Source: Candidatus Woesearchaeota archaeon (GTDB taxonomy: Archaea; Nanobdellota; Nanobdellia; Pacearchaeales; GW2011-AR1). From it: DNA of 64,000 nucleotides. Where the stretch lies: the NCBI GenBank assembly GCA_964385425.1, contig CAYLOQ010000001.1:86602-150601 (forward strand), read 5' to 3'. Within the stretch, counting starts at the first letter, position 1. Each line of letters begins with the position of its first letter. Below the pieces are notes generated by a model. The model searched no databases, was not told the origin of the DNA, and saw only the letters and a program-made list of their open reading frames with translations. The position numbers were made by a program, and so were the translations under genes. This document shows, in pieces, positions 1 to 64,000 of this stretch.

Positions 1-696
1 GAGTTTATTGCTGAGGATTTGAGGCGTTGAAATCTCCTGATACTCAAAATCCTTCAATAGATCTCTCATAAACTGTATCAGTTCGTTGTATATTATGAAT
101 CCGTTATTGTGCCAGAAAACAGAACCAGGAGCAACTTCATTAAAAGAAAAAAGATCCATGTCTTGTCCGATAATTCTGTGATCGTAAAGCTTTAACTTAG
201 ATCTATCCAAAATATTCTTTCCAATACTCCTCAACAAATTTTTGTGATCAATCTTTTCATCCTTTTCCTCTTCAACCCTTATTTCCCTGCTCAACTCACT
301 CAAGGGATGCCCTTTAACTTTTAATTCAAACTCCTTATAATACCCAAACGGTGCTTTCACAACCTTGTAATTTTTCTTCAAGGTTTTCTCTGCTTTATCC
401 AAAACAGCAACAGCAACATCCGGGGCAGCCAGATTACTAGAAAGGTGGGCATAGGGATAGAGAACAATCTTCCCTCTTGTTTTAATACCCACTTGTTTTG
501 CAATGTCTTCTATGTTCTCAACAAGTTTTTTTACAGAACTCACGGTATCTCCTTTCTCAACAGCTGTCAGCACAACAAGAGATTCCCGAACCTTCTTCCC
601 TTTTTTCTCTATGCCAGTCAAATCCGCAGTTTTCTTCAATGCTTTTTTCAACGGCTTAAAATTAATATAGTCAACGTGCAAACCCAAAATTTTCAT
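1..696 (-). CDS. thrS: Threonyl-tRNA synthetase, N-terminal part (gene continues past the left edge)
   Basis: Minus-strand translation from the ATG complementary to 694-696 reads MKILGLHVDYINF...LYDHRIIGQDMDLFSFNEVAPGSVFWHNNGFIIYNELIQFMRDLLKDFEYQEISTPQILSNKL, matching the conserved ThrRS 'RDHRKLG-DLF' catalytic-core entry region. The frame stays open to position 1. It is absent from the ORF track because it runs off the edge. Confidence 0.6.
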   Translation of the reverse strand, partial: MKILGLHVDYINFKPLKKALKKTADLTGIEKKGKKVRESLVVLTAVEKGDTVSSVKKLVENIEDIAKQVGIKTRGKIVLYPYAHLSSNLAAPDVAVAVLDKAEKTLKKNYKVVKAPFGYYKEFELKVKGHPLSELSREIRVEEEKDEKIDHKNLLRSIGKNILDRSKLKLYDHRIIGQDMDLFSFNEVAPGSVFWHNNGFIIYNELIQFMRDLLKDFEYQEISTPQILSNKL

Positions 697-726
697 ATCT
701 AATTAAAAGAAGATGATTTTATAAAA

Positions 727-1860
727 TTAATCTTTATACAGAAACTTACTAATCTGCCCTCTTGCTTTCTCCCTTCTCTTCTGATGTTCTTTCAAGAAAG
801 TATTTATCTTTTTTATCAAGATTTCCTTCAGCTCAGAGGTCAAAAGTTTTCCCGACTTGTAATCGTCATAAATCTTTTTGAGTTTTTTATCATTAGGTTC
901 AAAAAACATCCTCAAATATTGGAAGGAAACATCTACTTCCGGGTCTCCACCTTTTTCTCTATGTTCTTTCATATTCTCTCTTCCTCCTGAGAAAGCATAC
1001 CTCCTTATCTTCCTTTCAACTTCTTCCGGAGAATCTGTAGTCCAAACAGTGGCCTTGCTCTCGTTAGAAGCAGACATCTTGCCTTTTGGTCCTGTTAAGG
1101 GGGGGAGGAAAACATTATGAAGAATGGCTGGTTTGTAATAACCTAATTTTGGCATAACATCTCTAGATATCCTGAAATGAGTATCCTGATCAACACCCAA
1201 AGGAATTAGACAAGGAATCTTTCTTTTCTTTAATACACTGGGAAGAAAAGCAGGAACTGCCTGCATGCTGGTATAAAAGATGCTTCCTATATTCTGGCTA
1301 TCAGAAAATCCAAAACTAGATTTTATTGTTGAAAAGGTAATTTTCTTTGCAACCCTACAGGCTTCCCTATACATCAACCCTGCGTGCTCTGTATCGACAA
1401 GAAAATGTGTCTTTTTTGGATCAAAGCCAATAGCAATAACATCTAACATATCTTCATACGTGGCTTTTTTTGTATCTTCTAAAGTCAATTCTTTCTTATA
1501 CAAAAATTTTTCTTCATCTGGGAATTGAAACCACATCTCAGCTCCAAATTTATCTTGCAACCACTTACACATAATCCAAGGGATTAGATGCCCTATATGT
1601 ACCTTGCTTCCTTTCGAAGAAGCCCTTCCTGTATAGAGAAAAAACTTATTTCCCTTCTCATACTCATCCATTAACCAATTCAAATCCCTGTGGGAAAAAA
1701 ACACCTTTCTTCTCAAGAATAAGTGCAAATCCTTCGTGTGCTTTTCTAACCTTTTCAAGAGAGCGTCATCTAGCTTGGAAACCCCAAATTCTTTTATTAG
1801 TTTTTCATAATCAACATTCCCTGTAACTCTGTAAGGAGTGACCTCCATCACTTTTTTCAT
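727..1860 (-). CDS. trpS: Tryptophanyl-tRNA synthetase, archaeal/eukaryotic type
   Basis: 377 aa with a class I HIGH motif (SKVHIGHLIP) and a KMSAS (KMSKS-like) motif, and overall TrpRS-like layout. Confidence 0.85.
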   Translation of the reverse strand: MKKVMEVTPYRVTGNVDYEKLIKEFGVSKLDDALLKRLEKHTKDLHLFLRRKVFFSHRDLNWLMDEYEKGNKFFLYTGRASSKGSKVHIGHLIPWIMCKWLQDKFGAEMWFQFPDEEKFLYKKELTLEDTKKATYEDMLDVIAIGFDPKKTHFLVDTEHAGLMYREACRVAKKITFSTIKSSFGFSDSQNIGSIFYTSMQAVPAFLPSVLKKRKIPCLIPLGVDQDTHFRISRDVMPKLGYYKPAILHNVFLPPLTGPKGKMSASNESKATVWTTDSPEEVERKIRRYAFSGGRENMKEHREKGGDPEVDVSFQYLRMFFEPNDKKLKKIYDDYKSGKLLTSELKEILIKKINTFLKEHQKRREKARGQISKFLYKD

Positions 1861-1994
1861 GTTTTCTTAAGGATAAACCATCTTTTAAATATTATCAATC
1901 AGTCATGAACCAAACTCAAAGGAAAATCGAAAAAAACCATTGGTTGTTTTCAACGTCCAAATATTTATAAATAACCAGAGTTTTATTTATTAAA

Positions 1995-3995
1995 ATGGGG
2001 AAAATAATATTTTTTTTGGCTTTTATGTTTCTTTTGACACAATTTACATCTGCAGAGATAATAATTAATCAACAACCAAAAGAAATCTATAGTTTAGGGG
2101 ACATAATCCCTGTTCCTGCAACAGTAAAATCAATAACAGACGTATCTGGAATTTTCCAGATGAATCTAATATGTGACGGACATGAGATAAATTTTTATAA
2201 AAACGGCATTAGTCTGTCTTCAGGAGAAGAAAAAAGATTAGAACCCTCTTTAGTCCTCACTAGAAACGTAATCGGAGAACTCAAGGGAACATGCAAGATA
2301 AAATCCCTCTTAGGAGAAGATTTTACTCTAACGAACGAGTTTAAAATTTCAGATTTAATCAACATCCAAGCAACCTTAGAAAAGCCAGAATTTAATCCTG
2401 GAGAATATCTTGTAATTGAAGGTGATGCTCTAAAAGAGAATGGGGGGGACGTTAATGGGTTTATAGAATTATCAATTATTCAAGGAAACAATTCAATATT
2501 GAACCAATTAGGAACCATAAATAATGGCTTCTTCTCGATAAATGTTACGTTGCCAAATGAGATGGGGGCAGGGGCCTATTTCTTAAGGTTAGATGCCCAC
2601 GAAGAAGACCTGGGAGGAGAAATTACTAACAAAGGTCCCACAACCTTAAACCTAATGATAAAACAAGTTCCCACAAGTCTAGAAGTGTTGCTCGAAGATT
2701 CAAACGTTGAACCCGGAACAGATTTAAGAGTCAAAGCTATCCTCCATGACCAGACAGGTGAAAAAATAGAATCTACCTCATTCCTAACTATAAAAGACAC
2801 GAATGATAAAATCCTTGAACAAGTGGAAAGACCAACAGATGAATTCTTAGAATTTCTGGTCGCATATAACGAACAACCCGGAGAATGGACTGTATTTGCA
2901 GTCTCAAATAAACTCACAGGAGAGGCAAGCGTAGAAATATTAGAAAAAGAAGATGTAAAAATAGAGATAATAAACAAAACAATAACAATAACAAATATTG
3001 GAAACGTCCCTTACAACAAGACGGTTTTGGTAAAAATTGGCAACGAATCCCTGAACATAGATGTGTTTCTAAAGGTGGATGATGACCAAAAATATACGTT
3101 AAGTGCACCTGATGGAAAATACGATGTAGAAGTAATAGCTGAAGAAGGAAGTGCACTAGAAAATGTTGCGTTAACAGGGAAAAGCATAGATATAAAAAAA
3201 GCCTCTAACAGGGTGGTAAGTCTAGTTAAATATCCATTGGTGTGGATTTTCATAATAGCTGTCATGGGATTTGTAATATTCCTAGTTTTTAAGAAAGGAT
3301 ACAAAAAAAGTTTTATAGGGCATATGGGCTCTAAAATCCCAAAGAGGAAAAATGGAGAAAATAGTTTACCTTTAAAAAAAAATTCATTAGTCCAGACAAA
3401 GAGTAAAGCAGAAATCTCTCTATCTATAAAAGGAGATAAACAAAATACGAGTCTGGTTACCTTTAAGGTAAAAAATCTTAAAGAGATACAATCTAAGAAA
3501 AATCAGGCAGAAGAAACAATTCAAAAAATAGTAAAGATTGCAGAAGAGAGCAAGGCAGCAGTTTATGAGAGCTATAACGAGATATTTTTCATCGTTTGTC
3601 CAACAAAAACAAGAACCTTTAGGAACGAAAAAATAGCCCTGAATCTGGCACAAAAAATAAAAGGGATTTTGGACAACCACAACAAAGTATTCAAACAAAA
3701 AATAGAATTTGGGATTTCATTAAATTATGGAACCATAATCGCAAAACAGGAAAAAGACGTATTGAAATTTATGAGCCTGGGAACCCTGATGACTACTGCA
3801 AAGAAAATCTCTTCTCTATCCAAGAACAATGTTTTGTTGAGTGAGAAAATGAACGACAGGCTTAGATCTGAAGTAAAAACAACAAAACATAAAGAAGGGA
3901 AGATTCCCGTCTATTCTATAAAAGAGATAAAAAACACTGAAGAGAACAAGAAATTTGTTCGAAGTTTTTTAGATAGAATTGAAGGTAAGAAATAA
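1995..3995 (+). CDS. Large surface protein: signal peptide, ~400-aa extracellular region, one TM helix, ~230-aa lysine-rich cytoplasmic tail
   Basis: N-terminal hydrophobic signal (MGKIIFFLAFMFLLTQFTSA), a hydrophobic helix VWIFIIAVMGFVIFLVF near aa 410, and a K/E-rich C-terminal tail. No recognisable catalytic motif. Confidence 0.5.
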   Translation: MGKIIFFLAFMFLLTQFTSAEIIINQQPKEIYSLGDIIPVPATVKSITDVSGIFQMNLICDGHEINFYKNGISLSSGEEKRLEPSLVLTRNVIGELKGTCKIKSLLGEDFTLTNEFKISDLINIQATLEKPEFNPGEYLVIEGDALKENGGDVNGFIELSIIQGNNSILNQLGTINNGFFSINVTLPNEMGAGAYFLRLDAHEEDLGGEITNKGPTTLNLMIKQVPTSLEVLLEDSNVEPGTDLRVKAILHDQTGEKIESTSFLTIKDTNDKILEQVERPTDEFLEFLVAYNEQPGEWTVFAVSNKLTGEASVEILEKEDVKIEIINKTITITNIGNVPYNKTVLVKIGNESLNIDVFLKVDDDQKYTLSAPDGKYDVEVIAEEGSALENVALTGKSIDIKKASNRVVSLVKYPLVWIFIIAVMGFVIFLVFKKGYKKSFIGHMGSKIPKRKNGENSLPLKKNSLVQTKSKAEISLSIKGDKQNTSLVTFKVKNLKEIQSKKNQAEETIQKIVKIAEESKAAVYESYNEIFFIVCPTKTRTFRNEKIALNLAQKIKGILDNHNKVFKQKIEFGISLNYGTIIAKQEKDVLKFMSLGTLMTTAKKISSLSKNNVLLSEKMNDRLRSEVKTTKHKEGKIPVYSIKEIKNTEENKKFVRSFLDRIEGKK

Positions 3996-4053
3996 AAATT
4001 ATTTTTTAATTATCTTTTTAATTTCTTCAATATAATCCTTCCGATTACCAATA

Positions 4054-4611
4054 CTAACAACTGGAAATCCATATTTCTCTGCTTCTTTTTTTTATATATT
4101 TGTTGAAAGAAACAACCCATTCAACTTCTTTCTCTTTTACATCATCAGGATATTTACTAGCAGTATCCCATAATCCCTTGGTAAAAATATTTTTCCCCAC
4201 TCTCTCTATATCCTCGTCTACTAGGAACAAAACTTTAATATTGTCCTTATTTTTGACAAATTTAAAGACTAGATGTGGTAATATAGCAACACCCTCAATA
4301 ATATAAGAGTCCCAGACATGATCTGTCTCTAATACCTCCTTAACACCCTTCCACACATCGGTACTTTCTTCGTTAGCAATTTTAACTATCTCTTCACAAG
4401 TATTTTTGTTTAAAAAATCCACACCCATTTCTGGTGTAGCTTCAGCATGTAGAAATAATGCTGGATAATCTTTCTTCCTAACTATCTCTCTCATTTGTTC
4501 CCTAATTGTATCTGTAGAAATCCAGGGCATTTTAAGTTTTTCTGCGATTTTCCTTGCAGTATAACTTTTTCCTGCAGTTGGAGATCCACCAATTAAGATT
4601 ATTTTCCCCAT
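4054..4611 (-). CDS. P-loop NTPase/kinase (2-phosphoglycerate kinase or adenylate kinase-like)
   Basis: Walker A motif at the N-terminus (IGGSPTAGKSYTARKIA); 185 aa. Confidence 0.55.
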   Translation of the reverse strand: MGKIILIGGSPTAGKSYTARKIAEKLKMPWISTDTIREQMREIVRKKDYPALFLHAEATPEMGVDFLNKNTCEEIVKIANEESTDVWKGVKEVLETDHVWDSYIIEGVAILPHLVFKFVKNKDNIKVLFLVDEDIERVGKNIFTKGLWDTASKYPDDVKEKEVEWVVSFNKYIKKRSREIWISSC

Positions 4612-4652
4612 GAAAATTTAAATCAGCCATGTTTAAATTATTATCTAAAGAA

Positions 4653-5468
4653 TCACTTCCTATTACTGCTCTGCACCTCATTTCTAACTATCTGTCTAAC
4701 GTCTTTTCTTGAAAGCTTTTTCTTTATAGATTCTAAATTCAAAAGCCTAAGAGCTATTCCAGAACCAAAAATCAATAAACCAACAATAAAAACAATCCAA
4801 AATACGTTTCCAGATTTGTTAAAGAAAAATGAGACAAATTCTAGAGAAGATTGCCCTGCTATAATAGAAGAGAGACCTCCTAACTTTAAAAGAGGCAGGG
4901 ATGAAAGCGCTAATAAACCCCCAAAAATTATGGGAAAATTCATTTTTTGCTCTGTTAAGAAGGGGATTAATATGATTAAGACTATAGATACGAGGATGGA
5001 GAAATAAAATTTCTCTTTCCAGTAATCTTTTGCTTTTTCAGAAACCAAAAATAAAGGCAAAGATTCTTTTCCAAAACAATCCCAAAAGCCACAGTCATAT
5101 TCTTTGTAATATGTCTGTTCTATTATAGAATCAATACCTTGCTCAACAAAAGTTTCTAGGGGTTCATTCACCAGATCACAAGAAACTGTAAAATTATATC
5201 TCCCTTCACTAAAAACATACGCTGTATTATTTTGGCAGTAATCTTGCATAATTTCTCTGGCTTCTTCTAAATCCTCTGTTAAATTAAAATCACCCACTAT
5301 GGAACTTGTTTGGTCGTCTACAAATTCCTGTACAATTGGCACTAAACCAGATTTAACATTATCATACTGTAGAGATGTAGATAAAACCAAAAAAACATTT
5401 CCCAATAGAAGAGACAAGAATAGTAAGATGCCAACAATAACCAACAAACCTCCTCTAAAAAAACTCAT
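4653..5468 (-). CDS. Hypothetical integral membrane protein
   Basis: N-terminal TM helix and several C-terminal hydrophobic helices; 271 aa, good codon-like composition. Confidence 0.45.
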   Translation of the reverse strand: MSFFRGGLLVIVGILLFLSLLLGNVFLVLSTSLQYDNVKSGLVPIVQEFVDDQTSSIVGDFNLTEDLEEAREIMQDYCQNNTAYVFSEGRYNFTVSCDLVNEPLETFVEQGIDSIIEQTYYKEYDCGFWDCFGKESLPLFLVSEKAKDYWKEKFYFSILVSIVLIILIPFLTEQKMNFPIIFGGLLALSSLPLLKLGGLSSIIAGQSSLEFVSFFFNKSGNVFWIVFIVGLLIFGSGIALRLLNLESIKKKLSRKDVRQIVRNEVQSSNRK

Positions 5469-5505
5469 GGAAGATAAAAGGGGGAACGATTTATAAAAGT
5501 TGAGA

Positions 5506-5886
5506 TTAATGATTTCTTCTTAGAAGTTCTACAGCCTCTTTTCTACTTATATCCAAAACCCTCTTTAGACAGGCTGTTGCAGTCTCATCTCCTTGCTTAT
5601 CCGTGCTCAAATTAACGCTTCTGGTTTTCCCATCATGACTTATAGTTATTATTCTACATGATCTGTGTAAATTACCTCCCCTATTATTCTTTGCTGTCCT
5701 ACCCTTATGGGTTCTAGACATAAAAAAAATGCCTTCTAATCCCTTAGAACATGTCAAGGAGAAATTTGAAGGAATTCTTGAAAAAGAATATTGAAAAGAT
5801 GGATTCAAAAGATAATTAAAAGTATCTAAAGCCTTTTCATAAAATCTCGAAAATCTTTCTGTAAAACGGTTCGTTGGATATTTCAT
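5506..5886 (-). CDS. Hypothetical protein
   Basis: 126-aa ORF filling the gap between convergent and divergent neighbours; no recognisable motif. Confidence 0.3.
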   Translation of the reverse strand: MKYPTNRFTERFSRFYEKALDTFNYLLNPSFQYSFSRIPSNFSLTCSKGLEGIFFMSRTHKGRTAKNNRGGNLHRSCRIITISHDGKTRSVNLSTDKQGDETATACLKRVLDISRKEAVELLRRNH

Positions 5887-5994
5887 GATGAATCTATAAT
5901 AATTTTATTTTTAAATTTTTAGTTGATTTAGTATATATTAAATTTAAGGGGGGGTGAGGAAAACCTTTATTAACAATAATTATTTTTATTAAAT

Positions 5995-8808
5995 ATGGGA
6001 GAAGGGGAAGGGGCTAAAGAGAAAAATGACGTTAAAAAAGATAAAGAATTCAAGAATAAGATAGATTTTATCGCATGGTTTTCTGAGTTAAATAAAGGCT
6101 CTGGAAACATTGCGGGTGGGAAAGGGGCAAATCTTGCAGAAATTTATAATTTAAAGATTCCTGTTCCTCCTGGATTCGTGGTTACAGCACAAGCCTATGA
6201 TTATTTTATAAAAAAAGCAGGGCTGAATGAAAAAATAAAATCCCTCTTGTCAGACATAAGCTACGAAAATACAGAGCAATTGAACAAGAGAACAGAAGAA
6301 ATAAGAAAACTTATCGAGGGATCAAAGTTCCCACAAGAAATGCAGGAAGAAATATTTGAAGCGTACGAAAATCTAAACACTGAAGAATCTAAAATCAAAG
6401 GGGTATCTGCTTTGGATGTTCTTAAAAAATCTCCGGAATCTTTATTCGTTGCTGTCAGAAGCAGCGCAACCACAGAAGACCTAGCAGAAGCCAGCTTTGC
6501 AGGACAACAGGAAACGTTCTTAAATGTAAAGGGAAAATTCGAATTACTAAAATTCATAAAAAAATGCTTCTCTTCCCTCTTCACTCCAAGAGCGACATAT
6601 TACAGAAACAAGAAGGGATTCAAACACGAAGGAGCCAGCCTTGCAGTCATTGTGCAAAAAATGGTGGATTCTGAAAAATCAGGGGTTAGTTTCTCGAAAG
6701 ATCCTACTCAAAAGAGGGATGATGTATTGATAGAGGCTGTCTTTGGACTAGGAGAGGGAATTGTCTCTGGAAAGATTACTCCAGACAAATATTTAGTTTC
6801 TAAAGAACTAGATATTTTAGAAAAAAAAGCAGCAGACAAAAAAATTGCAATAACTAGAGATTCTGGAGGAAATAAAGAAGTAGTGAAATTAAAAGAAGAG
6901 ATATCTAAACGCCTTGTATTGAAAGATTACGAAGTAAAAAAGATCGCAGAAATATCTCTAAAATTAGAAGAGCACTATCAAAAACCACAAGACATAGAAT
7001 TTGCGATAGAAGGGGGGAATATCTACATAGTCCAAACAAGACCAATAACAACCCTTGAAAAAAGAATTAGTGCAGGGGATATAAAAGAACTTAAGGGAGA
7101 AGTTGTACTGACAGGGCTACCAGCTTCACCAGGAATTGGTTCTGGAAAAATAAAAATTATAAGAGGCATGGAAGACTTGAAAAAAATAAGTCAAGGAGAT
7201 GTTTTGGTAACAGAGATGACAAATCCTGATATGGTAGTTACAATGCAAAAATCTGCAGCAATTGTCACAGACGAGGGTGGCCTCACCGCACACGCAGCAA
7301 TTGTTTCTCGCGAAATGGGAATTCCTGCAGTGGTGGGAACTCAGGAAGCCACCACCAAGTTAAAAGAAGGGGAAGTAATAACTGTCGATGGTTTCACAGG
7401 AAAGATTTACAAAGGAAAGGTAGCAGAAACAGTACAGAAAGAAGTCCTTCCTGTTGATGTAGAAACAAAGACAGAGATAAAAGTAATCGTCGATCTTCCG
7501 AATTTTGCAGAACGGGCAGCTAAAACAAAACTAAAAAAGGTTGGTTTAACGAGAATTGAAGGAATAATTGCAGAATCAGAAAAACACCCAGAGTATTTCC
7601 TAGAAAAAAACAAGATGAAAGATTACGAAGAAATAATCTTTAAAGGTGTTAAAAAAATATCCCAATATTTCGAAGAAATATGGGTTAGAACTTCAGACAT
7701 AAGGAGTGATGAATTTCAGGATTTGGAAGGGGCACCAAAAGAAATAGAAGCAAACCCCATGCTGGGCATGCATGGAATAAGATACGGAATAAAAAATCCA
7801 GAAGTGCTCAAGGCAGAACTAATAGCACTCAAAAGAGTTTCAGAAGAAGGAAAAAAGATTGGTCTTTTATTGCCTCAAATAATTTCTGTAGATGAGGTAA
7901 AAAAAGTAAAAGAATTTGTAAAAGAGGTTGATTTTCTAGAGGCAAAAATCGGGATCATGATTGAAACCCCTGCCGCGGTTCAGATAATCAGAGAACTCTG
8001 TGATGAAGGAATAGATTTTATCTCTTTTGGCACCAATGATCTTACACAATATATACTGGCCGTAGACAGGGGAAACGAACAAGTACAACACATCTATGAT
8101 GAGATGAATCCTGCAATCTTGTACCAACTGGAGTTTGTATTAAGGGCCTGTAAAAGAAGCAATATAGAAACCAGCATCTGTGGTCAAGCGGGAAGTAAAA
8201 AAGAAATGGTCAAATTTTTAGTAGAAAGGGGGATAAACAGTATAAGTGTAAATGCAGATGTTGCAAGTGAGATAGCAAAGTATGTCGCAGAACTTGAGGG
8301 GAACAAAAATAGTGGTTCCGCACCTCCTATAGATAAAGAGTCACCTCCCATGAATAAAGAGCCAGAAGAGGATTTTGTAAAACCCCAACATATCAAGGAA
8401 CCAGAAAGTGAAGAACAACCAGAGATTACCAAAAATGAAGAAACTGCTAATAGACCAGAAAAAGGTGATAAGGGTGATGATGGATTAGAAAATAAAAATC
8501 AATCCGATCCTTCTGGAGAGCCAAAAAAAGAAATCCCAGAAGAAGAACTTCCAAAAATCCCTGGAACAGAAAATCTTCAGGAAAAGGATGAAGAAGGAAC
8601 AGACGAAGAAATAAAAGAAGAAAAAGAAACATCTGAAGAAATAGTCAAAGATATTGAGGGAAGTGGTGTTCCTGAAAAGATAGCTGAGAAAGAAGAAGAG
8701 CTTGATGAAAAATCCACAGAGGAACAAACCCAAGAACAACATCAAGAGCCGGTTAAAGAAGAATCAAAATCTGAAGAAAAAAATGAAGAAGTTTTGGACA
8801 TTTTCTAA
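5995..8808 (+). CDS. ppsA: Phosphoenolpyruvate synthase (pyruvate, water dikinase) with a ~170-aa acidic C-terminal extension
   Basis: N-terminal PEP/pyruvate-binding domain (GGKGANLAEI...PPGFVVT), a phospho-His swivel domain (GGLTAHAAIVSREMGIPAVVG), and a C-terminal PEP-utilising TIM barrel. This is followed by an E/K/P-rich low-complexity tail from about 8290. Confidence 0.85.
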   Translation: MGEGEGAKEKNDVKKDKEFKNKIDFIAWFSELNKGSGNIAGGKGANLAEIYNLKIPVPPGFVVTAQAYDYFIKKAGLNEKIKSLLSDISYENTEQLNKRTEEIRKLIEGSKFPQEMQEEIFEAYENLNTEESKIKGVSALDVLKKSPESLFVAVRSSATTEDLAEASFAGQQETFLNVKGKFELLKFIKKCFSSLFTPRATYYRNKKGFKHEGASLAVIVQKMVDSEKSGVSFSKDPTQKRDDVLIEAVFGLGEGIVSGKITPDKYLVSKELDILEKKAADKKIAITRDSGGNKEVVKLKEEISKRLVLKDYEVKKIAEISLKLEEHYQKPQDIEFAIEGGNIYIVQTRPITTLEKRISAGDIKELKGEVVLTGLPASPGIGSGKIKIIRGMEDLKKISQGDVLVTEMTNPDMVVTMQKSAAIVTDEGGLTAHAAIVSREMGIPAVVGTQEATTKLKEGEVITVDGFTGKIYKGKVAETVQKEVLPVDVETKTEIKVIVDLPNFAERAAKTKLKKVGLTRIEGIIAESEKHPEYFLEKNKMKDYEEIIFKGVKKISQYFEEIWVRTSDIRSDEFQDLEGAPKEIEANPMLGMHGIRYGIKNPEVLKAELIALKRVSEEGKKIGLLLPQIISVDEVKKVKEFVKEVDFLEAKIGIMIETPAAVQIIRELCDEGIDFISFGTNDLTQYILAVDRGNEQVQHIYDEMNPAILYQLEFVLRACKRSNIETSICGQAGSKKEMVKFLVERGINSISVNADVASEIAKYVAELEGNKNSGSAPPIDKESPPMNKEPEEDFVKPQHIKEPESEEQPEITKNEETANRPEKGDKGDDGLENKNQSDPSGEPKKEIPEEELPKIPGTENLQEKDEEGTDEEIKEEKETSEEIVKDIEGSGVPEKIAEKEEELDEKSTEEQTQEQHQEPVKEESKSEEKNEEVLDIF

Positions 8809-8945
8809 ATTATTTTAAAAAATAAATATTATATATCTATTGTAGGATATTATTCACAATTTTGTCAATACATATGTTATTTTACCCCACATATATGGAT
8901 AGATAAGTTTAAATAAAAGAGCAACCTTAAAAAGAAAAGAGATGA

Positions 8946-9176
8946 TTGAAAAACATGGCAACAAGAATTGATTACGTCGGTTTGGCGGGAGATTTGAAAG
9001 CATTTGTTAATAATTCTACTGTGAAGTTTGCCAACGACGATTTAAGAACTAAATTATTTTCTTCTAATGATTCTGATTTTTTAAGGGTTATTAAAACAAT
9101 AGGTTCAAATACAACGATAGTGAGTATAGATCTTGTTGATGATAATTTTGTTAGAAAAGCTGTGTTGGGTGAATGA
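8946..9176 (+). CDS. Hypothetical protein
   Basis: 76-aa ORF; no motif. The antisense ORF 8972-9202 is a weaker alternative. Confidence 0.25.
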   Translation: MKNMATRIDYVGLAGDLKAFVNNSTVKFANDDLRTKLFSSNDSDFLRVIKTIGSNTTIVSIDLVDDNFVRKAVLGE

Positions 9177-9177
9177 A

Positions 9178-9633
9178 ATGCCTTCTTTCCAGTTTGAAGC
9201 AAGATTAGTTTTTGATGAACATTTCTATAATAAAATTATAAAAACAAATCCTGAACTACTTACAAAATTAATGTATATCAATTCTTGTTCATTAGGTCAT
9301 AAAAGAGTCTCAAATATAATGTCTAAGGGAATTTTTTTAAAAATTTTGAATAATAATCCATCAATGCCAAGGTCATTGTTAAGATCTTCTTTCTATGATA
9401 TTGAATTGGTAGAACTTGAAGTAATAAGTGATGAAATAGAGAGAGTAATAAAGTATGCTATACACATAACTTCAGAATCTCCCTACAAATCTATAATTCT
9501 AACTTCTGACGATATTAAGGAGAAATATGAAAATAATCCCCATCGTCAAGGTGTTGAAGAAATAAGTGTAATATCTGGTGAAAAAGCAATGGAATTGATT
9601 GAAAAATATTGGAGAGAATGCACAGACAGGTAG
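9178..9633 (+). CDS. Hypothetical protein
   Basis: The track ORF 9133-9633 is trimmed to the Met (MPSFQFEARL...) that immediately follows the stop of the upstream ORF. Confidence 0.3.
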   Translation: MPSFQFEARLVFDEHFYNKIIKTNPELLTKLMYINSCSLGHKRVSNIMSKGIFLKILNNNPSMPRSLLRSSFYDIELVELEVISDEIERVIKYAIHITSESPYKSIILTSDDIKEKYENNPHRQGVEEISVISGEKAMELIEKYWRECTDR

Positions 9634-9745
9634 TTACACTGTTTCTAATAAATGGGTTTAATCTTACAAGATATTTAGCTATTTTTCCAAACATTTTCTA
9701 GATATATTTGATTAAATTTATAAATAAGAAATCCTTATATGGGGT

Positions 9746-10360
9746 ATGGCTAAAAAAGCTGCTTCTAAAAAAAGGAAAACGACAAAAAAGAAAGTTAATA
9801 AATCTAAAAAAAGGAAAACGACAAAAAAGAGGAGAACAACTAGAATAAGATACGAATCAGTCAAAGAAATTAAGGTGGAAAGAGCCTTGGTAGAAAACTT
9901 TGTTGGTTTACAAAAAGTGATGGTGGGTCTCTCTGCCAAATTTGATAATCTCGCACACCAGATATCAAAACTGTTGGAGTTATTTGAAATTTCTGCAAAA
10001 GCACTTGCAAGAAAAGAATTTGGTATAGAAGGGAGTAAAGATAGTAAAAAAATAATGGAAAAACTAGATAATCTATCTGAAAAAGCCGGATTGATAGGGA
10101 AGGGATTGGCATTGATACACGAATCAGGTCAAGGCCTGCCTCCGCAACATAAAACAGGAGAGATTCCAGAACAGAGAGAAATGACTCAAATAAGGAGGCC
10201 ACCAATGGCTCCGGGAACCCCTATGGCCCAAAGAACCCCACAAAAAACAGCTCTAAAAAGTCCTGAAATGTCAGGATACCAGAAATCAATAACCTCTACT
10301 TCTGAACATAAAAAAACAAGAGAAGTTTCTGAAGAAGAACATGATCAAACAAACTTCTAA
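9746..10360 (+). CDS. Hypothetical protein with a lysine-rich tandemly repeated N-terminus (possible nucleic-acid binding)
   Basis: N-terminus KKAASKKRKTTKKKVNKSKKRKTTKKRRTT is encoded by a 23-bp direct repeat (aaaaaggaaaacgacaaaaaaga, present twice). The remainder is alpha-helical and Pro/Gln-rich. Confidence 0.4.
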   Translation: MAKKAASKKRKTTKKKVNKSKKRKTTKKRRTTRIRYESVKEIKVERALVENFVGLQKVMVGLSAKFDNLAHQISKLLELFEISAKALARKEFGIEGSKDSKKIMEKLDNLSEKAGLIGKGLALIHESGQGLPPQHKTGEIPEQREMTQIRRPPMAPGTPMAQRTPQKTALKSPEMSGYQKSITSTSEHKKTREVSEEEHDQTNF

Positions 10361-11012
10361 AAACTTCAAGACACTTTTTCTCTTACAATTTACAAAAGAA
10401 TTAATACAGAGTTCAGAAACATACAGAGAACTCAAGATAAAGGCAGAAGTTCACAGCGTAATTAAAGAAAAAGAATTAAAGGAGAAAGAAAAAGGAGAAT
10501 TAAAACCAAAAAGAGAAATAAGAGAAATAGTAAAGGAAAAGATAGAAGAAGATGAAAAAAAAGTAACTAGGATGGAAAAAGAAGGTATCCCAATTGAACT
10601 GGCGATCTTAAAGCGCCCTATAAGGAGAATTGAACATAAACCAAATATTTTGAAAATTCCTGAACCAGAACTTCCCCCGACAATCCGGAACATAAGACCA
10701 ATCCCAACGAGAAGAGAGATAAATCTAGGAAAACTCAATGTCCTAATAAGAGATCCATTGGTCAAAACCATGGAATGTAATGGGCCAAACGAAAAAATTG
10801 TGGTGAGTGGAACAATGGGAAGAAAAAATACAGGCATTACCCTAACAAAAGAAGAAATTGATGGTATAATAAGGAGATTCTCTGAAGAAACAAGAATACC
10901 AGTTGAAGAAGGAATTTTTAAGGTGTCTATTGGCAGCCTTATACTCTCAGCAATAGTCTCTGAGGTGATTGGCTCAAAATTCATAATTAATAAGATGGGT
11001 TATGGTTATTAA
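10341..11012 (+). CDS. Hypothetical protein (K/E-rich N-terminal half)
   Basis: 223-aa ORF; no confident motif. Confidence 0.35.
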   Translation: MIKQTSKNFKTLFLLQFTKELIQSSETYRELKIKAEVHSVIKEKELKEKEKGELKPKREIREIVKEKIEEDEKKVTRMEKEGIPIELAILKRPIRRIEHKPNILKIPEPELPPTIRNIRPIPTRREINLGKLNVLIRDPLVKTMECNGPNEKIVVSGTMGRKNTGITLTKEEIDGIIRRFSEETRIPVEEGIFKVSIGSLILSAIVSEVIGSKFIINKMGYGY

Positions 11013-11271
11013 AATGGGGGAAGACAATATTGAGGTTACTTTTACTCCTAATGAAAGATATGAACCACAGATCATGGGAAGAGGAAAGAGTGTTGAAGAA
11101 GCCCGTAGAGACGCAGAAGCAAGATTAGAAGAGTTATGCGTAGAAATGGGTTATGATCTGGTTTTCCTTGGAAGATTTGATTTAGATTTGTATCTGGAGA
11201 GCGATGGTGTTCATTATTGTAGGCGTGATGCTGCATTAATTAGAAATTTACCAGAAAATCAAACAGAATAA
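11002..11271 (+). CDS. Hypothetical protein
   Basis: 89-aa ORF overlapping neighbours by a few codons, which suggests an operon. Confidence 0.3.
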   Translation: MVIKMGEDNIEVTFTPNERYEPQIMGRGKSVEEARRDAEARLEELCVEMGYDLVFLGRFDLDLYLESDGVHYCRRDAALIRNLPENQTE

Positions 11272-12770
11272 TTTCCAAGGAATTCTTCAGCTTCTCCCTC
11301 AACTTCCTTTTGTTCTGAAATCCTCTTGGCTATATCCTTCAACCATTTTATCCTATCTCGTTCCATGAAAGATTCCAAGGTAGTTTTGTCGAGTTCTTCT
11401 TTATAAGAATGCTCTACCCAATAATCCCTTAACCCATATCTTATAATGATAAATCCGTTCTTTGTTTTTGCTTCTTTAACTTCTAGGGAAATACTCCCAA
11501 ATTCTGAAATTAATATAACCCTTTCTCTGTCAGTTAAATTCTCTGAAATTATTATGATTGTTAGGTTGGTTTCTATTTGAATTTCTTCTGGTTCAGGAAG
11601 TAATTCTACTTCTTCAGAGACAACCCCCACACTTTTTTCTTCAGGGATTGTTTCACTGGCAGAAACATCTCCTTCTCCTAACAGGGTTGTTAGAGAAACT
11701 ATCTCACTTTTACCATAGACCAATCTTAATTTTAGTTCTCCAGGCTCAAGAATTAAGTTTAATTTAGATAAATCTACAACAAGATCTTTCCCAGTTCCCC
11801 CTAAATATTCCTCTCCAAAACCCTTTTCTGATTCAAAATATCCTGTGGTCACGACAACCTCGTTACCTTCCACATTAATATCTATTTCACTATCAGACAA
11901 TTGTTCAAAATCTGTTCTCACGCTTCTCGGTTTAAGTTCTGCAGTCTCTCCTTCCTGCAATGTATAAGTAAAAACATTTCCTGCAGAAACAGATCCTTCT
12001 ACCTCACTTTCAAATTCTATGACAACATTTCCTGTTCCTGTTAATTTTCCAAAAAATTTTCCTATGACTCCTCCAGTTATGGGTGCTTCGCCTTCAGAAG
12101 GTTCTTCTTGTTCTGCTGGTTCTTCTATGATTTCCTCAAAAACATCAGATTCTTCAGCAACAATTTCTTCTGCTTCTTCGACCACTTCCTCAGGAGTTTC
12201 TTCTGTTACGTTTTCTTCTGTTTCAGATATCTCTTCGGGGTTCTGGGGAGTTTCTGGATCTGGTTTTTTCTGAGAGAAGATGCTCAATATAAAGTGTACT
12301 GTAGGGGATGTCTGTTTTTCTCCAGATATTCCATACCCTTCTCCTGTTCCAGAAACAGAAGATCCTTCGATATAAAAATCTCCTTCAACAGGATCATCTG
12401 AGATAACACTCTTTAAATCATATTCAAAAGTCTTATCTTTATTTTCAAAAACAATTTTAGATGATGCTGGTAAGAGTTCTCCTTCTTTCAGAGAAAGCCT
12501 TAATTTTCCCTCTAGTGGCTCTGCTTTTTGGTAATTTGCTTCTATATTTACTATGGCTCTCCCAGTTAAGGTTTCTCTAGGAAAAAAAGAAAAATAAACT
12601 AAAGCAACTACAATAAAAATTCCTAGAGCAATCCATAGAAATTTCTTATTCTTCGTTCCCTCTTCAGCACCACGATATTCCGATATGACCTTACCATCAA
12701 CTCTACGACTGTGATATATGTATGGCCCGTAAATCCTCCCTCCTTTTTTTATATATTTTTTATAAGCCAT
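11259..12770 (-). CDS. Membrane-anchored hypothetical protein with an acidic low-complexity region
   Basis: N-terminal TM helix (FLWIALGIFIVVALVYFSFF), then an extracellular region with an E-rich segment (EETPEEVVEEAEEIVAEESD...). Confidence 0.45.
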   Translation of the reverse strand: MAYKKYIKKGGRIYGPYIYHSRRVDGKVISEYRGAEEGTKNKKFLWIALGIFIVVALVYFSFFPRETLTGRAIVNIEANYQKAEPLEGKLRLSLKEGELLPASSKIVFENKDKTFEYDLKSVISDDPVEGDFYIEGSSVSGTGEGYGISGEKQTSPTVHFILSIFSQKKPDPETPQNPEEISETEENVTEETPEEVVEEAEEIVAEESDVFEEIIEEPAEQEEPSEGEAPITGGVIGKFFGKLTGTGNVVIEFESEVEGSVSAGNVFTYTLQEGETAELKPRSVRTDFEQLSDSEIDINVEGNEVVVTTGYFESEKGFGEEYLGGTGKDLVVDLSKLNLILEPGELKLRLVYGKSEIVSLTTLLGEGDVSASETIPEEKSVGVVSEEVELLPEPEEIQIETNLTIIIISENLTDRERVILISEFGSISLEVKEAKTKNGFIIIRYGLRDYWVEHSYKEELDKTTLESFMERDRIKWLKDIAKRISEQKEVEGEAEEFLGNYSV

Positions 12771-12834
12771 TCTGTAGGGTAACTCTTTTTATAACAAAAC
12801 TAAAGAAGATATTTAAAACTTTCTCAGAAAAATA

Positions 12835-13791
12835 TTAAACAGGTCCACAAGTATCTGTCTTCCAGACTTGATAACCATCTCCTACTGAAATTTGTGGGAC
12901 TGGGTCGCTCGGATCTAACCCTAATCTTATATAACTATAATCCCCCCCTGAACCAGAAGCAACTATGAAATCAAATATAAGTATACACCTAGATTCAACA
13001 CTACTAAAATTAACATAATGATTCTCAGTAACCCAATTAGGATCTGTTGTTGGGAGGTCAGGACTATCAAAAAATCTTTTGGATACAGAAGGCCATACAC
13101 TAAAGATTGTTCCTGTGTTTTGAGGAGGAAAATCAATGGTACAAATGTTTGAGTCGCAAAGACTTCCGGGAGAACAGGTTCCGCAACTAACACTGCCACA
13201 AGTTCCATTATCTGCTGTTCCGCATGTGAAAGATCCACAGATCCCTGAAAGTGTGGGGTCTGGTGCAGGAATACAGTCATCACCATTTCCGTTACCGTTA
13301 CCATTTCCATCCCCGTTACCATTTCCATTGCCGCCAACATTGACTGGAGGCTCGCTTGCAATTTCTTCTGTATCTGTTATATCTCCTATATTTTCTCCAG
13401 AACCAGAAGAATACAATGGAGCGACAGAAACATCGTCACCACCTCCAATGCCTGGAACCTCTGTAGAAATAAAGGTAAAAGTTCTCTCGTCTAATACTCC
13501 TAAAGCTATATCTCTATCTATGATTATGCTATCTGTTCCATTATAAAAAACAAATCTTACTCCTGTAACATCTCCTCCCCCCGGACTTCTTCTAACATCA
13601 ACCTTAATCTCTGTAGAATCTACATAAGCCCTCTTAATCCCAAAATCAAAAACAAATCTTCCAAGAGAGACGTCTTCAGCTCCCTCTGTAAACAGGTTTT
13701 TTATTACAACCCAGACGACCCCTACTGAAATAAAAACTAAAAGAATTATGAGAAGTGTTGTAATAACAGCAGACAAACCTCTTTTATCCAT
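12835..13791 (-). CDS. Archaeal type IV pilin-like protein (class III signal peptide) with a (GN)n repeat and a Cys-rich module
   Basis: N-terminus MDKRGLSAVITTLLIILLVFISVGVVW matches the class III (prepilin/archaellin-like) signal pattern K-R-G followed by LS and a hydrophobic run. Internally it carries GNGNGNGDGNGNGNGNGDD and CGSFTCGTADNGTCGSVSCGTCSPGSLCDSNIC. Confidence 0.5.
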   Translation of the reverse strand: MDKRGLSAVITTLLIILLVFISVGVVWVVIKNLFTEGAEDVSLGRFVFDFGIKRAYVDSTEIKVDVRRSPGGGDVTGVRFVFYNGTDSIIIDRDIALGVLDERTFTFISTEVPGIGGGDDVSVAPLYSSGSGENIGDITDTEEIASEPPVNVGGNGNGNGDGNGNGNGNGDDCIPAPDPTLSGICGSFTCGTADNGTCGSVSCGTCSPGSLCDSNICTIDFPPQNTGTIFSVWPSVSKRFFDSPDLPTTDPNWVTENHYVNFSSVESRCILIFDFIVASGSGGDYSYIRLGLDPSDPVPQISVGDGYQVWKTDTCGPV

Positions 13792-13836
13792 AAGAAAATA
13801 TGATTTTATGATTTATAAAATTAACATAAAATAAAA

Positions 13837-14103
13837 CTATTGTGTGGGTTGCTGAGCTTGTTGTGCTTGTGGATTAAATGGTGCTAACAATAATGTCTGA
13901 TTTCCTACCTGTATTTGTACAAAACCTTGCTGCTGTACTTGGGAGATAATATTCGCAAAAACAAGGCCCTGAGCATCAATTTGTTTTTGAACCACATATC
14001 CGTTAAATGTCGGTTTTATCCAAAAAGAGAAAATAACTACTGCAACAAGGATAACAATGACTAGTACCAAAAATCCGATGAGTAATGCTGTTCTATTCGC
14101 CAT
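13837..14103 (-). CDS. Small membrane protein with a Gln-rich tail
   Basis: 88 aa with an N-terminal TM helix (LLIGFLVLVIVILVAVVIF), then a C-terminus ending QQAQQPTQ. Confidence 0.35.
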   Translation of the reverse strand: MANRTALLIGFLVLVIVILVAVVIFSFWIKPTFNGYVVQKQIDAQGLVFANIISQVQQQGFVQIQVGNQTLLLAPFNPQAQQAQQPTQ

Positions 14104-14144
14104 ACAGAAATTAAATCAAACCCATTTAAAAAGTTTATGGCAAT

Positions 14145-14930
14145 CTAACTTATAGTTGTAATCTCAACCATTGTGATAACATCCTGCCAGGAAACATCTC
14201 CCTGAGCCCTCACATATACAGAAATAACATCTCCTGCCTCAAAAACAACGATGTCTTTCGACTGAACATCGTAGTCGCTCTTCACACCATGAGAACTTGT
14301 ATCGAAGGTGTTTCCAAATCCTATCGCTTCCCCATTCTTGTAAACTATAATCTCTATCTGTCCTACACTTGTCTGAATTACTTCTAAATTTGTGGAAACA
14401 GCAGTAATACTTCCGTCCCTCACCATAACATATCCTTTCTCCAGACTTCCCTCTACTCCTGTTGAGGTTTTCAAGAACCCTGATTCACTCTTGGCGCCGC
14501 TGAACCCGAAGTTAAGGAATTGTCTCTTATCGTGAGCAATGATTAAATCTCCTTGAGCCTTTAGTTCTTGAACAGAATAGGTTATTACATACACCTGGTC
14601 TTCTTCCCCATTTTCATCATAGGAAATTTCATATATAGCTAGATTAGTATCACCCACATTTTCTATATTCACTTCCTTGGGCAAAGATTCAAAATCAACT
14701 TCTCTTACAAGATTAATCTCTGAAGGGAGGACGCCCCTCTTCTTCACAAAATCCAGAATATATTCATGGACATCTCCTGAAATCCCTCCTGCAGAAGCTT
14801 TCTCAGCCACGTCCTGAACTTCTGCTATAAGTTCCGGAGAATCATCAATATCTTGTGCAGATATGAAAAACACACCAACACCAAATAATAAAAACAATAC
14901 AATCCCTAAACCGAAAAATATTTTTTTCAT
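14145..14930 (-). CDS. Secreted hypothetical protein
   Basis: Signal peptide (MKKIFFGLGIVLFLLFGVGVFFISA), 261 aa. Confidence 0.45.
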   Translation of the reverse strand: MKKIFFGLGIVLFLLFGVGVFFISAQDIDDSPELIAEVQDVAEKASAGGISGDVHEYILDFVKKRGVLPSEINLVREVDFESLPKEVNIENVGDTNLAIYEISYDENGEEDQVYVITYSVQELKAQGDLIIAHDKRQFLNFGFSGAKSESGFLKTSTGVEGSLEKGYVMVRDGSITAVSTNLEVIQTSVGQIEIIVYKNGEAIGFGNTFDTSSHGVKSDYDVQSKDIVVFEAGDVISVYVRAQGDVSWQDVITMVEITTIS

Positions 14931-15052
14931 TTCTCTTTATGCGAAGGATATCTTCACAAGCATTTCTTTTTTAATAAAAATACTAAAAGATTGTTATATT
15001 TAAATATTTCTCATTTCCGTATATTTAAAAATAGAAAAACTATTAAACGATC

Positions 15053-15334
15053 ATGCAAAACAAAATAACCAAACAAAAAATCCATAAATACGAAGAATTG
15101 ACCAACAAAGCACTGGATATTGCAAAAAGATCTATAATCAAGGGGGAAGAAAATCATGCCAGAGAAATAATTGAGATGGTTTCAAACTATCTTTCTGATT
15201 CAAAATATTTTGAAAAAACAGGAGATTTCGTAAATGCCTTTGCTGCACTAAACTATGCACATGGCTGGCTAGATTCAGGGGTGAGGCTCAATGTCTTCAA
15301 GGTAAAAGATGATAGGTTTTTTACTGTAAAGTAA
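15053..15334 (+). CDS. Hypothetical small protein
   Basis: 93-aa ORF directly upstream of pyrG. Confidence 0.35.
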   Translation: MQNKITKQKIHKYEELTNKALDIAKRSIIKGEENHAREIIEMVSNYLSDSKYFEKTGDFVNAFAALNYAHGWLDSGVRLNVFKVKDDRFFTVK

Positions 15335-15417
15335 GGGGGTTGTTTTTAGTTATCTAATCTATTTTACCCCTTTTTCATAATTATAAAAATTTATAAAAAA
15401 ATAAAACATTATTTATT

Positions 15418-17046
15418 ATGCAACGTAAATATATTGTTCTAACAGGGGGTGTTCTTTCTGGTTTGGGTAAGGGTGTCGCCCTTGCAAGTATAGGGAAAAT
15501 CCTTTCTTCTTCATATAAGATTGTTCCGATAAAATGTGACGGTTATCTAAACGTTGATCCAGGTACAATGAACCCTATTGAGCATGGAGAGGTTTTTGTT
15601 TTGGATGATGGAACAGAGGTTGACATGGATTTTGGACATTACGAGAGATTTCTTGGTATAAATTGTAAAAGTGAGTGGAACCTAACAATGGGGAAAGTTT
15701 TTCATATGATTCACGAAAAAGAACGCAGAGGAGATTATTTAGGTAAAACAGTGCAAATGATTCCCCATGTTTCTAGATTCATAAAAGATTATTTTCTTGA
15801 CATTGGAAATGAAACAAATGCAGATGTTGTTCTTATTGAAATTGGAGGTACTGTCGGAGATATTGAAAATGAACTTTATATAGAGGCTGTGAAAAACCTT
15901 TCAAGGAGTGTAGGAAAGGAAAATATTTTGTTTGTGCATTTAACTTATGTTCCAGTTCCTGTTGGAGTTAATGAACAGAAATCAAAGCCTACTCAACAGA
16001 GTGTTTCTTTGTTAAGACAAAAAGGGATAGAGCCTCAAATTATTATCGCAAGATGCTCTGAGATGTTAACAAATGATTTTAAAAGAAAAATTACAAGGGA
16101 TTCGAATATTAATAAAGATGAGATCATAACAGGAATTGATGTGGATAATATCTACAAAATTCCCCTAATTTTTGAAAAGCAAGGTATGTCCAAACTATTG
16201 GAGAAAAAACTAAATATCCCAATTCATCCTGAACTTGGAGCCTGGAATGACTTAATTATTAAGAAAGAGGATGCGCAGGAAGAGATTATTATTGCAATAG
16301 CCGGAAAATACACAAAACTTGAGGATTCTTATGCGAGTGTAATTGAGGCTTTGCGTCACTGCGAGGCTCATTTGGATGTTAAAATTAGAATTAAATGGGT
16401 TGAAACAAGCAACCAAAAGATTATTGAAGAAACTCTTTCCGAGGTCCATGGAGTAATTGTTCCAGGGGGTTTTGGGACTAGGGGAGTTGAAGGAAAAATT
16501 TCTGTGATAAAGTATTGCCGGGAAAACAAGATACCTTTTCTTGGGATTTGTTATGGGTTACAGGTGGCTATAATTGAGTTTGCAAGAAATGTCTGTATGC
16601 TCTCTGAAGCACACACAACAGAAGTTGATCAAAACTGCAGATATCCTGTAGTAGATTTTATAGAAGGACAAGAAACAATAAATGAAAAAGGCGGTACGAT
16701 GAGGCTAGGTGGTTATCCGGCAGTTATAAAAGAAAAAAGCGTTGTCGAATCTCTTTATGACAGCAATGAAGTGTCTGAGAGACACAGACATCGTTATGAG
16801 GTTAACCCTAAATTTCACGATATTTTACAAAGTAAAGGGCTGATTATTTCGGGAACTTCTCCTGATAAAGTACTTGTCGAGTTTATTGAATTATCTTCCT
16901 TAAACCACCCCTACTTTGTTGCTACCCAGGCACACCCTGAACTTAAATCAAGGCTGGAAAAACCTGCACCGTTGTTTTACGGATTTGTTAAAGAAGCAAT
17001 TAATTTTTCCAAAAACCCCTTGTTGCAGATAGAAAAAAGGTTATAA
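15418..17046 (+). CDS. pyrG: CTP synthase
   Basis: N-terminal synthetase domain (YIVLTGGVLSGLGKGVALASIGKIL) and a C-terminal class I glutamine amidotransferase domain (GICYGLQ, with a downstream His). Confidence 0.9.
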   Translation: MQRKYIVLTGGVLSGLGKGVALASIGKILSSSYKIVPIKCDGYLNVDPGTMNPIEHGEVFVLDDGTEVDMDFGHYERFLGINCKSEWNLTMGKVFHMIHEKERRGDYLGKTVQMIPHVSRFIKDYFLDIGNETNADVVLIEIGGTVGDIENELYIEAVKNLSRSVGKENILFVHLTYVPVPVGVNEQKSKPTQQSVSLLRQKGIEPQIIIARCSEMLTNDFKRKITRDSNINKDEIITGIDVDNIYKIPLIFEKQGMSKLLEKKLNIPIHPELGAWNDLIIKKEDAQEEIIIAIAGKYTKLEDSYASVIEALRHCEAHLDVKIRIKWVETSNQKIIEETLSEVHGVIVPGGFGTRGVEGKISVIKYCRENKIPFLGICYGLQVAIIEFARNVCMLSEAHTTEVDQNCRYPVVDFIEGQETINEKGGTMRLGGYPAVIKEKSVVESLYDSNEVSERHRHRYEVNPKFHDILQSKGLIISGTSPDKVLVEFIELSSLNHPYFVATQAHPELKSRLEKPAPLFYGFVKEAINFSKNPLLQIEKRL

Positions 17047-17068
17047 ATGATTTCTACCTTAAAAGTTA

Positions 17069-17758
17069 ATGAAAAAAAACATAGTTGTCCTTAGCCTTGG
17101 CGGAAGCCTGATAATTCCTAACGAGGTAGATGTGAAATTTCTGAAAAAATTTAAAAAAGTGATTCTTAGAAATTCAAGGAAGTATAAATTTTTAATTGGG
17201 TGCGGGGGTGGAAGTATTGCGAGGAAATATATCTCTGCCTTAAGGAAAACGGGGAGGGGCGCAAAACACCAGAGTCTTGCGGGAATCGCGGCCACAAGGA
17301 TGAATGCAAGATTCATGAGTTATTTTTTCAACATTGACCCTGAACACGGAATCCCACATACAAAAGAGATGCTCATGAAATACATCAAAAAAAACGATAT
17401 TGTTTTTTTCGGAGCTCTTGAATACAAGCCGAAACAAACCTCTGATTCTACAGCTGTAGAGATTGCAAAGCATTTCAAAACAAAATTCATAAACCTCACA
17501 AATGTCAAGGGTCTTTATGACAAGGATCCAAGAAAAAACAAGGATGCAAAATTCATTTCTAAAATAAACTGGAAAGATTTTGATAAGATGGCAAACAAAT
17601 CAAAATATATACCAGGACAACACTTTGTTCTGGATCAGACAGCTTCAAAAGTCATAATGAAGCACAAAATCAAAACCCATATTCTTGGAAAAGACCTGAA
17701 ACAGCTCGAAAACGTCTTGAAAGGGGAAAAATTTCTAGGAACTGTTGTTAATGGATAA
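17069..17758 (+). CDS. pyrH: Uridylate (UMP) kinase, archaeal type
   Basis: Amino-acid-kinase fold signature (IVVLSLGGSLI) and 229-aa size; it sits directly after pyrG. Confidence 0.75.
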   Translation: MKKNIVVLSLGGSLIIPNEVDVKFLKKFKKVILRNSRKYKFLIGCGGGSIARKYISALRKTGRGAKHQSLAGIAATRMNARFMSYFFNIDPEHGIPHTKEMLMKYIKKNDIVFFGALEYKPKQTSDSTAVEIAKHFKTKFINLTNVKGLYDKDPRKNKDAKFISKINWKDFDKMANKSKYIPGQHFVLDQTASKVIMKHKIKTHILGKDLKQLENVLKGEKFLGTVVNG

Positions 17759-17800
17759 AGTTGATTTAAAGTTTATAAATACCAGTGTTCTCTTTAAAAA

Positions 17801-18253
17801 ATGGAAAAGTATATGTTCATTCAAGAAGGTAATTTTGAAAAATCTAGGAAAAAAATAAGAGAAAATTCAAAAAAAAGGATTATTTTTTCTAGTAAAGACG
17901 ATGAACTAAATAGAAAAATTCTAGAAAAAGAAAAAATAAATGTTTTGCTCTTAAACCAGAGCCAGAGAAGAGACAGGCCAAAACAGAGGGGCTCTGGGCT
18001 CAATCACGTGCTAGCAAAAATTGCGAAAAAGAAAGGGGTAGATATAGGAATAAATTTAGATGAGATTCTGCAGGCAAAGGGAAAAGAGAAATCAAACATT
18101 CTTGCCAGGATAAGACAAAATATAAAGCTGTGTAATAAGAATAAACTAAATATGAAACTGCTTTCTCCAGAGGAAAATAAAAGAAACGATTACGACTTAA
18201 AATCTTTAGGATTAGTCCTTGGTATGCCAACATGGATGACAAACTCACTATAA
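17801..18253 (+). CDS. Putative RNase P protein subunit Rpp30-like (shortened)
   Basis: The C-terminal half (LNHVLAKIAKKKGVDIGINLDEIL...ARIRQNIKLCNKNKLNMKLLS) resembles the conserved Rpp30/Rnp3 PHP-domain C-terminus. At 150 aa it is shorter than typical, so the call is tentative. Confidence 0.35.
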   Translation: MEKYMFIQEGNFEKSRKKIRENSKKRIIFSSKDDELNRKILEKEKINVLLLNQSQRRDRPKQRGSGLNHVLAKIAKKKGVDIGINLDEILQAKGKEKSNILARIRQNIKLCNKNKLNMKLLSPEENKRNDYDLKSLGLVLGMPTWMTNSL

Positions 18254-18254
18254 A

Positions 18255-19781
18255 ATGGATATAAAGAAATTAATAGATTCATTAAGCCCTATTGAGAGAA
18301 AGATTCTCCCCCACATAGAAGAAGAGAGCTTGAGTGACATCTGCAAGAAGTCAAACTTGGACAAAATTAGTGCTGTAAGAGCGTTGGAGTATTTAAAAAA
18401 TAAAAAAATAATAAAGATATCTACTAAAAAAAAGAGAATAGTAGAGATAGGAACCAATGGAGCGCTCTACAAAAAAAAGGGCCTGCCAGAGAGAAGACTC
18501 TTAAATCTCTTGAATGAAAAAAGGATTCTTAAATTAGAAGATGCACAAGAGCAGAGCAGGTTGTCAGACGATGAATTTAAAGCTTCCCTGGGTGCATTGA
18601 AAAAAAAAGAACTTATAAATCTTAACAAAGGAAAAATAATTTTTAGTGCTAAAAAAGAAGAGATTTCTAAAAAGAGTTCTGAAGAATCCCTAATAGAGTC
18701 TCTTCCCCTAGAACATGATTCTCTCTCTAAAGAACAACTCCATGCCTTGAAATCTCTTCAGAGCAGAAGAGATATAGTACAAATAAAAGAAGAAAAAAAT
18801 ATAGAAATAGAAGTAACTGATTTAGGTAAAAAATTAATCAGGGGTGAGATAAAAGGACCAGGACTAATAGAACAAGTAACTCCTGAAACTCTAAGGAAAG
18901 ATTCTTCATGGAAAGGGAAAAAGTTCAGAAGATATGACATAACCCATCCTGTCCCAAGGATTAGTGGGGGGAAGAGACATTTTGTAAATCAGGCAGTTGA
19001 TTATGCGAGGGGGGTCTGGACAGACATGGGTTTTAAAGAAATGACTGGGAACCTTCTCGTAAGTTCTTTCTGGAACTTCGATGCGCTATTCACTGCACAA
19101 GATCATCCTGTTAGAGAGATGCAAGATACTTTTTTCATAGATAAAAAAATAGATCTACCAGAAAAAGCCTTAGTAAGAAGAGTAAAAGAGAGCCATGAAA
19201 TAGGTGTTGGAAAGGGGCATGAAAAAAGCAAGGGCTGGCAATATTCTTGGGATGAGGAAGAAGCGAAAAGACTAGTTATGAGAACACACACTACGTGTTT
19301 GTCTGCACAAACCCTAGCCAACCTAAAGAAAGAAAAAATGCCTGCTAAATTTTTCGCGATTGGTAAGTGTTTTAGAAACGAAACTGTTGATTGGAGTCAT
19401 AGTTTTGAATTCCATCAAACAGAGGGAATCGTCGTAGACAAGAATGTAAATTTTAGACACCTCCTAGGATACCTACAACAATTTTTCAAAAAAATGGGAT
19501 TTGAAAAAGTAAGATTCAGACCTGCTTATTTTTCATATACAGAACCCTCTGTAGAAATAGATGTATGGCACCCTGATAAAAAAGTCTGGTTGGAATTGGG
19601 TGGAGCTGGAATTTTCAGACCAGAGGTAACTATCCCTCTTCTTGGAGAAGCTATTCCTGTACTTGCATGGGGTCCTGGATTTGACAGGATATTGATGGAT
19701 TATTATAAAATAAAAGACCTCAGAGAGCTGTACAAAAACGACATTGCAGAACTAAGGAGAATGAAATTCTGGATAAAATAA
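18255..19781 (+). CDS. pheS: Phenylalanyl-tRNA synthetase alpha subunit (archaeal)
   Basis: 508 aa with N-terminal winged-helix repeats and class II core motifs (FFAIGKCFRNE, FEFHQTEG, GGAGIFRPEV). Confidence 0.85.
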   Translation: MDIKKLIDSLSPIERKILPHIEEESLSDICKKSNLDKISAVRALEYLKNKKIIKISTKKKRIVEIGTNGALYKKKGLPERRLLNLLNEKRILKLEDAQEQSRLSDDEFKASLGALKKKELINLNKGKIIFSAKKEEISKKSSEESLIESLPLEHDSLSKEQLHALKSLQSRRDIVQIKEEKNIEIEVTDLGKKLIRGEIKGPGLIEQVTPETLRKDSSWKGKKFRRYDITHPVPRISGGKRHFVNQAVDYARGVWTDMGFKEMTGNLLVSSFWNFDALFTAQDHPVREMQDTFFIDKKIDLPEKALVRRVKESHEIGVGKGHEKSKGWQYSWDEEEAKRLVMRTHTTCLSAQTLANLKKEKMPAKFFAIGKCFRNETVDWSHSFEFHQTEGIVVDKNVNFRHLLGYLQQFFKKMGFEKVRFRPAYFSYTEPSVEIDVWHPDKKVWLELGGAGIFRPEVTIPLLGEAIPVLAWGPGFDRILMDYYKIKDLRELYKNDIAELRRMKFWIK

Positions 19782-19782
19782 G

Positions 19783-20109
19783 ATGGAAATAGAAGAAATA
19801 AACAAGTTCATAAATGAAGAAATAAAAAGATTGGAAGAATATCATTCTGAAAAAGATAAAGATGAATTAACAATGGCTATGGGATTTAAGGTCGTTGAAG
19901 AAATTGGAGAATTATTTGAAGAAATGTTAAAAAAGAAGGGCTATCAAAGAAAGGACAAACTAGAAAAGCAAAGTGAAGAGGAAATAAAAAAGGAATTTGC
20001 CGATGTAATATTCACGGTTTTAATCTTGGCAAAAAGATTTGATATAGATATAGAAGACGCTATAAAAATAAAAATGAGTGAAATAAAAAAGAGAAAATAC
20101 ACAAAATAA
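19783..20109 (+). CDS. MazG-like nucleotide pyrophosphohydrolase
   Basis: All-alpha 108-aa protein with the EEIGELFEE metal-binding EExxE motif typical of MazG/NTP-PPase domains. It is wedged between pheS and pheT. Confidence 0.55.
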   Translation: MEIEEINKFINEEIKRLEEYHSEKDKDELTMAMGFKVVEEIGELFEEMLKKKGYQRKDKLEKQSEEEIKKEFADVIFTVLILAKRFDIDIEDAIKIKMSEIKKRKYTK

Positions 20110-20112
20110 AAA

Positions 20113-21759
20113 ATGGCCATAATAAACCTCAACAAAAAACTCTTTGAAAGGGAACTTGGAACCTTGGACTCCAAGATGAAGAACAGAATTGCTATGTTTG
20201 GGACTCCTATTGAAAGGATTACCAGAGACGAGATCCAGATAGAAATATTCCCGAACAGACCAGACCTGTCTTCATACCAAGGATTCAAAAGATCCTTCCT
20301 TGCTTTCTTAGGAAAGAAAACAGGGTTAAAGGAATACAGAATAAATAGTCCTGAAAAAAATTACCAGGTGTATATAGATTCTTCTGTGAGGGATGTTCGT
20401 CCTTATACTGCTTGTGCAATAATAAAGAATCTAAGATTGAATGACGAAAAAATAAAAGAGATAATTGAAATCCAGGAGAAACTGCACATCACTATCGGAA
20501 GAAAAAGAAAAAAAGTTGCAATTGGTATTTATCCCTTAGAAAAAATAAAGCTTCCGATAACCTTCAAGGCTTTAGAGCCAGACAAGATAAAGTTCATCCC
20601 CTTAGAAATGGGTAGAGAGCTTTCCGGACTTGAAATTCTTCAGAGACATCCTGCAGGTAGGAATTATGCCCATCTTTTAGCTGGAAAAGCTAAATTCCCA
20701 ATTTTCATAGATGCGAATAAACAGATATTAAGCATGCCCCCTATAATCAATTCTCAAGCAACAGGAAGAATAACAGAAAAAACCAGGGATGTTTTTGTAG
20801 AGTGCTCTGGATCTGATCTAAAAACTTTAAAACAATGTCTAAATATAATCGTTACGAGCTTAGCGGAAATGGGTGGAGATATTTATCAAATGAAACTAAA
20901 TTACGGAAAGACCCCGGATCTTACACCAAAAAAAGCGAGAATTTCCTTAGAAAATACGAACAAGCTCCTTGGATTGGAACTTAATGAAAAACAACTCAAA
21001 CAACTTATAGAGAAAATGGGCTATAATTATAAAGAGGGAACTGTTCAGGTCCCTGCTTGGAGAACAGATATTTTACACGAGGTCGACCTTATAGAAGACG
21101 TTGCAATAGCCTATGGTTATGATAATTTTATTCCAGAAATTCCAGATATATCCACAATCGGTGAAGAAAATCCGATAGAAGGGATAAAGAGAAAAATATC
21201 AGAAATTTTTTCTGGATTAGAAGTGCTGGAAGTTTCTAATTATCACCTAACAAATAAGAGAAACCAACTGATAAAAATGAGTGTTTTAGAAAAACAAGAG
21301 AAAAATCTTATAGAACTAGAAGAATCAAAAACAGATTTTACAATTTTAAGAAAAAACCTCACCCACCTTTTATTAAAAATTTTTTCAGAAAATGTAGATG
21401 CAGAGTACACACAAAAAATATTTGAAGTTGGAAAGGTTTTCAGATTAGAAGATTCCGGAAAAATAAAAGAGGTTGAAATGTTTGCCATGGCTCTCTCTCC
21501 AGGAAATTTCACAGAAATAAAACAAATATTAGAATATTTCTCAAGGATGACAGGCATACCCTTAAAATTGAAAGAGGGTGAAGAAACACCTTTACATTTT
21601 ATCAAAGGCAGAGTTGCTCAGGTATTTTTCAAAGGAGAGAAGATAGGGTTTCTTGGAGAAATCCATCCAAAAATTTTAAAAAGCTGGAAGATAAAAATGC
21701 CTGTAGCATTAATGGAAATTGAATTAGAAGAAATTTTTAAAGAATTGGAAAAAGATTAG
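20113..21759 (+). CDS. pheT: Phenylalanyl-tRNA synthetase beta subunit (archaeal)
   Basis: 548 aa with a B3/4 editing-like domain and a C-terminal class-II-like fold; it is operonic with pheS. Confidence 0.85.
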   Translation: MAIINLNKKLFERELGTLDSKMKNRIAMFGTPIERITRDEIQIEIFPNRPDLSSYQGFKRSFLAFLGKKTGLKEYRINSPEKNYQVYIDSSVRDVRPYTACAIIKNLRLNDEKIKEIIEIQEKLHITIGRKRKKVAIGIYPLEKIKLPITFKALEPDKIKFIPLEMGRELSGLEILQRHPAGRNYAHLLAGKAKFPIFIDANKQILSMPPIINSQATGRITEKTRDVFVECSGSDLKTLKQCLNIIVTSLAEMGGDIYQMKLNYGKTPDLTPKKARISLENTNKLLGLELNEKQLKQLIEKMGYNYKEGTVQVPAWRTDILHEVDLIEDVAIAYGYDNFIPEIPDISTIGEENPIEGIKRKISEIFSGLEVLEVSNYHLTNKRNQLIKMSVLEKQEKNLIELEESKTDFTILRKNLTHLLLKIFSENVDAEYTQKIFEVGKVFRLEDSGKIKEVEMFAMALSPGNFTEIKQILEYFSRMTGIPLKLKEGEETPLHFIKGRVAQVFFKGEKIGFLGEIHPKILKSWKIKMPVALMEIELEEIFKELEKD

Positions 21760-21780
21760 TTTTTTATTCCTAGAGAAAGA

Positions 21781-23196
21781 ATGGAAGATGTTTACGCCAA
21801 AATTAATTCAATAGAAAATTTAACATTGGCTTGGCAAAATGCAAAGAAAGGGAAGACTAAAAAAAGATATGTAAAAAGATTCCAGAAAAATCTAAAAAGT
21901 AATTTATTATCTCTACAAAAAGAACTTAAAAATCATACCTACAAAACAAGACCTCAAAAGAAATTCATATTGAGAGATCCTAAAACAAGAAAAATATTAA
22001 AATCCGTTTTTAGAGACAGAGTTATTCATCATGCGTTATGTAATATTATCACTCCTGTTTTTGAGGGGGGATTTATCTATGATTCACACGCCAATCAAAT
22101 AGGAAAGGGGACGCTGAAGGCGTTAGAAAGATTTGACAAATTTAAAAGAAAAGTTTCTAAAAATAACTCTAGAAATTGCTATGTTTTAAAGGCAGATATA
22201 AAACACTATTTTGAAGAGATAGATCATAAAATCTTGATAGATATCATAAAAAATAAGATTAAAGATGAGAGAGTTATATGGCTCGCCTATAAAATCTTAA
22301 AGAGTAGCAGAGAGAGAAACGAGCAATCCATTAAAGATAAAGGCATGCCTTTAGGAAATTTAACATCGCAATTTTTTGCTAACGTTTACCTTAATGAATT
22401 AGACAAATTTGTTAAACACAAGTTAAGAGCAAAATATTATATAAGATATGTTGATGATTTTGTAATTCTGCATAGATCTAAGGAACAGCTTGAAAAGTGG
22501 AAGAATAAAATAGATATCTTTCTAAAAGAAAAATTGGATTTAAAATTACATCCAAATAAATCTCAGATTTTAAAATTAGAAAAAGGGATTAAATTCTTAG
22601 GCTTTAGAATTTTCAATTATCATAAGCTTTTAAGAAAGAGCAATATGAAACATTTTGAAAGAAAATTAAATCATATGAAAATAATGCTTGAGGAAGATTT
22701 ATTAAATAGAGAAGAAATTGTAGAGAAATTAGAAGGTTGGCTAGCTTATGCTGTCAAGGGTAATACTCATAAATATAGAAAATATATAGTTCAGAATTTT
22801 AATAGACTTTTTCCTATAGATAAAACAATCCCAATAAAAAATAAGAAGAAACATTTTAACTTTTTGAAAAAGGTTGATGAAAGTACTTTGGAATTTTCAG
22901 TTCAAAAAACTCTTTTTATGTTTTGCAACGGAATGAAAATCAAAGACCTTGCTGAGAAAAGAGGGATAAAAGAAGGGACAGTGTGGAAGCATTTAATAAA
23001 TTTGATAGAGCACAAACAAATTTTAGTATCTCAAGTTTTGCCTAATAAAAAGATTAGACTAATTGCAAATAAGATTTATAATAAAAAAGATGGGCTGAAG
23101 GTGATTAAAAGAAGATTGAAAAGCCATAATATTAATTATGATGAAATTGCTTGTGTTTTGGCAAGTATAAAATCAAAAAATAAAAAAGTGTCCTAG
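21781..23196 (+). CDS. DGR-type reverse transcriptase
   Basis: RT motifs 1-7 are present (DRVIHHAL; SHANQIGKGT; LKADIKHYFEEIDH; YIRYVDDFVIL; LGFRI). Motif 4 reads LGNLTSQFFANVYLNELD, i.e. the DGR-specific [ILV]GxxxSQ rather than the group II intron QGxxxSP. There is a ~150-aa C-terminal extension with a possible HTH (IKDLAEKRGIKEGTVWKHL). Confidence 0.8.
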   Translation: MEDVYAKINSIENLTLAWQNAKKGKTKKRYVKRFQKNLKSNLLSLQKELKNHTYKTRPQKKFILRDPKTRKILKSVFRDRVIHHALCNIITPVFEGGFIYDSHANQIGKGTLKALERFDKFKRKVSKNNSRNCYVLKADIKHYFEEIDHKILIDIIKNKIKDERVIWLAYKILKSSRERNEQSIKDKGMPLGNLTSQFFANVYLNELDKFVKHKLRAKYYIRYVDDFVILHRSKEQLEKWKNKIDIFLKEKLDLKLHPNKSQILKLEKGIKFLGFRIFNYHKLLRKSNMKHFERKLNHMKIMLEEDLLNREEIVEKLEGWLAYAVKGNTHKYRKYIVQNFNRLFPIDKTIPIKNKKKHFNFLKKVDESTLEFSVQKTLFMFCNGMKIKDLAEKRGIKEGTVWKHLINLIEHKQILVSQVLPNKKIRLIANKIYNKKDGLKVIKRRLKSHNINYDEIACVLASIKSKNKKVS

Positions 23197-23215
23197 TAAG
23201 CAAGTCCAAGTTATT

Positions 23216-23300
23216 AAAGGCGAAACGACCATTGTCGTTGCTAAGATTAGTCCTCGCATTCGACCTAGCCCCGCTGCCGAGCCTGTTGACGTACCACGCC
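23216..23300 (-). repeat. DGR template repeat (TR); sense strand is the minus strand
   Basis: Its 85 bp are identical to 23705-23789 except at 9 positions. All 9 carry T in this copy and C in the other on the + strand, i.e. A vs G on the minus strand. The minus-strand sense reads AWYVNRLGSGARSNARTNLSNDNGRFA, with the AAC/AAT/AGC codons typical of TRs. Confidence 0.75.
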
Positions 23301-23467
23301 GCCCAAGTTAGCCTATTTACTTCTTGTTTTCACCACCACTTCACACATTAGGTGTCGTGATTGTATTTTATAAGAGCAAGCTCCCATCGTAAATAAACGT
23401 ATAGCCTAGCTTACTTCGTAAAAACGGTTGCTAGGACAAAATTATATGATAAAAACGCTATAAAAAT

Positions 23468-24400
23468 CTATTGACTTGTTAAATCATCAATCGCTTTTCT
23501 AACCTCAGACTCATTAGCAGAACCAATATAATCTCCAATTACAGAATAAATTTGATCAGTAGTTAATAGTCTTTTTCTTAATTGGTCTCTTTCATCTAAA
23601 GCACTTCCAATTTGATCAATTTGTCCAGATTGTAACGTTCCTTCTAAACTTTGAAGTTGAACTCTTGCTTTATCGATGTCAACCTTAGCGTCTCCGACGC
23701 CATAAAAGGCGAAACGACCATCGCCGCCGCTAAGATTAGCCCTCGCACTCGACCCAGCCCCGCCGCCGAGCCTGCTGACGTACCACGCCTTCAAGACTCC
23801 TTTATCGCTAACATCAGGCAAATCTTGTCCCATCATTGTAACATCTTTATCATTAATATATTCTCTTCCTAATTCAAATGTCTTGCCAATAATTTCTGCA
23901 ACTTCATCTCCCGACCTTGCGAATTTAGAATCAACATGATCTGGATGTCCTAATTTTGTTAAAAGTAATTTGTGCTTCATTGCTTGACTTTCTGTTAAAT
24001 CTTTATTAAGAATTAATCCTTTTCTTTGAAGAGTATAAACTCCGTTTCCTTCTAATTTTTCCCATCTGCCGTCAACATCCAAGTTTACTCCGTAATTCAC
24101 TAGCTCTTCATCAGGATTGATTAAGCCTAAACCAAATCTAGCAACCTCTGTCAATTCTCTACTTCCAGTCTCATAAGGTAAAATAACTTTTACAGTTTCT
24201 CCTTTTGTTGCTGATAATGTTGAAGTATCCCAATATTGATCCCTTATTTCAGGATTTTCAATTCCATATTTTCTTATGTCAGCTTCTGAAAGAATAACAC
24301 CTTCGCCTTTTTCATATCTTGCTAAAAGCACTGGTGAGGTATCTACATTTCTACCATAACAAGGTTCTATTGTCCTTCCTTCTAATTGGATGTTTTCCAT
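23468..24400 (-). CDS. DGR target (variable) protein
   Basis: 310 aa with no signal peptide. The VR lies at aa ~205-231 (KAWYVSRLGGGAGSSARANLSGGDGRFAFYGVGD) and is followed by an ~80-aa helical C-terminal tail. Confidence 0.7.
   Translation of the reverse strand: MENIQLEGRTIEPCYGRNVDTSPVLLARYEKGEGVILSEADIRKYGIENPEIRDQYWDTSTLSATKGETVKVILPYETGSRELTEVARFGLGLINPDEELVNYGVNLDVDGRWEKLEGNGVYTLQRKGLILNKDLTESQAMKHKLLLTKLGHPDHVDSKFARSGDEVAEIIGKTFELGREYINDKDVTMMGQDLPDVSDKGVLKAWYVSRLGGGAGSSARANLSGGDGRFAFYGVGDAKVDIDKARVQLQSLEGTLQSGQIDQIGSALDERDQLRKRLLTTDQIYSVIGDYIGSANESEVRKAIDDLTSQ
23687..23701 (-). promoter_or_regulatory. GC hairpin immediately 3' of the VR (5-6 bp stem GCGTC/GACGC, loop GGA on the sense strand)
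   Basis: A perfect inverted repeat, g-GCGTC-GGA-GACGC-t, 4 nt downstream (sense) of the VR homology end. The TR has no counterpart. Confidence 0.5.
23705..23789 (-). repeat. DGR variable repeat (VR) inside the target gene
   Basis: It matches the TR at 76 of 85 positions. It encodes AWYVSRLGGGAGSSARANLSGGDGRFA in frame in ORF 23468-24400. Confidence 0.75.
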
Positions 24401-24482
24401 AATTTTTTATAGAATTGTAGTTTATAAATCTTTCTATGGTGTTACCACTTGGTAATTAATAACGAGAATAGTTAGAAAAACC

Positions 24483-24968
24483 CTAACCGAAGTAACCTTT
24501 ATTGTTTGCTTCTGATTTGTTATCCCAATTTTGATTTATTTTATCCAAAATAACCAAAAAGTCTCTCTTTATTTCCTTCCATAGATCGTAAGAATACCTT
24601 ACAAATTCAGCTTCTTTTTCTTCAGAAAATTCTGTGTCAAGCCTGATCAAGGTAATTTCATTTTTTGTAAGTTTTTTATAGATGTCTGATGCCTTTTTTC
24701 TCTCTTCTGTTCCAAGGGTCTTAATAATAGAAAAAACAAACATAGGAGCATTTACGGGATTAAGAAGAGTTTCTATAAATCTCATATATCCCCCCAATTT
24801 ATCTGCCATGAACTTCCTTATCTCCCTTATCAAGATATCTGTCTCAACCTCTGCCGCTTTTTCTATCTGAAAATCTTCGTTAAGTTCCCTAAAATCAGGA
24901 AGGTCGTATTTCCTTTTGATTACTTCATAATTTTTCTTTAATTTTTCCAGTTTAGATTTTTCTTCCAT
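24483..24968 (-). CDS. Hypothetical helical protein upstream of the DGR target, a candidate DGR accessory factor
   Basis: 161 aa, predicted all-alpha and charged, co-oriented with the target gene. No Avd signature could be verified. Confidence 0.35.
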   Translation of the reverse strand: MEEKSKLEKLKKNYEVIKRKYDLPDFRELNEDFQIEKAAEVETDILIREIRKFMADKLGGYMRFIETLLNPVNAPMFVFSIIKTLGTEERKKASDIYKKLTKNEITLIRLDTEFSEEKEAEFVRYSYDLWKEIKRDFLVILDKINQNWDNKSEANNKGYFG

Positions 24969-25106
24969 ATTTTGAAGTGTGAATTGGGTTTTATAAATCT
25001 TCCTTAGAAGAAAAGCCTCGTCAGGTTTTAAAGTGAGTTATTTTTTATAATCTTCTAATAAGAATCTTATCACTTAAAATATCTAATCAACTTTACGGCA
25101 AGTGGC

Positions 25107-26039
25107 TTATCTTTGTTTTAAGGCATATTTAAGCCTATTTTTAGCGGTCTTCACATAGTTTTTTATTTCTGAAGGGTTCTTATCAATTGCCCATCGAAGT
25201 TTATCAAATGCAGAAAGTAATAAGAATTCACTAATATCTTTTCTTAATTTTATATATTGTTTCTTTTTTATTCCATATCCTTTTGAAAATTCATTAAAAT
25301 CCTTTAAATTTAATTTTTTATATTCCAAAAGCCGATACCCTAATACCTCAACAAATTCTCCATAGGGTATTATATTTGATTCAGCACATCCCCAATCAAT
25401 TAGAATGAAATTTTTATTATTGTCCACAATAATGTTTTCGGGAACAAGATCATTATGAGTTAATCCGAATTTATGTTTTTTTGATTTTAATTGCATAAAA
25501 TACTTTCGTATGATTGGTATTTGTTTTTCATTATAAACTTTTAATTCAATTAATTTATCTTTTTTATTTAGACTCTTAATGTTATAATTAATAAATTTAT
25601 TCCAGCTTCCTAAAAACTTTCCTGTTTTTATATCAAGTTTGTCTCCATACCCTTTTGTTTTAATAGAATTAATTTTCTTTCCATATTCTCCCAATTTTCT
25701 CCAAATTATTGATTTATTAATTTTTATTTCTTTACCACTTTTGCCTTCTATAAATTTGTATGCCATATAAGTTATCCCTTTGTATTTACCAACTTTTAGT
25801 ATTTCAGGGCCAAGGACTCCTTTCTTTTTTGCCTTATTCATACACCACTCTTCTTTTCTAAATTCATCTCTTTCTTTATTTAATCTTAATAAAACTTTAT
25901 TTTTGCTAGTTTTTACTACAAAAACTTGATTTACATCACCTTTGCCAATTATTTGCCTAATTGATATTACTTTTTCTTTTGATATCTTTCCAAATATCTT
26001 TTTAATATTTGTTTTTGAGACCATATTATAATTTAGCAT
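25107..26039 (-). CDS. Protein-kinase-like phosphotransferase (APH/ChoK family)
   Basis: Catalytic loop HNDLVPENIIVD and metal-binding IDWG, with a Lys-rich N-lobe; extremely AT-rich. Confidence 0.55.
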   Translation of the reverse strand: MLNYNMVSKTNIKKIFGKISKEKVISIRQIIGKGDVNQVFVVKTSKNKVLLRLNKERDEFRKEEWCMNKAKKKGVLGPEILKVGKYKGITYMAYKFIEGKSGKEIKINKSIIWRKLGEYGKKINSIKTKGYGDKLDIKTGKFLGSWNKFINYNIKSLNKKDKLIELKVYNEKQIPIIRKYFMQLKSKKHKFGLTHNDLVPENIIVDNNKNFILIDWGCAESNIIPYGEFVEVLGYRLLEYKKLNLKDFNEFSKGYGIKKKQYIKLRKDISEFLLLSAFDKLRWAIDKNPSEIKNYVKTAKNRLKYALKQR

Positions 26040-26097
26040 AATAATATAAAAAAGTATGCGAAATGGAATAATTGAACTCAGGACATTTACATTAAAA

Positions 26098-26168
26098 GCC
26101 TCGAGTGGGATTTGAACCCGCGACCCCCACCTTACCGAGGTGGTGCTCTACCACTGAGCTATCGAGGC
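26098..26168 (-). tRNA. tRNA-Thr (anticodon GGU), atypical
   Basis: Reverse complement GCCTCGATAGCTCAGTGGTAGAGCACCACCTCGGTAAGGTGGGGGTCGCGGGTTCAAATCCCACTCGAGGC folds as a cloverleaf with a 7/7 acceptor stem, a TTCAAAT T-loop, and anticodon loop UCGGUAA. There is an A-C mismatch in the T-stem and a C at position 33 where U is almost universal. Confidence 0.65.
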
Positions 26169-26205
26169 ACAAATATTAATAAAAGGATCAGTATAAAAAT
26201 TAATC

Positions 26206-26460
26206 CTATTTCCTAGAAATTTTAAGAATCCAAAGAACCAATAAAGCAATTAGAAATGCAAAAGCCACAAATCCTGTTAATATAGACAATATGGCGAAAA
26301 GATTAACAAATATCTGGTTTGAAGAAGCATTATACAAAACAAATGAAAGAACAAATAAAATTACAAATAAAAGAAAATTCCTAATGGACAGATTAATTCT
26401 CTTAGCAATATTACGAACAGGTCTCTTAACTGTTCTCTTTGCCCCTTTCTTTTTCACCAT
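26206..26460 (-). CDS. Small membrane protein
   Basis: 84 aa with a basic N-terminus and two TM helices. Confidence 0.3.
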   Translation of the reverse strand: MVKKKGAKRTVKRPVRNIAKRINLSIRNFLLFVILFVLSFVLYNASSNQIFVNLFAILSILTGFVAFAFLIALLVLWILKISRK

Positions 26461-26494
26461 CTTGTGATAATATTGAAAATATACTTTATAAATA

Positions 26495-26692
26495 TTACTC
26501 GGGGAACCAATCCAATTTAATGGCTTCTCCGGTCAGGGTTTGGGAATTTATATATATCTGATTCATCCATTCGAGATATAGATCAGAAAAAATCTCAATG
26601 TTTTCTTTTTGATGCAGTGCCAAATTATTGTTGCTGATTATTAAAAGAGCTCCCAGTATAAAAAACATAAGAATAATTATGAGAATCTTCAT
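26495..26692 (-). CDS. Small membrane protein (paralog of the adjacent ORF)
   Basis: 65 aa with an N-terminal TM helix; the C-terminal motif EAIKLDW resembles AISMDW in the neighbouring ORF. Confidence 0.3.
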   Translation of the reverse strand: MKILIIILMFFILGALLIISNNNLALHQKENIEIFSDLYLEWMNQIYINSQTLTGEAIKLDWFPE

Positions 26693-26693
26693 T

Positions 26694-26996
26694 TTACCCT
26701 GTTTTGTTGGATATCCAATCCATACTAATTGCCTGGGCCGTCATTGATTTCAAGTTATTAAATACAGAAACCAGCCAGGAAACGTAGAGTTTTGTGGCAG
26801 TTATCGCTCCAGGGATTGTTTTGAAATCTATGTCTTGTCCCTTAACTGTAACTGAAAAACTAATATACGTGAATAAGATTAATGCTATTAAAAATATGGC
26901 AAACACCTTATGCCTGAGTCTTTTTATTTCCACTATTACCCATATTGCGATAATCAATACAGCAACTATAAAAAGGGTAAGACCAAATTCTACCAT
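26694..26996 (-). CDS. Small membrane protein
   Basis: 100 aa with two TM helices and a C-terminal TAQAISMDWISNK. Confidence 0.3.
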   Translation of the reverse strand: MVEFGLTLFIVAVLIIAIWVIVEIKRLRHKVFAIFLIALILFTYISFSVTVKGQDIDFKTIPGAITATKLYVSWLVSVFNNLKSMTAQAISMDWISNKTG

Positions 26997-27078
26997 TTCT
27001 TATAAAAGCGAAGGCAATATAAAAACGTTTCGGGGAAGGAAAATATTTTAATACCCTAATCCACAGATTAATTAATAA

Positions 27079-27151
27079 AGCCCCATAGTCTAGTGGTCAA
27101 AGATACAACCCTCTGGAGGTTGGGACCCAGGTTCGAATCCTGGTGGGGCTA
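27079..27151 (+). tRNA. tRNA-Gln (anticodon CUG)
   Basis: AGCCCCA acceptor stem with an A1:U72 pair (typical of archaeal tRNA-Gln), anticodon stem CAACC/GGTTG with loop CUCUGGA, and T-arm CCAGG-TTCGAAT-CCTGG. A TATA-like ttttaata lies ~28 bp upstream. Confidence 0.8.
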
Positions 27152-27210
27152 TTTTAAAAACCGCTTTTTATTACAATAATCCTTTTTAACCAGCTCTTTA
27201 TAGAAATTAA

Positions 27211-27948
27211 ATGGATAAAATTCAAGAGTGGTGGGATACCAATGCGCAACAATACCAAAGCAAAAGTAATCTTCCAATAGATATTTCTTATGGCCCGGGG
27301 GCTCCAAATGAAGAACAACTAAATTTAATGGGAAATCTTAGTGGAAAAGATATTCTTGAAATCGGTTGCGGGTCAGCACACTGTGGAATAGCTTTTGCAC
27401 TTCAGGGAGCGAAGGTTTCAGGGATAGACATCTCGGAAGAGCAGTTAAAGATAGCAAGAGAGTTAATTAGAAAATATAGGGTAGATATCCGTTTGTTTCA
27501 AGGAAACATGATTAACTTAGAAGAAATAGCCTCAGAAAGTCAGGACATTGTTTTTTCTTCATGGACTCTCCAGTATATCGGAGACTTATCCAAATGTTAT
27601 CAAGAGGTAAACAGGGTATTACGAAGAAGGGGCTTATTTGTTTTCAGCTTAGATCATCCTTTCTGGAGAAGAATAGATAAAAAAGATTTAAAAATAAACA
27701 AAAAATATTTTGAGGTAGGAAGATATGAAGAACCATATATGGGGGGAACATTTGTAGCCTATGACAAGACTGTGGGAGACATTGTAAACCCCCTTTTTGA
27801 CTCAGGATTTACAATTGAGAGATTAGTTGAACCCATTTTGGAAGAAAGAAATGTTGACAAGAGTACTTCAACTGATCAAGCAGAATATAGGACAGAGGCG
27901 CAGAGGTGGATTCCAAGGACCATTATTATCAAAGCCAGAAAGAGATAA
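27211..27948 (+). CDS. Class I SAM-dependent methyltransferase
   Basis: Motif I ILEIGCGSAHCG plus an acidic residue (GIDISEE) for SAM binding. Confidence 0.65.
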   Translation: MDKIQEWWDTNAQQYQSKSNLPIDISYGPGAPNEEQLNLMGNLSGKDILEIGCGSAHCGIAFALQGAKVSGIDISEEQLKIARELIRKYRVDIRLFQGNMINLEEIASESQDIVFSSWTLQYIGDLSKCYQEVNRVLRRRGLFVFSLDHPFWRRIDKKDLKINKKYFEVGRYEEPYMGGTFVAYDKTVGDIVNPLFDSGFTIERLVEPILEERNVDKSTSTDQAEYRTEAQRWIPRTIIIKARKR

Positions 27949-27995
27949 CCGTAATAAGTAACAAAATTTATAAACTCAAACTTTTCATAATTTAT

Positions 27996-28499
27996 ATGGG
28001 ATTAAAAGATTTAAGATTCACAGATGACCAAGTAAGACAAATTACAAGAGATGCTAATAACCATGAGATGACTGATGAAGTAAGAGACTCACTTACAACC
28101 TATCAGCAGTTAGTAGAATCTGCAATAGAAGCAAGAACAGGTCCTGCATATGTTGAAGAGGCTATTCAAAGACATATACAAAAACCTCCCAAGAGATTTG
28201 TTATGTTATTTGGCATAAATCCAAATTATACCGGTCCAACTACTTATGATGAAGATGGTCTCGCAGATAGTCCTTATTATGTGGGTGAGGAATTAACTAA
28301 AGAAGAAATATTCTCTAGGTTAAAAGACGCAGGAATAGTCTCCAAAGGACTTTTAGGCAAACTCAGAACGGAATTTTTACTTCAGACAAAAGTTCATAGT
28401 AGTGGGAATCATTATTCCTTTAAGAGGGTAAAAAGTCACTCCTCAGGGGACAGAAGGTATAGGCTTGAAATAGTATTCCCTCGCCATTCCCATGATTAA
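27996..28499 (+). CDS. Hypothetical protein
   Basis: Track ORF 27906-28499 trimmed to the first Met beyond the overlap with the methyltransferase (MGLKDLRF...). Confidence 0.3.
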   Translation: MGLKDLRFTDDQVRQITRDANNHEMTDEVRDSLTTYQQLVESAIEARTGPAYVEEAIQRHIQKPPKRFVMLFGINPNYTGPTTYDEDGLADSPYYVGEELTKEEIFSRLKDAGIVSKGLLGKLRTEFLLQTKVHSSGNHYSFKRVKSHSSGDRRYRLEIVFPRHSHD

Positions 28500-28543
28500 G
28501 TTAGATTAGCAAAACTATATTTTTTATTAGTAACCACAAACTT

Positions 28544-28565
28544 CAGTTCGAATCCTGGCAGGGCT
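28544..28565 (+). other. Orphan tRNA 3'-end fragment (T-loop plus 3' acceptor strand); possible att-site remnant
   Basis: cagTTCGAATCCTGGcagggct resembles the 3' end of the tRNA-Gln at 27128-27150 (caggTTCGAATCCTGGtggggct). No 5' half is present upstream. Confidence 0.4.
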
Positions 28566-28956
28566 ATTTTTCGGGTAAATCCAGGCCATATTTCGCAAAA
28601 AGTTTTTCCACTTTGTCCTTTCCTGTTGAGTAAGGAAATGTTAAAACAAATCCAAGATATGATTTCTTCCACCTTGGTAAGAGGATTTCATCTTCAAAAA
28701 TAATTTTTTGTGTTTCAGAGACAACCCTAACTAATTGTGAGTCAACAGATGTTTTTCCTACTAGAATCGGAGGGTGAAGAGCTCCAGGTTCTTGAACACT
28801 TATGCAAAGATAATCTGTATCATTCCTAAAATAAGGATTCAATATTCCTTCTCTTATACCCCACCCCCCAAGGTCACTTAGGTATTGAACAAGGACTTCA
28901 TGTTCTTTAAAAGGGGCTATTTTTCTAGCAATTTCTTCTTGTAGTTGACTAGGCAT
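28564..28956 (-). CDS. Hypothetical protein
   Basis: 130-aa ORF; no motif. Confidence 0.35.
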   Translation of the reverse strand: MPSQLQEEIARKIAPFKEHEVLVQYLSDLGGWGIREGILNPYFRNDTDYLCISVQEPGALHPPILVGKTSVDSQLVRVVSETQKIIFEDEILLPRWKKSYLGFVLTFPYSTGKDKVEKLFAKYGLDLPEK

Positions 28957-28999
28957 TAAAAAAATTTAAACAAGGGTTTTTATAAATCCTCCTAAAAAC

Positions 29000-29536
29000 T
29001 CAAATATTCAAAACTTCTTTCCAATTATTCCAAGTTAACCTTTTTTTATTTTTAATGTGTTTATTATATGGCCTATCAAAGATTATGTGCTCCCATTCAG
29101 GATCTTTTAATCCAAATATTTCTGGCTTATCATCAATAAGTATATCTCCTTTTATCAGTGTTTTGTCTTTTGTCAAAATTATTTTTTTAATCCACTCATA
29201 CCCAAAATATTTTTCAACCCACCTATATTTTTCCAACACACTATTTTTATAATTTGTCAGGGGAGATGTGCATATAAAAACCTCGTGACCAATTTTTTCG
29301 ATTTCTTTCAAAGATTCTATACTATCTTTTAACGGCTCAAGATTTTCTATTAACCCTTTTAGGGACTTTATTCGTTGTATTGACTTCTCAAATTCAGGAT
29401 ATTCTTCAGAAAGTTTGAATTTCTTTCTTTCTTTCTCAAAAAACTCTTTTTTTTCAGGATTTTCTTTCAATAGAATTTCAAATATTTTCTTTTCAAATTC
29501 AACAATTACATCATCCATATCCACTAAAATAATCAT
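29000..29536 (-). CDS. HAD-superfamily 5'(3')-deoxyribonucleotidase-like (NT5C family)
   Basis: N-terminal IILVDMDDVIVEF matches the DxDx[TV] motif and the MDGVLADF-like pattern of NT5C; 178 aa. Confidence 0.5.
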   Translation of the reverse strand: MIILVDMDDVIVEFEKKIFEILLKENPEKKEFFEKERKKFKLSEEYPEFEKSIQRIKSLKGLIENLEPLKDSIESLKEIEKIGHEVFICTSPLTNYKNSVLEKYRWVEKYFGYEWIKKIILTKDKTLIKGDILIDDKPEIFGLKDPEWEHIIFDRPYNKHIKNKKRLTWNNWKEVLNI

Positions 29537-29586
29537 AGTGATACAATCACAATAATGCTTTTATAGTTTTATGAAAATATTTTCTA

Positions 29587-30258
29587 ATGTCTGAACGAAT
29601 TAATAAGGGTTTTAACATAGGAAAAGAGGAATTAGACGACCGTCTAGGGTTTACAACACAGGTTCCAGAGGGATATCATGTAGTAACCTTAAAAGAAATT
29701 GAAAACTCTGAGGATGTTGTTATCATGGGTATTGAAGAAATGGAATCGTATTTAAGGCGCATACCTTTGATAAGCTCGGGAGATATTTTTCCATATGCTA
29801 ATGCCACTTTTGTTCGGCACGTTTCAAGTTCTAATGGTTTACATGTACCACAAAGGTTTGTCCAAAGAAGTAAATTGATATCAATAATTGAGGGGCTTAA
29901 TCCCTTATACGATAATTTTTGTTTTCCAAATCTATGCAAAAGGCCTGCCCATTACGTATTTGGATTAGATTCTGAAGAAAGGCGTGTTGCAGGTGTTTAC
30001 TTTCCTCCCTTAGTTGAGATAGGTGCCCATACAACACAAGCACTTCTTATTGATGGAAATCATCGTATGACTCTTTATGAAGGGGTGGGGGCAACAGGTG
30101 AGACAATTTTGATAAAGGGCTCCTCAGTTGATCCCCCATACAGTGGAATTCCATGGCATTCAAGATTTGTCGATGAAAAACCCCCCTTGTCAGAAAGATA
30201 TGTTGATTTTAATCCGGTTTTATTAAAGGATTTTGATCATGTTGGAATTGACGGCTAA
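29587..30258 (+). CDS. Hypothetical protein (relatively GC-rich)
   Basis: 223-aa ORF; no motif. Confidence 0.4.
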   Translation: MSERINKGFNIGKEELDDRLGFTTQVPEGYHVVTLKEIENSEDVVIMGIEEMESYLRRIPLISSGDIFPYANATFVRHVSSSNGLHVPQRFVQRSKLISIIEGLNPLYDNFCFPNLCKRPAHYVFGLDSEERRVAGVYFPPLVEIGAHTTQALLIDGNHRMTLYEGVGATGETILIKGSSVDPPYSGIPWHSRFVDEKPPLSERYVDFNPVLLKDFDHVGIDG

Positions 30259-30305
30259 CTAATTAATATCCCAAACTTTAAATATCCTTTATTCTTAAAT
30301 AAAAC

Positions 30306-30557
30306 ATGGAAGAAAAAGAAATTGGACGTGTCTCCAGCTATTTCAGCCATGTTGGAGTGGCTGCTATAAAACTCTCTGGAAAATTAAAAGTAGGGGACAA
30401 AGTCCATATAAAGGGTAGCACTAGTGACTTTGAAGTTGGTATAGATAGCATACAGATAGACAGGAAAGATGTGAAAGCAGCTAAGAAAGGAGACCACATC
30501 GGAATAAAAGTTCCTGAAAAAGTGAGACCTAACGACAAGGTTTTTCTAGTGAAGTAA
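30306..30557 (+). CDS. Small beta-barrel protein (translation-factor domain-2-like)
   Basis: 83 aa with a G/K/V-rich pattern (KVGDKVHIKGSTSDFEVGIDSIQID) reminiscent of EF-Tu domain-2-like barrels. Confidence 0.35.
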   Translation: MEEKEIGRVSSYFSHVGVAAIKLSGKLKVGDKVHIKGSTSDFEVGIDSIQIDRKDVKAAKKGDHIGIKVPEKVRPNDKVFLVK

Positions 30558-30707
30558 AAGGTTTAACTTTTAAATACTAAACCAATGTTTCTAAAAAAAA
30601 TTTATTAATTAATAAGACTTAAATAGGTCTGAACCTCTAAAAATTTAATCAACCTTGAGTCAAGATTAAAGGAAAGTTTGATAGAGTAAGTTAAGATTTT
30701 ACTCTAT

Positions 30708-30812
30708 GCCCCTATAGTTCAGAGGCCAAGAATGCGGCCCTCTCAAATGGCAACTTGTTGACGTTTGTCGTAGAGCACGGCCGTGACCTGAGTTCGAATC
30801 TCAGTGGGGGCG
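30708..30812 (+). tRNA. tRNA-Glu (anticodon CUC) with a 32-nt intron at the canonical 37/38 site (intron 30746-30777)
   Basis: Acceptor GCCCCTA/TGGGGGC, D-arm GTTC-AGAGGCCAA-GAAT, anticodon stem CGGCC...GGCCG, and T-arm CTGAG-TTCGAAT-CTCAG. Removing 30746-30777 leaves the anticodon loop CUCUCAC. Confidence 0.75.
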
Positions 30813-30828
30813 CTTACATATTTTTAAG

Positions 30829-31485
30829 ATGAAAAAAAGAGAAAGAATCGAGAAAGTCATGGAAAATCTCGTAAAGTATTATGATTACAAAGAAAGAACT
30901 ACCCTAAACAGTATGAGGAAAAATCCAAATGCGTTCAAAATTCTTATTTCCTGCCTTCTCTCCTTAAGGACCCAGGATAAAAATACAGAAAAAGTTTCGA
31001 AAATACTCTTTGCTGTTGCAGATACTCCCGAAAAGATCCTTAAATTATCTGATAAAAAGCTTGAAAAACTCATATACAGTTCAGGACATTATAAAAAGAA
31101 GGCAAAGACATTAAAGCATGTCTCAAAAGTTCTAATAGAAGAACATAATGGAAGGGTTCCTGATAAGAAAGAGGAACTTTTAGAAATAAAAGGGATTGGC
31201 CCAAAGACAGCGAATATTGTTTTGGCTTTTGCATATGGTCAAATTGTAATTCCTGTGGATGTTCATGTTCATGTTATTGCAAATAGGTTGGGATGGGTAA
31301 AAACAAAAACCCCTGAACAGACAGAAAAAGAGCTTGAAAGAGTGCTACCAAAGAAATATTGGAAAGAAATAAATGCAATTCTAGTACTATTTGGAAAAGA
31401 GATATGTGATACTCGTTCACCAAAATGTTCTCAATGTCCAGTAAGACGTTATTGTCCACGTATAGGGGTTGTACATAGTAGATAA
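30829..31485 (+). CDS. nth: Endonuclease III (HhH-GPD DNA glycosylase/AP lyase) with a 4Fe-4S cluster
   Basis: HhH-GPD motif (LLEIKGIGPKTANIVLAFAY) and a C-terminal Cys cluster CDTRSPKCSQCPVRRYCP. Confidence 0.8.
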   Translation: MKKRERIEKVMENLVKYYDYKERTTLNSMRKNPNAFKILISCLLSLRTQDKNTEKVSKILFAVADTPEKILKLSDKKLEKLIYSSGHYKKKAKTLKHVSKVLIEEHNGRVPDKKEELLEIKGIGPKTANIVLAFAYGQIVIPVDVHVHVIANRLGWVKTKTPEQTEKELERVLPKKYWKEINAILVLFGKEICDTRSPKCSQCPVRRYCPRIGVVHSR

Positions 31486-31515
31486 CTTTAAAAGTAAATT
31501 TTTCTAAAAACTTAT

Positions 31516-31632
31516 ATGAAACGCTCATCAAGAAGGTGGAAGAAAAAAAGACAGATGCGTTGGAAGTGGCAGCGTAAAAGACTCAGAAAAGAAAAGCATA
31601 AGCGAAAGCTAAGAAGAGCTAGAAGCAAATAA
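31516..31632 (+). CDS. rpl41e: Ribosomal protein L41e
   Basis: 38-aa, extremely basic peptide MKRSSRRWKKKRQMRWKWQRKRLRKEKHKRKLRRARSK, matching the eL41 R/K/W pattern. It is too short for the ORF track. Confidence 0.6.
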   Translation: MKRSSRRWKKKRQMRWKWQRKRLRKEKHKRKLRRARSK

Positions 31633-31675
31633 GACAAAAGATACTTCTAATTATAATAAATTATAAAAGGGGTTA

Positions 31676-32068
31676 TTGTTTGTACACTTCATGCCATTGC
31701 TAGAAACAGATTCTGCAAAAATGGGAGAATTAATGGAGCGTTATACAACACTAAGAGCTCAACTAAAAGATCTCTCTGTAAGCGAACTTGAAGGTTCAGA
31801 TGATTATAGAGAACTTATCCAACTTCAAGACCGTTTAGTTGTGTTTGTAACAGATGCGCCAGAGTTTAGGGGATTATCAGAACACACAGGAATAGTAGCT
31901 GAAATAAGAAACATTATAAGACCCCCTAGAACAGAGGCAGGAGAATCCCCCTTTATTCAATGTTGGCAGGGGAGAGAGATACACGAACAGCCAACTACCT
32001 GTTCGGTCGGCAAAAATAAAATAATTCTTCTCAAGCCCCATAATGTTTATAAGTCAGAACATAGATAA
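31676..32068 (+). CDS. Hypothetical protein
   Basis: 130-aa ORF upstream of rfcS; the start may be the internal Met at 31721. Confidence 0.35.
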   Translation: MFVHFMPLLETDSAKMGELMERYTTLRAQLKDLSVSELEGSDDYRELIQLQDRLVVFVTDAPEFRGLSEHTGIVAEIRNIIRPPRTEAGESPFIQCWQGREIHEQPTTCSVGKNKIILLKPHNVYKSEHR

Positions 32069-32074
32069 TCTATA

Positions 32075-33034
32075 ATGGCATCTGAGATCTGGACAGAAAA
32101 ATACAGACCTTCTAAATTCTCTGAAGTTGTTGGCCAGGATAACATAATAAAAAAAGTGGAATCACTGACAAATTCCCTAAATATACCTCATTTGTTGTTT
32201 GCTGGACCTGCTGGAACAGGGAAATCGACGCTAGCACTCATAGTTGTAAAAGAACTCTTTGAAAAAAACTGGAAGGAAAATTATTTAGAATTAAATGCCT
32301 CTGACGAACGCGGAATCCAAGTGGTGAGAGAAAAGGTAAAAAATTTTGCAAGAACAAAGTCCTTGGGAAACATCCCTTTTAAGATAATATTTCTAGACGA
32401 AGCAGATGCCCTTACACCAGAAGCTCAACAGGCATTGAGAAGAACGATGGAAAACTATTCTTCAACCTGCAGATTTATCTTGTCCTGTAATTATTCAAGC
32501 AAAATCATTGATCCTATTCAATCCAGATGTGCTATCTTTAGATTCAAAATCCTAGAGAAAAAAGACATTGAAAGGGTTGTAAGAAAAATTGAAGAAGGAG
32601 AAAAATTACAGATTGGTCCTGAAGCCATGGAGATGATATATGAAGGGAGTGGTGGAGACTGCAGAAGATGTATAAATATCCTCCAATCAACAGCCTCAAT
32701 TTCTCCAGTAATAAGCACAGATCTCGTCTCAACAGTGATTTCCAGCGCAAAACCAAAAGACATCAGAATTGTTCTTGATTATGCTTTATCAGGAGACTTT
32801 CAACGGTCTAGAGAAAAACTTCTTGATGTAATGCTGAAGGAAAGCATCTCAGGACAAGACGTTATTAAAGCGATTCAGAAAGAAATCTGGAATCTTCCTG
32901 TAGAACCAGAGCTCAAGGTCAAACTAACGGAAAAAACAGGTGAAACAGAGTTTAGGATCGTAGAGGGTTCTGATCCTTTCATCCAACTACAATCTCTCAT
33001 AGCCAGTTTTGTCTTAGCTGGCTTGGGGAAATAG
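32075..33034 (+). CDS. rfcS: Replication factor C small subunit
   Basis: Walker A (LFAGPAGTGKST), Walker B (IIFLDEADALT), and sensor-2 SRC (IQSRCAIFRF) motifs; 319 aa. Confidence 0.85.
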   Translation: MASEIWTEKYRPSKFSEVVGQDNIIKKVESLTNSLNIPHLLFAGPAGTGKSTLALIVVKELFEKNWKENYLELNASDERGIQVVREKVKNFARTKSLGNIPFKIIFLDEADALTPEAQQALRRTMENYSSTCRFILSCNYSSKIIDPIQSRCAIFRFKILEKKDIERVVRKIEEGEKLQIGPEAMEMIYEGSGGDCRRCINILQSTASISPVISTDLVSTVISSAKPKDIRIVLDYALSGDFQRSREKLLDVMLKESISGQDVIKAIQKEIWNLPVEPELKVKLTEKTGETEFRIVEGSDPFIQLQSLIASFVLAGLGK

Positions 33035-33037
33035 GAA

Positions 33038-33517
33038 ATGAAAAAGAAATTTGTCGGAGTGGGATTCGGAGTTATGTTATTAAAAGATAGGAAGATCCTT
33101 TTAGGAAAAAGACACGAAGATCCTAAGAAAGCAGATTCAGAACTTCACGGAGAAGGAACATGGACAATGCCTGGGGGAAAACTAGAATATCAAGAAGAAA
33201 TTGAAGATGGGGCAAGAAGAGAGGTTAAAGAAGAAACAGGAATAACTTTAAATCAAGCACGAGTAATTTGTGTTAATGCTGACAAAAACGAACATGCCCA
33301 CTTTATAACATTTGGATTATTCTCAGAAGATTTCGATGGAGAGGCACAGGTATTAGAACCGGATGAAATTACGGAATGGGGATGGTTTAAGTCCCACGAA
33401 TTACCAAAAAATATCTTCCCTGCGAGCAAGAAGATACTTGAAAACTTTAAAGCTAAAAAATTTTACATAAAATGCAATGGACAGAGAAATATAGACCAGC
33501 TTATTTTGCAGACATAA
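33038..33517 (+). CDS. NUDIX hydrolase
   Basis: Nudix box GGKLEYQEEIEDGARREVKEETGI; 159 aa. Confidence 0.7.
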   Translation: MKKKFVGVGFGVMLLKDRKILLGKRHEDPKKADSELHGEGTWTMPGGKLEYQEEIEDGARREVKEETGITLNQARVICVNADKNEHAHFITFGLFSEDFDGEAQVLEPDEITEWGWFKSHELPKNIFPASKKILENFKAKKFYIKCNGQRNIDQLILQT

Positions 33518-34644
33518 GGGGGCAAGAATTTGCAGTTGAAAAACTCAGAGAATTTTTTAGAAAGTTTGGGAAAGAGAAAAGCATAATTCTTCACGGTCCT
33601 CCTGGAACAGGTAAAACAGCCCTGGCATACGTTTCGGCAAGAGAAACAAAATCTGAAATATTTGAGTTAAATGCTTCTGACCTAAGAAACAGAGAAAAGC
33701 TGGATGCAATCCTAAGACCTGCAACAGAGCAGAGATCTTTAACACAAAAAGGGAAAGTAATCCTAATTGACGAAGTTGATGGAATTTCAGTAGTAGATAG
33801 GGGAGGGATAACAGAGCTTTTATCATTAATAGAATCTTCTGCACACCCAATAATAATAACTGCAAACGACATATGGAATAAAAAATTCAGCACCCTAAGA
33901 AAAAAATCTATACTCGTTCAATTAAAAGAAGTTGATTATAGAACAATGAAGGACGTATTGATAAAAATCTTGAGAAAAGAAGGAAAATTCATAGATAACG
34001 ATCTTCTTACAAACATTGCAATAAAGGCTAAAGGAGATTTAAGGGCAGCCATAAATGATCTACAAACAGCATCTGGAATGAGGGATCCCTCTCAAATATT
34101 GGTTGATGAAAGAGAGAAAGAAACAGATATTTTCAATGTTCTAAGGTTAATTTTTAAGGGAAAGCCAACAAACAGTCATCTAAAAATTTTCGACTCCTTA
34201 AAGATGCCTATAGACGAGATAATGCTCTGGATAGAAGAAAATATTCCTACAGAATATCAAGGAGAAGAACTAGTAAAAGCCTATGACGCCCTAAGTAAGG
34301 TGGATATTTTCAAGAGAAGGATATACAAACAACAATACTGGAGATTCCTAGTTTATGAAAATGCCTTCTTGAGTTATGCTGTTTCTGCCTCAAAAAAAGG
34401 CATAAAAACAGGTTTTACAAGTTACAAAAGACCCACAAGAATTCTAAAAATTTGGTTGAACAACAGAAAGATTGAAAAGAAAAAATCAATCGCCAATAAA
34501 TATGCAAAATATGTTCACGTTGGACAAAAACGTGCGCTCAAGGAATTTCCAACAATAAGACAAATTCTTCTAAACCCAAAAGTACAAGAAGAACTCAGAC
34601 TTTCAGAGGAAGAAATTTTGTATCTAAACAAACCAAAAGATTAA
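33472..34644 (+). CDS. rfcL: Replication factor C large subunit
   Basis: Walker A ([14 protein letters not shown]) and Walker B (ILIDEVDGI) motifs with an RFC-like C-terminal helical region. Confidence 0.8.
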   Translation: MQWTEKYRPAYFADIRGQEFAVEKLREFFRKFGKEKSIILHGPPGTGKTALAYVSARETKSEIFELNASDLRNREKLDAILRPATEQRSLTQKGKVILIDEVDGISVVDRGGITELLSLIESSAHPIIITANDIWNKKFSTLRKKSILVQLKEVDYRTMKDVLIKILRKEGKFIDNDLLTNIAIKAKGDLRAAINDLQTASGMRDPSQILVDEREKETDIFNVLRLIFKGKPTNSHLKIFDSLKMPIDEIMLWIEENIPTEYQGEELVKAYDALSKVDIFKRRIYKQQYWRFLVYENAFLSYAVSASKKGIKTGFTSYKRPTRILKIWLNNRKIEKKKSIANKYAKYVHVGQKRALKEFPTIRQILLNPKVQEELRLSEEEILYLNKPKD

Positions 34645-34648
34645 GAAT

Positions 34649-35188
34649 TTAATAAGAAGGGAGATTTAGCCTTTCCCCAAAATATTTTTTAATTCTCTTT
34701 AATTTCCTATAAGTTAAAAATGTCATGATCACAAAGAGAATAAACAATGAAGAAAGAACGATAACTTGGGTCTGATTCTCTGAGATTATCTCTGAGAGCT
34801 CTCCTCCTTCTGCCTGTGGTATTCCTACAACAATTAACAACAACACTAAACATATCACAGCTATAACTCCAAAAATCATAACTAATGTAGCATAGACATC
34901 AATTTTTTTCTTTGCATTTAATCTCTCTGTAGGTATTGTTGCACTGATCTCTCTTATTTTTTTCCTAGACTTAGATAAACTTCTAAGGGAAAAGATAAAA
35001 ATTAATAACCCCATTATTGAAAAAAATAGAGCAAGGATTGAAAGGGTTTCTCCATTCTTTACATTGTTATAAAGACCATATCCCCCCACAAGAAGAAAGA
35101 AGCCCCCCAAAAAAACCCCCCCAAACATCCCTTCGTGAGAGTCTTCCACATTATGGAGTCTCGCAACATTATACTCGTCTCTTTCCAT
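34649..35188 (-). CDS. Hypothetical membrane protein
   Basis: Four predicted TM helices; 179 aa. Confidence 0.4.
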   Translation of the reverse strand: MERDEYNVARLHNVEDSHEGMFGGVFLGGFFLLVGGYGLYNNVKNGETLSILALFFSIMGLLIFIFSLRSLSKSRKKIREISATIPTERLNAKKKIDVYATLVMIFGVIAVICLVLLLIVVGIPQAEGGELSEIISENQTQVIVLSSLFILFVIMTFLTYRKLKRIKKYFGERLNLPSY

Positions 35189-35273
35189 GAATAAAAAAAG
35201 ATCCTATCTTTTAAAAATACTTCTTAAATCTTTCCACAACTAATTTTATAAACATCTTCCCCTATTTCCTACC

Positions 35274-36584
35274 ATGCCCTATGATATAACTATTGGAAGA
35301 AACGAAGCCGATAAAAAGAGTTTCGGTGATCGTGGTTTAATATCTCTTGGAAAAGGTTATGTAAGAATGGGTCAATATACCTCCTTGAGCAACCAAATCC
35401 TGATGGATATTGCGAGGAGCCACGTAGTCCTCATTGCAGGAAAAAGGGGTTCTGGAAAATCTTATACACTGGGAGTAATTGCGGAAGAACTTTCAAACCT
35501 TCCTGTAGAAACCAGTCAAAATATAGCTTCTTTAATTTTCGATACAATGGGAATCTATTGGACAATGAAATTTAAGAACGAAAAAGACAAATCCCTTTTG
35601 AGCGAATGGAACCTCAAGCCAAGAAATATCCCTATAAAAGTTTTTGTTCCGTTCGGCCACTACGATGAATATCTGGAAAAAGGGATTCCTGCTGACGAAG
35701 CTTTTGCTCTAGATGTCACAGAATTAGATCCAGAAGATTGGATTCTAACTTTTGGACTAGACCTGATACACCCTGTATCTGTATTAATTCAGAGGACTTT
35801 AACTAAACTTAAGGTAGAGGGAGACTTTGATATCGATGAAATAATCTACCTTCTAGAGAGAGACGAGAAAAACCCCAGAGAGATTAAGAATGCCGCAATA
35901 GGGCTTTTCGAGGCAGCAAACACCTGGGGAATATTTGCAAAAAAGGGTAAAGAAGCAACACAAGTAAAAAACCTAATTTCTGCCGGAACCACGTCTGTTT
36001 TAGATCTAAGTATCTATAATGCTGTTGGTGCATTTAACATAAGAGCACTAGTTATCAGTCTAATCTCAAGAAAAATTTTCAATCAGAGGATGGCTTCAAG
36101 AAAAAAGGAAGAAGTAAAAGCCGTGTCTCGTGGTCTTGACTTCTTGTCTGGGACAGAAAAGAAAGAAGAACCTCTTGTCTGGATTTTTATAGATGAAGCC
36201 CATGAATTTCTTCCCTTGAATGAAAAAACAATTGCGACAGATGCTCTAATCCAACTCCTAAGAGAAGGGAGACAGCCCGGAATCTCTTTAGTTTTAGCTA
36301 CGCAACAACCAGGACAGATCCACAGAGATGTTATGACACAATCAGACATTGTAATTGCTCATAGAGTCACATCCAAGCCAGATCTTGAAGCCCTTAATTA
36401 CATAATGCAATCTTATCTCCTAGAAAGCATAAAGAAATATATCGACGATCTTCCCACGCTAAAAGGGAGTGCAATAATTCTCGATGATAATTCAGAAAGG
36501 ATATATCCAATGAGAATAAGACCAAGATTCACCTGGCACGGTGGTGAAGCTCCAACAGCCATCAAGGCAGAGAAGAAGTTATAA
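35274..36584 (+). CDS. HerA/FtsK-superfamily (DUF87-like) P-loop ATPase
   Basis: Walker A (VLIAGKRGSGKSYTLG) and Walker B (WIFIDEAHEFL) motifs, plus a downstream VLATQQPGQI...VIAHRVTS block. Confidence 0.55.
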   Translation: MPYDITIGRNEADKKSFGDRGLISLGKGYVRMGQYTSLSNQILMDIARSHVVLIAGKRGSGKSYTLGVIAEELSNLPVETSQNIASLIFDTMGIYWTMKFKNEKDKSLLSEWNLKPRNIPIKVFVPFGHYDEYLEKGIPADEAFALDVTELDPEDWILTFGLDLIHPVSVLIQRTLTKLKVEGDFDIDEIIYLLERDEKNPREIKNAAIGLFEAANTWGIFAKKGKEATQVKNLISAGTTSVLDLSIYNAVGAFNIRALVISLISRKIFNQRMASRKKEEVKAVSRGLDFLSGTEKKEEPLVWIFIDEAHEFLPLNEKTIATDALIQLLREGRQPGISLVLATQQPGQIHRDVMTQSDIVIAHRVTSKPDLEALNYIMQSYLLESIKKYIDDLPTLKGSAIILDDNSERIYPMRIRPRFTWHGGEAPTAIKAEKKL

Positions 36585-37370
36585 AACCCTAAAATCAACC
36601 CTAACTCTAATTTGATAAGGGGCAATTTCTCCAGCTTTCTTAATTCTTAAAATTTTAATCTTCTTCCTGGCTTTCTTCGCCTCTGCTTTTATCTTTTCAA
36701 CAACTAAACCAATCTCATCATCCTTACAAAAATCATAATAAAACACCTTAGTTCCTTTTTTACTCAGAATAAATGCTTGCTGTAAAAAACTATCTTTTAG
36801 TTTTGGTCTAGGCATTACAATTACTTCGAATTTTTCTTTCAACTTTCCTGCAAACCTCTTAACATCCCCCTGAATTAATTCAACCTTATCTTTCACCTTA
36901 TTTAATTCTACATTTAATTTTGCGTATTTATTTGCTTCCCTATTTATCTCAACAGAAACAACCTTTCCTGCCTTAGAGTTTTTGGCAATCACAATTGAAT
37001 AAGGAGCTACACCTGCGAACATCACGAGAACCACATTTCCTTTCTTTACTTTCCCTGCAATCTCCTTCCTTTCATTACTCAACCTAGGAGAAAAATAAGT
37101 TGAATCCAAATTAAAACGAAAAACACAATTATTCTCTCGATACAAAACCTCCTTGGTTTTTTCTCCTGCAAGATATTTTGTTGTCTGCTTTCTAAGCCTG
37201 CCCTGGAATTTTCCAGTCTTCTCTAAAACAGTCTTAACAGATTTATTTTCTTTTAAAATTTTATTTGCAAACTGTTTTTTATCTCTGACTTTTGTTAATT
37301 TCGGAAACTTCACAATAGCTATATTTCCTAAAATATCGTAAGCTCTTTGTCTCATAAAATAAAGAAACAA
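36579..37370 (-). CDS. Trm5/TYW2-family SAM-dependent tRNA methyltransferase (m1G37-like)
   Basis: Motifs VLVMFAGVAPYSIVIAK (motif I), VVSVEINREANKYAKLNVELNKV, and ELIQGDVKRF match the Met-10+/Trm5 family. Confidence 0.55.
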   Translation of the reverse strand: MFLYFMRQRAYDILGNIAIVKFPKLTKVRDKKQFANKILKENKSVKTVLEKTGKFQGRLRKQTTKYLAGEKTKEVLYRENNCVFRFNLDSTYFSPRLSNERKEIAGKVKKGNVVLVMFAGVAPYSIVIAKNSKAGKVVSVEINREANKYAKLNVELNKVKDKVELIQGDVKRFAGKLKEKFEVIVMPRPKLKDSFLQQAFILSKKGTKVFYYDFCKDDEIGLVVEKIKAEAKKARKKIKILRIKKAGEIAPYQIRVRVDFRVL

Positions 37371-37426
37371 AAATACAATTTAAAACTTGTGGAAAGATTT
37401 AAAAAAATGATTTTCTTAATGGAGAT

Positions 37427-37780
37427 ATGAACAGAAGAGGACTAATCGGTTTTATCAAAGGTCTTTTATTTTTTGGAGGACTTGCACTAATCGGTCTTGG
37501 CTTCACAGAGCTTTTATCTAAATTTAATCCCTTACTTGGTTTTGTATCGAATGAAATACTCTCTATTGTTATAGGTGCTTTATTGGTCTTATTCGTGCTC
37601 TGGAGATTTCTGGCTAATAGGAAGAAAAGAAAACTAGCTATGGTTAATACCGAAGTGGGGGAACCAGCTGTTTTACCAAAAAGAGAAAGGGGAAGATTTG
37701 GGGAAAGAAGACCCGTAAATACAGAAATTTTGAAAAACATAAATACTGTTAAAAAATTGAGAGAACTGGAAGGAACATAA
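37427..37780 (+). CDS. Small membrane protein
   Basis: Two TM helices followed by a basic tail; 117 aa. Confidence 0.35.
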   Translation: MNRRGLIGFIKGLLFFGGLALIGLGFTELLSKFNPLLGFVSNEILSIVIGALLVLFVLWRFLANRKKRKLAMVNTEVGEPAVLPKRERGRFGERRPVNTEILKNINTVKKLRELEGT

Positions 37781-37809
37781 ATAAAATAATTATTTCTAAA
37801 AAAGATTAA

Positions 37810-38952
37810 TTAAGGCCCTGCACCCGGTGGTGCTGCTCCTGGCGTGAATCCTGGTCCCGGTCCTGGTCCTCTTGGTATTCGTCTAACATAATCTCTAGCT
37901 TTTGTATAGCCCAAATTTGCTGCTCCTTTTAATTGTTCTCCAGAAAAAACAAGAAGAATCCCTGTTACAAAATAAAACCCAGGCCCAAACACATCCCCTA
38001 TCTCTGGAGCAAAAGAGGTAAGATTATTAAAGAAGTCTATAACCGGAAGAAGTATAAGATCGTTCAAAAAGTCAAAAAAGATTATTCCAATTTCAGAGAA
38101 AGAGAGAAGAATAGCTAAGGAAGCTAAAAGAAAACCAATAACCTTCACATTAGGCGGAAATTCCCCGGGATTCTTTATTATTCTCTCAAATATATAAAAT
38201 CCAGAGAGAACTGAAAGAATTCCTAAAACAAGAGCGAGCCAAGAGATCCCAAAAAAATCATAGAGATCAAAAAAACCTATGAAAATAGTAATTAATCCTT
38301 CATTGATTCTAGTTGCAACAGGAGGCAATGTAAATAAAGGTAGAAGAACACCCAAAAACTTAGGGAGAATTCCTTTCACCTTCCACAACAAAAAGATTCC
38401 CATTAAAAGAGCTATTATAAAAAGAAAATAATTTGGATTTACCGCTCCAAATTTCTGAAGAACATTTGATATTCCAGAAGTTCCCCCACTTATCGAACCT
38501 GTAGTAATCCCTGCCAACAGAAGCAAAGCTCCGAGTATCTTATGGAGAACACCAACTCCAAATAATACCAAGAAAATCCCAAAAATTAATAGCAAAAAGG
38601 GTTTCCATACGGAATCATCCGCAATACCTGGAGTATCTCCTGCCAGACCAATCAAGGTAGAAATAAAACCACCACCCTTGACAAATATCAATAAGAACAA
38701 TAAAATAGCCGAGAAGAATATCACAAGGATTAAGAAGATCAATCTCCAATCAGACCATATTCTCTGAAGGAAAGTTTGAAATCCCCCTCCTCCAGAAGAC
38801 CTAAGATATTGAGCAGTAAAGATTATTATCCCTAAAACAAGTAAAATTAGAACCCCATAAAATGCAAATTTTATCAAACCTAAACCCCCCATAATCATTA
38901 AGATGACTCCTATAAAAATCGTCACACCCCTCGGATTTCCCACAAAAGCCAT
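37810..38952 (-). CDS. Polytopic integral membrane protein with a GPGPG/Pro-Gly C-terminal tail
   Basis: At least 10 hydrophobic helices; the C-terminus is RGPGPGPGFTPGAAPPGAGP. Confidence 0.5.
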   Translation of the reverse strand: MAFVGNPRGVTIFIGVILMIMGGLGLIKFAFYGVLILLVLGIIIFTAQYLRSSGGGGFQTFLQRIWSDWRLIFLILVIFFSAILLFLLIFVKGGGFISTLIGLAGDTPGIADDSVWKPFLLLIFGIFLVLFGVGVLHKILGALLLLAGITTGSISGGTSGISNVLQKFGAVNPNYFLFIIALLMGIFLLWKVKGILPKFLGVLLPLFTLPPVATRINEGLITIFIGFFDLYDFFGISWLALVLGILSVLSGFYIFERIIKNPGEFPPNVKVIGFLLASLAILLSFSEIGIIFFDFLNDLILLPVIDFFNNLTSFAPEIGDVFGPGFYFVTGILLVFSGEQLKGAANLGYTKARDYVRRIPRGPGPGPGFTPGAAPPGAGP

Positions 38953-39039
38953 TTTCTTTTCTTTAATAAAACCCCAAAGAACTTTATAAAGATTTCTTTA
39001 CAAAGATACATTTATAAAAAACACCCCCTTAATCCAATT

Positions 39040-39444
39040 ATGCGGATTAAGAAACAAATATTAATGCCGATTACCGCATTATTCTTAATAAATTTTGTAA
39101 GTGCGTCTTTTCACTACTATAACCGTTTTTCTTTGAGGGAATTGTTATACAGGATAGATTCTTCAACAATGTTCCTAGGTGTCATGTTTATAATCTCATT
39201 TGCACTTATTTTCATGAGTTTATCTAGAGTTTTAAAAGACCCATATGGGAGACCGAACACAACTATTGCAGCTGTTATTGCTCTTTCAATTTCTGGATTG
39301 ATAATATATAGCCTTAATAGAACCTATATCGATGTTGAATATTTTTTCTATAAGATTTATTATTCTGGTTATTTTTTTGGGGTAGCCGGCATATTGCTTT
39401 TTGTTCTTATAATTTATCTTATTTCAAAATTAGTTAAAAAATAA
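39040..39444 (+). CDS. Hypothetical membrane protein
   Basis: Four TM helices; 134 aa. Confidence 0.4.
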   Translation: MRIKKQILMPITALFLINFVSASFHYYNRFSLRELLYRIDSSTMFLGVMFIISFALIFMSLSRVLKDPYGRPNTTIAAVIALSISGLIIYSLNRTYIDVEYFFYKIYYSGYFFGVAGILLFVLIIYLISKLVKK

Positions 39445-39451
39445 CCATAAA

Positions 39452-40495
39452 TTAATCAAACCACCCTTCAAGATTTTTCTGTTTTTTCTTATCTGCTAAA
39501 TCCCTTAACTTATCCAACTGCTTATCAACCCTCTCTTCAGAGAAATCGTGTTCTTCAACCAGAATTTTCTTAATTTTCTCTTCATCAACCTTCTCGAAAT
39601 TGAAATCAGCATTAACTACATTTGGCTTATGAAAGAGTTCAAAAATTTCTTGCCAGTCAAACCTATCTTCTTCCTTAAGAATCATGAGCTGTTCTTCAAC
39701 ACTCTTAAAAATCAGGACAGGCTGCTTATAGGTCTTAACAATTTGTAATGCTCTTTTCTGCCCTATTCCTGGAAGCCCCTTAGGATTGTAATCTGTTCCT
39801 ACAAGTATGCCTAAACATATCAGCTGATCTAGATTTATTTCTAAAAAATTCAAAACTTTCTCTAACTCTATCAACTCTGGCCTTGTTTCAACCCAACCAG
39901 TTACAGTTTTCCTTTTCCTTGAAAGAGCAAGATTTCTGATAAGTATTGGTGCACCAAACAGCAGACTATCATAATCCTGACTCACGCTTGCATAAACATC
40001 TGATTTAACCCTTGATAAGTACGCTGCCTCTGCTTCTCCTTCTCCAGGTGCCTGCACGACAGCCACACCCATTGCTTCTAAAAGTTCTTTACTCTCTTCA
40101 ATCATTTCCTCATCTAGCCTTATGAGCTGACTGCCATATCTCCTCATTGCTTCGAAATCTTCTTCTTGTTTTGCTCCTTCATACCTCCCCCGTGCAAGTT
40201 CTCTCCCTTCTTCCCTGATTTTATGAGTTCCTTTTTTCTGCTCAGGCGGCTTTCCATCAAAAACATAAACTAGTTTTATTCCTTCTGCCAAAAGATTAAT
40301 GTTTCTATAAAAAATTCCAGAAAGATGGCTGGTAACCCTCTTCTTATTATCCATTAATGGTGTTGAATCTGGCTGTCTGATGGTGGACAAAAACTGATAG
40401 AGCATATTGTAAGCGTCCACACAAACAAGTTTCCCATTCAATTCAGATATTTCTATCTCTCTACGCGGAATTATCTCCCTAATGTTTAATCCCAT
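39452..40495 (-). CDS. fen: Flap endonuclease 1
   Basis: N-terminal XPG-N domain (MGLNIREIIPRREIEISELNGKLVCVDAYNMLYQFL), XPG-I/H3TH region, and C-terminal PIP-like tail (NLEGWFD). Confidence 0.85.
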   Translation of the reverse strand: MGLNIREIIPRREIEISELNGKLVCVDAYNMLYQFLSTIRQPDSTPLMDNKKRVTSHLSGIFYRNINLLAEGIKLVYVFDGKPPEQKKGTHKIREEGRELARGRYEGAKQEEDFEAMRRYGSQLIRLDEEMIEESKELLEAMGVAVVQAPGEGEAEAAYLSRVKSDVYASVSQDYDSLLFGAPILIRNLALSRKRKTVTGWVETRPELIELEKVLNFLEINLDQLICLGILVGTDYNPKGLPGIGQKRALQIVKTYKQPVLIFKSVEEQLMILKEEDRFDWQEIFELFHKPNVVNADFNFEKVDEEKIKKILVEEHDFSEERVDKQLDKLRDLADKKKQKNLEGWFD

Positions 40496-40538
40496 TTGTC
40501 TTATATATTATAGATACAAGAAATATAAATAATTATGG

Positions 40539-41024
40539 TTAATTTAATTTAACTTTTAAAACAGGAGAATCTTCTGGGAATAATTTCAATAAGGGTGAAT
40601 TTTCAGGAAGTCCATCTATTTGAATACAAACTCTTTCATTTAGCCGATCTCTCTCAAATCCCTGTTTCATTTCTCTAAGAGTTCCTATATTTCTAAGTAT
40701 GGCTCTTTCATAATGATCAAATTGATCAACTATTCCAGAAGAACTTGCTAGAAGTCTTTCTGCTACCCTATATAATTGCCTTTCAGAAACATCTTCAACA
40801 GGGACCCAATTAAGGGTACTATAACAAACATGGACGAGTCTCAATTGATCGTCATAGGGCATAGCCTCCATATTTACTCCATGAAACATTCTATCAATTT
40901 CAATTGCTCGTCTTACACTTCTAACAGGCAGTTCTCCTATACTCTTTACCATAAAATAACCTTCAAATAAGGATATATAAAGCTTACTGATATCAAGATT
41001 TAAATAATTAAAACTCTTTTTCAT
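40539..41024 (-). CDS. Hypothetical protein between fen and polB (replication context)
   Basis: 161-aa ORF with no motif, positioned between two replication genes. Confidence 0.35.
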   Translation of the reverse strand: MKKSFNYLNLDISKLYISLFEGYFMVKSIGELPVRSVRRAIEIDRMFHGVNMEAMPYDDQLRLVHVCYSTLNWVPVEDVSERQLYRVAERLLASSSGIVDQFDHYERAILRNIGTLREMKQGFERDRLNERVCIQIDGLPENSPLLKLFPEDSPVLKVKLN

Positions 41025-41027
41025 AGA

Positions 41028-43517
41028 ATGATAACCTTGGATTTCATCCCGATAGATTATGACTATTTTGACTTTGAAGGAAGGAACTATGCAAAGATTA
41101 TCGGAAGAAATAGCAATGGAAAAAGGGTCTGTGTAATTGATTCCTGTCCTGTATATCTCTGGGCTATCTTAAAAAGCGGATTAAAACAAGGTAAGATAAA
41201 CAAACTTATCAAAAAAATAAAAAAGATAAAACTGGACTCCAAGGGAAGGCAGACAAAAGTTGAAGATGTGGAATTACACGAGAAAAATTTCATGGGTAAG
41301 AAGGTGGAGGCACTCAAGGTATTCGCCACAAACTACAAAGATTTACATGATATTGCCGATAAACTGGGGATAAGTGAGATAAAAAACAGGAGGGGATATG
41401 ATTTAGGTTTTATAACTCATTACATAATAGAGAAAAAGATAAACCCGCTCTGTTGGTATGAAATCTCTGGATCTGTGTTAAACAATTCTCAAGAGTTTGG
41501 GGGAGTTGATATGGGATTGGATGTTGATCTCTGTATAAAACTATCATCGTCAAAGAAGATAGCCGATGCCGACAAAAGACTGGGATTCAAACCAAAAACG
41601 ATGGCCTATGATATCGAAACAGATGATTTAAAAATTGGGGAAGGAGAAATTTTAATGATATCTCTTGTCTCAGAAGATTTCAAAAAAGTAATAACCTGGA
41701 AAACAAGTGCTGGAAAAAAACCAGGCTTTGTAGAGTATGTGAAGGACGAAGCAGAATTACTAGAGAAATTCGTGGAATATGTAAGGGAGGTTTCCCCTGA
41801 CTTCCTTGTTGGATATTTCTCAGATGGCTTTGACCTCCCATATATAAAAGCAAGAGCTGAAAAACACAGGGTGGATTTAGCCCTAGGTTTAGATGACAGC
41901 CAGCCAAGATTCTCTAGAGGGGTAAACCTCACTGGAAAAATCAAGGGAATCGTCCATGTGGATATTCTAAAATTCATAAGAACTGCATATTCACAATACA
42001 TGCAATCAGAAACCCTTTCTCTTAACGAAGTATCCAAAGAATTTTTAGGGGACACCAAAAAGGAGTTTAAGATAAAACATTCTTCAAAGCTACACGATAA
42101 TGACTGGGAAGAATATTATGAGTATAACTTACACGATTCTATTTTAACTCTCGGTTTGTTTGAAAAGTTCTGGCCAGATCTTGTAGAATTCTCAAGAGTA
42201 ATACAGGAACCTATTTTTGATATCTCCAGAAACGGCCTTTCCAAACAAGTAGAAGGTTATATTTTACATAATCTAGAAAGGTTCAACGAGATTCCAGAAA
42301 AAAGACCAACCCATGAGGAAATAGGAGAGAGAAGACACAGGGAAAAAGTAGAGGGAGCATTTGTCCTGGAACCCCGGCCAGGACTCTATGAAGAAATAGC
42401 TATGTTTGATTTTACCTCAATGCATACCAGCATAATAATCTCCATGAATATATCAAAATCAACCCTTCTCCATAAAAAAGAAAAAAATGCTTATGAGTCC
42501 CCTGAACTAGAATTAAAAGGAGAAAAAACAAGGTTTTATTTTTCAAAAAAACAAGGGTTCATCCCTTCCTTACTCAAAGATATTTTGGAAAAAAGGAGGA
42601 AGTTCAAGGACGAATACAAAAAAAATCCAAACCAAATAACTTTGGCAAGAAGCAATGCATTCAAACTTCTTTCTGCCTCTGTCCACGGCTATATTGGATT
42701 CTTTGGTGCTAGGTATTATTCCATAGAATCAGCTGCATCAATATTAGCCTTTGTCAGAAAATTTAACAAAGAAATAATAGATAAGGTGAGGAAAGCAGGC
42801 CACGAAGTTATTTATGGGGACACAGACAGTATTGCGTTTTTAATTGGAAGAAAAACAAAAACAGATGTAAAAAAACTCCTAGAAAAACTCAATTCAGAGC
42901 TTCCAGGAGTAATGGAACTAGAATTAGAAGACTTTTACAAAAGAGGGATCTGGGTAACAAAAAGGACAGGGACACTTGGAGCAAAAAAGAAATACGCTTT
43001 AATAGGAAGAGATAAGAAAATAAAAATAAGGGGATTTGAAACAGTCAGGAGGGACTGGTGCGCCTTGGCCAGAAATGTCCAGAATAAAGTGATACGATTG
43101 ATCTTATCAGATGGAAACGAAAAAAAAGCCCTAAAATATGTAAAGGATATAACTAAAAAACTCAAAAATAGGGAGATAAACAGAGAAGATCTAATAATAA
43201 AAACAGTTCTTCAAAAACCACTTTCAGAGTACAAAGCAATCTCACCACATGTAATTGCTGCACGAAAGATGCTAGAAAAACAAATCCCAATAGGTCAAGG
43301 TAGCCTCATAGAATATTTTATAGCTGAAACCAGAGATAAGAAAAAGAAACTTGTAAGGGATAAGGTAAAGCTCCCGGAAGAAAAGGGGGAATATGACATA
43401 AATTATTACTTGGATAGACAAATTCTTCCTGCGGTTGAAAATATTTTTCAAGTTTTTGACATAAATACCAGAGAAGTCATTGAAGGAAAAAAGCAAATGA
43501 AGTTGGGTGATTTCTAA
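41028..43517 (+). CDS. polB: DNA polymerase B (family B replicative polymerase), no inteins
   Basis: Exo I motif (YDIETDD), Pol A motif (DFTSMHTSII), KxY region, and Pol C motif (VIYGDTDSIAFL); 829 aa. Confidence 0.9.
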   Translation: MITLDFIPIDYDYFDFEGRNYAKIIGRNSNGKRVCVIDSCPVYLWAILKSGLKQGKINKLIKKIKKIKLDSKGRQTKVEDVELHEKNFMGKKVEALKVFATNYKDLHDIADKLGISEIKNRRGYDLGFITHYIIEKKINPLCWYEISGSVLNNSQEFGGVDMGLDVDLCIKLSSSKKIADADKRLGFKPKTMAYDIETDDLKIGEGEILMISLVSEDFKKVITWKTSAGKKPGFVEYVKDEAELLEKFVEYVREVSPDFLVGYFSDGFDLPYIKARAEKHRVDLALGLDDSQPRFSRGVNLTGKIKGIVHVDILKFIRTAYSQYMQSETLSLNEVSKEFLGDTKKEFKIKHSSKLHDNDWEEYYEYNLHDSILTLGLFEKFWPDLVEFSRVIQEPIFDISRNGLSKQVEGYILHNLERFNEIPEKRPTHEEIGERRHREKVEGAFVLEPRPGLYEEIAMFDFTSMHTSIIISMNISKSTLLHKKEKNAYESPELELKGEKTRFYFSKKQGFIPSLLKDILEKRRKFKDEYKKNPNQITLARSNAFKLLSASVHGYIGFFGARYYSIESAASILAFVRKFNKEIIDKVRKAGHEVIYGDTDSIAFLIGRKTKTDVKKLLEKLNSELPGVMELELEDFYKRGIWVTKRTGTLGAKKKYALIGRDKKIKIRGFETVRRDWCALARNVQNKVIRLILSDGNEKKALKYVKDITKKLKNREINREDLIIKTVLQKPLSEYKAISPHVIAARKMLEKQIPIGQGSLIEYFIAETRDKKKKLVRDKVKLPEEKGEYDINYYLDRQILPAVENIFQVFDINTREVIEGKKQMKLGDF

Positions 43518-44125
43518 TGAAAACAAAAGAACTAATTCACGAATTAAAACACCATCTTCCACTTACAGCATCTGCGACTATTCTTGCCCTTGTCGTTGTA
43601 TTAATCATTGATTATTACCTAAAACAGAACTTATCTGAATCTTTTTTCGATATTTTACACCCCCTCCACATCTTTGCTTCTGCAATCGTTGCATCAACAA
43701 TTTTTTATAAATACAAACCAAAAATAATAAATGCGCTAGTGGTTGGAATAGTGGGAGCGATATTAATCGGAAGCTTTAGCGATGTTTTACTCCCTTGGGC
43801 TGGAGGAAATTTATTAGGTTTAAAGACTGTATTCCATCTTCCCTTGATAGAAAGCCCATATTTAATTCTGTTTTCAGCCCTTTTTGGAGGTGCTATAGGA
43901 ATAAAGACCAGAATAACTAAAATTCCTCATTTCGTCCATGTTTTCCTTTCTGTATTTGCAAGCCTGTTCTATTTGATAGCATTCAGCACAGGAATGACAG
44001 TCTTCCATTTTTTCGTGGCTTTTTTCATAGTATTGATTGCGGTGGTAATCCCTTGTTGTATAGGGGATATAATTCTCCCATTCTTCTTCCTCGGAAAGAA
44101 AATCAAAGGATGCAATTGCCAATGA
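43517..44125 (+). CDS. Hypothetical membrane protein (6 TM helices)
   Basis: 202 aa; hydrophobic throughout. Confidence 0.45.
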   Translation: MKTKELIHELKHHLPLTASATILALVVVLIIDYYLKQNLSESFFDILHPLHIFASAIVASTIFYKYKPKIINALVVGIVGAILIGSFSDVLLPWAGGNLLGLKTVFHLPLIESPYLILFSALFGGAIGIKTRITKIPHFVHVFLSVFASLFYLIAFSTGMTVFHFFVAFFIVLIAVVIPCCIGDIILPFFFLGKKIKGCNCQ

Positions 44126-45183
44126 ACCAAAAAAAAACTCCTGAACCAAAACCCCTCTTCGTTGAGAGGATGAAAGAACTTCTTGGAAATGATTTTGAAT
44201 CTTATCTAGAAATCTTAAAGCGAGAGCCTGTAAGATCTATCAGAGCAAACAAACTAAAGATTTCTCCAGAAGAATTAAAAAAAAGGCTGGAAAAAAAAGG
44301 CTGGAAAATAAATCAGCCATTTAAAGAACATAAAGAAATAATGGTTGTTGAAGGTAAGTCAATCAGCCATGAGCAGAAACTTGAAGGAAGGTTGAATGTT
44401 AAGGAAACCTTGGTTTCCTTACAGCCAGGAGAACTCGGAAGAACCCTTGAACACTTATTGGGTTATTATTATATCCAAGAATTGGCGAGCATGCTTCCAA
44501 TCATCGCCTTGAGACCAGAACCAAATCAATTAGTCTTAGATCTTTGCTCTGCTCCAGGAAGCAAGACAACGCAGATGGCTGCAGAGATGAGAAATACAGG
44601 GACTGTAATCGCAAATGAAATTAGTTTAAAGAGAATAAAAATTCTAGCATCAAACATGGAGAGGTGCGGTGTTATGAATGCGATAATAACAAAAAAAGAA
44701 GGCTTGGCTCTCTGTAAAAAACTGAAAGAAGCAAATCTAAAGGAGGTTGATGGTCAAGGAAACTTGGTTCCTTACCTGTTTGATAAAATTCTAGTAGATG
44801 CTCCTTGCTCTGGAGAAGGGACCCTAAGAAGCTCACCAAAAACATACAAAATGTGGAATATAAATACAATAAGAAAACTTTCAAGAATACAAAAAAGCCT
44901 TCTTCGTTCAGCCATTGATATTCTAAAACCAGGGGGAGAACTAGTTTACAGCACCTGCACACATTCACCAGAAGAAAACGAAGAAGTCATTGATTCTGTT
45001 TTGAAAGAATTTAGAAACAAGATAAAAATAGAACAAATTTCTCTTCCCGTGCAATCAAGACCCGGAATTAAAAAATGGAAGGATCGGGAGTACTTAGAAG
45101 ACGTTAAACTTGCCTGCAGGATTTATCCCCAAGACAACGATACAGAAGGATTTTTTATTGCCAAGTTTAGGAGGGTAAAATGA
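44110..45183 (+). CDS. NOL1/NOP2/Sun-family RNA m5C methyltransferase
   Basis: SAM motif LDLCSAPGSKTTQMA, catalytic motifs DAPCSGEGTLR and LVYSTCTHSPEENEEVI. The start is uncertain; the track ORF begins at 44053 and overlaps the upstream gene. Confidence 0.7.
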   Translation: MQLPMNQKKTPEPKPLFVERMKELLGNDFESYLEILKREPVRSIRANKLKISPEELKKRLEKKGWKINQPFKEHKEIMVVEGKSISHEQKLEGRLNVKETLVSLQPGELGRTLEHLLGYYYIQELASMLPIIALRPEPNQLVLDLCSAPGSKTTQMAAEMRNTGTVIANEISLKRIKILASNMERCGVMNAIITKKEGLALCKKLKEANLKEVDGQGNLVPYLFDKILVDAPCSGEGTLRSSPKTYKMWNINTIRKLSRIQKSLLRSAIDILKPGGELVYSTCTHSPEENEEVIDSVLKEFRNKIKIEQISLPVQSRPGIKKWKDREYLEDVKLACRIYPQDNDTEGFFIAKFRRVK

Positions 45184-45698
45184 ACTACAATAAGATTCTC
45201 ATAGTTGGGGGAATAGGTTCTGGAAAAACTACTTTAGCAAATAAAATTACAAAAATTCTAAAGATAAGGAACTATGAAATAGATAATATTGCATATAAAA
45301 CTAGGGATGTCTGGGTTAAATCTGATTATCCAGAAAGAAAGAAAAAATTAAATAAAATCTTTAAAAGAAAAACCTGGATTCTTGAAGGCTTTTACTCAAC
45401 ACCTTGGACACACCCCATTTACAAAAAAGCTGATTTAGTAATAATCTTAGAGGTAAAAAAAACAAAAGCCAAAATTAGGGTGTTCAAAAGATTCTTAAAA
45501 AGAAAATTCCTCATGAAGAAAAATAAAAAAATTAATAAAAGTCTTAAAGGCATGATTAAAATTATTAAGCACATACATCTGGAGAGGTATGAGAAAAAGA
45601 TAAAGAGAATAAAAAGAGTATCCAAAAAACATTCTAAAAAATACATAATTTTAAAAAATAAAAAAGAAATAAAAGAATTCATCAAAAAATTAAAATGA
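45180..45698 (+). CDS. P-loop NTPase (FlaR/adenylate-kinase-like)
   Basis: Walker A motif ILIVGGIGSGKTTLANKI; 172 aa with a very basic C-terminus. Confidence 0.5.
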   Translation: MNYNKILIVGGIGSGKTTLANKITKILKIRNYEIDNIAYKTRDVWVKSDYPERKKKLNKIFKRKTWILEGFYSTPWTHPIYKKADLVIILEVKKTKAKIRVFKRFLKRKFLMKKNKKINKSLKGMIKIIKHIHLERYEKKIKRIKRVSKKHSKKYIILKNKKEIKEFIKKLK

Positions 45699-46102
45699 AA
45701 CCTGAAAAAAATCCTTATGAAAATCAAAAAGAAGTTTATGATAAATTTCTAGAATTTATATCCCCATTCTTAAAAGGAGAAGAAATAGAGGAAGCTTATT
45801 TATGGGGGAGTTTAGCAGATGGTACATTTGGAAGATATGTAGAAGAATATCACAATCGTCTAGTAAGTGATGTTGATTTGGTAATTTTTCTTAAAAAAGA
45901 TGCGAGCATACCAAAAACATGGAAAAACTTGAGAGATTACCATTCATGGTTCGATGTATATAAAAATAAAAAGTTCAGAAAATTTGAATATAGTGGAAGC
46001 CACCACCCTGTAGATTTATTAGTAGCGCATAAAGACAGAAGTATAAAAGATTTAGAAAAAGATAATGCTAAAGTTAATAAAAAGTTCAGAAAATTAAAAT
46101 GA
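45695..46102 (+). CDS. Minimal nucleotidyltransferase (Pol beta superfamily)
   Basis: Motif GS...SDVDLVIF (G[SG] followed by D-x-D); 135 aa. Confidence 0.55.
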   Translation: MKPEKNPYENQKEVYDKFLEFISPFLKGEEIEEAYLWGSLADGTFGRYVEEYHNRLVSDVDLVIFLKKDASIPKTWKNLRDYHSWFDVYKNKKFRKFEYSGSHHPVDLLVAHKDRSIKDLEKDNAKVNKKFRKLK

Positions 46103-46566
46103 ATTGGCTAAAAATCTTAAACAAGAACGAGAAAAGAGAAATAGAAAATCAACTGAAAAAACAGTTTGGAATCTCTAAGGTCCCAGGAATAATTGTTCAG
46201 AGGGGGGAAGGCAGACTCTTTCTTTTCACAGGAGATTTCAATAAAAAACAAATAAAACAACTAGAAAATATGATTATAATTGAACGGCTCGGTATCTATT
46301 TTGCAAGAACTTTTGGCAATGAGGTTAGATTGAGCATTGAGGGAGCTCAGGCTTTAAAAAGCCAGATAAAGAAAAATATCTTTTCTTTGGATTCCAAACA
46401 AGCAGAAGAATGGATGAAAGGCCAGGAACTTCCTGTAAAAACAGGGAAACACGGGTTCCTCGCCATGAAGTACAAAGATGATTTTCTTGGAACAGGAAAA
46501 GCATCAGAAGAAAAAATAGGAAACTTCATCCCAAAATCAAGAAGACTTAAAAACAAGGAAAATTAG
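46099..46566 (+). CDS. Hypothetical protein, possibly PUA-domain or Nip7-like
   Basis: 155 aa; the C-terminal half (GFLAMKYKDDFLGTGKA) is PUA-like. Weak call. Confidence 0.3.
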   Translation: MNWLKILNKNEKREIENQLKKQFGISKVPGIIVQRGEGRLFLFTGDFNKKQIKQLENMIIIERLGIYFARTFGNEVRLSIEGAQALKSQIKKNIFSLDSKQAEEWMKGQELPVKTGKHGFLAMKYKDDFLGTGKASEEKIGNFIPKSRRLKNKEN

Positions 46567-46574
46567 AGAGAAAG

Positions 46575-47084
46575 ATGGAAACAAAAAACATTATATTCAT
46601 GGACGGAGAGTTTGCAAAGCTAAAACCAGATGGAATTGATTTATTATCAATAGCCTTAATCAAACCAGGTGGAGAAGAACTTTATCTAGAAATAGAATTT
46701 ACTAGGGAAATAAGTCCTTGGGTAAAGGAAAATGTATTGCCTAATCTTAAACAAGAAAAAGTATCAAAAGAGAAAGCAGCAGAATTAATTAAAAATTTTG
46801 TTGGAGATGAAAAACCCTATTTAATCTCTTATGTAAATCAATTTGATTGGATGGGGGTTTGCAATTTATTTAACGTAAAAAATGTGGATGATATCTCAAA
46901 ATTACCTTTTTTCTGGGCACCTATAGATTTTGCAAGTGTTCTATTTGAAAAAGGAATTGAACCAACGAAAAATCCAATAGAGATTGCACAAAAATATGAT
47001 ATAGATGTCTCAGATATAAAAGAACATAACGCATTAGATGATGTTAGATTACTAAAAAAGATATATGATAAGGTCATAAAATGA
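46575..47084 (+). CDS. DEDDh-type 3'-5' exonuclease (DnaQ/RNase T-like)
   Basis: N-terminal acidic motif (IFMDGEF) and a C-terminal H-x-A-x-x-D motif (EHNALDDVRLL). Confidence 0.5.
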   Translation: METKNIIFMDGEFAKLKPDGIDLLSIALIKPGGEELYLEIEFTREISPWVKENVLPNLKQEKVSKEKAAELIKNFVGDEKPYLISYVNQFDWMGVCNLFNVKNVDDISKLPFFWAPIDFASVLFEKGIEPTKNPIEIAQKYDIDVSDIKEHNALDDVRLLKKIYDKVIK

Positions 47085-47269
47085 ACAAAGAAGATAAATT
47101 ACACATGAAATTCAATCCTGGACTACAAAAATACGAACCATCCTTGCCATTAAGAAAAACAGGAAAAGAAGTCAAAGTAAAAATGGATTTAAAAGATATA
47201 ATAATAGGAATAATTATCTTGATATTAATAGTAGTATTTATGCTAGTAATAAAAAATTATTATCTATAA
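47081..47269 (+). CDS. Small membrane-anchored protein
   Basis: 62 aa with a C-terminal TM helix (IIIGIIILILIVVFMLVI). Confidence 0.3.
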   Translation: MNKEDKLHMKFNPGLQKYEPSLPLRKTGKEVKVKMDLKDIIIGIIILILIVVFMLVIKNYYL

Positions 47270-47273
47270 AAAC

Positions 47274-48149
47274 ATGGAAACAGAAAAAATTCTTCAGGCA
47301 GGAAAAATTGTATCGCAGGTAAAAAGTTATGCGAAGTCTATTGTTAAAAAAGACACTCCTTTGTTAGAGATAGCTGAAAAAATAGAGGCAAAGATAGAAG
47401 AACTTGGAGGAAAAAACGCGTTCCCTGTAAATCTTAGCATAAATGAAATTGCTGCACATTACACACCAAGCCATGATGATATTTCAATGGCTCGTGGTTT
47501 ATTGAAAGTTGACTTCGGTGTCCATATTGATGGGTGGCTCGCAGATAACGCATTCTCTCTTGACCTAGAAGACTCTGAAGAAAATAAAAAACTCATAGAA
47601 GCTGCTGAAAAAGCCTTGGAAAATGCCCTTAATATTGTTAAGACTAACATTCCAGCAAATGAAATAGGGAAAACAATCCAGGAAACAATAGAATCTTATG
47701 GATTTTCTCCTGTAGTAAACCTATCAGGTCATAGCATGGAACAACATAACTTACACGCAGGAATAACAATTCCAAATATAGATGATAAAAGAAACATTCC
47801 ATTAAAAAAAGGATTTTACGCGATAGAGCCTTTTGCAACCCCTGGAAGTGGAAGAGTTCATGATGGAAAACCTTCTGGGATTTACGAGCTCATTTCTGAG
47901 AAAAACGTGAGAAGTCCTATTGCCCGTGAAGTCCTTGAGTTCATAGAAAAAGAATATGAAACATTGCCTTTCTGCTCTAGATGGATTGTAAAAAAACTTG
48001 GAAGAAGGGCTTTGTTTGGCTTAAAACAACTGGAGGATAACGGAAACTTAAATCAGTTTGCACAACTCATAGAATCATCACGCAGCAAAGTCAGTCAAGC
48101 AGAGCACACAATTCTGATAGAAAATAAGGTTACTATAACGACAGAGTAG
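47274..48149 (+). CDS. map: Methionine aminopeptidase, type 2 (archaeal)
   Basis: Metal ligands and motifs AAHYTP, VDFGVHIDGWLADNAFS, SGHSMEQHNLHAG, and AIEPFAT; 291 aa. Confidence 0.85.
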   Translation: METEKILQAGKIVSQVKSYAKSIVKKDTPLLEIAEKIEAKIEELGGKNAFPVNLSINEIAAHYTPSHDDISMARGLLKVDFGVHIDGWLADNAFSLDLEDSEENKKLIEAAEKALENALNIVKTNIPANEIGKTIQETIESYGFSPVVNLSGHSMEQHNLHAGITIPNIDDKRNIPLKKGFYAIEPFATPGSGRVHDGKPSGIYELISEKNVRSPIAREVLEFIEKEYETLPFCSRWIVKKLGRRALFGLKQLEDNGNLNQFAQLIESSRSKVSQAEHTILIENKVTITTE

Positions 48150-48351
48150 GTTGATATTCGTTTATTTTTGATTGTAAAAAATCTCTTGCAAAAAAGTTAG
48201 TAAAACTAGGAAGAATACGTTCTGCCATTTCTAGATAAAAATACCTAATATTTTCTGTCCTACCTTCAACCTCAACTGAACAGGGATTTTCGATATGCGT
48301 GGCTAACATCATTGCAACTTCCATATTTGAAATCCTTTGTGTTCTTCCCAT
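48133..48351 (-). CDS. Hypothetical small protein
   Basis: 72-aa ORF in an otherwise empty 230-bp gap; weak. Confidence 0.2.
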   Translation of the reverse strand: MGRTQRISNMEVAMMLATHIENPCSVEVEGRTENIRYFYLEMAERILPSFTNFFARDFLQSKINEYQPTLSL

Positions 48352-48382
48352 AAAATTTCTTCATGAATTATTTATATAAATC

Positions 48383-50677
48383 TTATCCTAAGTAAGAACT
48401 CTCCATAGGAACAGCAGCCTTTGCAGATCTGATGAAACTATCCTCTATTTTCTTATAAACTTCTAAAGTTGGTTTGCTCACGCTTGGTTTAATTTTTCTC
48501 AAGGCTTCGTTGAAATGTTTCTTCTTCACCTGCTTCGCTTCTTTTGACTCTCTCAGTGCGAGCATTGCAGCTTCCCTGGTCAGGGCTTCTATGTCAGCTC
48601 CTGTGTAACCTATCGTCTTCTTTGAAATATCTTTAATGTCAACATCTCTTGAAAGAGGCATATTTTTTGTATGGATTTTCAAGATTCCCAGCCTACCCTC
48701 TTCTTCAGGAGAAGCAACCAATAAGATTTTATCAAATCTTCCAGGCCTTAATAATCCTGAATCAAGCATGTCTGGTCTGTTTGTAGCACCGATCACAAGA
48801 ACGTCATTTAAATCTTCGAGTCCATCCATTTCAGCCAGCATTTGATTTAAAACACGATCAGTAACTTTTGTTCCTGTTTCTATTCCCCTCTTACCTGCAA
48901 GTGCATCTATCTCATCAAAAAATATAATACAAGGGGAAACCTGCCGGGCTCTTTCAAAAACTTTTCTCATTCCTTCCTCTGACTTACCAACCCACATGCT
49001 CAACAATGACGGTCCCTTAACCTGTATAAAATTAGCTTCAGATTCTTTTGCGACTGCTTTTGCTAAAAGAGTTTTCCCTGTTCCTGGTGGACCATACAAC
49101 AAGATTCCACGAGACGGCCTTATTCCCATCCTCTCAAAAGTTTCAGGGAATTTCAAAGGCCATTCCACAGCCTCCCTAAGCTCTTCCTTGATCTTATCAA
49201 GTCCCCCAATATTTTCCCAACCAACCGAAGGGGTTTCTACAAGAACTTCCCTCATAGCAGAAGGTCTAACAGTTTTAAGAGCATCCATAAAATCGTTCTG
49301 TCTAACTATTAATTTTTCCAAAATCTCTGGAGGAATCTGCTCTTCCGCATCTAAGTTCATTTTGGGAAGAAATTTTCTCAAAACATTCATGGCAGCTTCC
49401 TTAGAAAGAGCTTCTAAATCTGCACCAACAAAACCATGAGTTACAGAAGCTATCTCTTCCAAGTTGACACTCTTAACTAAAGGCATTCCTCTTGTATGAA
49501 TTTTTAATACAGACAGTCTTCCCTTTTTACTCGGAACATTAATTTCTATTTCTCTGTCAAACCTCCCTGGTCTTCTCAGAGCAGGATCAATAGCATTTAC
49601 TCTGTTTGTAGCGCCAATTACTACTACCTTACCCCTTGATTTAAGACCATCCATCATAGTCAATATCTGGCTGACAACACGCCTCTCTACTTCCCCTGTT
49701 ACTTCTTCTCTCTTAGGAGCTATGGCATCTAACTCATCAATAAAAACAATTGAAGGGGCTGTTTTTTCAGCTTCTTCGAAAATATCTCTTATTTTTTTCT
49801 CAGATTCTCCATAGAATTTTGACATTACCTCAGGACCGTTCAATAAGATAAAATTAGCTTCTGATTCATTCGCAACTGCTTTTGCGAGCAACGTCTTTCC
49901 CGTACCTGGTGGACCATGAAGTAAAACCCCTTTTGGTGGCTCTATTCCCAACTTTTGAAAAATCTCTGGATGTTTTAAGGGGATTTCTACCATCTCTCTT
50001 ATTTTTTTAATCTCTTCAGAGAGTCCTCCTATGTCTTCATAGGTAATTTCAGGTATACTCTCTTCACTTATCTCAACTGCCTTAGGATTTAAAGAAACTT
50101 CTGTATTTTCTGTTATAATGATTGGCTGGTTTGGACTTGTATTAACTACTAAAAATCTAATTTGGGTAAAACTACCACCCAACTGCCCAAAGCCCATATT
50201 TCCAAGCATGTCACCCAACATGTCTCCAAACTCCCCGCCTAACTCGTCTGACAATAAATCCTTTCTTCTCTGAACTCCTCCAAGAACAACCAGATCACCC
50301 TTAACAACTGCCCTTCCTAACAAACCTCTTCTCAGACCCTCTGGATCTCCTTGAACCATTATTCCCTTTTGTGCAGGTGCTATGATTATTTTTTTAGCCT
50401 CTCTAACTTCTGATTTAAAAACATCCACAACCTCACCTATTCCTGTCTTCGCGTTTCTCCTTAATATACCATCAATCCTTATTATACCTTCTCCGACATC
50501 TGCAGGATAAGCCCTGTCTGCAATCGCAACTGTCTCCCTATTACCTTTAATTACTATAACATCTCCCCTCCTAATTCCAAGATCCCTCATTATCTCTGAG
50601 TCTATCCTAGCTATTCCCTTATACGCATCGTCTTGCTGCGCTTCCACAACCTTTAATTTAACTTCATTTTTAGTCAT
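48383..50677 (-). CDS. cdc48: Cdc48/VCP-like AAA+ ATPase (double AAA module)
   Basis: N-domain plus two AAA domains, each with [15 protein letters not shown](N/K)ESEANFI, DEIDA/DELDA, and SRH regions; 764 aa. Confidence 0.9.
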
Positions 50678-51027
50678 CTTCTTCTCCCGAGTTCATAAAA
50701 ACTTAAGGACAACCTTCCTGCTTCTTCGAAACATAATCTAACCATATCATCCATTACCTTCTCTTGTTCCTTGATAAAAGATACTATCTCTTTAGGAATT
50801 GAAACAGTGTAACTATTCCCAACAAGTCTCATTTTTACTTTAAATTCTTTATTTTTTAGGTTAATAAACCTGTTGTATTCTTCTGCATCAACAGGGTGAA
50901 CAGACCTTCCGTTACAATCCGGGCACACTACTGTCCTTAAAAAAAATCCATTTTTAACAATTTCTTTTTTCTGCATCTCAGTACTGCAATCTTTACAGAG
51001 AATGGTATTGTCAAACATATCTGTCAT
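50674..51027 (-). CDS. Zn-ribbon plus AbrB/SpoVT-like (swapped-hairpin) domain protein
   Basis: CKDC...CPDC zinc ribbon, then MRLVGNSYTVSIPKEIV, which is typical of AbrB/MazE-like barrels. It overlaps the cdc48 start by 4 nt. Confidence 0.45.
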   Translation of the reverse strand: MTDMFDNTILCKDCSTEMQKKEIVKNGFFLRTVVCPDCNGRSVHPVDAEEYNRFINLKNKEFKVKMRLVGNSYTVSIPKEIVSFIKEQEKVMDDMVRLCFEEAGRLSLSFYELGRRR

Positions 51028-51088
51028 TTTATGTATACTTCTTGTGTATACTTAAAATATATACCATTTATAAAGATTTTGGTGGATC

Positions 51089-51535
51089 TTACTTTGTGTA
51101 AGATTTGTTAAGATATAAAAACTCTCTCCATAAGTCAGCAAAAAAAGCCCCAAATCCTTGTCTTCTAAGAATAGTAAATGGGCTCGGGTCAGATTCGAAA
51201 GCAAAAGGGGATTCTCTTGAACCATCAATAGGATATGTATCAAAAAAAGAGCTTTCTTGATCAGTTAGCGGAGCTCTATTAAACCAATCCTGACGATTCA
51301 TTCGTCTCTCTCTGTCCAAGGTAGAACCTGTATAACAAGGAGGGCATTTGTCTCCTCCTTCATCCATATATCTTAGATAAGCACTCAAAACTATTCCATT
51401 AATTCCGGCTATTGCTATTTGTCTCCCACATGAGATGCAATCATAAGGCACCATTCCCCTTGGTGTCTCACGAGAGATCCCCGTGTTCTCTGGTTCTCCA
51501 TCAGTTACCTTAATTAGACTTAAGGTCATATTCAT
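51089..51535 (-). CDS. Cys-rich hypothetical protein (possible Zn-binding)
   Basis: Track ORF trimmed to MNMTLSLIK..., downstream of a TATA-like ttttttaaag. Contains CISCG...CPPC. Confidence 0.4.
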   Translation of the reverse strand: MNMTLSLIKVTDGEPENTGISRETPRGMVPYDCISCGRQIAIAGINGIVLSAYLRYMDEGGDKCPPCYTGSTLDRERRMNRQDWFNRAPLTDQESSFFDTYPIDGSRESPFAFESDPSPFTILRRQGFGAFFADLWREFLYLNKSYTK

Positions 51536-51606
51536 GAAACCGTCTTTTTCTTTATAATGTTTTCTATTGCATAAATCTTTAAAAAATAGCTTTTTTAAGA
51601 TAATCA

Positions 51607-52607
51607 ATGGAACCAGAAGAAACTTACACTGCAGACTCGGGAAGAAGATATAAGATTATCAAAAAGATTACTCCAAAAGTTTTCACTACAATATCTCTAG
51701 ACGAAGAAGATCAACCCACGAGGGTTCTTAAAAAATTCAGAAAGAAGAATAATGGGGAAGTCGAATTTGAAGAAGAAAGAAAAATATTGACTCAATTAAA
51801 TCAAACTAACGGCGGAACAGGTTATCCAGGGGTTATAACCCTATATGACAGCGGTGAGAAAGATTTCTTTCTGATACTAGAATACAGTGGGGAGGAACAT
51901 TAAGGAACATCATTGATGAAAGGGGTAGACTTGAGCTATCTAAGGGGGTTGCTGTAATAAAATCCATGTCAGAAACGTCGGCAGATATTTTTGAAATTTT
52001 TGAAGATGGGGGAATTGTCCACAGAGACGTCAAACCAGAAAACACACTTTTATCAAAAAGTGCTAGGAATTGTTTGAATAATGATCAACCAGAATCAGGA
52101 AAATGTTTAGAAGAGATTTCCAAAGAAGGTGCCATAAAATTCTGTGATTTTTCTCTTTCCTTAAGATACAATAAAGCCACAGGAGAATATGAATCAAAAG
52201 TCCATGATAGAACTAAAGCAGGATATTTTGTTGGATCGTTACAATATTGCGCACCCGAGATAATAGAAATGGTAAGAGGAGATGAAAGGTCTGATATATG
52301 GGCTTTGGGAGTTGTTGCCTATGAGTTGTTAGTTGAAGGGGGTGCATTTCCTGGTGTTAGATCACCAAAAGATATGTATGATGCCCTTATAACATTTGAC
52401 TGTCCAAGAAAAATAGAAAGGAAGCTTCATGGATTTGAAGAAATTCTGTATGGTCTGTTACAGAGAAATCCTGATGACAGGCTAACGGCGAGACAAGTCC
52501 ATGACGCCTCTTCTGATTTTGAAGAAAAATTAAAACAAGGTACAATAACAGAAGAGCCTGAGCAAGGAATACTAAATTTTGTAAGAAGGATGTTTGTTAG
52601 AAGCTAA
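51607..52607 (+). pseudogene. Hanks-type Ser/Thr protein kinase interrupted by a 1-nt frameshift in a G4 run (~51890-51896)
   Basis: N-lobe in ORF 51607-51903 (VLKKF, EEERKIL, LILEYSG). The catalytic loop (IVHRDVKPEN), DFS motif, and APE motif (YCAPEII) are in ORF 51966-52607. Shifting frame at agtGGGGagg restores the canonical hinge 'EYSGGGTL'. Confidence 0.65.
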
Positions 52608-52643
52608 CAAAACATTTTAAAAAGCCAGAAGGTTAAGTTTCCT

Positions 52644-53273
52644 ATGAATTTAAAGGGTGATTTTAAAAAACTTTGGAAGAAGTTCTGGTTTTTGCTATGG
52701 AAAGATGATAGCTGGAAAGGATGGATTTTCTCAATAATCTTCCTATTTGTTTTTATAAAATTCCTATTTTTCCCTGCTCTAAGTTTGGTAACAGGAACAT
52801 CTCTGCCTTTAGCAATAGTAGAATCCTGTAGCATGTATCACAAGGGAAATCTTTTCTCTGATTTTGATGCCTGGTGGGAAGACCACGAGTCTAAGTATTC
52901 AGAATTCACGATAAATAAATTAGATTTTCAAGATTTTAAATTAAAAAATGGGTTCAATAAAGGAGATATCTTATTCATAATAAAAGCAGACCCAGAAAAG
53001 TTAAAAGTGGGGGATGTAATAATTTTTGAAGCGGGAACGGAGCACCCTGTGATTCATAGAATTGTTAAAATAAGCGAAACAGATGGCAGCAGAATTTTTT
53101 CCACTATGGGAGATAATGTGGGTAATGTCCAGAGCTTTGAAGAAGAAATAACCCAAGATCGGTTGATTGGAAAAGCTGTCATTAAGGCCGTCCCTTATAT
53201 GGGTTGGATAAAACTAGCTCTTTACGAATGGAAAAAACCAGAATCAAAAAGAGGGTTATGCAACGAGAGATAG
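52644..53273 (+). CDS. Signal peptidase I (Sec11/archaeal type)
   Basis: N-terminal TM anchor, catalytic Ser box (IVESCSMYH), and His box (EHPVIHRIVKI). Confidence 0.7.
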   Translation: MNLKGDFKKLWKKFWFLLWKDDSWKGWIFSIIFLFVFIKFLFFPALSLVTGTSLPLAIVESCSMYHKGNLFSDFDAWWEDHESKYSEFTINKLDFQDFKLKNGFNKGDILFIIKADPEKLKVGDVIIFEAGTEHPVIHRIVKISETDGSRIFSTMGDNVGNVQSFEEEITQDRLIGKAVIKAVPYMGWIKLALYEWKKPESKRGLCNER

Positions 53274-53308
53274 GAAAAGTTTTTAAAGAGCATTAGATAA
53301 AAACTAAG

Positions 53309-53617
53309 ATGGAATTTTGTCCGCGGTGTGGTGCAGTTCTAATTCAAAAGAGAAAAAAAGACGGTTGTCCTAGATGTTCTTATTCTACAAAAGGCAAGAT
53401 AAAAATAAAGACTTCTGAAAAAATGGATGAAAAAAAGAAAGTTGCTGTTATATCTGAAAAAGACACAGAGATCAATCCCATAATTGAACAAGAATGTAAG
53501 GACTGTGGGAACAAGAAGGCATATTTCTGGACCCTTCAAACTAGAGCAAGTGACGAAGCTGAAACAAAATTCTTCAAGTGCACAAAGTGTGAGCATACTT
53601 GGAGAGAGTATAGATAA
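53309..53617 (+). CDS. tfs: Transcription factor S / RNA polymerase subunit M (TFIIS-type zinc ribbon)
   Basis: N-terminal Zn ribbon (CPRCG...CPRC) and a C-terminal TFIIS-type ribbon with acidic hairpin (TLQTRASDEAETKFFKCTKCEHTWRE). Confidence 0.75.
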   Translation: MEFCPRCGAVLIQKRKKDGCPRCSYSTKGKIKIKTSEKMDEKKKVAVISEKDTEINPIIEQECKDCGNKKAYFWTLQTRASDEAETKFFKCTKCEHTWREYR

Positions 53618-53673
53618 AGTTTTAGAAATTATATTTACTAACCTTTAAATAATAAATACTTCTTAATTAGTTT

Positions 53674-54471
53674 ATGAAGAAAAAGAAACCTGACCTGTGG
53701 TGGAGAATGAGGGGTTTAGGCGAAATGGAAACGCGTTTTGGAAAAAACAAACCTATTGAGAGATTCATCAAGAAAAGGTTGAAATCAAAAAAGGTTGTGC
53801 GTGTTCTTGAATTTGGTTTTGGCGAAGGAAGGTGTCTTCTGGATATAAGGACAATCTTCCCAGAAAAACAGGTTGAATTATACGGTATTAATGATAAAAA
53901 AGAAGGAAAAATACATAAGAGAAAAGATTTTGTAACTAATGCAAAAAAATTTGGATTAACTGTTCCCATAACAACTCTTCTTCCTAAACCATTTTTTTAT
54001 GATGCGGGAAAAGGATTAAAATTTAAATCAAATTATTTCGATATAATAATTAGTCAGGTGGCTTTTCCTTATGTGGATGACAAAGCTAAACTTCTTGAAA
54101 ATTTTTGGAGAGTACTTAAACCTGGAGGAAAGGCTTTTTTGCATATTGATTCTTATGAAGAATCTTTTCCTGATTTCCTTCAAATAAATAAAGAAACACC
54201 AAGATTTAATATTTATAATAACAAAAAATTGATAAAATTGGGTGTATACCTGAACAAGTTTAGAAAAAAAGGATTTGATGTTAAGCTTAAAAAAGAAAGA
54301 AAAGGAAAAATTGAATATAGGACTCTTATAATGAATAAGAATACGACAAAGCCCCTTAAATTTGGTCTTAAATATGATGATGATTCATCATTTGATCTTT
54401 ATAGGTTTATTCACGAAAAAAAGGTGCGAAATGTTTGGTGGGGAATACGTAGCGTTTTTAAGACTAAATGA
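53674..54471 (+). CDS. Putative class I SAM-dependent methyltransferase
   Basis: Motif I-like VLEFGFGEGRCLLD and post-I/II motifs (ISQVAFPYV, LKPGGKAFL). Confidence 0.5.
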   Translation: MKKKKPDLWWRMRGLGEMETRFGKNKPIERFIKKRLKSKKVVRVLEFGFGEGRCLLDIRTIFPEKQVELYGINDKKEGKIHKRKDFVTNAKKFGLTVPITTLLPKPFFYDAGKGLKFKSNYFDIIISQVAFPYVDDKAKLLENFWRVLKPGGKAFLHIDSYEESFPDFLQINKETPRFNIYNNKKLIKLGVYLNKFRKKGFDVKLKKERKGKIEYRTLIMNKNTTKPLKFGLKYDDDSSFDLYRFIHEKKVRNVWWGIRSVFKTK

Positions 54472-54563
54472 TCAAGTGTTCAATTAATTTTAAGCATACT
54501 TAAAAGAATACTCAGCGTTAATATAGATAAAGTTTTTTAAAGTTCTTCTAAATTATTTAATCA

Positions 54564-54677
54564 GGCTCCGTAGCTCAGCTTGGTCAGAGCACCAGACTCT
54601 TAGCAGAACCGAGGTTCCGCACCTCCTATTAATTGAGAGATATCTGGGTGTCGAGGGTTCAAATCCCTCCGGGGCCA
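54564..54677 (+). tRNA. tRNA-Lys (anticodon CUU) with a 39-nt intron at 37/38 (intron 54603-54641)
   Basis: Acceptor GGCTCCG/CGGGGCC, D-arm GCTC-AGCTTGGTCA-GAGC, anticodon stem CCAGA...TCTGG, and T-arm GAGGG-TTCAAAT-CCCTC. The spliced loop is CUCUUAA. A TATA-like tttttaaag lies ~28 bp upstream. Confidence 0.75.
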
Positions 54678-54788
54678 TTGAACTGTTTCGTTCACAAAAG
54701 AGGGGAATACGATTTGTGTCTTTCAGCGTAGGCACTTTGAGTGAGTTTGAGAGTTAATTTTATATAATCCATCATCATAATAGAAAAT

Positions 54789-55361
54789 ATGATTCAAATA
54801 CTTCTCACAGCATTGATGTTGGTGTTCGCTCCAATCCCTTGGATTGTAACTACAATACACATACTCATAGAAAACAACAAGTGGCGCGCGAGTCGTGTAA
54901 AAATCCTTATGTGGATAGTCTCAATCGCAGTGTGGGCGATTCTCGCATTATGGCTTAAATCCAACTATCAAATTTTATTTGAACGACAATTTTCAACATC
55001 AATTTCGATATTCTTTGGAATTGCCCTCTTGCTTATCGCCGTTGTAATCGAAATAGCCACCACACAAGCTCTCGGTAGAAAGCGTATTCTTGGGAGCAGT
55101 GAATTTAAAAAAGCTCAAGACAAACTGATTACGACTGGAATTTACAAATATGCGCGCCATCCTAGATATGTTGAACACCCTTTGTGGTTTGTGGGATTGG
55201 GATTCATACTTGGATATACATCATTGCTTTGGTTTGCTCTTTACCTATTCCTTGCATTCGTAATAACAGCAAACTTCGAAGAACAAGAGTTGGTAAAACG
55301 TTATGGTAAGGAATATTTGAAATATAAAAAGAAAACGCCTGCTTTCTTCTTGAGATTTTAG
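54789..55361 (+). CDS. Isoprenylcysteine carboxyl methyltransferase / PEMT-family membrane methyltransferase
   Basis: Multi-TM protein with the family motif YKYARHPRYVEHPLWFVG and a C-terminal EEQELVKRYGKEY. Confidence 0.6.
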   Translation: MIQILLTALMLVFAPIPWIVTTIHILIENNKWRASRVKILMWIVSIAVWAILALWLKSNYQILFERQFSTSISIFFGIALLLIAVVIEIATTQALGRKRILGSSEFKKAQDKLITTGIYKYARHPRYVEHPLWFVGLGFILGYTSLLWFALYLFLAFVITANFEEQELVKRYGKEYLKYKKKTPAFFLRF

Positions 55362-55404
55362 CGTTTGTGATGGGCTTTTTGTGCAACTTTAGTTTTCTCA
55401 TGCT

Positions 55405-55650
55405 TTATTTTCGAGAAATATTCTTTAGATTCCTCGCCAAATTCACCCGCTTCTCAAGAACTCGTGTGACTTTTATTCTCTTCCTTCCCTTACTGGTGGG
55501 ATTTGTAATTGTGTCTCCTGGTTTTGCAGCAATAATTTTGTTGAGAAGCGATATAGGAATCTTATGCTCCTGTGAAATTCCGAGTTGTCTATGCAAAGTT
55601 CCTTTTTTCAGATGGATCTTCTGAATCCATTTAACCACCATGAAAAGCAT
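55405..55650 (-). CDS. Hypothetical basic protein
   Basis: 81-aa ORF; weak. Confidence 0.25.
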   Translation of the reverse strand: MLFMVVKWIQKIHLKKGTLHRQLGISQEHKIPISLLNKIIAAKPGDTITNPTSKGRKRIKVTRVLEKRVNLARNLKNISRK

Positions 55651-55718
55651 AATAAACTAAATCTTATAAATTTTTTGGAAAACAAAAAGTATAAAAATAT
55701 GTTTAATTTTTTATGTGA

Positions 55719-56165
55719 ATGAAAGGAAAAAGGGGTTCAACCAGTGAATGGTTTTTAGTTTTTTTGATAGCTGTGGTGGTTGGAGGGCTAGTTCTATTTA
55801 TTTCTTCAAATATTTTTTATAAAAAATCTGAAGTTTATACAAAAGAAGAGGTTAATAACTCGCTGGACAAGATATCTTGTGAATACTTACTTTTTGAAGA
55901 TACCAGTTATTTCGGACAAACCCCAAGAGCCATATGTGAGAGCATGGGAAAAGAACCAGAATTATTATTTATAAGAGAAGTTGTTCATGTCCTCTCTTCA
56001 GAAGGTTTTAATACATATGATGATGAGAACTACCTTGTAGATAACACATTATTCGATGTACCTTTAGGACTAGCCGAAGATTTAGAGAGATCTTACGGAA
56101 ACCCGAGCTTTGGGTATGGGGGTGATGTAAATAGAATATCAAAAGGACTACTTTGCTGCGGATAA
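55719..56165 (+). CDS. Membrane-anchored hypothetical protein
   Basis: N-terminal TM helix (WFLVFLIAVVVGGLVLFISS); 148 aa. Confidence 0.4.
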   Translation: MKGKRGSTSEWFLVFLIAVVVGGLVLFISSNIFYKKSEVYTKEEVNNSLDKISCEYLLFEDTSYFGQTPRAICESMGKEPELLFIREVVHVLSSEGFNTYDDENYLVDNTLFDVPLGLAEDLERSYGNPSFGYGGDVNRISKGLLCCG

Positions 56166-56261
56166 TTAATAAACACAGGAAAGAAGAAGTCATAAATTTT
56201 TCTGAATAATAAACGCCATACTAAGTATTAAGAAAACGTACATTCAGGGGCGGTAGGAGAA

Positions 56262-56528
56262 TTATCTTATAAGTTTCTGGATATTCTCAATAGCGTCTGC
56301 AACTTCTCTTCCTTTCTTGGTCAGCCTTATAATTTTTATTCGCCCCTTTTTTTCAAAGCTAACCAATTTCAAAATTTCCAAAGTCTGCAGAATTTTCACT
56401 GCGTGGCTATAAGTACAATCTACTTCCTTAGCCAGTATACTACCATACCTCATCCTTGTGTTCTTCTTTAAGGAGACCAACATGAGTGCTGGCTTTCTCC
56501 TGAAAAAGATGTCAAAGTTATCTTTCAT
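56262..56528 (-). CDS. Winged-helix transcriptional regulator
   Basis: 88 aa; the helix-turn-helix-wing pattern (YGSILAKEVDCTYSHAVKILQTLEILKLVSFEKKGRIKIIRLTKKG) matches ArsR/MarR-like folds. Confidence 0.5.
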   Translation of the reverse strand: MKDNFDIFFRRKPALMLVSLKKNTRMRYGSILAKEVDCTYSHAVKILQTLEILKLVSFEKKGRIKIIRLTKKGREVADAIENIQKLIR

Positions 56529-56634
56529 CTCGACATGTGTAGTTTAAAGTATATATCTGGATAGTGGCTTGCTTTTAAACCTTTCGCAAAACATATTTCA
56601 CAATATTTATTAAGCAATATACCCAATAAAAACC

Positions 56635-57249
56635 ATGAAAAAATCCAAAATAAAGATACTCGCAATAGGAGATATACACGGAGATACGAGGCTTGTTAAA
56701 AAACTGGCCAATAAAGCGAAAAGAGAACACGTGGATTTGGTGATCTTAGCAGGAGATATGACTTTTGCAGAACAATCCACAGATCAGCTCATAGGTCCTT
56801 TCATAAAAGAAGGGAAACAGGTTCTCTTAATACCTGGAAACCATGAATCTGTTGCAACAATAGATTTCTTGGCACAGATGTATCCTAACACTAAAAACAT
56901 TCATGGATATGGATTCAAAAAAAATAATGTTGGGGTTTTTGGAGCAGGAACCGCAAATATGGGAATACACCAGATCGGAGATGAAAATATCTTTAAACTA
57001 TTAAAAAGAGGGAACGAAGAAATAAAAGACGCAAGAAAAAAAGTAATGGTAACACACATACATCCAAGAGGGAGCAAGGCAGAAGTTTTTGGATTTCCGG
57101 GATCCAGAGCAGTGAGAAAAGCCATAGAAAAATTTCAACCAGATATATCGATAACTGCCCACATGCACGAGGCAGGTGGTCTGGAAGAAACCATTGGCTC
57201 CACAAGAGTGATCAATGTCAGCAAGAAAGCAAAGATTTTTGAGGTTTAA
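56635..57249 (+). CDS. Calcineurin-like metallophosphoesterase
   Basis: Motifs ILAIGDIHGD, ILAGDMT, and GNHE. Confidence 0.7.
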   Translation: MKKSKIKILAIGDIHGDTRLVKKLANKAKREHVDLVILAGDMTFAEQSTDQLIGPFIKEGKQVLLIPGNHESVATIDFLAQMYPNTKNIHGYGFKKNNVGVFGAGTANMGIHQIGDENIFKLLKRGNEEIKDARKKVMVTHIHPRGSKAEVFGFPGSRAVRKAIEKFQPDISITAHMHEAGGLEETIGSTRVINVSKKAKIFEV

Positions 57250-57286
57250 CAAAAACCTATAAAAACTCTAATTCTTCCTCATAAGA

Positions 57287-59590
57287 ATGCCAAGAAAACA
57301 GAAAAAAACAAAAGAAGAGAAAATTGCAGAGAATTTTTTTCCTGTTGATCCTGAAAATATTAAGAGGATAATTGAAAAAAAATATAAAAAATCAGACAGG
57401 AAAATTTTAGAAAAAGTAGAAAAAGTTTCAAAAAGAAGATACAGGAGGAAAGGGACTGTTAAAAAAACCATAAAGAAAGAATATAAAATTCCTAAAATAA
57501 AATTAAAAAAAGATGGATATGAACTAATAATAACAGAGAAGCCGCAGGCTGCCCAAAAAATTGCTTCTGCCTTAGGAAAATCTATAAAAAAAACCGATAA
57601 AAGTGTTCCTTATTATGAGGTTGACAGAAAAGGAGAAAAAATAGTTGTTGCCTGTACCGTCGGGCATCTTTTCACACTAAGCCAAAAAAAAGCGCGTTCA
57701 GAAGTCCCTGTATTTGATATTGCCTGGGTTCCAAATTCTTTCGTAAGAAAAACAGACTTTAGTAAAAAATATCATGATGTCCTTTCAAAACTTGCTAAAG
57801 GGGCAGGTTCCATTACAGTTGCAACAGACTACGATGTAGAGGGAGAAGTCATAGGGTTAAACATAGTCAGATTTATCGCTGGACAACCTGATGCAGCTAG
57901 AATGAAGTTTTCTACCTTAACAGAAAAAGAACTAAACAAAGCCTATGAAGACAAATCACAAAATATTGATTGGGGACAAGCAATTGCAGGAGAAACGAGG
58001 CATTATTTGGATTGGTTTTATGGAATAAATTTATCAAGAGCGCTAATGAATGCCATAAAAACAACAGGCAACTTTCGTATAATGTCTATAGGACGTGTTC
58101 AGGGTCCTTCCTTAAATCTCATTGTAAAAAAAGAAAAAGAAATTCAAGCATTCAAACCAAAACCTTATTGGCAGGTTTTTATATCCCTAGAAAATCCTGA
58201 GCTAGAATTAATACATAACAAAGATATTTTTGACAAAGAGCAACTGAAAGAATTTGAAAATTTAATCGGCAAGACAGGAAAGGCAGAAACCAAAAAAACA
58301 CAGCAAAACCTTTCTCCGAATCCTCCTTTCAACCTTACAACATTACAAACAGAAGCATATAGGTTCTATGGAATAACTCCCTCGAGAACTCTTCAGATAG
58401 CACAATCCCTCTACCTCTCTGGATTGATTTCATATCCAAGAACCTCAAGCCAAAAACTTCCAATATCTATAAACTACGGAGAAATTTTAAAAAAACTCTG
58501 GAAGAAATACAAGGTAGAGACGCTGATTAAAAGAGAAAAACCTGTGGAAGGTCGTAAAAACGACCCTGCCCACCCCTCAATCTACCCCACAGGGGGCTTC
58601 GAATCAATAGGAAGTGCGGAACCCTTGGTTCTGCAAGGAGATGAGAAAAAAATTTATGATCTTATTGCCAGGCGTTTTCTCAGTCTTTTTTGTGAAGATG
58701 CTATAATTGATAATAAGATAGTAAAGGCAAAAGTTGATGGATTAACTTTCTCGGCTAAGGGTTCTAAAATAAGAAAAAAATCCTGGATTGATATTTACCC
58801 AACCAAGTTAAGAGAGAAGGACGTACCTGATGTAAACGGTGATTTTAGGATTGGTGATTCCAGAATAGAAGAAAAAGAAACCCAGCCTCCAAGACGTTTT
58901 TCTCCCGCATCAATTTTATCTGAACTTGAAAGAAGAAATCTCGGGACAAAGGCCACTCGTGCTTCCATTCTTGAAACACTTTACAGTAGGAATTATGTAA
59001 AAGACCAGAGTATCAAAGCAACCCCCCTTGGAATGTCCCTAATTAAAACACTGGAAAAACATTCTCCAATAATAATTGACGAAGCCCTAACAAGGGAATT
59101 TGAAAAAGACATGGAATCTATCCGACAGGCAAAAAGGAATTATCTAGAGAAGGAGGAAAAAACAATTGAAAAGGCCAAGGACACTTTAAGAAAAATCTCA
59201 ACACAGTTCAATTCCAGGATTAATGAAATTGGAAAAGAACTTTTGGATGCCAATGTGAAGCTTAGGGAGCAGCAAAGAGAAGAGAATAAACTCAATCTGT
59301 GTCCTTTGTGTAAAAAAGGGCATCTTGGAATAATGTATTCAAAAAAAACTAGAAGATATTTTGTGGCGTGCAACAGTTTTCCTGCCTGCAAAAACACCTA
59401 CTCCCTACCTCCAAACGGGCTGATAAAAAAGGCTGAAAAAGCCTGTGAGAAATGTGGCTTTCCAAAACTTATGAGAATTTCAAAGGGAAAGAGGCCATGG
59501 ATATTTTGCTTCAATCCTTCGTGTATCGTGAATAAGGAGAGAATTGAGGCTTATAGGAAGAAAAAGGAAATGGAGAACAATAATAGTTAA
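57287..59590 (+). CDS. topA: DNA topoisomerase, type IA, with C-terminal zinc ribbons
   Basis: Toprim domain (LIITEKPQAAQKIA; VATDYDVEGE), active-site Tyr region (GLISYPRTSSQKL), RASILETLYSRNYV, and C-terminal C4 ribbons (CPLCKKGHLG...CNSFPACKN; CEKCGFP...CFNPSC). No helicase domain, so it is not reverse gyrase. Confidence 0.85.
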   Translation: MPRKQKKTKEEKIAENFFPVDPENIKRIIEKKYKKSDRKILEKVEKVSKRRYRRKGTVKKTIKKEYKIPKIKLKKDGYELIITEKPQAAQKIASALGKSIKKTDKSVPYYEVDRKGEKIVVACTVGHLFTLSQKKARSEVPVFDIAWVPNSFVRKTDFSKKYHDVLSKLAKGAGSITVATDYDVEGEVIGLNIVRFIAGQPDAARMKFSTLTEKELNKAYEDKSQNIDWGQAIAGETRHYLDWFYGINLSRALMNAIKTTGNFRIMSIGRVQGPSLNLIVKKEKEIQAFKPKPYWQVFISLENPELELIHNKDIFDKEQLKEFENLIGKTGKAETKKTQQNLSPNPPFNLTTLQTEAYRFYGITPSRTLQIAQSLYLSGLISYPRTSSQKLPISINYGEILKKLWKKYKVETLIKREKPVEGRKNDPAHPSIYPTGGFESIGSAEPLVLQGDEKKIYDLIARRFLSLFCEDAIIDNKIVKAKVDGLTFSAKGSKIRKKSWIDIYPTKLREKDVPDVNGDFRIGDSRIEEKETQPPRRFSPASILSELERRNLGTKATRASILETLYSRNYVKDQSIKATPLGMSLIKTLEKHSPIIIDEALTREFEKDMESIRQAKRNYLEKEEKTIEKAKDTLRKISTQFNSRINEIGKELLDANVKLREQQREENKLNLCPLCKKGHLGIMYSKKTRRYFVACNSFPACKNTYSLPPNGLIKKAEKACEKCGFPKLMRISKGKRPWIFCFNPSCIVNKERIEAYRKKKEMENNNS

Positions 59591-59614
59591 AAAGTATTAA
59601 AATATGGTTTCTTT

Positions 59615-60055
59615 ATGGGTTCACAAACTTTAGAAGAAAAAGCTGTTAAAGTTCGCATTGGAAAAGTCATGAAAGATATAGTTGAAGTTAAAGGTTCTGT
59701 AATATGGGTTGAAGGATTTAATGAACCCTTTGAAATAATGCTCAAGCCAGGAACTATGATAGTTGATGACCACCTCCCTCGTGTAACAGGATATCAAAAA
59801 AAATTACACATAGCCTTAGATTCTGAAACCTCAACATATGGAATAGGATTATTAAAATTTATGGGAACAAGTCCTGTAAGAAGAGGGGATAATATAACGG
59901 CTGGCCTTATATTAGGAGAAAATGTAGAGAAGTCTGGTGAAGGGGAAGCTCTTTATGTAAGTATGTGGGGAGATGATGAATTTCTTATAAGAAGAGATTA
60001 TATGGATGGTTATGATCCCTTACATAATGAAGCTAAAAGATTAGGATTAACTTAA
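59615..60055 (+). CDS. Hypothetical protein
   Basis: 146-aa ORF; no motif. Confidence 0.4.
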   Translation: MGSQTLEEKAVKVRIGKVMKDIVEVKGSVIWVEGFNEPFEIMLKPGTMIVDDHLPRVTGYQKKLHIALDSETSTYGIGLLKFMGTSPVRRGDNITAGLILGENVEKSGEGEALYVSMWGDDEFLIRRDYMDGYDPLHNEAKRLGLT

Positions 60056-60090
60056 AACCACTTGCCCAAAGTCATCTGGGTTTTTAAAAA
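60054..60090. repeat. Copy A of a ~35-bp imperfect direct repeat (ttaaaaccacTTGCCCAAAGTcATCTGGGTTTTTa)
   Basis: About 30 of 34 positions identical to 60594-60633. Confidence 0.5.
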
Positions 60091-60304
60091 CAACCAAAAA
60101 GTAATTAAATCAATATTTTCTTTAAAGAAAATGGAAAAACAAATTATAAATATAACTAAAGAAGAACTGGATGATTTCATGAGACAAATAGATGGGATAA
60201 AGTCCACAATAGAAATATTGCAAAATAGAGAATTAATGAGCCAAATTAAAGAAAGCGAAGAACTTGAAAGAAAGAGAATAAATCCTCTTAAAATTAATAT
60301 TTAA
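60062..60304 (+). CDS. Hypothetical small coiled-coil protein (TTG start in the track)
   Basis: 80 aa; the start lies inside the first copy of the 35-bp repeat; weak. Confidence 0.25.
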   Translation: MPKVIWVFKNNQKVIKSIFSLKKMEKQIINITKEELDDFMRQIDGIKSTIEILQNRELMSQIKESEELERKRINPLKINI

Positions 60305-60558
60305 TAAATTTTGTGAGAACCAACTGCTTCCGCAATAATCAATTTTCTAAAATCATCAATTTTATAAACCATTCTCATATTTGAGCCAAGCCAGCATGCC
60401 CATTTTCCCGATAACCTCCCATGTAAAGGATGTGCACCACATTCTCTTCGTGGATTTTGTTTTAACCTATTAAGTCTCTCTTTAATCCCTGGTCTCAAGG
60501 CAATATAGTCTCCAAGTTTTTGCTTGATTTTTTGGTTGCGTGTTACTATTTCATACAT
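60301..60558 (-). CDS. RelE/ParE-family toxin
   Basis: 85 aa; the C-terminal pattern GRLSGKWACWLGSNMRMVYKIDD...IIAEAVGSHKIY matches the RelE/ParE/YoeB core (G-x-W, R-h-h-Y, H-x-x-Y). Confidence 0.55.
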   Translation of the reverse strand: MYEIVTRNQKIKQKLGDYIALRPGIKERLNRLKQNPRRECGAHPLHGRLSGKWACWLGSNMRMVYKIDDFRKLIIAEAVGSHKIY

Positions 60559-60593
60559 AAATCATAGATGAATCACTTATTTTTAAATAATTC

Positions 60594-60633
60594 TTAAAAC
60601 CACGTTCCCAAAGTAGTCTGGGTTTTTATTTGT
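60594..60633. repeat. Copy B of the ~35-bp imperfect direct repeat (ttaaaaccacgTTCCCAAAGTaGTCTGGGTTTTTa)
   Basis: See copy A. Together the two copies bracket the RelE-like gene. Confidence 0.5.
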
Positions 60634-60725
60634 TCAAGCAACTTGCTCTTTTTAAAAATTTTACTCGGATCGTATCCAAACTTTATCATTCCTATTTTTC
60701 TGGCACTTTCTGTGATTTCTTTCAT
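60597..60725 (-). CDS. Candidate 43-aa ORF upstream of the RelE-like toxin (possible short antitoxin)
   Basis: MKEITESARKIGMIKFGYDPSKIFKKSKLLEQIKTQTTLGTWF, found by eye; it ends inside the second 35-bp repeat and is too short for the ORF track. Confidence 0.2.
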
Positions 60726-60802
60726 ATCATCAAATTCAAGTTTTTTATTGTTTAACGCTTTTCTATTCTAAGATAAAAATTTTAACTGATGGATAAATTA
60801 AG

Positions 60803-62851
60803 TTATAATAATCCTTGTTTTTTTAATCTGGATCTAATGGCATTTGGTTGTCGTTTTAAGATTTGGGCAATCTCATCAATAGAAGTATTTTCAGAATACA
60901 AATTTTTTAATTTATTATCCTCTTCTTCTTTCCAAGGTTCATAAGCATTTGGAAATTCTTCTTTAATTTGTTCCAACCTCTTATGGTAATTTGTTTTTAT
61001 ATAATTCTCAACAACATTCTTTTTAGACTTTATAATCACCCTTACTAACCTAATTTCTTCATAAGAATATTCTCCATTAAAATAATTATAAACTGGAGCA
61101 AGTCGTTCAATACCAAATTTTTCAAAGGCAGATTGTATACTCTTAAATTTTTCTCTCAATGGAAGTAAGTAATTAATATCCATTTTTTCTCCACCATCTA
61201 TGATTTTTTCAATATGGGTAATTATAGTCCTTTCTTTTAACCCCTGTGTTTCTACGATTTTTTCTATTGAGATTTTTTCTGAAATCATCTCTTTTGTTTT
61301 TTGATAATTTTTTGATAAATATCTTACTCTCTTTTTATGATTACTCCCAAGAATTTTTTCAGGAACAATATTATTTTCTCTTACATAATCATTTATTACT
61401 TCTAAAAATGATTCTCCAAAATCATTTAATTTTTGCTGTCCAACTCCGTTAATTTTTAAAAACTCATTGTCACCTTTTGGAAAGTAGAAAGACATTTCTC
61501 TCAGAGAAACATCTCCAAATATAATAAAAGGAGGAAAATTTCTCTCATTAGCAATTTGTTTTCTTAGGGCTCGTAGTTTTTCAAATAAAATCCTGTCATA
61601 AGACATATCTTCTTTTACTTTTTCAAAGATTAAGCTTTTATCTGTAACAGCTCCTTTTATTTCAGAAAGATTTAAACAAATATCACATCCACCACAATTA
61701 TTTTTCAAAAATGATTCCCCAAAATATCCAAGTATATCTTTCCTTCTGCAAGAGGTATTTTCGCAGTAGATCATCATTTTATTTAATTTATCTAAGGTAG
61801 TATTCCGAATAATTTCGTCTTGAATTTGATCAGTAAAAAATTCATGTTTTCTTTTATCCCCTTTTGAATAAAATAAAACGCAATCACTTGAAAGCCCGTC
61901 ACGTCCTGCCCTTCCTATTTCTTGATAATATCCTTCAATTGATTTTGGGAATGTATGATGAATAATTAATCGTATGTCTGGTTTATCTATACCCATGCCA
62001 AAAGCAATTGTGGCCACCATGATGTTCACTTTATCTTTAATAAACAATTCCTGATTTTGTTTCCTTATTTTATTAGAAAGACCAGCATGATATGGGAGAG
62101 CTTCAAATCCATTTTCTTTTAACCGCTGAGCAATTTTTTCTGTATCTTTACGCGAAAAACAATAAATAATTATGGATTCATTTTTATGTTTTTTAATTAG
62201 ACTTAAAATTTTATTAAAAGTATTCTTTTTTTGCATGACAATCAAATTAAGATTTTCTCTATTAAAACTTGAAATAAAAATTCGTGGATTTGTTAAAGAT
62301 AATTGTTTTAAAATGTCATCTTTTACTTTTAATGTAGCTGTTGCAGTTAAAGCAATTATAGGAACATTGGGAAAAATAGTTTTTAAAAACTTTAAATTTC
62401 TATATTCTTGACGAAAATCATGCCCCCATTCAGAAATACAGTGAGCTTCATCTATAGCGATTAAACTTATTTGGATTGTTGTTAAAAATATTTTAAAATC
62501 ATCCAATGCTAATCTTTCTGGAGCAACATAAAGAATTTTTACATCTTTTCTTTGGATTTTTTTCTTTACATTTTCAATCTCTTCAAATAAGAGAGAAGAA
62601 TTAATGTATTCTGCATCAATTCCATTTGCCTTTAGATTATCGACCTGATCTTTCATTAAAGAGATAAGGGGAGAAATTACAATGGTAAGACCTTCAAATT
62701 TAAGAGCAGGAATTTGATAACAAAGGGATTTTCCTCCTCCGGTTGGCATAAGAACAAGTGAATCTCTTTTCTGAAGAACATTTTTAATAATATCTAGTTG
62801 CATTGGTCTAAATTCATCATAACCAAAATATTTTTTTAGTAATAATTCCAT
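60803..62851 (-). CDS. recQ: RecQ-family ATP-dependent DNA helicase (with RQC/HRDC-like C-terminal region)
   Basis: Motif 0/I (FGYDEFRPMQLDII...LMPTGGGKSLCYQIPAL), DEAH box (IAIDEAHCISEWGHDFR), Zn-binding Cys cluster (CENTSCRRKDILGYFGE...CGGCDIC), and a C-terminal HRDC-like region; 682 aa. Confidence 0.85.
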   Translation of the reverse strand: MELLLKKYFGYDEFRPMQLDIIKNVLQKRDSLVLMPTGGGKSLCYQIPALKFEGLTIVISPLISLMKDQVDNLKANGIDAEYINSSLLFEEIENVKKKIQRKDVKILYVAPERLALDDFKIFLTTIQISLIAIDEAHCISEWGHDFRQEYRNLKFLKTIFPNVPIIALTATATLKVKDDILKQLSLTNPRIFISSFNRENLNLIVMQKKNTFNKILSLIKKHKNESIIIYCFSRKDTEKIAQRLKENGFEALPYHAGLSNKIRKQNQELFIKDKVNIMVATIAFGMGIDKPDIRLIIHHTFPKSIEGYYQEIGRAGRDGLSSDCVLFYSKGDKRKHEFFTDQIQDEIIRNTTLDKLNKMMIYCENTSCRRKDILGYFGESFLKNNCGGCDICLNLSEIKGAVTDKSLIFEKVKEDMSYDRILFEKLRALRKQIANERNFPPFIIFGDVSLREMSFYFPKGDNEFLKINGVGQQKLNDFGESFLEVINDYVRENNIVPEKILGSNHKKRVRYLSKNYQKTKEMISEKISIEKIVETQGLKERTIITHIEKIIDGGEKMDINYLLPLREKFKSIQSAFEKFGIERLAPVYNYFNGEYSYEEIRLVRVIIKSKKNVVENYIKTNYHKRLEQIKEEFPNAYEPWKEEEDNKLKNLYSENTSIDEIAQILKRQPNAIRSRLKKQGLL

Positions 62852-63081
62852 TTTTGCTAATTATTTTTTACGTGTTCGTTTTTAATATTTAATTATTTTA
62901 TTCCCATTCACTATTATAAAGAAATGGGTAGTGGGGGATTATAAATATTTTTATTTCAAGAGTGTCCCTTCAACTAAATCTTCTCCATCTAAAAATTCCA
63001 TTTTTTCTTAATTAATTTTCTAATACTTTCTCTAACGACCTAATACACAAACTATATAAAGATTAAAATCCTATTTTAAGT

Positions 63082-64000
63082 ATGAAAAATTACAAGGAAA
63101 TTCACATTTGGGAATTTAATCCAACACTGACTTTTATCGGTTTAAAAGAGGATTTCAGAAAAGTTCTTTTTAGCGAATTAAGAAACACCCATAATTCCGT
63201 AAAAGATTTGTTAAAAAACTTAAATAAATCAGCCAAAAAATATAAAATAAAAAGAAATTATAAAACAGGACATTTAAGTTCTTGGATAAAAAGTTATAAA
63301 AAAGACCGAGGTAAAATCAAAAATATAAACATTCCATTATGGCTACTAATAGAAATTTCAAAAATTCTTTCTGAAAGCAGGAAGAAGGATAATAAAATAA
63401 TGAAAGAAATAGAGGAAAATATAGAATATTATACTGGCACAGGGAGATCTCATCCAATAAAAAATCCTAAACTACCGTTATATTTAACTCCTGAAATGGT
63501 TTCTGTAATATTTCATTTCGTGGGGGACGGACATATTGGAAGGAAAAAGGTTGTTTCATCATATAGGCAAATGAATAAAATAGGGCTAAATAATTTTCTT
63601 AAAAAACTAAAAAATATATTTGGGGATTTTAATTATCCCAAACAAGAATTCAATAATGGAAGATTAAATATCCCAAAGACAATAACTGAATTTTATTTGC
63701 ATTATTTCAAATTACCAAGCACAAGAACATTTGATTCGTATATTCCTAATCATATAAAATCTTACAAAAAACAATTTCTCCTCTCAGGTTTAATTTCTTT
63801 TATAGTAGACGAAGGCCACGTGGGTGAAGTTATAACCATTTATAGTAAAAATAAAAGATTAATAAAAGATATAAGAGAAATTTCTATTAAATGCGGGTAC
63901 TTGTCCCACCCTATAAGAGAAAAATATGCTTATGGAAAGTTTGATGTTTATAGATTCAGTATTTCATCAAAAAACTATAATCAATTCCATGATGATATAA
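63082..64000 (+). CDS. Free-standing double-motif LAGLIDADG homing endonuclease-like protein (continues past the right edge)
   Basis: Hand translation from ATG 63082 stays open to the window end. Two LAGLIDADG-like motifs are present: VIFHFVGDGHIGRKK and LLSGLISFIVDEGHVGEV. It is not in the ORF track because no stop falls in the window. Confidence 0.5.
   Translation, partial: MKNYKEIHIWEFNPTLTFIGLKEDFRKVLFSELRNTHNSVKDLLKNLNKSAKKYKIKRNYKTGHLSSWIKSYKKDRGKIKNINIPLWLLIEISKILSESRKKDNKIMKEIEENIEYYTGTGRSHPIKNPKLPLYLTPEMVSVIFHFVGDGHIGRKKVVSSYRQMNKIGLNNFLKKLKNIFGDFNYPKQEFNNGRLNIPKTITEFYLHYFKLPSTRTFDSYIPNHIKSYKKQFLLSGLISFIVDEGHVGEVITIYSKNKRLIKDIREISIKCGYLSHPIREKYAYGKFDVYRFSISSKNYNQFHDDI

Follow-up and report, generated by a model that had tools for sequence, protein, structure and literature searches.

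The window, that is, the whole 64-kb stretch of DNA analysed here, contains a DGR, as seen from a reverse transcriptase (RT) gene that adjoins a template repeat (TR) and a variable repeat (VR) with adenine-specific mismatches (table 1). The two repeats align over 91 nt, and all 12 mismatches between them fall at adenines of the TR, which account for 22 of its 91 bases. The TR is read from the minus strand and is therefore convergent with the RT gene.

Table 1. Coordinates of the DGR components and of the hairpin HP1 in the window.
Feature	Position	Strand	Evidence or remark
Reverse transcriptase with C-terminal HTH_40	21781..23196	+	RVT_1 E = 4.5e-24; LGNLTSQ and YVDD in translation
TR 3' flank: TTGGACTTGCTTACTAGGACAC, then oligo-T run	23169..23209	-	Overlaps the end of the RT gene (final codons and stop codon), which is on the opposite strand
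Template repeat (TR)	23210..23300	-	TR/VR alignment; flank does not fold
Rfam RF03019 RT-16 RNA	23303..23435	-	73.2 bits (gathering score 50), E = 1e-11
DGR target (variable protein) gene, 310 aa	23468..24400	-	Predicted C-type-lectin-like fold, AvpA-like
Variable repeat (VR), 91 nt, within target gene	23699..23789	-	12 mismatches to TR, all at TR adenines
Hairpin HP1, g-GCGTC-GGA-GACGC-t	23687..23701	-	Inverted repeat read from the minus strand

The RT shows the (I/L/V)GxxxSQ motif typical of DGR RTs. More than 5000 homologues were found, the top 120 of which all combine RVT_1 with HTH_40. NCBIfam and PADLOC yielded no DGR-specific RT model, their best matches being to generic RT or group II RT below cut-off, and an RT-based scan of viral contigs returned no relative. 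RT-16, a structured RNA motif located beside RT genes (Weinberg et al. 2017, PMC5737381), immediately precedes the 5' end of the TR, in the same sense as the TR, with a full-length match. This layout, in which RF03019 abuts the 5' end of the TR, was seen in 21 of 21 loci (the window and 20 other TR-bearing loci), and the motif belongs to the donor RNA, not to the hairpin described below. The 3' flank of the TR contains no inverted repeat. AGGAC followed by a T-run stands after the TR in all 14 TR-bearing relatives, as CTAGGAC in 13 of them and as ACAGGAC in locus L031, and the oligo-T run is likely to be the 3' end of the TR RNA.

No accessory domain (Avd, HRDC or others) was found in the three ORFs scanned, namely the RT, the target and an upstream ORF of 161 aa. 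The latter was considered as an Avd-like accessory gene and rejected, being absent from all 50 related loci. Accessory genes are missing from 29% of DGRs and hence are not strictly required (Wu et al. 2018, PMC5758913). The window carries a complete archaeal DGR, which is probably functional. Its cassette differs from the BPP-1 type both in lacking avd and in having the TR on the strand opposite the RT gene.

Pfam showed no domain in the target or in the upstream 161-aa ORF, and NCBIfam none in the target. The relationship of the target to the Nanoarchaeota protein AvpA is visible by fold comparison only, as a phmmer search against the PDB gave no match. For an AlphaFold2 model of the target (pLDDT 89), Foldseek retrieved a sole significant PDB match, AvpA (5IOO_A; E = 1.2e-7, TM-score 0.66 normalised to the target), with 12% identity in the structural alignment. 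The model suggests an AvpA-like C-type-lectin fold with the VR in its ligand-binding part, followed after the VR by about 75 residues of predicted helical extension. The hairpin codons would form the start of a low-confidence linker (residues 237-242, pLDDT below 50). AvpA, to which the target has no sequence similarity detectable by phmmer, is likewise a C-type-lectin target with a C-terminal extension after the VR, and its hairpin codons are found in a poorly ordered linker, according to Handa et al. (2016, PMC5006420).

The hairpin HP1 and the 3' edge of the variable repeat

Read from the minus strand, HP1 consists of G23701, GCGTC (23700-23696), GGA (23695-23693), GACGC (23692-23688) and T23687, that is, five Watson-Crick pairs and an outer G-T wobble closing a GGA loop. 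An earlier note on this DNA had described the same sequence, coordinates, stem and loop, all of them correctly. T23702 and A23686 make a possible seventh pair, which matches the 7-bp stem of the family, TAGCGTC/GACGCTA. The hairpin is located inside the coding sequence, at codons G234, V235, G236, D237 and A238 of the target.

When folded as single-stranded DNA, the 31 nt of the sense strand around HP1 reached -6.3 kcal/mol (z = -3.2, with 0 of 200 shuffles as good) and those of the antisense strand -4.5 kcal/mol, while the equivalent 31 nt at the TR flank had a minimum free energy of 0 kcal/mol and no structure. The possibility, raised in the earlier note, that equivalent stems are common elsewhere did not hold: in all 64 kb of the window (34% GC), HP1 alone has a perfect 5-bp stem that contains four or more G/C pairs and encloses a 3-nt loop. 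With loops widened to 3-5 nt, three such stems in total were found. In mononucleotide shuffles of the local 300 nt, such a hairpin appeared in 1.3% of trials. A chance origin of HP1 is unlikely.

Two features of the window count against a role of HP1 in marking the DGR target. Its stem has five Watson-Crick pairs, because AGC became GGC, and is weaker than any other in the family, and a second, tandem hairpin with a GAA loop (HP2, ACGCC-GAA-GGCGT), present in most relatives, has been lost. The stem of the window could be prolonged by an outer helix (CCTT...AAGG, interrupted by a bulge of 4 nt), but this helix was dropped from consideration, as it is not conserved in the relatives.

Towards its 3' end, the VR contains a GC-rich, adenine-free tract (23705-23719, GGTCGTTTCGCCTTT) identical to the TR, and uninterrupted identity stops at CCTTT (23705). 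In the next six bases (23699-23704), the TR has AAT AAC and the VR TAT GGC, with differences at TR adenines only. TR-like sequence reaches 23699 and covers three bases of HP1, namely its outer G and the initial two of its 5' arm, and therefore the hairpin abuts the IMH. The distance of 4 nt between the end of the VR homology and the hairpin, as given in the earlier note, is right for uninterrupted identity, which ends at 23705, but not for the homology with adenine-only mismatches, which continues to 23699. These six bases are the zone where IMH and IMH* differ, the window having TTTTATGGC in the VR and TTTAATAAC in the TR, and no VR of the family has kept AAT at that codon. Past the last variable codon there is almost no TR/VR homology. 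A gapped likeness of the TR flank (AAC-TTGGACTTGCT) to the hairpin (AGCGTCGGAGACGCT) is regarded as unproven; it is not conserved in the divergent TRs of L006, L021 and L027.

The hairpin was found directly 3' of the VR, with no copy at the TR, in 22 of 22 TR-linked VRs (the window and 21 others), which extends to other loci what had been noted for the window. In the window family, 12 of 14 TR flanks had a folding energy of 0 kcal/mol; the mean for the TR flanks was -0.24 kcal/mol, compared with -5.8 kcal/mol for the VR flanks.

Conservation of the hairpin in related loci

Each of the 14 unique related loci that possess both TR and RT carries HP1 intact and at the same position; loss of stem complementarity in close relatives that keep the VR, which the earlier note named as an observation that would refute it, was not seen among these 14. 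Of the relatives that show neither TR nor RT although 900 nt or more of downstream sequence are present, only 6 of 17 retain it intact (Fisher p = 1.5e-4). The hairpin is lost when TR and RT are lost. The six relatives that keep it with no TR or RT nearby count against a target-site function; their hairpins may belong to remote targets or have another role.

The codons of the stem are strongly biased. Valine is encoded by GTC in 29 of 29 cases (background 3.1%), aspartate by GAC in 31 of 31 (19.4%) and serine by AGC in 28 of 30 (11.6%), and at the loop glycine is encoded by GGA in 31 of 32 (53.5%). The third position of the next alanine codon varies freely (GCT 19, GCA 4, GCG 4, GCC 2). With a background GC3 of 0.16 in these genes, rare C-ending codons are thus fixed at each synonymous stem site. 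The loop reads GGA in the window and in 31 of 33 aligned family members. Loci L008 and L024 (GTT GGA GAT) align ambiguously with the codons of the hairpin, and for this reason they were not counted as cases in which the peptide was kept without the hairpin.

Protein identities among the loci range from 45% to 80%, and the stem varies from 5 to 8 bp in length, at its outer end. Two loci with TR and RT show compensatory stem changes, GCGCC/GGCGC in L031 and AACGTC/GACGTT in L044. Covariation within the close family is weak when taken alone, with four compensated cells and 7-17 of 500 shuffles equal to it. The stem is nearly invariant in this group, so on the close family alone sequence-specific recognition is inseparable from structure, a point that also counts against a structural target site.

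The covariation became decisive with the addition of more distant DGRs that encode an RT with HTH_40. Nine VRs from eight of them carry, in the same place, AGCGCC-[G/A]GA-GGCGCT or AGCGGC-GGA-GCCGCT. These hairpins are shifted by one reading frame and encode IAPEA or VAAEP, not SVGDA. When the 22 TR-linked VRs are aligned together, the core pairs are Watson-Crick in 110 of 110 cases, pair 11-17 being T-A in 12 VRs, C-G in 9 and G-C in 1, and pair 8-20 G-C in 21 and A-T in 1. The covariation score exceeded those of 500 of 500 shuffles and of every slid control. L056 and L058, also RT-HTH_40 homologues, had no detectable TR/VR or RT-16 and were uninformative.

Two near-identical pairs of relatives have an intact hairpin beside the VR. 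Over 9,209 bp, L007 and L030 show 12 differences, each of which lies in the VR and at a TR adenine; over 4,804 bp, L022 and L025 show 19 differences, and the VR contains 17 of these. Altogether, 27 of the 29 VR differences lie at TR-adenine positions, and therefore elements of this family are active.

Function of the hairpin and known counterparts

The rare codons, the compensatory pairs and the independence of frame and peptide, with other residues encoded in a second target family, show that HP1 is kept as a base-paired element by selection on its nucleotide sequence. The earlier view that it is maintained at the DNA level is in this way borne out. It is hardly credible that HP1 has no nucleic-acid function at all, being a by-product of the peptide (S/G-V-G-D-A), of GC-richness spilling over from the VR, or of chance. 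The SVGDA motif is conserved in the family and the adjoining VR is GC-rich, but the codon and frame data contradict this reading: each synonymous stem site has a rare C-ending codon (GTC 3% and GAC 19% in the background, GC3 elsewhere 0.16), and in other DGRs, where the frame is different, IAPEA or VAAEP is encoded by the same hairpin. In addition, the hairpin sequence is missing from the TR, so it cannot be copied in, HP1 is the sole such hairpin in 64 kb, and recent copying of one sequence is excluded by the protein identities of 45-80% and by the neighbouring synonymous site, which varies freely. It is highly improbable that HP1 acts as an RNA hairpin of the target mRNA rather than as a DNA signal, with a role such as ribosome pausing where the lectin domain gives way to the C-terminal helices, stabilisation or processing of the transcript, or pairing with the TR RNA. 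HP1 is transcribed within the coding sequence, covariation fits RNA pairing equally well, and G-T pairs (G-U in RNA) are found in L003, in L017 and in the outer pair of the window. Core wobble variants, however, are confined to loci without an RT, and retention follows the presence of TR and RT rather than that of the gene (14 of 14 against 6 of 17). The position of the hairpin is also fixed relative to the end of the TR homology despite a changed frame and downstream protein, which a translational role linked to the architecture of the protein would not predict; no Rfam family matches HP1, and the counterpart that has been studied by experiment functions as DNA (PMC3240598).

We also consider it unlikely that GCGTC-N3-GACGC is a double-stranded palindrome bound by a dimeric protein, either the HTH_40 of the RT or a host factor, instead of an extruded hairpin. 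The near invariance of the stem in the close family and the C-terminal helix-turn-helix of the RT, with no Avd gene nearby, would fit such a site, and covariation does not separate the two forms, since compensatory changes preserve symmetry as well as pairing. A dimer site would nevertheless have no need for the conserved, non-palindromic loop ([G/A]GA; glycine GGA 31/32 against 54% in the background), which fits the d(C-GNA-G) mini-hairpin motif (PMC13037366), nor does it agree with a stem length of 5-8 bp that varies at the outer end. In BPP-1, cleavage by a structure-specific nuclease revealed a hairpin or cruciform, with a strand-specific loop (PMC3240598). The palindrome concerns the physical form of recognition, and the site would still mark the DGR target.

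Our preferred explanation, to which we assign a probability of about 0.8, is that HP1 is the cis-acting target-site hairpin of a Nanoarchaeota-type DGR. The hairpin travels with the TR, the RT-16 RNA and the RT-HTH_40 reverse transcriptase. By analogy with BPP-1 (Guo et al. 2011), the sense strand would fold as a small stable DNA hairpin, or the duplex would extrude a cruciform. This structure would mark the VR, and not the TR, as recipient, and would raise the efficiency with which the VR is replaced by an adenine-mutagenised cDNA made from the RT-16/TR RNA. On the 3' side, transfer probably ends inside the adenine-free tract, 4 nt before the core stem. The loop in C-GGA-G fits d(C-GNA-G), and the sense hairpin d(GCGTCGGAGACGC) would then be more stable than its complement, with a TCC loop; such a difference between strands would yield a strand asymmetry like that found experimentally in BPP-1. 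The requirement of the hairpin for homing, as expressed in the earlier note, has been established experimentally only for BPP-1 and, per Wu et al. (2018, PMC5758913), for the Legionella DGR, and for the window we infer it by analogy with these systems.

A further idea, which we regard as doubtful, is that the hairpin itself distinguishes recipient from donor and is read directly by the HTH fused to the RT, beyond being an efficiency enhancer downstream of a separate IMH. This would apply to DPANN DGRs with RT-HTH_40 and RT-16 but without Avd, in which the sense mini-hairpin is often a tandem of GGA-loop and GAA-loop forms, and the HTH would take over the targeting role held elsewhere by accessory proteins. 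In the RT-HTH_40/RT-16 family, TR-like sequence continues directly into the 5' arm, the outer G-C pair arises from a single fixed difference, A in the TR and G in the VR, and the TR version cannot fold.

As a cis-acting target-site hairpin, HP1 is a new and well-supported example of an element already described: GC-rich hairpins with 3-nt GRA loops occur inside the target genes of Nanoarchaeota (DUSEL4) DGRs, after the VR/IMH (Paul et al. 2015, PMC4372165). It leaves the current picture of how DGRs work unchanged. With it, the cis-elements that define the target site of the window DGR are now fixed, and the comparative data supply quantitative evidence, independent of the reading frame, of selection on the Nanoarchaeota-type triloop hairpin as a nucleic-acid structure and of its loss along with TR and RT. 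This evidence is useful in annotating DGR targets in DPANN genomes and in telling live from fossil targets. In the same source, the Nanoarchaeota IMH and IMH* also differ by G versus A, as TGGGGT and TGGAAT, which are exactly the sequences found in the relative L054; the window follows the same principle of G in the VR and A in the TR with other sequences. The window differs also in its stem sequence, GCGTC/GACGC, and most of its relatives have the second, tandem GAA-loop hairpin, of which there is no mention in the accessible parts of PMC4372165 and PMC5006420.

The hairpins of phage DGRs are located in non-coding DNA beyond the stop codon and combine stems of 7-10 bp with GRNA loops of 4 nt, and BPP-1 homing requires the structure of the stem, not its sequence, and a specific loop sequence (Guo et al. 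2011, PMC3240598). The earlier note had ascribed both GNA and GRNA loops to characterised DGRs. GRNA is right for the 4-nt loops of phage, while the 3-nt loop within a coding sequence is the Nanoarchaeota variant, given as GRA in PMC4372165. HP1 resembles the BPP-1 type in being a GC-rich inverted repeat immediately 3' of the VR/IMH, in the target only and with none after the TR, in having a stem of conserved structure and changeable sequence, and in a sense loop that starts with G and ends with A. Its distance of 4 nt from uninterrupted homology is within the published range of 4-34 bp (PMC3240598). It differs in having five Watson-Crick pairs (seven pairs with wobble; 5-8 bp in relatives), a 3-nt loop and a location in coding sequence. 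The stem is also shorter than the BPP-1 optimum of 8-10 bp, which counts against its reading as a target site.

Only GNA triloops form DNA mini-hairpins, with a melting temperature of 73 C for N = G (PMC13037366). The GGA loop of the window, closed by C-G, fits this rule; unlike in d(GC-GNA-GC), the second pair from the loop is T-A, not G-C. The nine hairpins of the second family have GGA loops in six cases and AGA, which is off the GNA rule, in three, and therefore the argument from GNA loops and sheared G-A pairs is not universal. In HP2 of the relatives, CC-GAA-GG exactly matches the CCGAAGG mini-hairpin cited for ssiA (PMC13037366).

The DGR cassette and the hairpin beside its VR

The region is a compact diversity-generating retroelement (DGR) made up of a reverse transcriptase (RT), a template repeat (TR, the donor) and a variable repeat (VR, the recipient) within a target gene. 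No Avd-like gene accompanies the cassette. Since TR and RT can occur on opposite strands in DGRs and accessory genes are absent from 29% of them (Wu et al. 2018, PMC5758913), such an architecture is unusual, but not new. The HTH_40 domain corresponds to RT residues 373-460, and the RT-HTH_40 family has >5000 proteins at E ≤ 1e-20, with both domains in all of the top 120. The archaeal-type phenylalanyl-tRNA synthetase genes beside the RT, a GC content of 34% and the taxonomic range of the homologues assign the window to a DPANN archaeon (Woesearchaeota, Pacearchaeota or Nanoarchaeota).

Features of the cassette and its surroundings (window coordinates)
Feature	Position	Strand	Remarks
Phenylalanyl-tRNA synthetase alpha (508 aa) and beta (548 aa), archaeal-type	18255-21759	+	directly upstream of RT
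RT with C-terminal HTH_40 domain	21781-23196	+	stop codon 23194-23196
TR 3' flank	23169-23209	-	overlaps last RT codons
TR, 91 nt	23300 to 23210	-	convergent with RT gene, 13 nt past RT stop codon
RT-16 RNA (Rfam RF03019)	23303-23435	-	full-length match
VR, 91 nt	23789 to 23699	-	TR orientation, 489 nt from TR, inside target gene
Target gene, 310 codons	24400 to 23468	-	contains VR and hairpin
161-aa ORF	24483-24968	-	no conserved counterpart in relatives

On the minus (sense) strand, the VR is followed by G23701-GCGTC-GGA-GACGC-T23687, which forms five Watson-Crick pairs and an outer G-T wobble, with T23702-A23686 as a possible further pair. Coordinates, sequence and folds of both strands agree with the GC-stemmed, GGA-looped hairpin described in the earlier note. 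The sense strand (31 nt), folded as single-stranded DNA, reaches -6.3 kcal/mol (z = -3.2; equalled by none of 200 shuffles) and its complement -4.5 kcal/mol. The equivalent TR flank in the window gives no fold at all, bearing out the claim that the donor lacks the structure. That note had also considered equivalent stems elsewhere: a 3-nt loop on a perfect stem of 5 bp, four or more of them G/C, occurs exactly once in the 64 kb (34% GC), as the hairpin itself, and three times when loops of 3-5 nt are allowed. Shuffling of the local 300 nt produced such a hairpin in 1.3% of trials.

The hairpin had been placed 4 nt past the end of VR homology. This holds for uninterrupted TR/VR identity, which stops at ...GCCTTT (23705), four bases short of the core stem, but not for the homology as a whole. 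The next two codons, AAT AAC in the TR versus TAT GGC in the VR, differ only at TR adenines, so that TR-like sequence reaches 23699, within the 5' arm of the hairpin. AAT is kept at the first of these codons in none of 33 family members, while the second is AGC in 28, GGC in the window and AAC in the related locus L044. In two near-identical locus pairs both codons are unchanged, the last differing position lying 17 nt upstream. They are not ordinary variable codons, and we read them as a fixed difference between IMH and IMH*, the VR-side and TR-side versions of the sequence at the 3' end of the repeats; on this reading the hairpin adjoins the IMH and overlaps it. Information transfer is then probably bounded by GGTCGTTTCGCCTTT (23719-23705), a GC-rich tract free of adenine. 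In AAC/AGC, the change from A in the TR to G in the VR provides the stem with its outer G-C pair.

Conservation and selection among related DGRs

Homologues of the target protein number 114 in public data (Woesearchaeota, Pacearchaeota and Nanoarchaeota assemblies), and 50 of their loci were fetched. In 14 unique loci, window included, the VR is followed some 500 nt downstream by a TR, with an RT convergent to it, always in the order target, TR and RT on the opposite strand. All 14 carry the hairpin in the same position, its loop lying 21 nt past the Arg codon of GRFAF, with stems of 5-8 bp (consensus TAGCGTC-GGA-GACGCTA); the loss of the stem in close relatives, raised in the earlier note as contrary evidence, was therefore not seen where TR and RT persist. 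Folding energies range from -4.6 to -7.1 kcal/mol for the VR flank (14/14 loci) and are 0 kcal/mol for the TR flank in 12/14. By comparison, the stem is intact in only 6 of the 17 loci that extend 900 nt or more downstream and contain no TR or RT (Fisher p = 1.5e-4), the others being broken by point disruptions, deletions or truncations.

Because the peptide encoded by the hairpin, (S/G)-V-G-D-A, is itself conserved, synonymous sites provide the test of constraint at the DNA level. Outside the VR and hairpin, GC3 of the target genes is 0.16. At the hairpin, Val is GTC in 29/29 cases (3.1% in the background of synonymous codons), Asp is GAC in 31/31 (19.4%), Ser is AGC in 28/30 (11.6%) and the loop Gly is GGA in 31/32 (53.5%). 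The next Ala codon, whose third base lies just outside the core stem, varies freely (GCT 19, GCA 4, GCG 4, GCC 2), indicating that the sequences diverged enough to reveal synonymous change. Moreover, two loci with TR and RT have compensated stems, GCGCC/GGCGC in L031 and AACGTC/GACGTT in L044.

More distant DGRs settle the choice between DNA-level and protein-level constraint. Ten loci were fetched with RTs 56-65% identical to that of the window; eight have TR/VR pairs, with nine VRs in total. Their VRs end in GRFVG-IAPEAL or LVGVAAEPL, as against GRFAFxSVGDA in the window family, and AGCGCC-[G/A]GA-GGCGCT (AGCGGC-GGA-GCCGCT in L054) comes after each of them in the same position, in a reading frame one base off and with the loop straddling Pro and Glu codons. 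A GC-rich hairpin is absent from 8/9 of their TR flanks, and that of L054 has only a 4-bp stem (AGCC-ATT-GGCT). When the 22 TR-linked VRs of both families were aligned, the five core pairs were Watson-Crick in 110/110 cells, the fourth pair being T-A in 12, C-G in 9 and G-C in 1, and the outer pair G-C in 21, with a single A-T. Neither the covariation score nor the count of compensated cells was reached by any of 500 shuffles or by any slid control. The stem is thus kept by compensatory changes while the protein varies, and the earlier proposal of maintenance at the DNA level is upheld by the fixed C-ending codons, the compensated stems and the copies in another frame. These codon and reading-frame data exclude pure protein constraint, despite the conserved peptide, and chance as origins of the hairpin.

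L054 also has exactly the IMH TGGGGT and IMH* TGGAAT reported from DUSEL4 Nanoarchaeota. In L056 (Logan SRR13727534 contig), a 568-aa RT-HTH_40 homologue adjoins phage capsid and cement-protein genes, with neither TR/VR nor RT-16 detectable within 3 kb; possibly the gene is a virus-borne member of the family, with its repeats elsewhere.

Template RNA, second hairpin and current activity

The RT-16 RNA (RF03019) has full-length matches of 66-78 bits (gathering score 50) in the window and its relatives. In 21/21 TR-bearing loci examined (the window, L001, L006, L007, L011, L016, L021, L022, L027, L028, L031, L037, L044, L051-L055, L057, L059 and L060), it lies on the TR-sense strand with its 3' end 0-2 nt from where the TR starts, and it is absent from eight scanned loci without TR. 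For these reasons RT-16 seems to serve RT-HTH_40 elements as the 5' leader of their DGR template RNA; Weinberg et al. (2017) gave only RT-10 a role in DGRs. At the other end, the TR 3' flank CTAGGAC(A/G)..TTTTTT(A)TTTT is shared by almost every relative with a TR (ACAGGAC in L031), even where the preceding 12-15 nt differ, and the last RT codons beneath it are the rare GTG TCC TAG. Its oligo-T run could terminate the TR RNA in archaeal fashion, and the AGGAC box could signal priming or processing.

Most relatives have a second, tandem hairpin, ACGCC-GAA-GGCGT, about 12 nt 3' of the first (e.g., L001 3868-3885), encoding N-A-E-G-V with rare codons (GCC 24/26, GGC 23/26, GTC 18/26). The window lost it through a 15-nt in-frame deletion (junction 23684/23683; AK/VDIDKAR versus AKTNAEGVDVDKAR), after which the Val codon is GTT. 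Being present in about 9/14 TR-bearing loci, the second hairpin appears dispensable.

That DGRs of the family are currently active is shown directly by two pairs of relatives, each representing one locus in independent datasets, whose differences fall almost entirely within the VR. The first pair, L007 from a Woesearchaeota assembly and L030, a contig of a JGI metagenome, shares a 9,209-bp locus with 12 differences, 12/12 in the VR at TR adenines. L022 and L025 have 19 differences over 4,804 shared bp, 17 of them in the VR (15 at TR adenines, two at non-adenine positions beside adenines). The hairpin is intact at both loci. Beyond 4804, a point within the C-terminal extension, L025 no longer matches L022 at all, through a rearrangement or an assembly chimera. 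In the window, TR and VR have 12 differences, 12/12 at TR adenines. Eleven are A-to-G and one A-to-T, far from the mixed A-to-N spectrum of relatives such as L007/L030; selection for Gly/Ser/Asp-rich loops, a bias of the window RT or chance could explain the excess.

Relation to known hairpins and possible function

The hairpin is real, and its interpretation in the earlier note as a DGR target-site element is correct: position, pairing, nucleotide-level selection, absence from the donor and co-occurrence with TR, RT-16 and RT are all established. In phage BPP-1, efficient homing needs a GC-rich hairpin or cruciform just past the VR, whose stem acts through structure and whose 4-nt GRNA loop acts through sequence; published hairpin-to-VR distances are 4-34 bp (Guo et al. 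2011, PMC3240598). The window hairpin agrees with this type in principle only, having a shorter stem, a 3-nt loop and a coding location. On the other hand, it fits exactly the GRA-triloop hairpins inside Nanoarchaeota target genes (Paul et al. 2015, PMC4372165); the class is already known and the window provides a further example.

By analogy with these systems, the sense strand would form a small hairpin, or the duplex a cruciform, marking the VR as recipient and promoting its replacement by adenine-mutagenised cDNA from the RT-16/TR transcript. The hairpin may also fix the 3' junction. DNA mini-hairpins are unusually stable only with GNA triloops closed by C-G, melting at 73 C when N = G (review, PMC13037366), a rule that offers, by analogy, a possible physical reason for the loop and the strand asymmetry, but is not absolute given AGA loops in 3/9 VRs of the distant family. 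Instead of an extruded hairpin, the duplex palindrome could be what is recognised, the HTH_40 domain of the RT being one candidate reader. A role in the mRNA is unlikely, since retention of the hairpin tracks the DGR machinery and not the gene, and its position tracks the end of homology and not protein architecture.

An AlphaFold2 model of the target (41-sequence alignment; mean pLDDT 89) has a beta strand at 228-234 (GRFAFYG) closing the globular domain, then residues 237-242 with pLDDT <50 and a helical C-terminal extension, which would put the hairpin codons (234-238) where a poorly ordered linker begins. Among PDB structures, the model significantly matches only 5IOO_A, which is AvpA, a variable protein of Nanoarchaeota (E = 1.2e-7). 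AvpA is likewise reported to have an extension past the VR, and the stretch of gene for it carries the hairpin and encodes disordered residues (Handa et al. 2016, PMC5006420).

Some related loci depart from the common organization. In L021, with TR and RT intact, the loop is TGA instead of GGA, an in-frame stop at the hairpin (4712-4714). L036 (960-990) has a VR followed by a TR-type flank (AAC TTG GGC TTC GCT CTA CTA GGA TAA), as if by VR/TR recombination or assembly collapse. L003/L020 (4702-4926, 5208-5420) have two VR-like copies, a hairpin after each and no RT nearby, and in L019 a deletion spans from one hairpin to the other.

Follow-up and report, generated by a model that had tools for sequence, protein, structure and literature searches.

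The 310-aa open reading frame at 23468..24400 of the 64-kb window (the whole stretch of 64,000 nucleotides analyzed here), read on the minus strand from position 24400, very probably encodes a hypervariable lectin-fold protein, the AvpA-type variable protein of a complete DGR cassette in a DPANN archaeon. A DGR that is both complete and chromosomal forms part of the best explanation of the data, and its target is a further member of the already described archaeal AvpA class. The assignment draws on the reading frame itself, whose length and N terminus (MENIQLEGRTIEPCYG) are as given in a preliminary description made from the sequence alone, on its homologues and on an AF2 model. Searches of Pfam, NCBIfam, and PADLOC produced no match for the target protein, and 114 homologues were identified in Woese-, Pace-, and Nanoarchaeota MAGs. 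DPANN homologues were found both with and without an adjacent reverse transcriptase (RT), there being none within 6–10 kb at loci L001, L003, L008, and L016–L019. The reading frame upstream of the target (161 aa) was considered as an Avd-like gene and rejected, having no family match in Pfam or NCBIfam and being unlinked to the cassette at other loci.

The variable region (VR; 23699..23791, minus strand) comprises residues 204–234 and is marked by mismatches to the template repeat at adenines and by the entropy of homologues. The template repeat (TR; 23213..23300, minus strand) is a non-coding, intergenic segment, evident from its alignment with the VR and as the sole other match to the family profile within the window, where no further VRs or paralogues were found. 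Alignment of 23702–23789 with the TR revealed 78 identical bases out of 88, with all ten mismatches located at TR adenines (nine A>G and one A>T); as adenines make up only 20 of the 88 TR bases, the hypergeometric chance of this is ∼4e-8. Together with a convergent RT nearby, this pattern bears out the earlier proposal that the protein is a DGR target. The aligned bases cover residues 204–233, and codon 234 is AAC in the TR and GGC in the VR, so that the VR probably extends to residue 234. Translated in frame, the TR reads AWYVNRLGSGARSNARTNLSNDNGRFAFN, in agreement with the peptide reported before, and 14–15 of its codons contain adenine. In the present allele, eight codons are altered by A>G to give a Gly/Ser-rich loop, as had been described for residues ∼205–231, and codon 233 is altered by A>T.

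Across 64 close homologues, entropy amounts to 2.39 bits at the adenine-containing TR codons as compared with 0.65 bits at the remaining VR codons. The variable positions accept G, D, N, S, Y, R, and W and are interspersed with the invariant residues Trp206, Leu211, Ser217, Ala219, Leu223, Phe230, and Phe232. When 14 related cassettes were pooled, 153 of 165 TR/VR mismatches fell at TR adenines (102 A>G, 50 A>T, and 1 A>C). Any base at the adenines would permit up to ∼3e11 VR variants, and A>G and A>T only, the substitution spectrum seen in the clade of the target, ∼3e9. A single VR allele was assembled from the source genome. In a sister lineage 80% identical to the target, proteins P0002–P0005 are identical at 288 of 288 residues outside the VR and differ at 6–10 of 29 residues within it; such VR alleles on an identical backbone indicate ongoing diversification in that lineage. 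The preponderance of A>G in the present allele was also considered as a special editing signature, which was rejected since changes in the clade run 67% to G and 33% to T, against which a ratio of nine G to one T is unremarkable.

The AF2 model of the target has an overall pLDDT of 90.3, rising to 94–99 over residues 11–230, and residues 1–235 (23696..24400, minus strand) adopt an AvpA-type C-type lectin fold. The best match in a Foldseek search of the PDB, and the sole significant one, was AvpA (5IOO_A; E = 1.7e-7, probability 1.00, TM(target) 0.64), with ∼12% identity in the structural alignment; a search of the BFVD viral structures gave nothing at E < 1. AvpA represents a separate, non-FGE subclass of CLec proteins (PMC5006420; PMC6328139). 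The C-type lectin fold suspected earlier to hold the VR is thus supported by both the model and the match to 5IOO. The N-terminal strands (residues 4–6 and 9–16) are integral to the fold, leaving no cleavable leader. When mapped onto the model, variable codons 207–227 begin at the end of strand 202–208 and end before strand 228–234 (GRFAFYG), and so lie in the loop between the last two strands, as in AvpA (PMC5006420), with codons 233–234 varying in addition. Toward its 3′ end the VR contains an invariant segment, GGTCGTTTCGCCTTT (23705..23719, minus strand; identical in the TR at 23216–23230), that specifies the residues GRFAF in the final CLec strand; it is IMH-like, its counterpart in AvpA being the IMH-encoded RFxGV strand (PMC5006420). 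Directly 3′ of the VR and in frame, a DNA hairpin with a GRA triloop, GCGTC-GGA-GACGC (23688..23700, minus strand), codes for a conserved VGDA linker; of 12 related loci that were examined, 10 conserve the hairpin as DNA.

On sequence grounds, bridging proteins connect the target family to AvpA, and the connection extends to the ∼30 residues that end the tail. Neither phmmer nor the close-family profile matched any PDB sequence, AvpA included, whereas a widened profile (A2) matched only 5IOO_A (E = 0.028), in an alignment spanning the VR and the tail. When 1.8 billion library proteins were searched, the family profile A1 matched P0147 (E = 1e-27). AvpA, for which only the C-terminal 98 residues (157–254) served as the query, matches P0214 (35 bits) and P0147 (30 bits). 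In hhalign the same fragment and A1 gave a probability of 3%, and its search of a large protein database returned one short relative, with AvpA itself not among the matches. Residues 280–307 of the target tail are 39% identical to residues 229–256 of P0214. The published AvpA motifs GxxVVVYAH, HPxxxPFxG, and RFxGV (PMC5006420) have approximate counterparts in the target only with altered spacing (G67-ETVKVILPY, H152-PDHVDSKFARSG, and R229-FAFYGV, respectively), and the A2 consensus of more distant relatives contains GRxVG and RHPDxV.

The C-terminal tail (residues 241–310; 23471..23680, minus strand) was characterized from AF2 models, dN/dS, and its links to AvpA. The internal VR is followed by 76 residues, close to the ∼80-aa helical tail noted previously, in which AF2 predicts, with moderate confidence, four helices of 10, 20, 11, and 16 residues; at the breaks between them, homologues carry Pro or Gly. 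The coiled-coil-like heptads ascribed to this region did not hold up: judged on the AF2 helices, a coiled coil was taken to be one uninterrupted amphipathic helix of at least four heptads, and all four helices are short. The last ∼30 residues (23471–23566) are homologous to the AvpA tail via the A2 profile, P0214, P0147, and P0072, the target version of the tail having ∼35 additional residues, which form two further helices. A Foldseek search of the PDB with the tail alone gave nothing at E < 5. Within the family, tails are long and target-like, AvpA-like, of a third type, or lacking altogether. Comparison with seven orthologues gave dN/dS values of 0.17–0.41 for the tail with substantial dS (0.17–0.8), indicating purifying selection.

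The DGR reverse transcriptase (21781..23196, plus strand) is a 471-aa protein convergent with the target and the TR, its end being 17 nt from the TR. It contains an RVT_1 domain (E = 4.5e-24) and a C-terminal HTH_40 domain (E = 1.9e-15), with LGNLTSQ at residue 191 conforming to the DGR-type motif [LIV]GxxxSQ and the catalytic YVDD at 223; its matches in NCBIfam and PADLOC are to generic RTs, below the cut-off. No Avd-like accessory gene was found in the cassette, and there is no reading frame between the RT and the target. Avd or HRDC accessory genes are frequent in DGRs but neither universal nor defining. The order target, RT-16, TR, and convergent RT was found at four genome loci and ∼12 metagenome loci, and the convergent RT is shared by L005, L010, L011, L015, and most of L020–L033.

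The Rfam RT-16 RNA motif (23303..23435, minus strand) directly precedes the TR on its 5′ side and shares its strand; the match is full-length at 73.2 bits (gathering score 50). The 5′ part of the RT-16 region pairs with the 3′ flank of the TR (23174..23215, minus strand), which overlaps the last RT codons on the opposite strand, and the long-range helix joins ∼23401–23439 to 23189–23215. The motif was located at the same position in L005, L007, L010, L011, and L015, and a scan with its core recovered 14 further loci. In an alignment of 13 sequences, 96.5% of the cells in the helix are paired, three pairs show compensatory changes, and the covariation score was reached by none of 500 shuffles; the signal comes from this comparative analysis alone, folding of the single TR-region sequence being not significant (z = −0.7). 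An oligo-T run at 23174–23188 within the flank likely marks where the TR RNA ends; scans for bacterial promoters and terminators are uninformative for archaeal DNA. The position of RT-16 and its long-range pairing may be more novel than the target protein itself.

AvpA, a Nanoarchaeota DGR variable protein (5IOO; Handa et al. 2016), has an internal VR, a hairpin within the coding sequence, and a C-terminal extension that is predicted to be helical and disordered in the crystal, and internal VRs have been called common in Nanoarchaeota DGR targets (PMC5006420). The target resembles AvpA in being a leaderless, single-domain, non-FGE C-type lectin fold protein of a DPANN host, in having a short VR that is internal and separates the last two strands, the final strand being encoded by the invariant 3′ end of the VR, in its hairpin within the coding sequence, and in a helical C-terminal extension with a homologous terminal unit. 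It differs in the length of the tail (∼76 residues as compared with 46, with two extra helices), in the moderate AF2 confidence of this region as against disorder in the AvpA crystal, and in its convergent RT carrying an HTH_40 domain. The DUSEL4 Nanoarchaeota cassettes (Paul et al. 2015; PMC4372165) are likewise archaeal, chromosomal DGRs with an internal VR, adenine-specific substitutions, and a hairpin with a GRA trinucleotide loop within the target gene. However, their IMH motif (TGGGGT in the VR and TGGAAT in the TR) is absent from the present cassette, as is an Avd-like ORF between the RT and the target, and a 5′ RT-16 element with long-range pairing is not described for them (PMC4372165).

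With Bordetella phage BPP-1 (Mtd, Avd, TR, and bRT) the cassette shares the logic of adenine-specific mutagenic retrohoming from TR to VR in a lectin-fold protein, together with a VR whose 3′ segment is invariant and a hairpin downstream of the VR. In contrast, Mtd is FGE-type and trimeric with its VR at the extreme C terminus, an Avd gene is present, and the RT-10 RNA (TR-to-brt region) lies 3′ of the TR with a co-directional RT, where the present cassette has RT-16 on the 5′ side and a convergent RT. The cyanobacterial DGR proteins (Vallota-Eastman et al. 2020; PMC7517822) are also lectin-fold targets, mostly predicted to be cytosolic, with frequent Ser/Thr kinase fusions, and the same layout is found in P0237, a distant relative in which a Ser/Thr kinase domain is fused to a lectin-type domain of the target family. 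They differ in being bacterial, multidomain proteins with C-terminal lectin-fold domains of another sequence family, whereas the target is a single domain with a tail. The preliminary description had called the target atypical for lacking a signal peptide and having an internal VR and a helical tail; this is true relative to bacterial and phage DGR targets only, and not relative to the DGRs of Nanoarchaeota and DPANN, for which the internal VR, the hairpin within the target gene, and the C-terminal extension are already published. The apparent anomaly is thereby removed, the seemingly atypical features being those that characterize the AvpA class among archaeal DGR targets.

The mechanism proposed here builds on the layout, the adenine-specific differences, and the ongoing diversification in the sister lineage, all of which were observed. 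By analogy with the Bordetella system, a transcript from the minus strand, made downstream of the target gene, would comprise RT-16, the TR, and a short 3′ flank. The convergent RT would copy the TR into a cDNA mutated at adenines, and this cDNA, directed by the hairpin and the invariant GGTCGTTTCGCCTTT segment, would replace the VR. The variable loop (residues ∼207–227 plus 233–234) would thus be rewritten from the TR, with the lectin-fold head as a putative variable ligand-binding surface and the constant tail as a putative adaptor coupling the head to a fixed partner.

The segment encoded by the TR is rich in Asn, as is true of every CLec VR, and this would suit a conventional DGR target with an FGE-type C-type lectin fold, such as Mtd, TvpA, or TaqVP, a resemblance also raised in the preliminary description. 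The resemblance is contradicted by the non-FGE nature of AvpA as the sole significant PDB match, and such a target is exceedingly improbable, given that no match to Pfam FGE-sulfatase or DUF1566 was found in the target or 90 relatives, that no FGE, Mtd, TvpA, or TaqVP chain is among the Foldseek matches with E ≤ 10, and that the VR is ∼30 residues after the penultimate strand and not ∼45 from or just after strand β3 (PMC5006420). It is also very unlikely that the region after the VR is kept for DNA cis-elements of retrohoming and not for the function of the tail as a protein, even though the hairpin is a DNA element that forces the VGDA peptide and Roux et al. argue that C-terminal VRs free cis-elements from coding constraint. 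Beyond the hairpin, the dS and dN/dS values given above apply, the latter being similar to those of the lectin-fold scaffold; moreover, the terminal tail unit is conserved as protein out to AvpA-like proteins with unrelated DNA, and diversified members that have no tail exist (P0050 and P0051). A fossil DGR, in which the VR was written once, the A>G pattern records one old event, and the lectin-fold protein is now fixed, would be compatible with the single allele, with the many family members that have no nearby RT, and with L007, where RT-16 and a degenerate TR copy persist with no RT within 10 kb. In the source genome, however, the RT reading frame is intact with its catalytic motifs, as are RT-16 and the long-range helix, and the TR and VR have no non-adenine mismatch, which implies no drift since the last homing event. 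In addition, the sister lineage has more than one VR allele while the rest of its protein is identical, and the nine G to one T of the present allele is no outlier relative to its clade. A fossil is accordingly improbable.

The location of the AvpA-type target is a separate matter. Kyte-Doolittle hydropathy of the target peaks at a 19-residue mean of 0.40, and its first 40 residues contain no hydrophobic run; by this measure the protein has neither a Sec-type leader nor a transmembrane segment, consistent with the preliminary description, which had found no signal peptide. Likewise, 219 of 222 superfamily representatives (∼98%) remain below a 19-residue mean of 1.6 and have no hydrophobic segment, and of the three exceptions one is a truncated fragment resembling a chimera, one has its segment inside the fold, and one is an unrelated protein. 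A protein that is not Sec-exported and would act in the cytoplasm is slightly favored; the absent export signals fit a cytoplasmic protein without proving this location, and cytosolic DGR targets have already been reported in cyanobacteria (PMC7517822). A surface-displayed adhesin that attaches an episymbiont to its host, using unconventional export or anchoring with the tail as a docking or export element, is a serious possibility although short of an even chance. The authors of work on AvpA and DPANN DGRs favor a role in symbiont-host interaction (PMC5006420; PMC8867640), the modularity of the tail is as expected of an attachment adaptor, and a fragmentary relative, P0127, has a lipoprotein-like leader. 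Against this stand the lack of a signal peptide or transmembrane segment in the target and nearly all relatives, a tail with no match to known secretion or anchoring modules, and the neighborhoods of the family genes, in which no secretion, pilus, or S-layer gene was conserved at the loci compared and the neighbors are housekeeping genes differing from locus to locus. P0127 itself lacks the greater part of the fold and is probably chimeric or fragmentary. More tentatively, and with some doubt, the AvpA-type proteins could be cytoplasmic hypervariable receptors, in which the head would sense intracellular ligands of viral or host origin and the helical module would signal to a fixed partner.

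As a result of this analysis, the AvpA class gains a family of over 100 proteins for which Pfam has no model, and the tail of AvpA that is disordered in the crystal proves to belong to a C-terminal module that is conserved, under selection, and swappable. Through this cassette the Rfam motif RT-16, previously an orphan, is also placed in a DGR, and its arrangement points to an RNA architecture unlike the Bordetella paradigm. Given the near-total lack of export signals in the superfamily, DPANN DGRs may diversify surface adhesins, as is usually assumed, or cytoplasmic receptors; if the latter is true, these proteins would constitute an archaeal, DGR-driven system of intracellular recognition in organisms with genomes of ∼0.5 Mb.

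The target ORF of the DGR (24400..23468, reverse strand) encodes a protein of 310 aa that starts with MENIQLEGRTIEPCYG. An 88-nt repeat occurs twice on the same strand, with the VR copy inside the ORF (23702-23789) and the TR copy intergenic (23213-23300). Comparison on the coding strand shows 10 differences between them, all at adenines of the TR (nine A>G and one A>T); adenines make up 20 of the 88 TR bases, and the hypergeometric chance of 10/10 differences falling on them, computed from the TR/VR alignment, is ~4e-8. In-frame translation of the TR gives AWYVNRLGSGARSNARTNLSNDNGRFAFN, and the VR encodes AWYVSRLGGGAGSSARANLSGGDGRFAFY (residues 204-233, probably to 234), with 76 residues of the target lying C-terminal to it. 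About 3e11 VR variants are possible if any base may replace adenine, and a computed 3e9 if only the observed changes, A>G and A>T, are allowed. A search of the whole window revealed no second VR or target paralogue. The preliminary description of a 310-aa ORF with an internal VR, no leader, and a tail after the VR is correct in every element, given the ORF, repeat, hydropathy, and tail length as measured; its interpretation stands only in part.

The target has 114 homologues, none of which carries a Pfam domain in this region, and those that are named come from MAGs of Woesearchaeota, Pacearchaeota, and Nanoarchaeota. Among close homologues, the hypervariability of the VR falls exactly on codons containing A in the TR, with a mean entropy of 2.39 bits as against 0.65 bits at the remaining VR codons. 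The proteins P0002-P0005, from a sister lineage 80% identical to the target, are identical at 288/288 positions outside the VR and differ at 6-10 of its 29 residues, which is direct evidence for diversification still going on there. Pooled TR-to-VR changes from 14 cassettes (the window and loci within L005-L033) comprise 102 A>G, 50 A>T, one A>C, and 12 non-adenine changes. The all-G look of the target's allele is thus not unusual, and the strongly skewed spectrum in practice leaves AAY codons about 9 accessible amino acids, down from 15.

The AlphaFold2 model of the target, built from an 84-sequence alignment, has an overall pLDDT of 90.3, with 94-99 over residues 11-230. A Foldseek search of the PDB with this model gave a sole significant match, AvpA (5IOO_A; E=1.7e-7, prob 1.00, TM 0.64 on the matched PDB chain), from the record entitled 'Accommodation of massive sequence variation in Nanoarchaeota by the C-type lectin fold'; the second-best match had an E value of 0.24. 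With no FGE, Mtd, TvpA, or TaqVP chain in the PDB list, the FGE-type fold tentatively proposed before finds no support. The target has a lectin-fold scaffold with a variable loop between the last two strands: mapped onto the predicted structure, the variable codons run from the end of strand 202-208 and cease before strand 228-234 (GRFAFYG), the product of the invariant 3' VR end. In AvpA, the variable codons likewise lie between the last strands, with the last strand formed from the invariant VR end (Handa et al., PMC5006420).

Direct sequence searches with the target or its close family did not recover AvpA. An exhaustive profile search produced 193 more distant relatives, and the widened profile that includes them (A2) matched a single PDB sequence, 5IOO_A (E=0.028), in an alignment spanning the VR and tail. 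AvpA residues 157-254, taken from this alignment, score 35 and 30 bits against the bridging proteins P0214 and P0147, which the close-family profile in turn matches with E values of 1e-8 and 1e-27, respectively. The end of the target tail (residues 280-307, TTDQIYSVIGDYIGSANESEVRKAIDDL) is 39% identical to that of P0214 (TLEQIITTMKEYVAPTNINEVRKALEKL), which aligns in turn with AvpA PTIEQILKVSKNFVPKATRKEYENKIKALY; the terminal two-helix unit is thus a module common to the superfamily. The target is a further member of the AvpA-type class of variable proteins in archaeal DGRs, and its version of the C-terminal module is longer.

The additional length of this module amounts to about 35 residues (helices 242-251 and 258-277). 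The tail is modeled as four short helices rather than a single long coiled coil, against the coiled-coil-like heptads read in it before. It is acidic (pI 4.4) and has no fold match in the PDB. Its dN/dS of 0.17-0.41 (scaffold, 0.18-0.41; VR, 0.6-2.4) indicates that the tail is under purifying selection as a protein. The tail is modular across the family, being of the long target type, AvpA-like (P0072, P0196), of a third type (P0038, P0044-48), or missing (P0050, P0051).

In AvpA, 46 residues predicted as two helices come after the VR, and a hairpin/cruciform lies inside the coding sequence of this C-terminal extension (Handa et al., PMC5006420); such hairpins all have GRA trinucleotide loops and lie inside the target gene (Paul et al. 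2015, PMC4372165). The target carries an in-frame DNA hairpin, GCGTC-GGA-GACGC (23688-23700, reverse strand), which encodes a conserved VGDA linker and whose DNA is itself conserved at most of the related loci. Features such as an internal VR are atypical among DGR targets generally (Roux 2021; Wu 2018), as the preliminary description held, but since Handa et al. and Paul et al. describe the same features, they are the norm within the archaeal AvpA class.

The RT gene (21781-23196, forward strand) runs toward the target and TR in convergent orientation, starts 22 nt past the PheRS beta gene, and ends 17 nt from the TR. Its 471-aa product comprises RVT_1 and a C-terminal HTH_40 and carries the DGR-type motif LGNLTSQ plus YVDD; the cassette contains no Avd-like gene. 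The order target, RT-16, TR, convergent RT recurs at four related loci (L005, L010, L011, L015) and in nearly all of 14 metagenome loci found with the RT-16 core pattern. For further family members, no RT lies within 6-10 kb. At one locus without a nearby RT (L017, 4535-10831), a target homologue adjoins PheRS alpha and beta along with an ORF homologous to the 161-aa one of the window; PheRS genes likewise adjoin the cassette of the window, which is part of a 505-kb scaffold, and this chromosomal neighborhood thus either predates the RT/TR cassette or is independent of it. At another (L007, 10702-11420), an intact RT-16 comes after a family member, together with a degenerate copy of the VR and some of the tail (76% identity, with many mismatches at bases other than adenine), and there is no RT within 10 kb; the locus has the look of a cassette in decay or of a relic of TR origin by duplication. 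Elsewhere in the window, two tRNA matches on the forward strand (30708-30812 and 54564-54677; 105 and 114 nt) are probably intron-containing archaeal tRNAs, in keeping with an archaeal genome.

An Rfam scan identified a full-length RT-16 RNA (RF03019; 73 bits, gathering score 50) at 23303-23435 on the reverse strand, exactly between the target stop codon and the TR and immediately 5' of the latter. RT-16 is an orphan motif in Rfam, and its association with a DGR is seen at the window, L005, L010, L011, L015, and L020-L033. A long-range helix joins the 5' part of the RT-16 region to the 3' flank of the TR (23174-23215, reverse strand), which is followed by an oligo-T run. Across 13 cassettes, 96.5% of cells are paired between this 5' part and the first ~27 nt past the 3' end of the TR (21-48% in slid controls), with compensatory changes at three pairs and a covariation score reached by 0/500 shuffles. 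Support for the local P1 hairpin of the Rfam model is poor in the same set (68% paired, no covariation). With its flanks paired, the TR would sit in a loop closed by them, ahead of the oligo-T run, where the TR RNA likely ends; this run falls within the final RT codons, read from the other strand. In the Bordetella DGR the structured RNA follows the TR on its 3' side (Weinberg 2017), whereas RT-16 lies 5' of it here; RT-16 and the flank helix would be an RNA architecture unlike that of Bordetella, still a lead given the small sample of closely related sequences.

Neither a hydrophobic leader nor a membrane segment occurs in the target, whose maximum 19-residue Kyte-Doolittle mean of 0.40 bears out the signal peptide's reported absence. 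A hydrophobic segment fit for a signal peptide or membrane helix is also absent from 219 of 222 superfamily representatives, the exceptions being P0127 (a truncated chimera-like fragment), P0153 (with a segment internal to the fold), and one unrelated protein. N-terminal extensions, where found, are hydrophilic, and the gene neighbors of family members are housekeeping genes that differ between loci. Surface display of the target by an unconventional route is a less likely reading, the lack of such segments in target and superfamily speaking against it. We infer, with modest confidence, that the target does not pass through Sec and probably acts in the cytoplasm, which is somewhat likelier than such display. 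P0127 (168 aa), alone in the family in bearing an export signal, joins a lipoprotein-like leader (MKRLIFGAIIISLTLLISC) to just the last ~120 family residues (VR and tail) and is probably an assembly or gene-call chimera. In P0237 (853 aa, from the representative library), a distant relative that has no hydrophobic segment, a Ser/Thr kinase domain (Pfam Pkinase, E=1e-9) is N-terminal to an AvpA-like lectin-type domain, a layout that recalls cyanobacterial DGR targets, most of them predicted to be cytosolic (PMC7517822).

By analogy with the Bordetella paradigm and the work on AvpA, the cassette, with its parts in conserved order, would function as follows. The RT-16/TR RNA would be transcribed from the reverse strand, and the RT would make from it a cDNA mutated at adenines. 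This cDNA would replace the VR, steered by the invariant segment and the hairpin. The variable loop of the resulting protein may then bind a ligand, with the tail acting as a putative adaptor.
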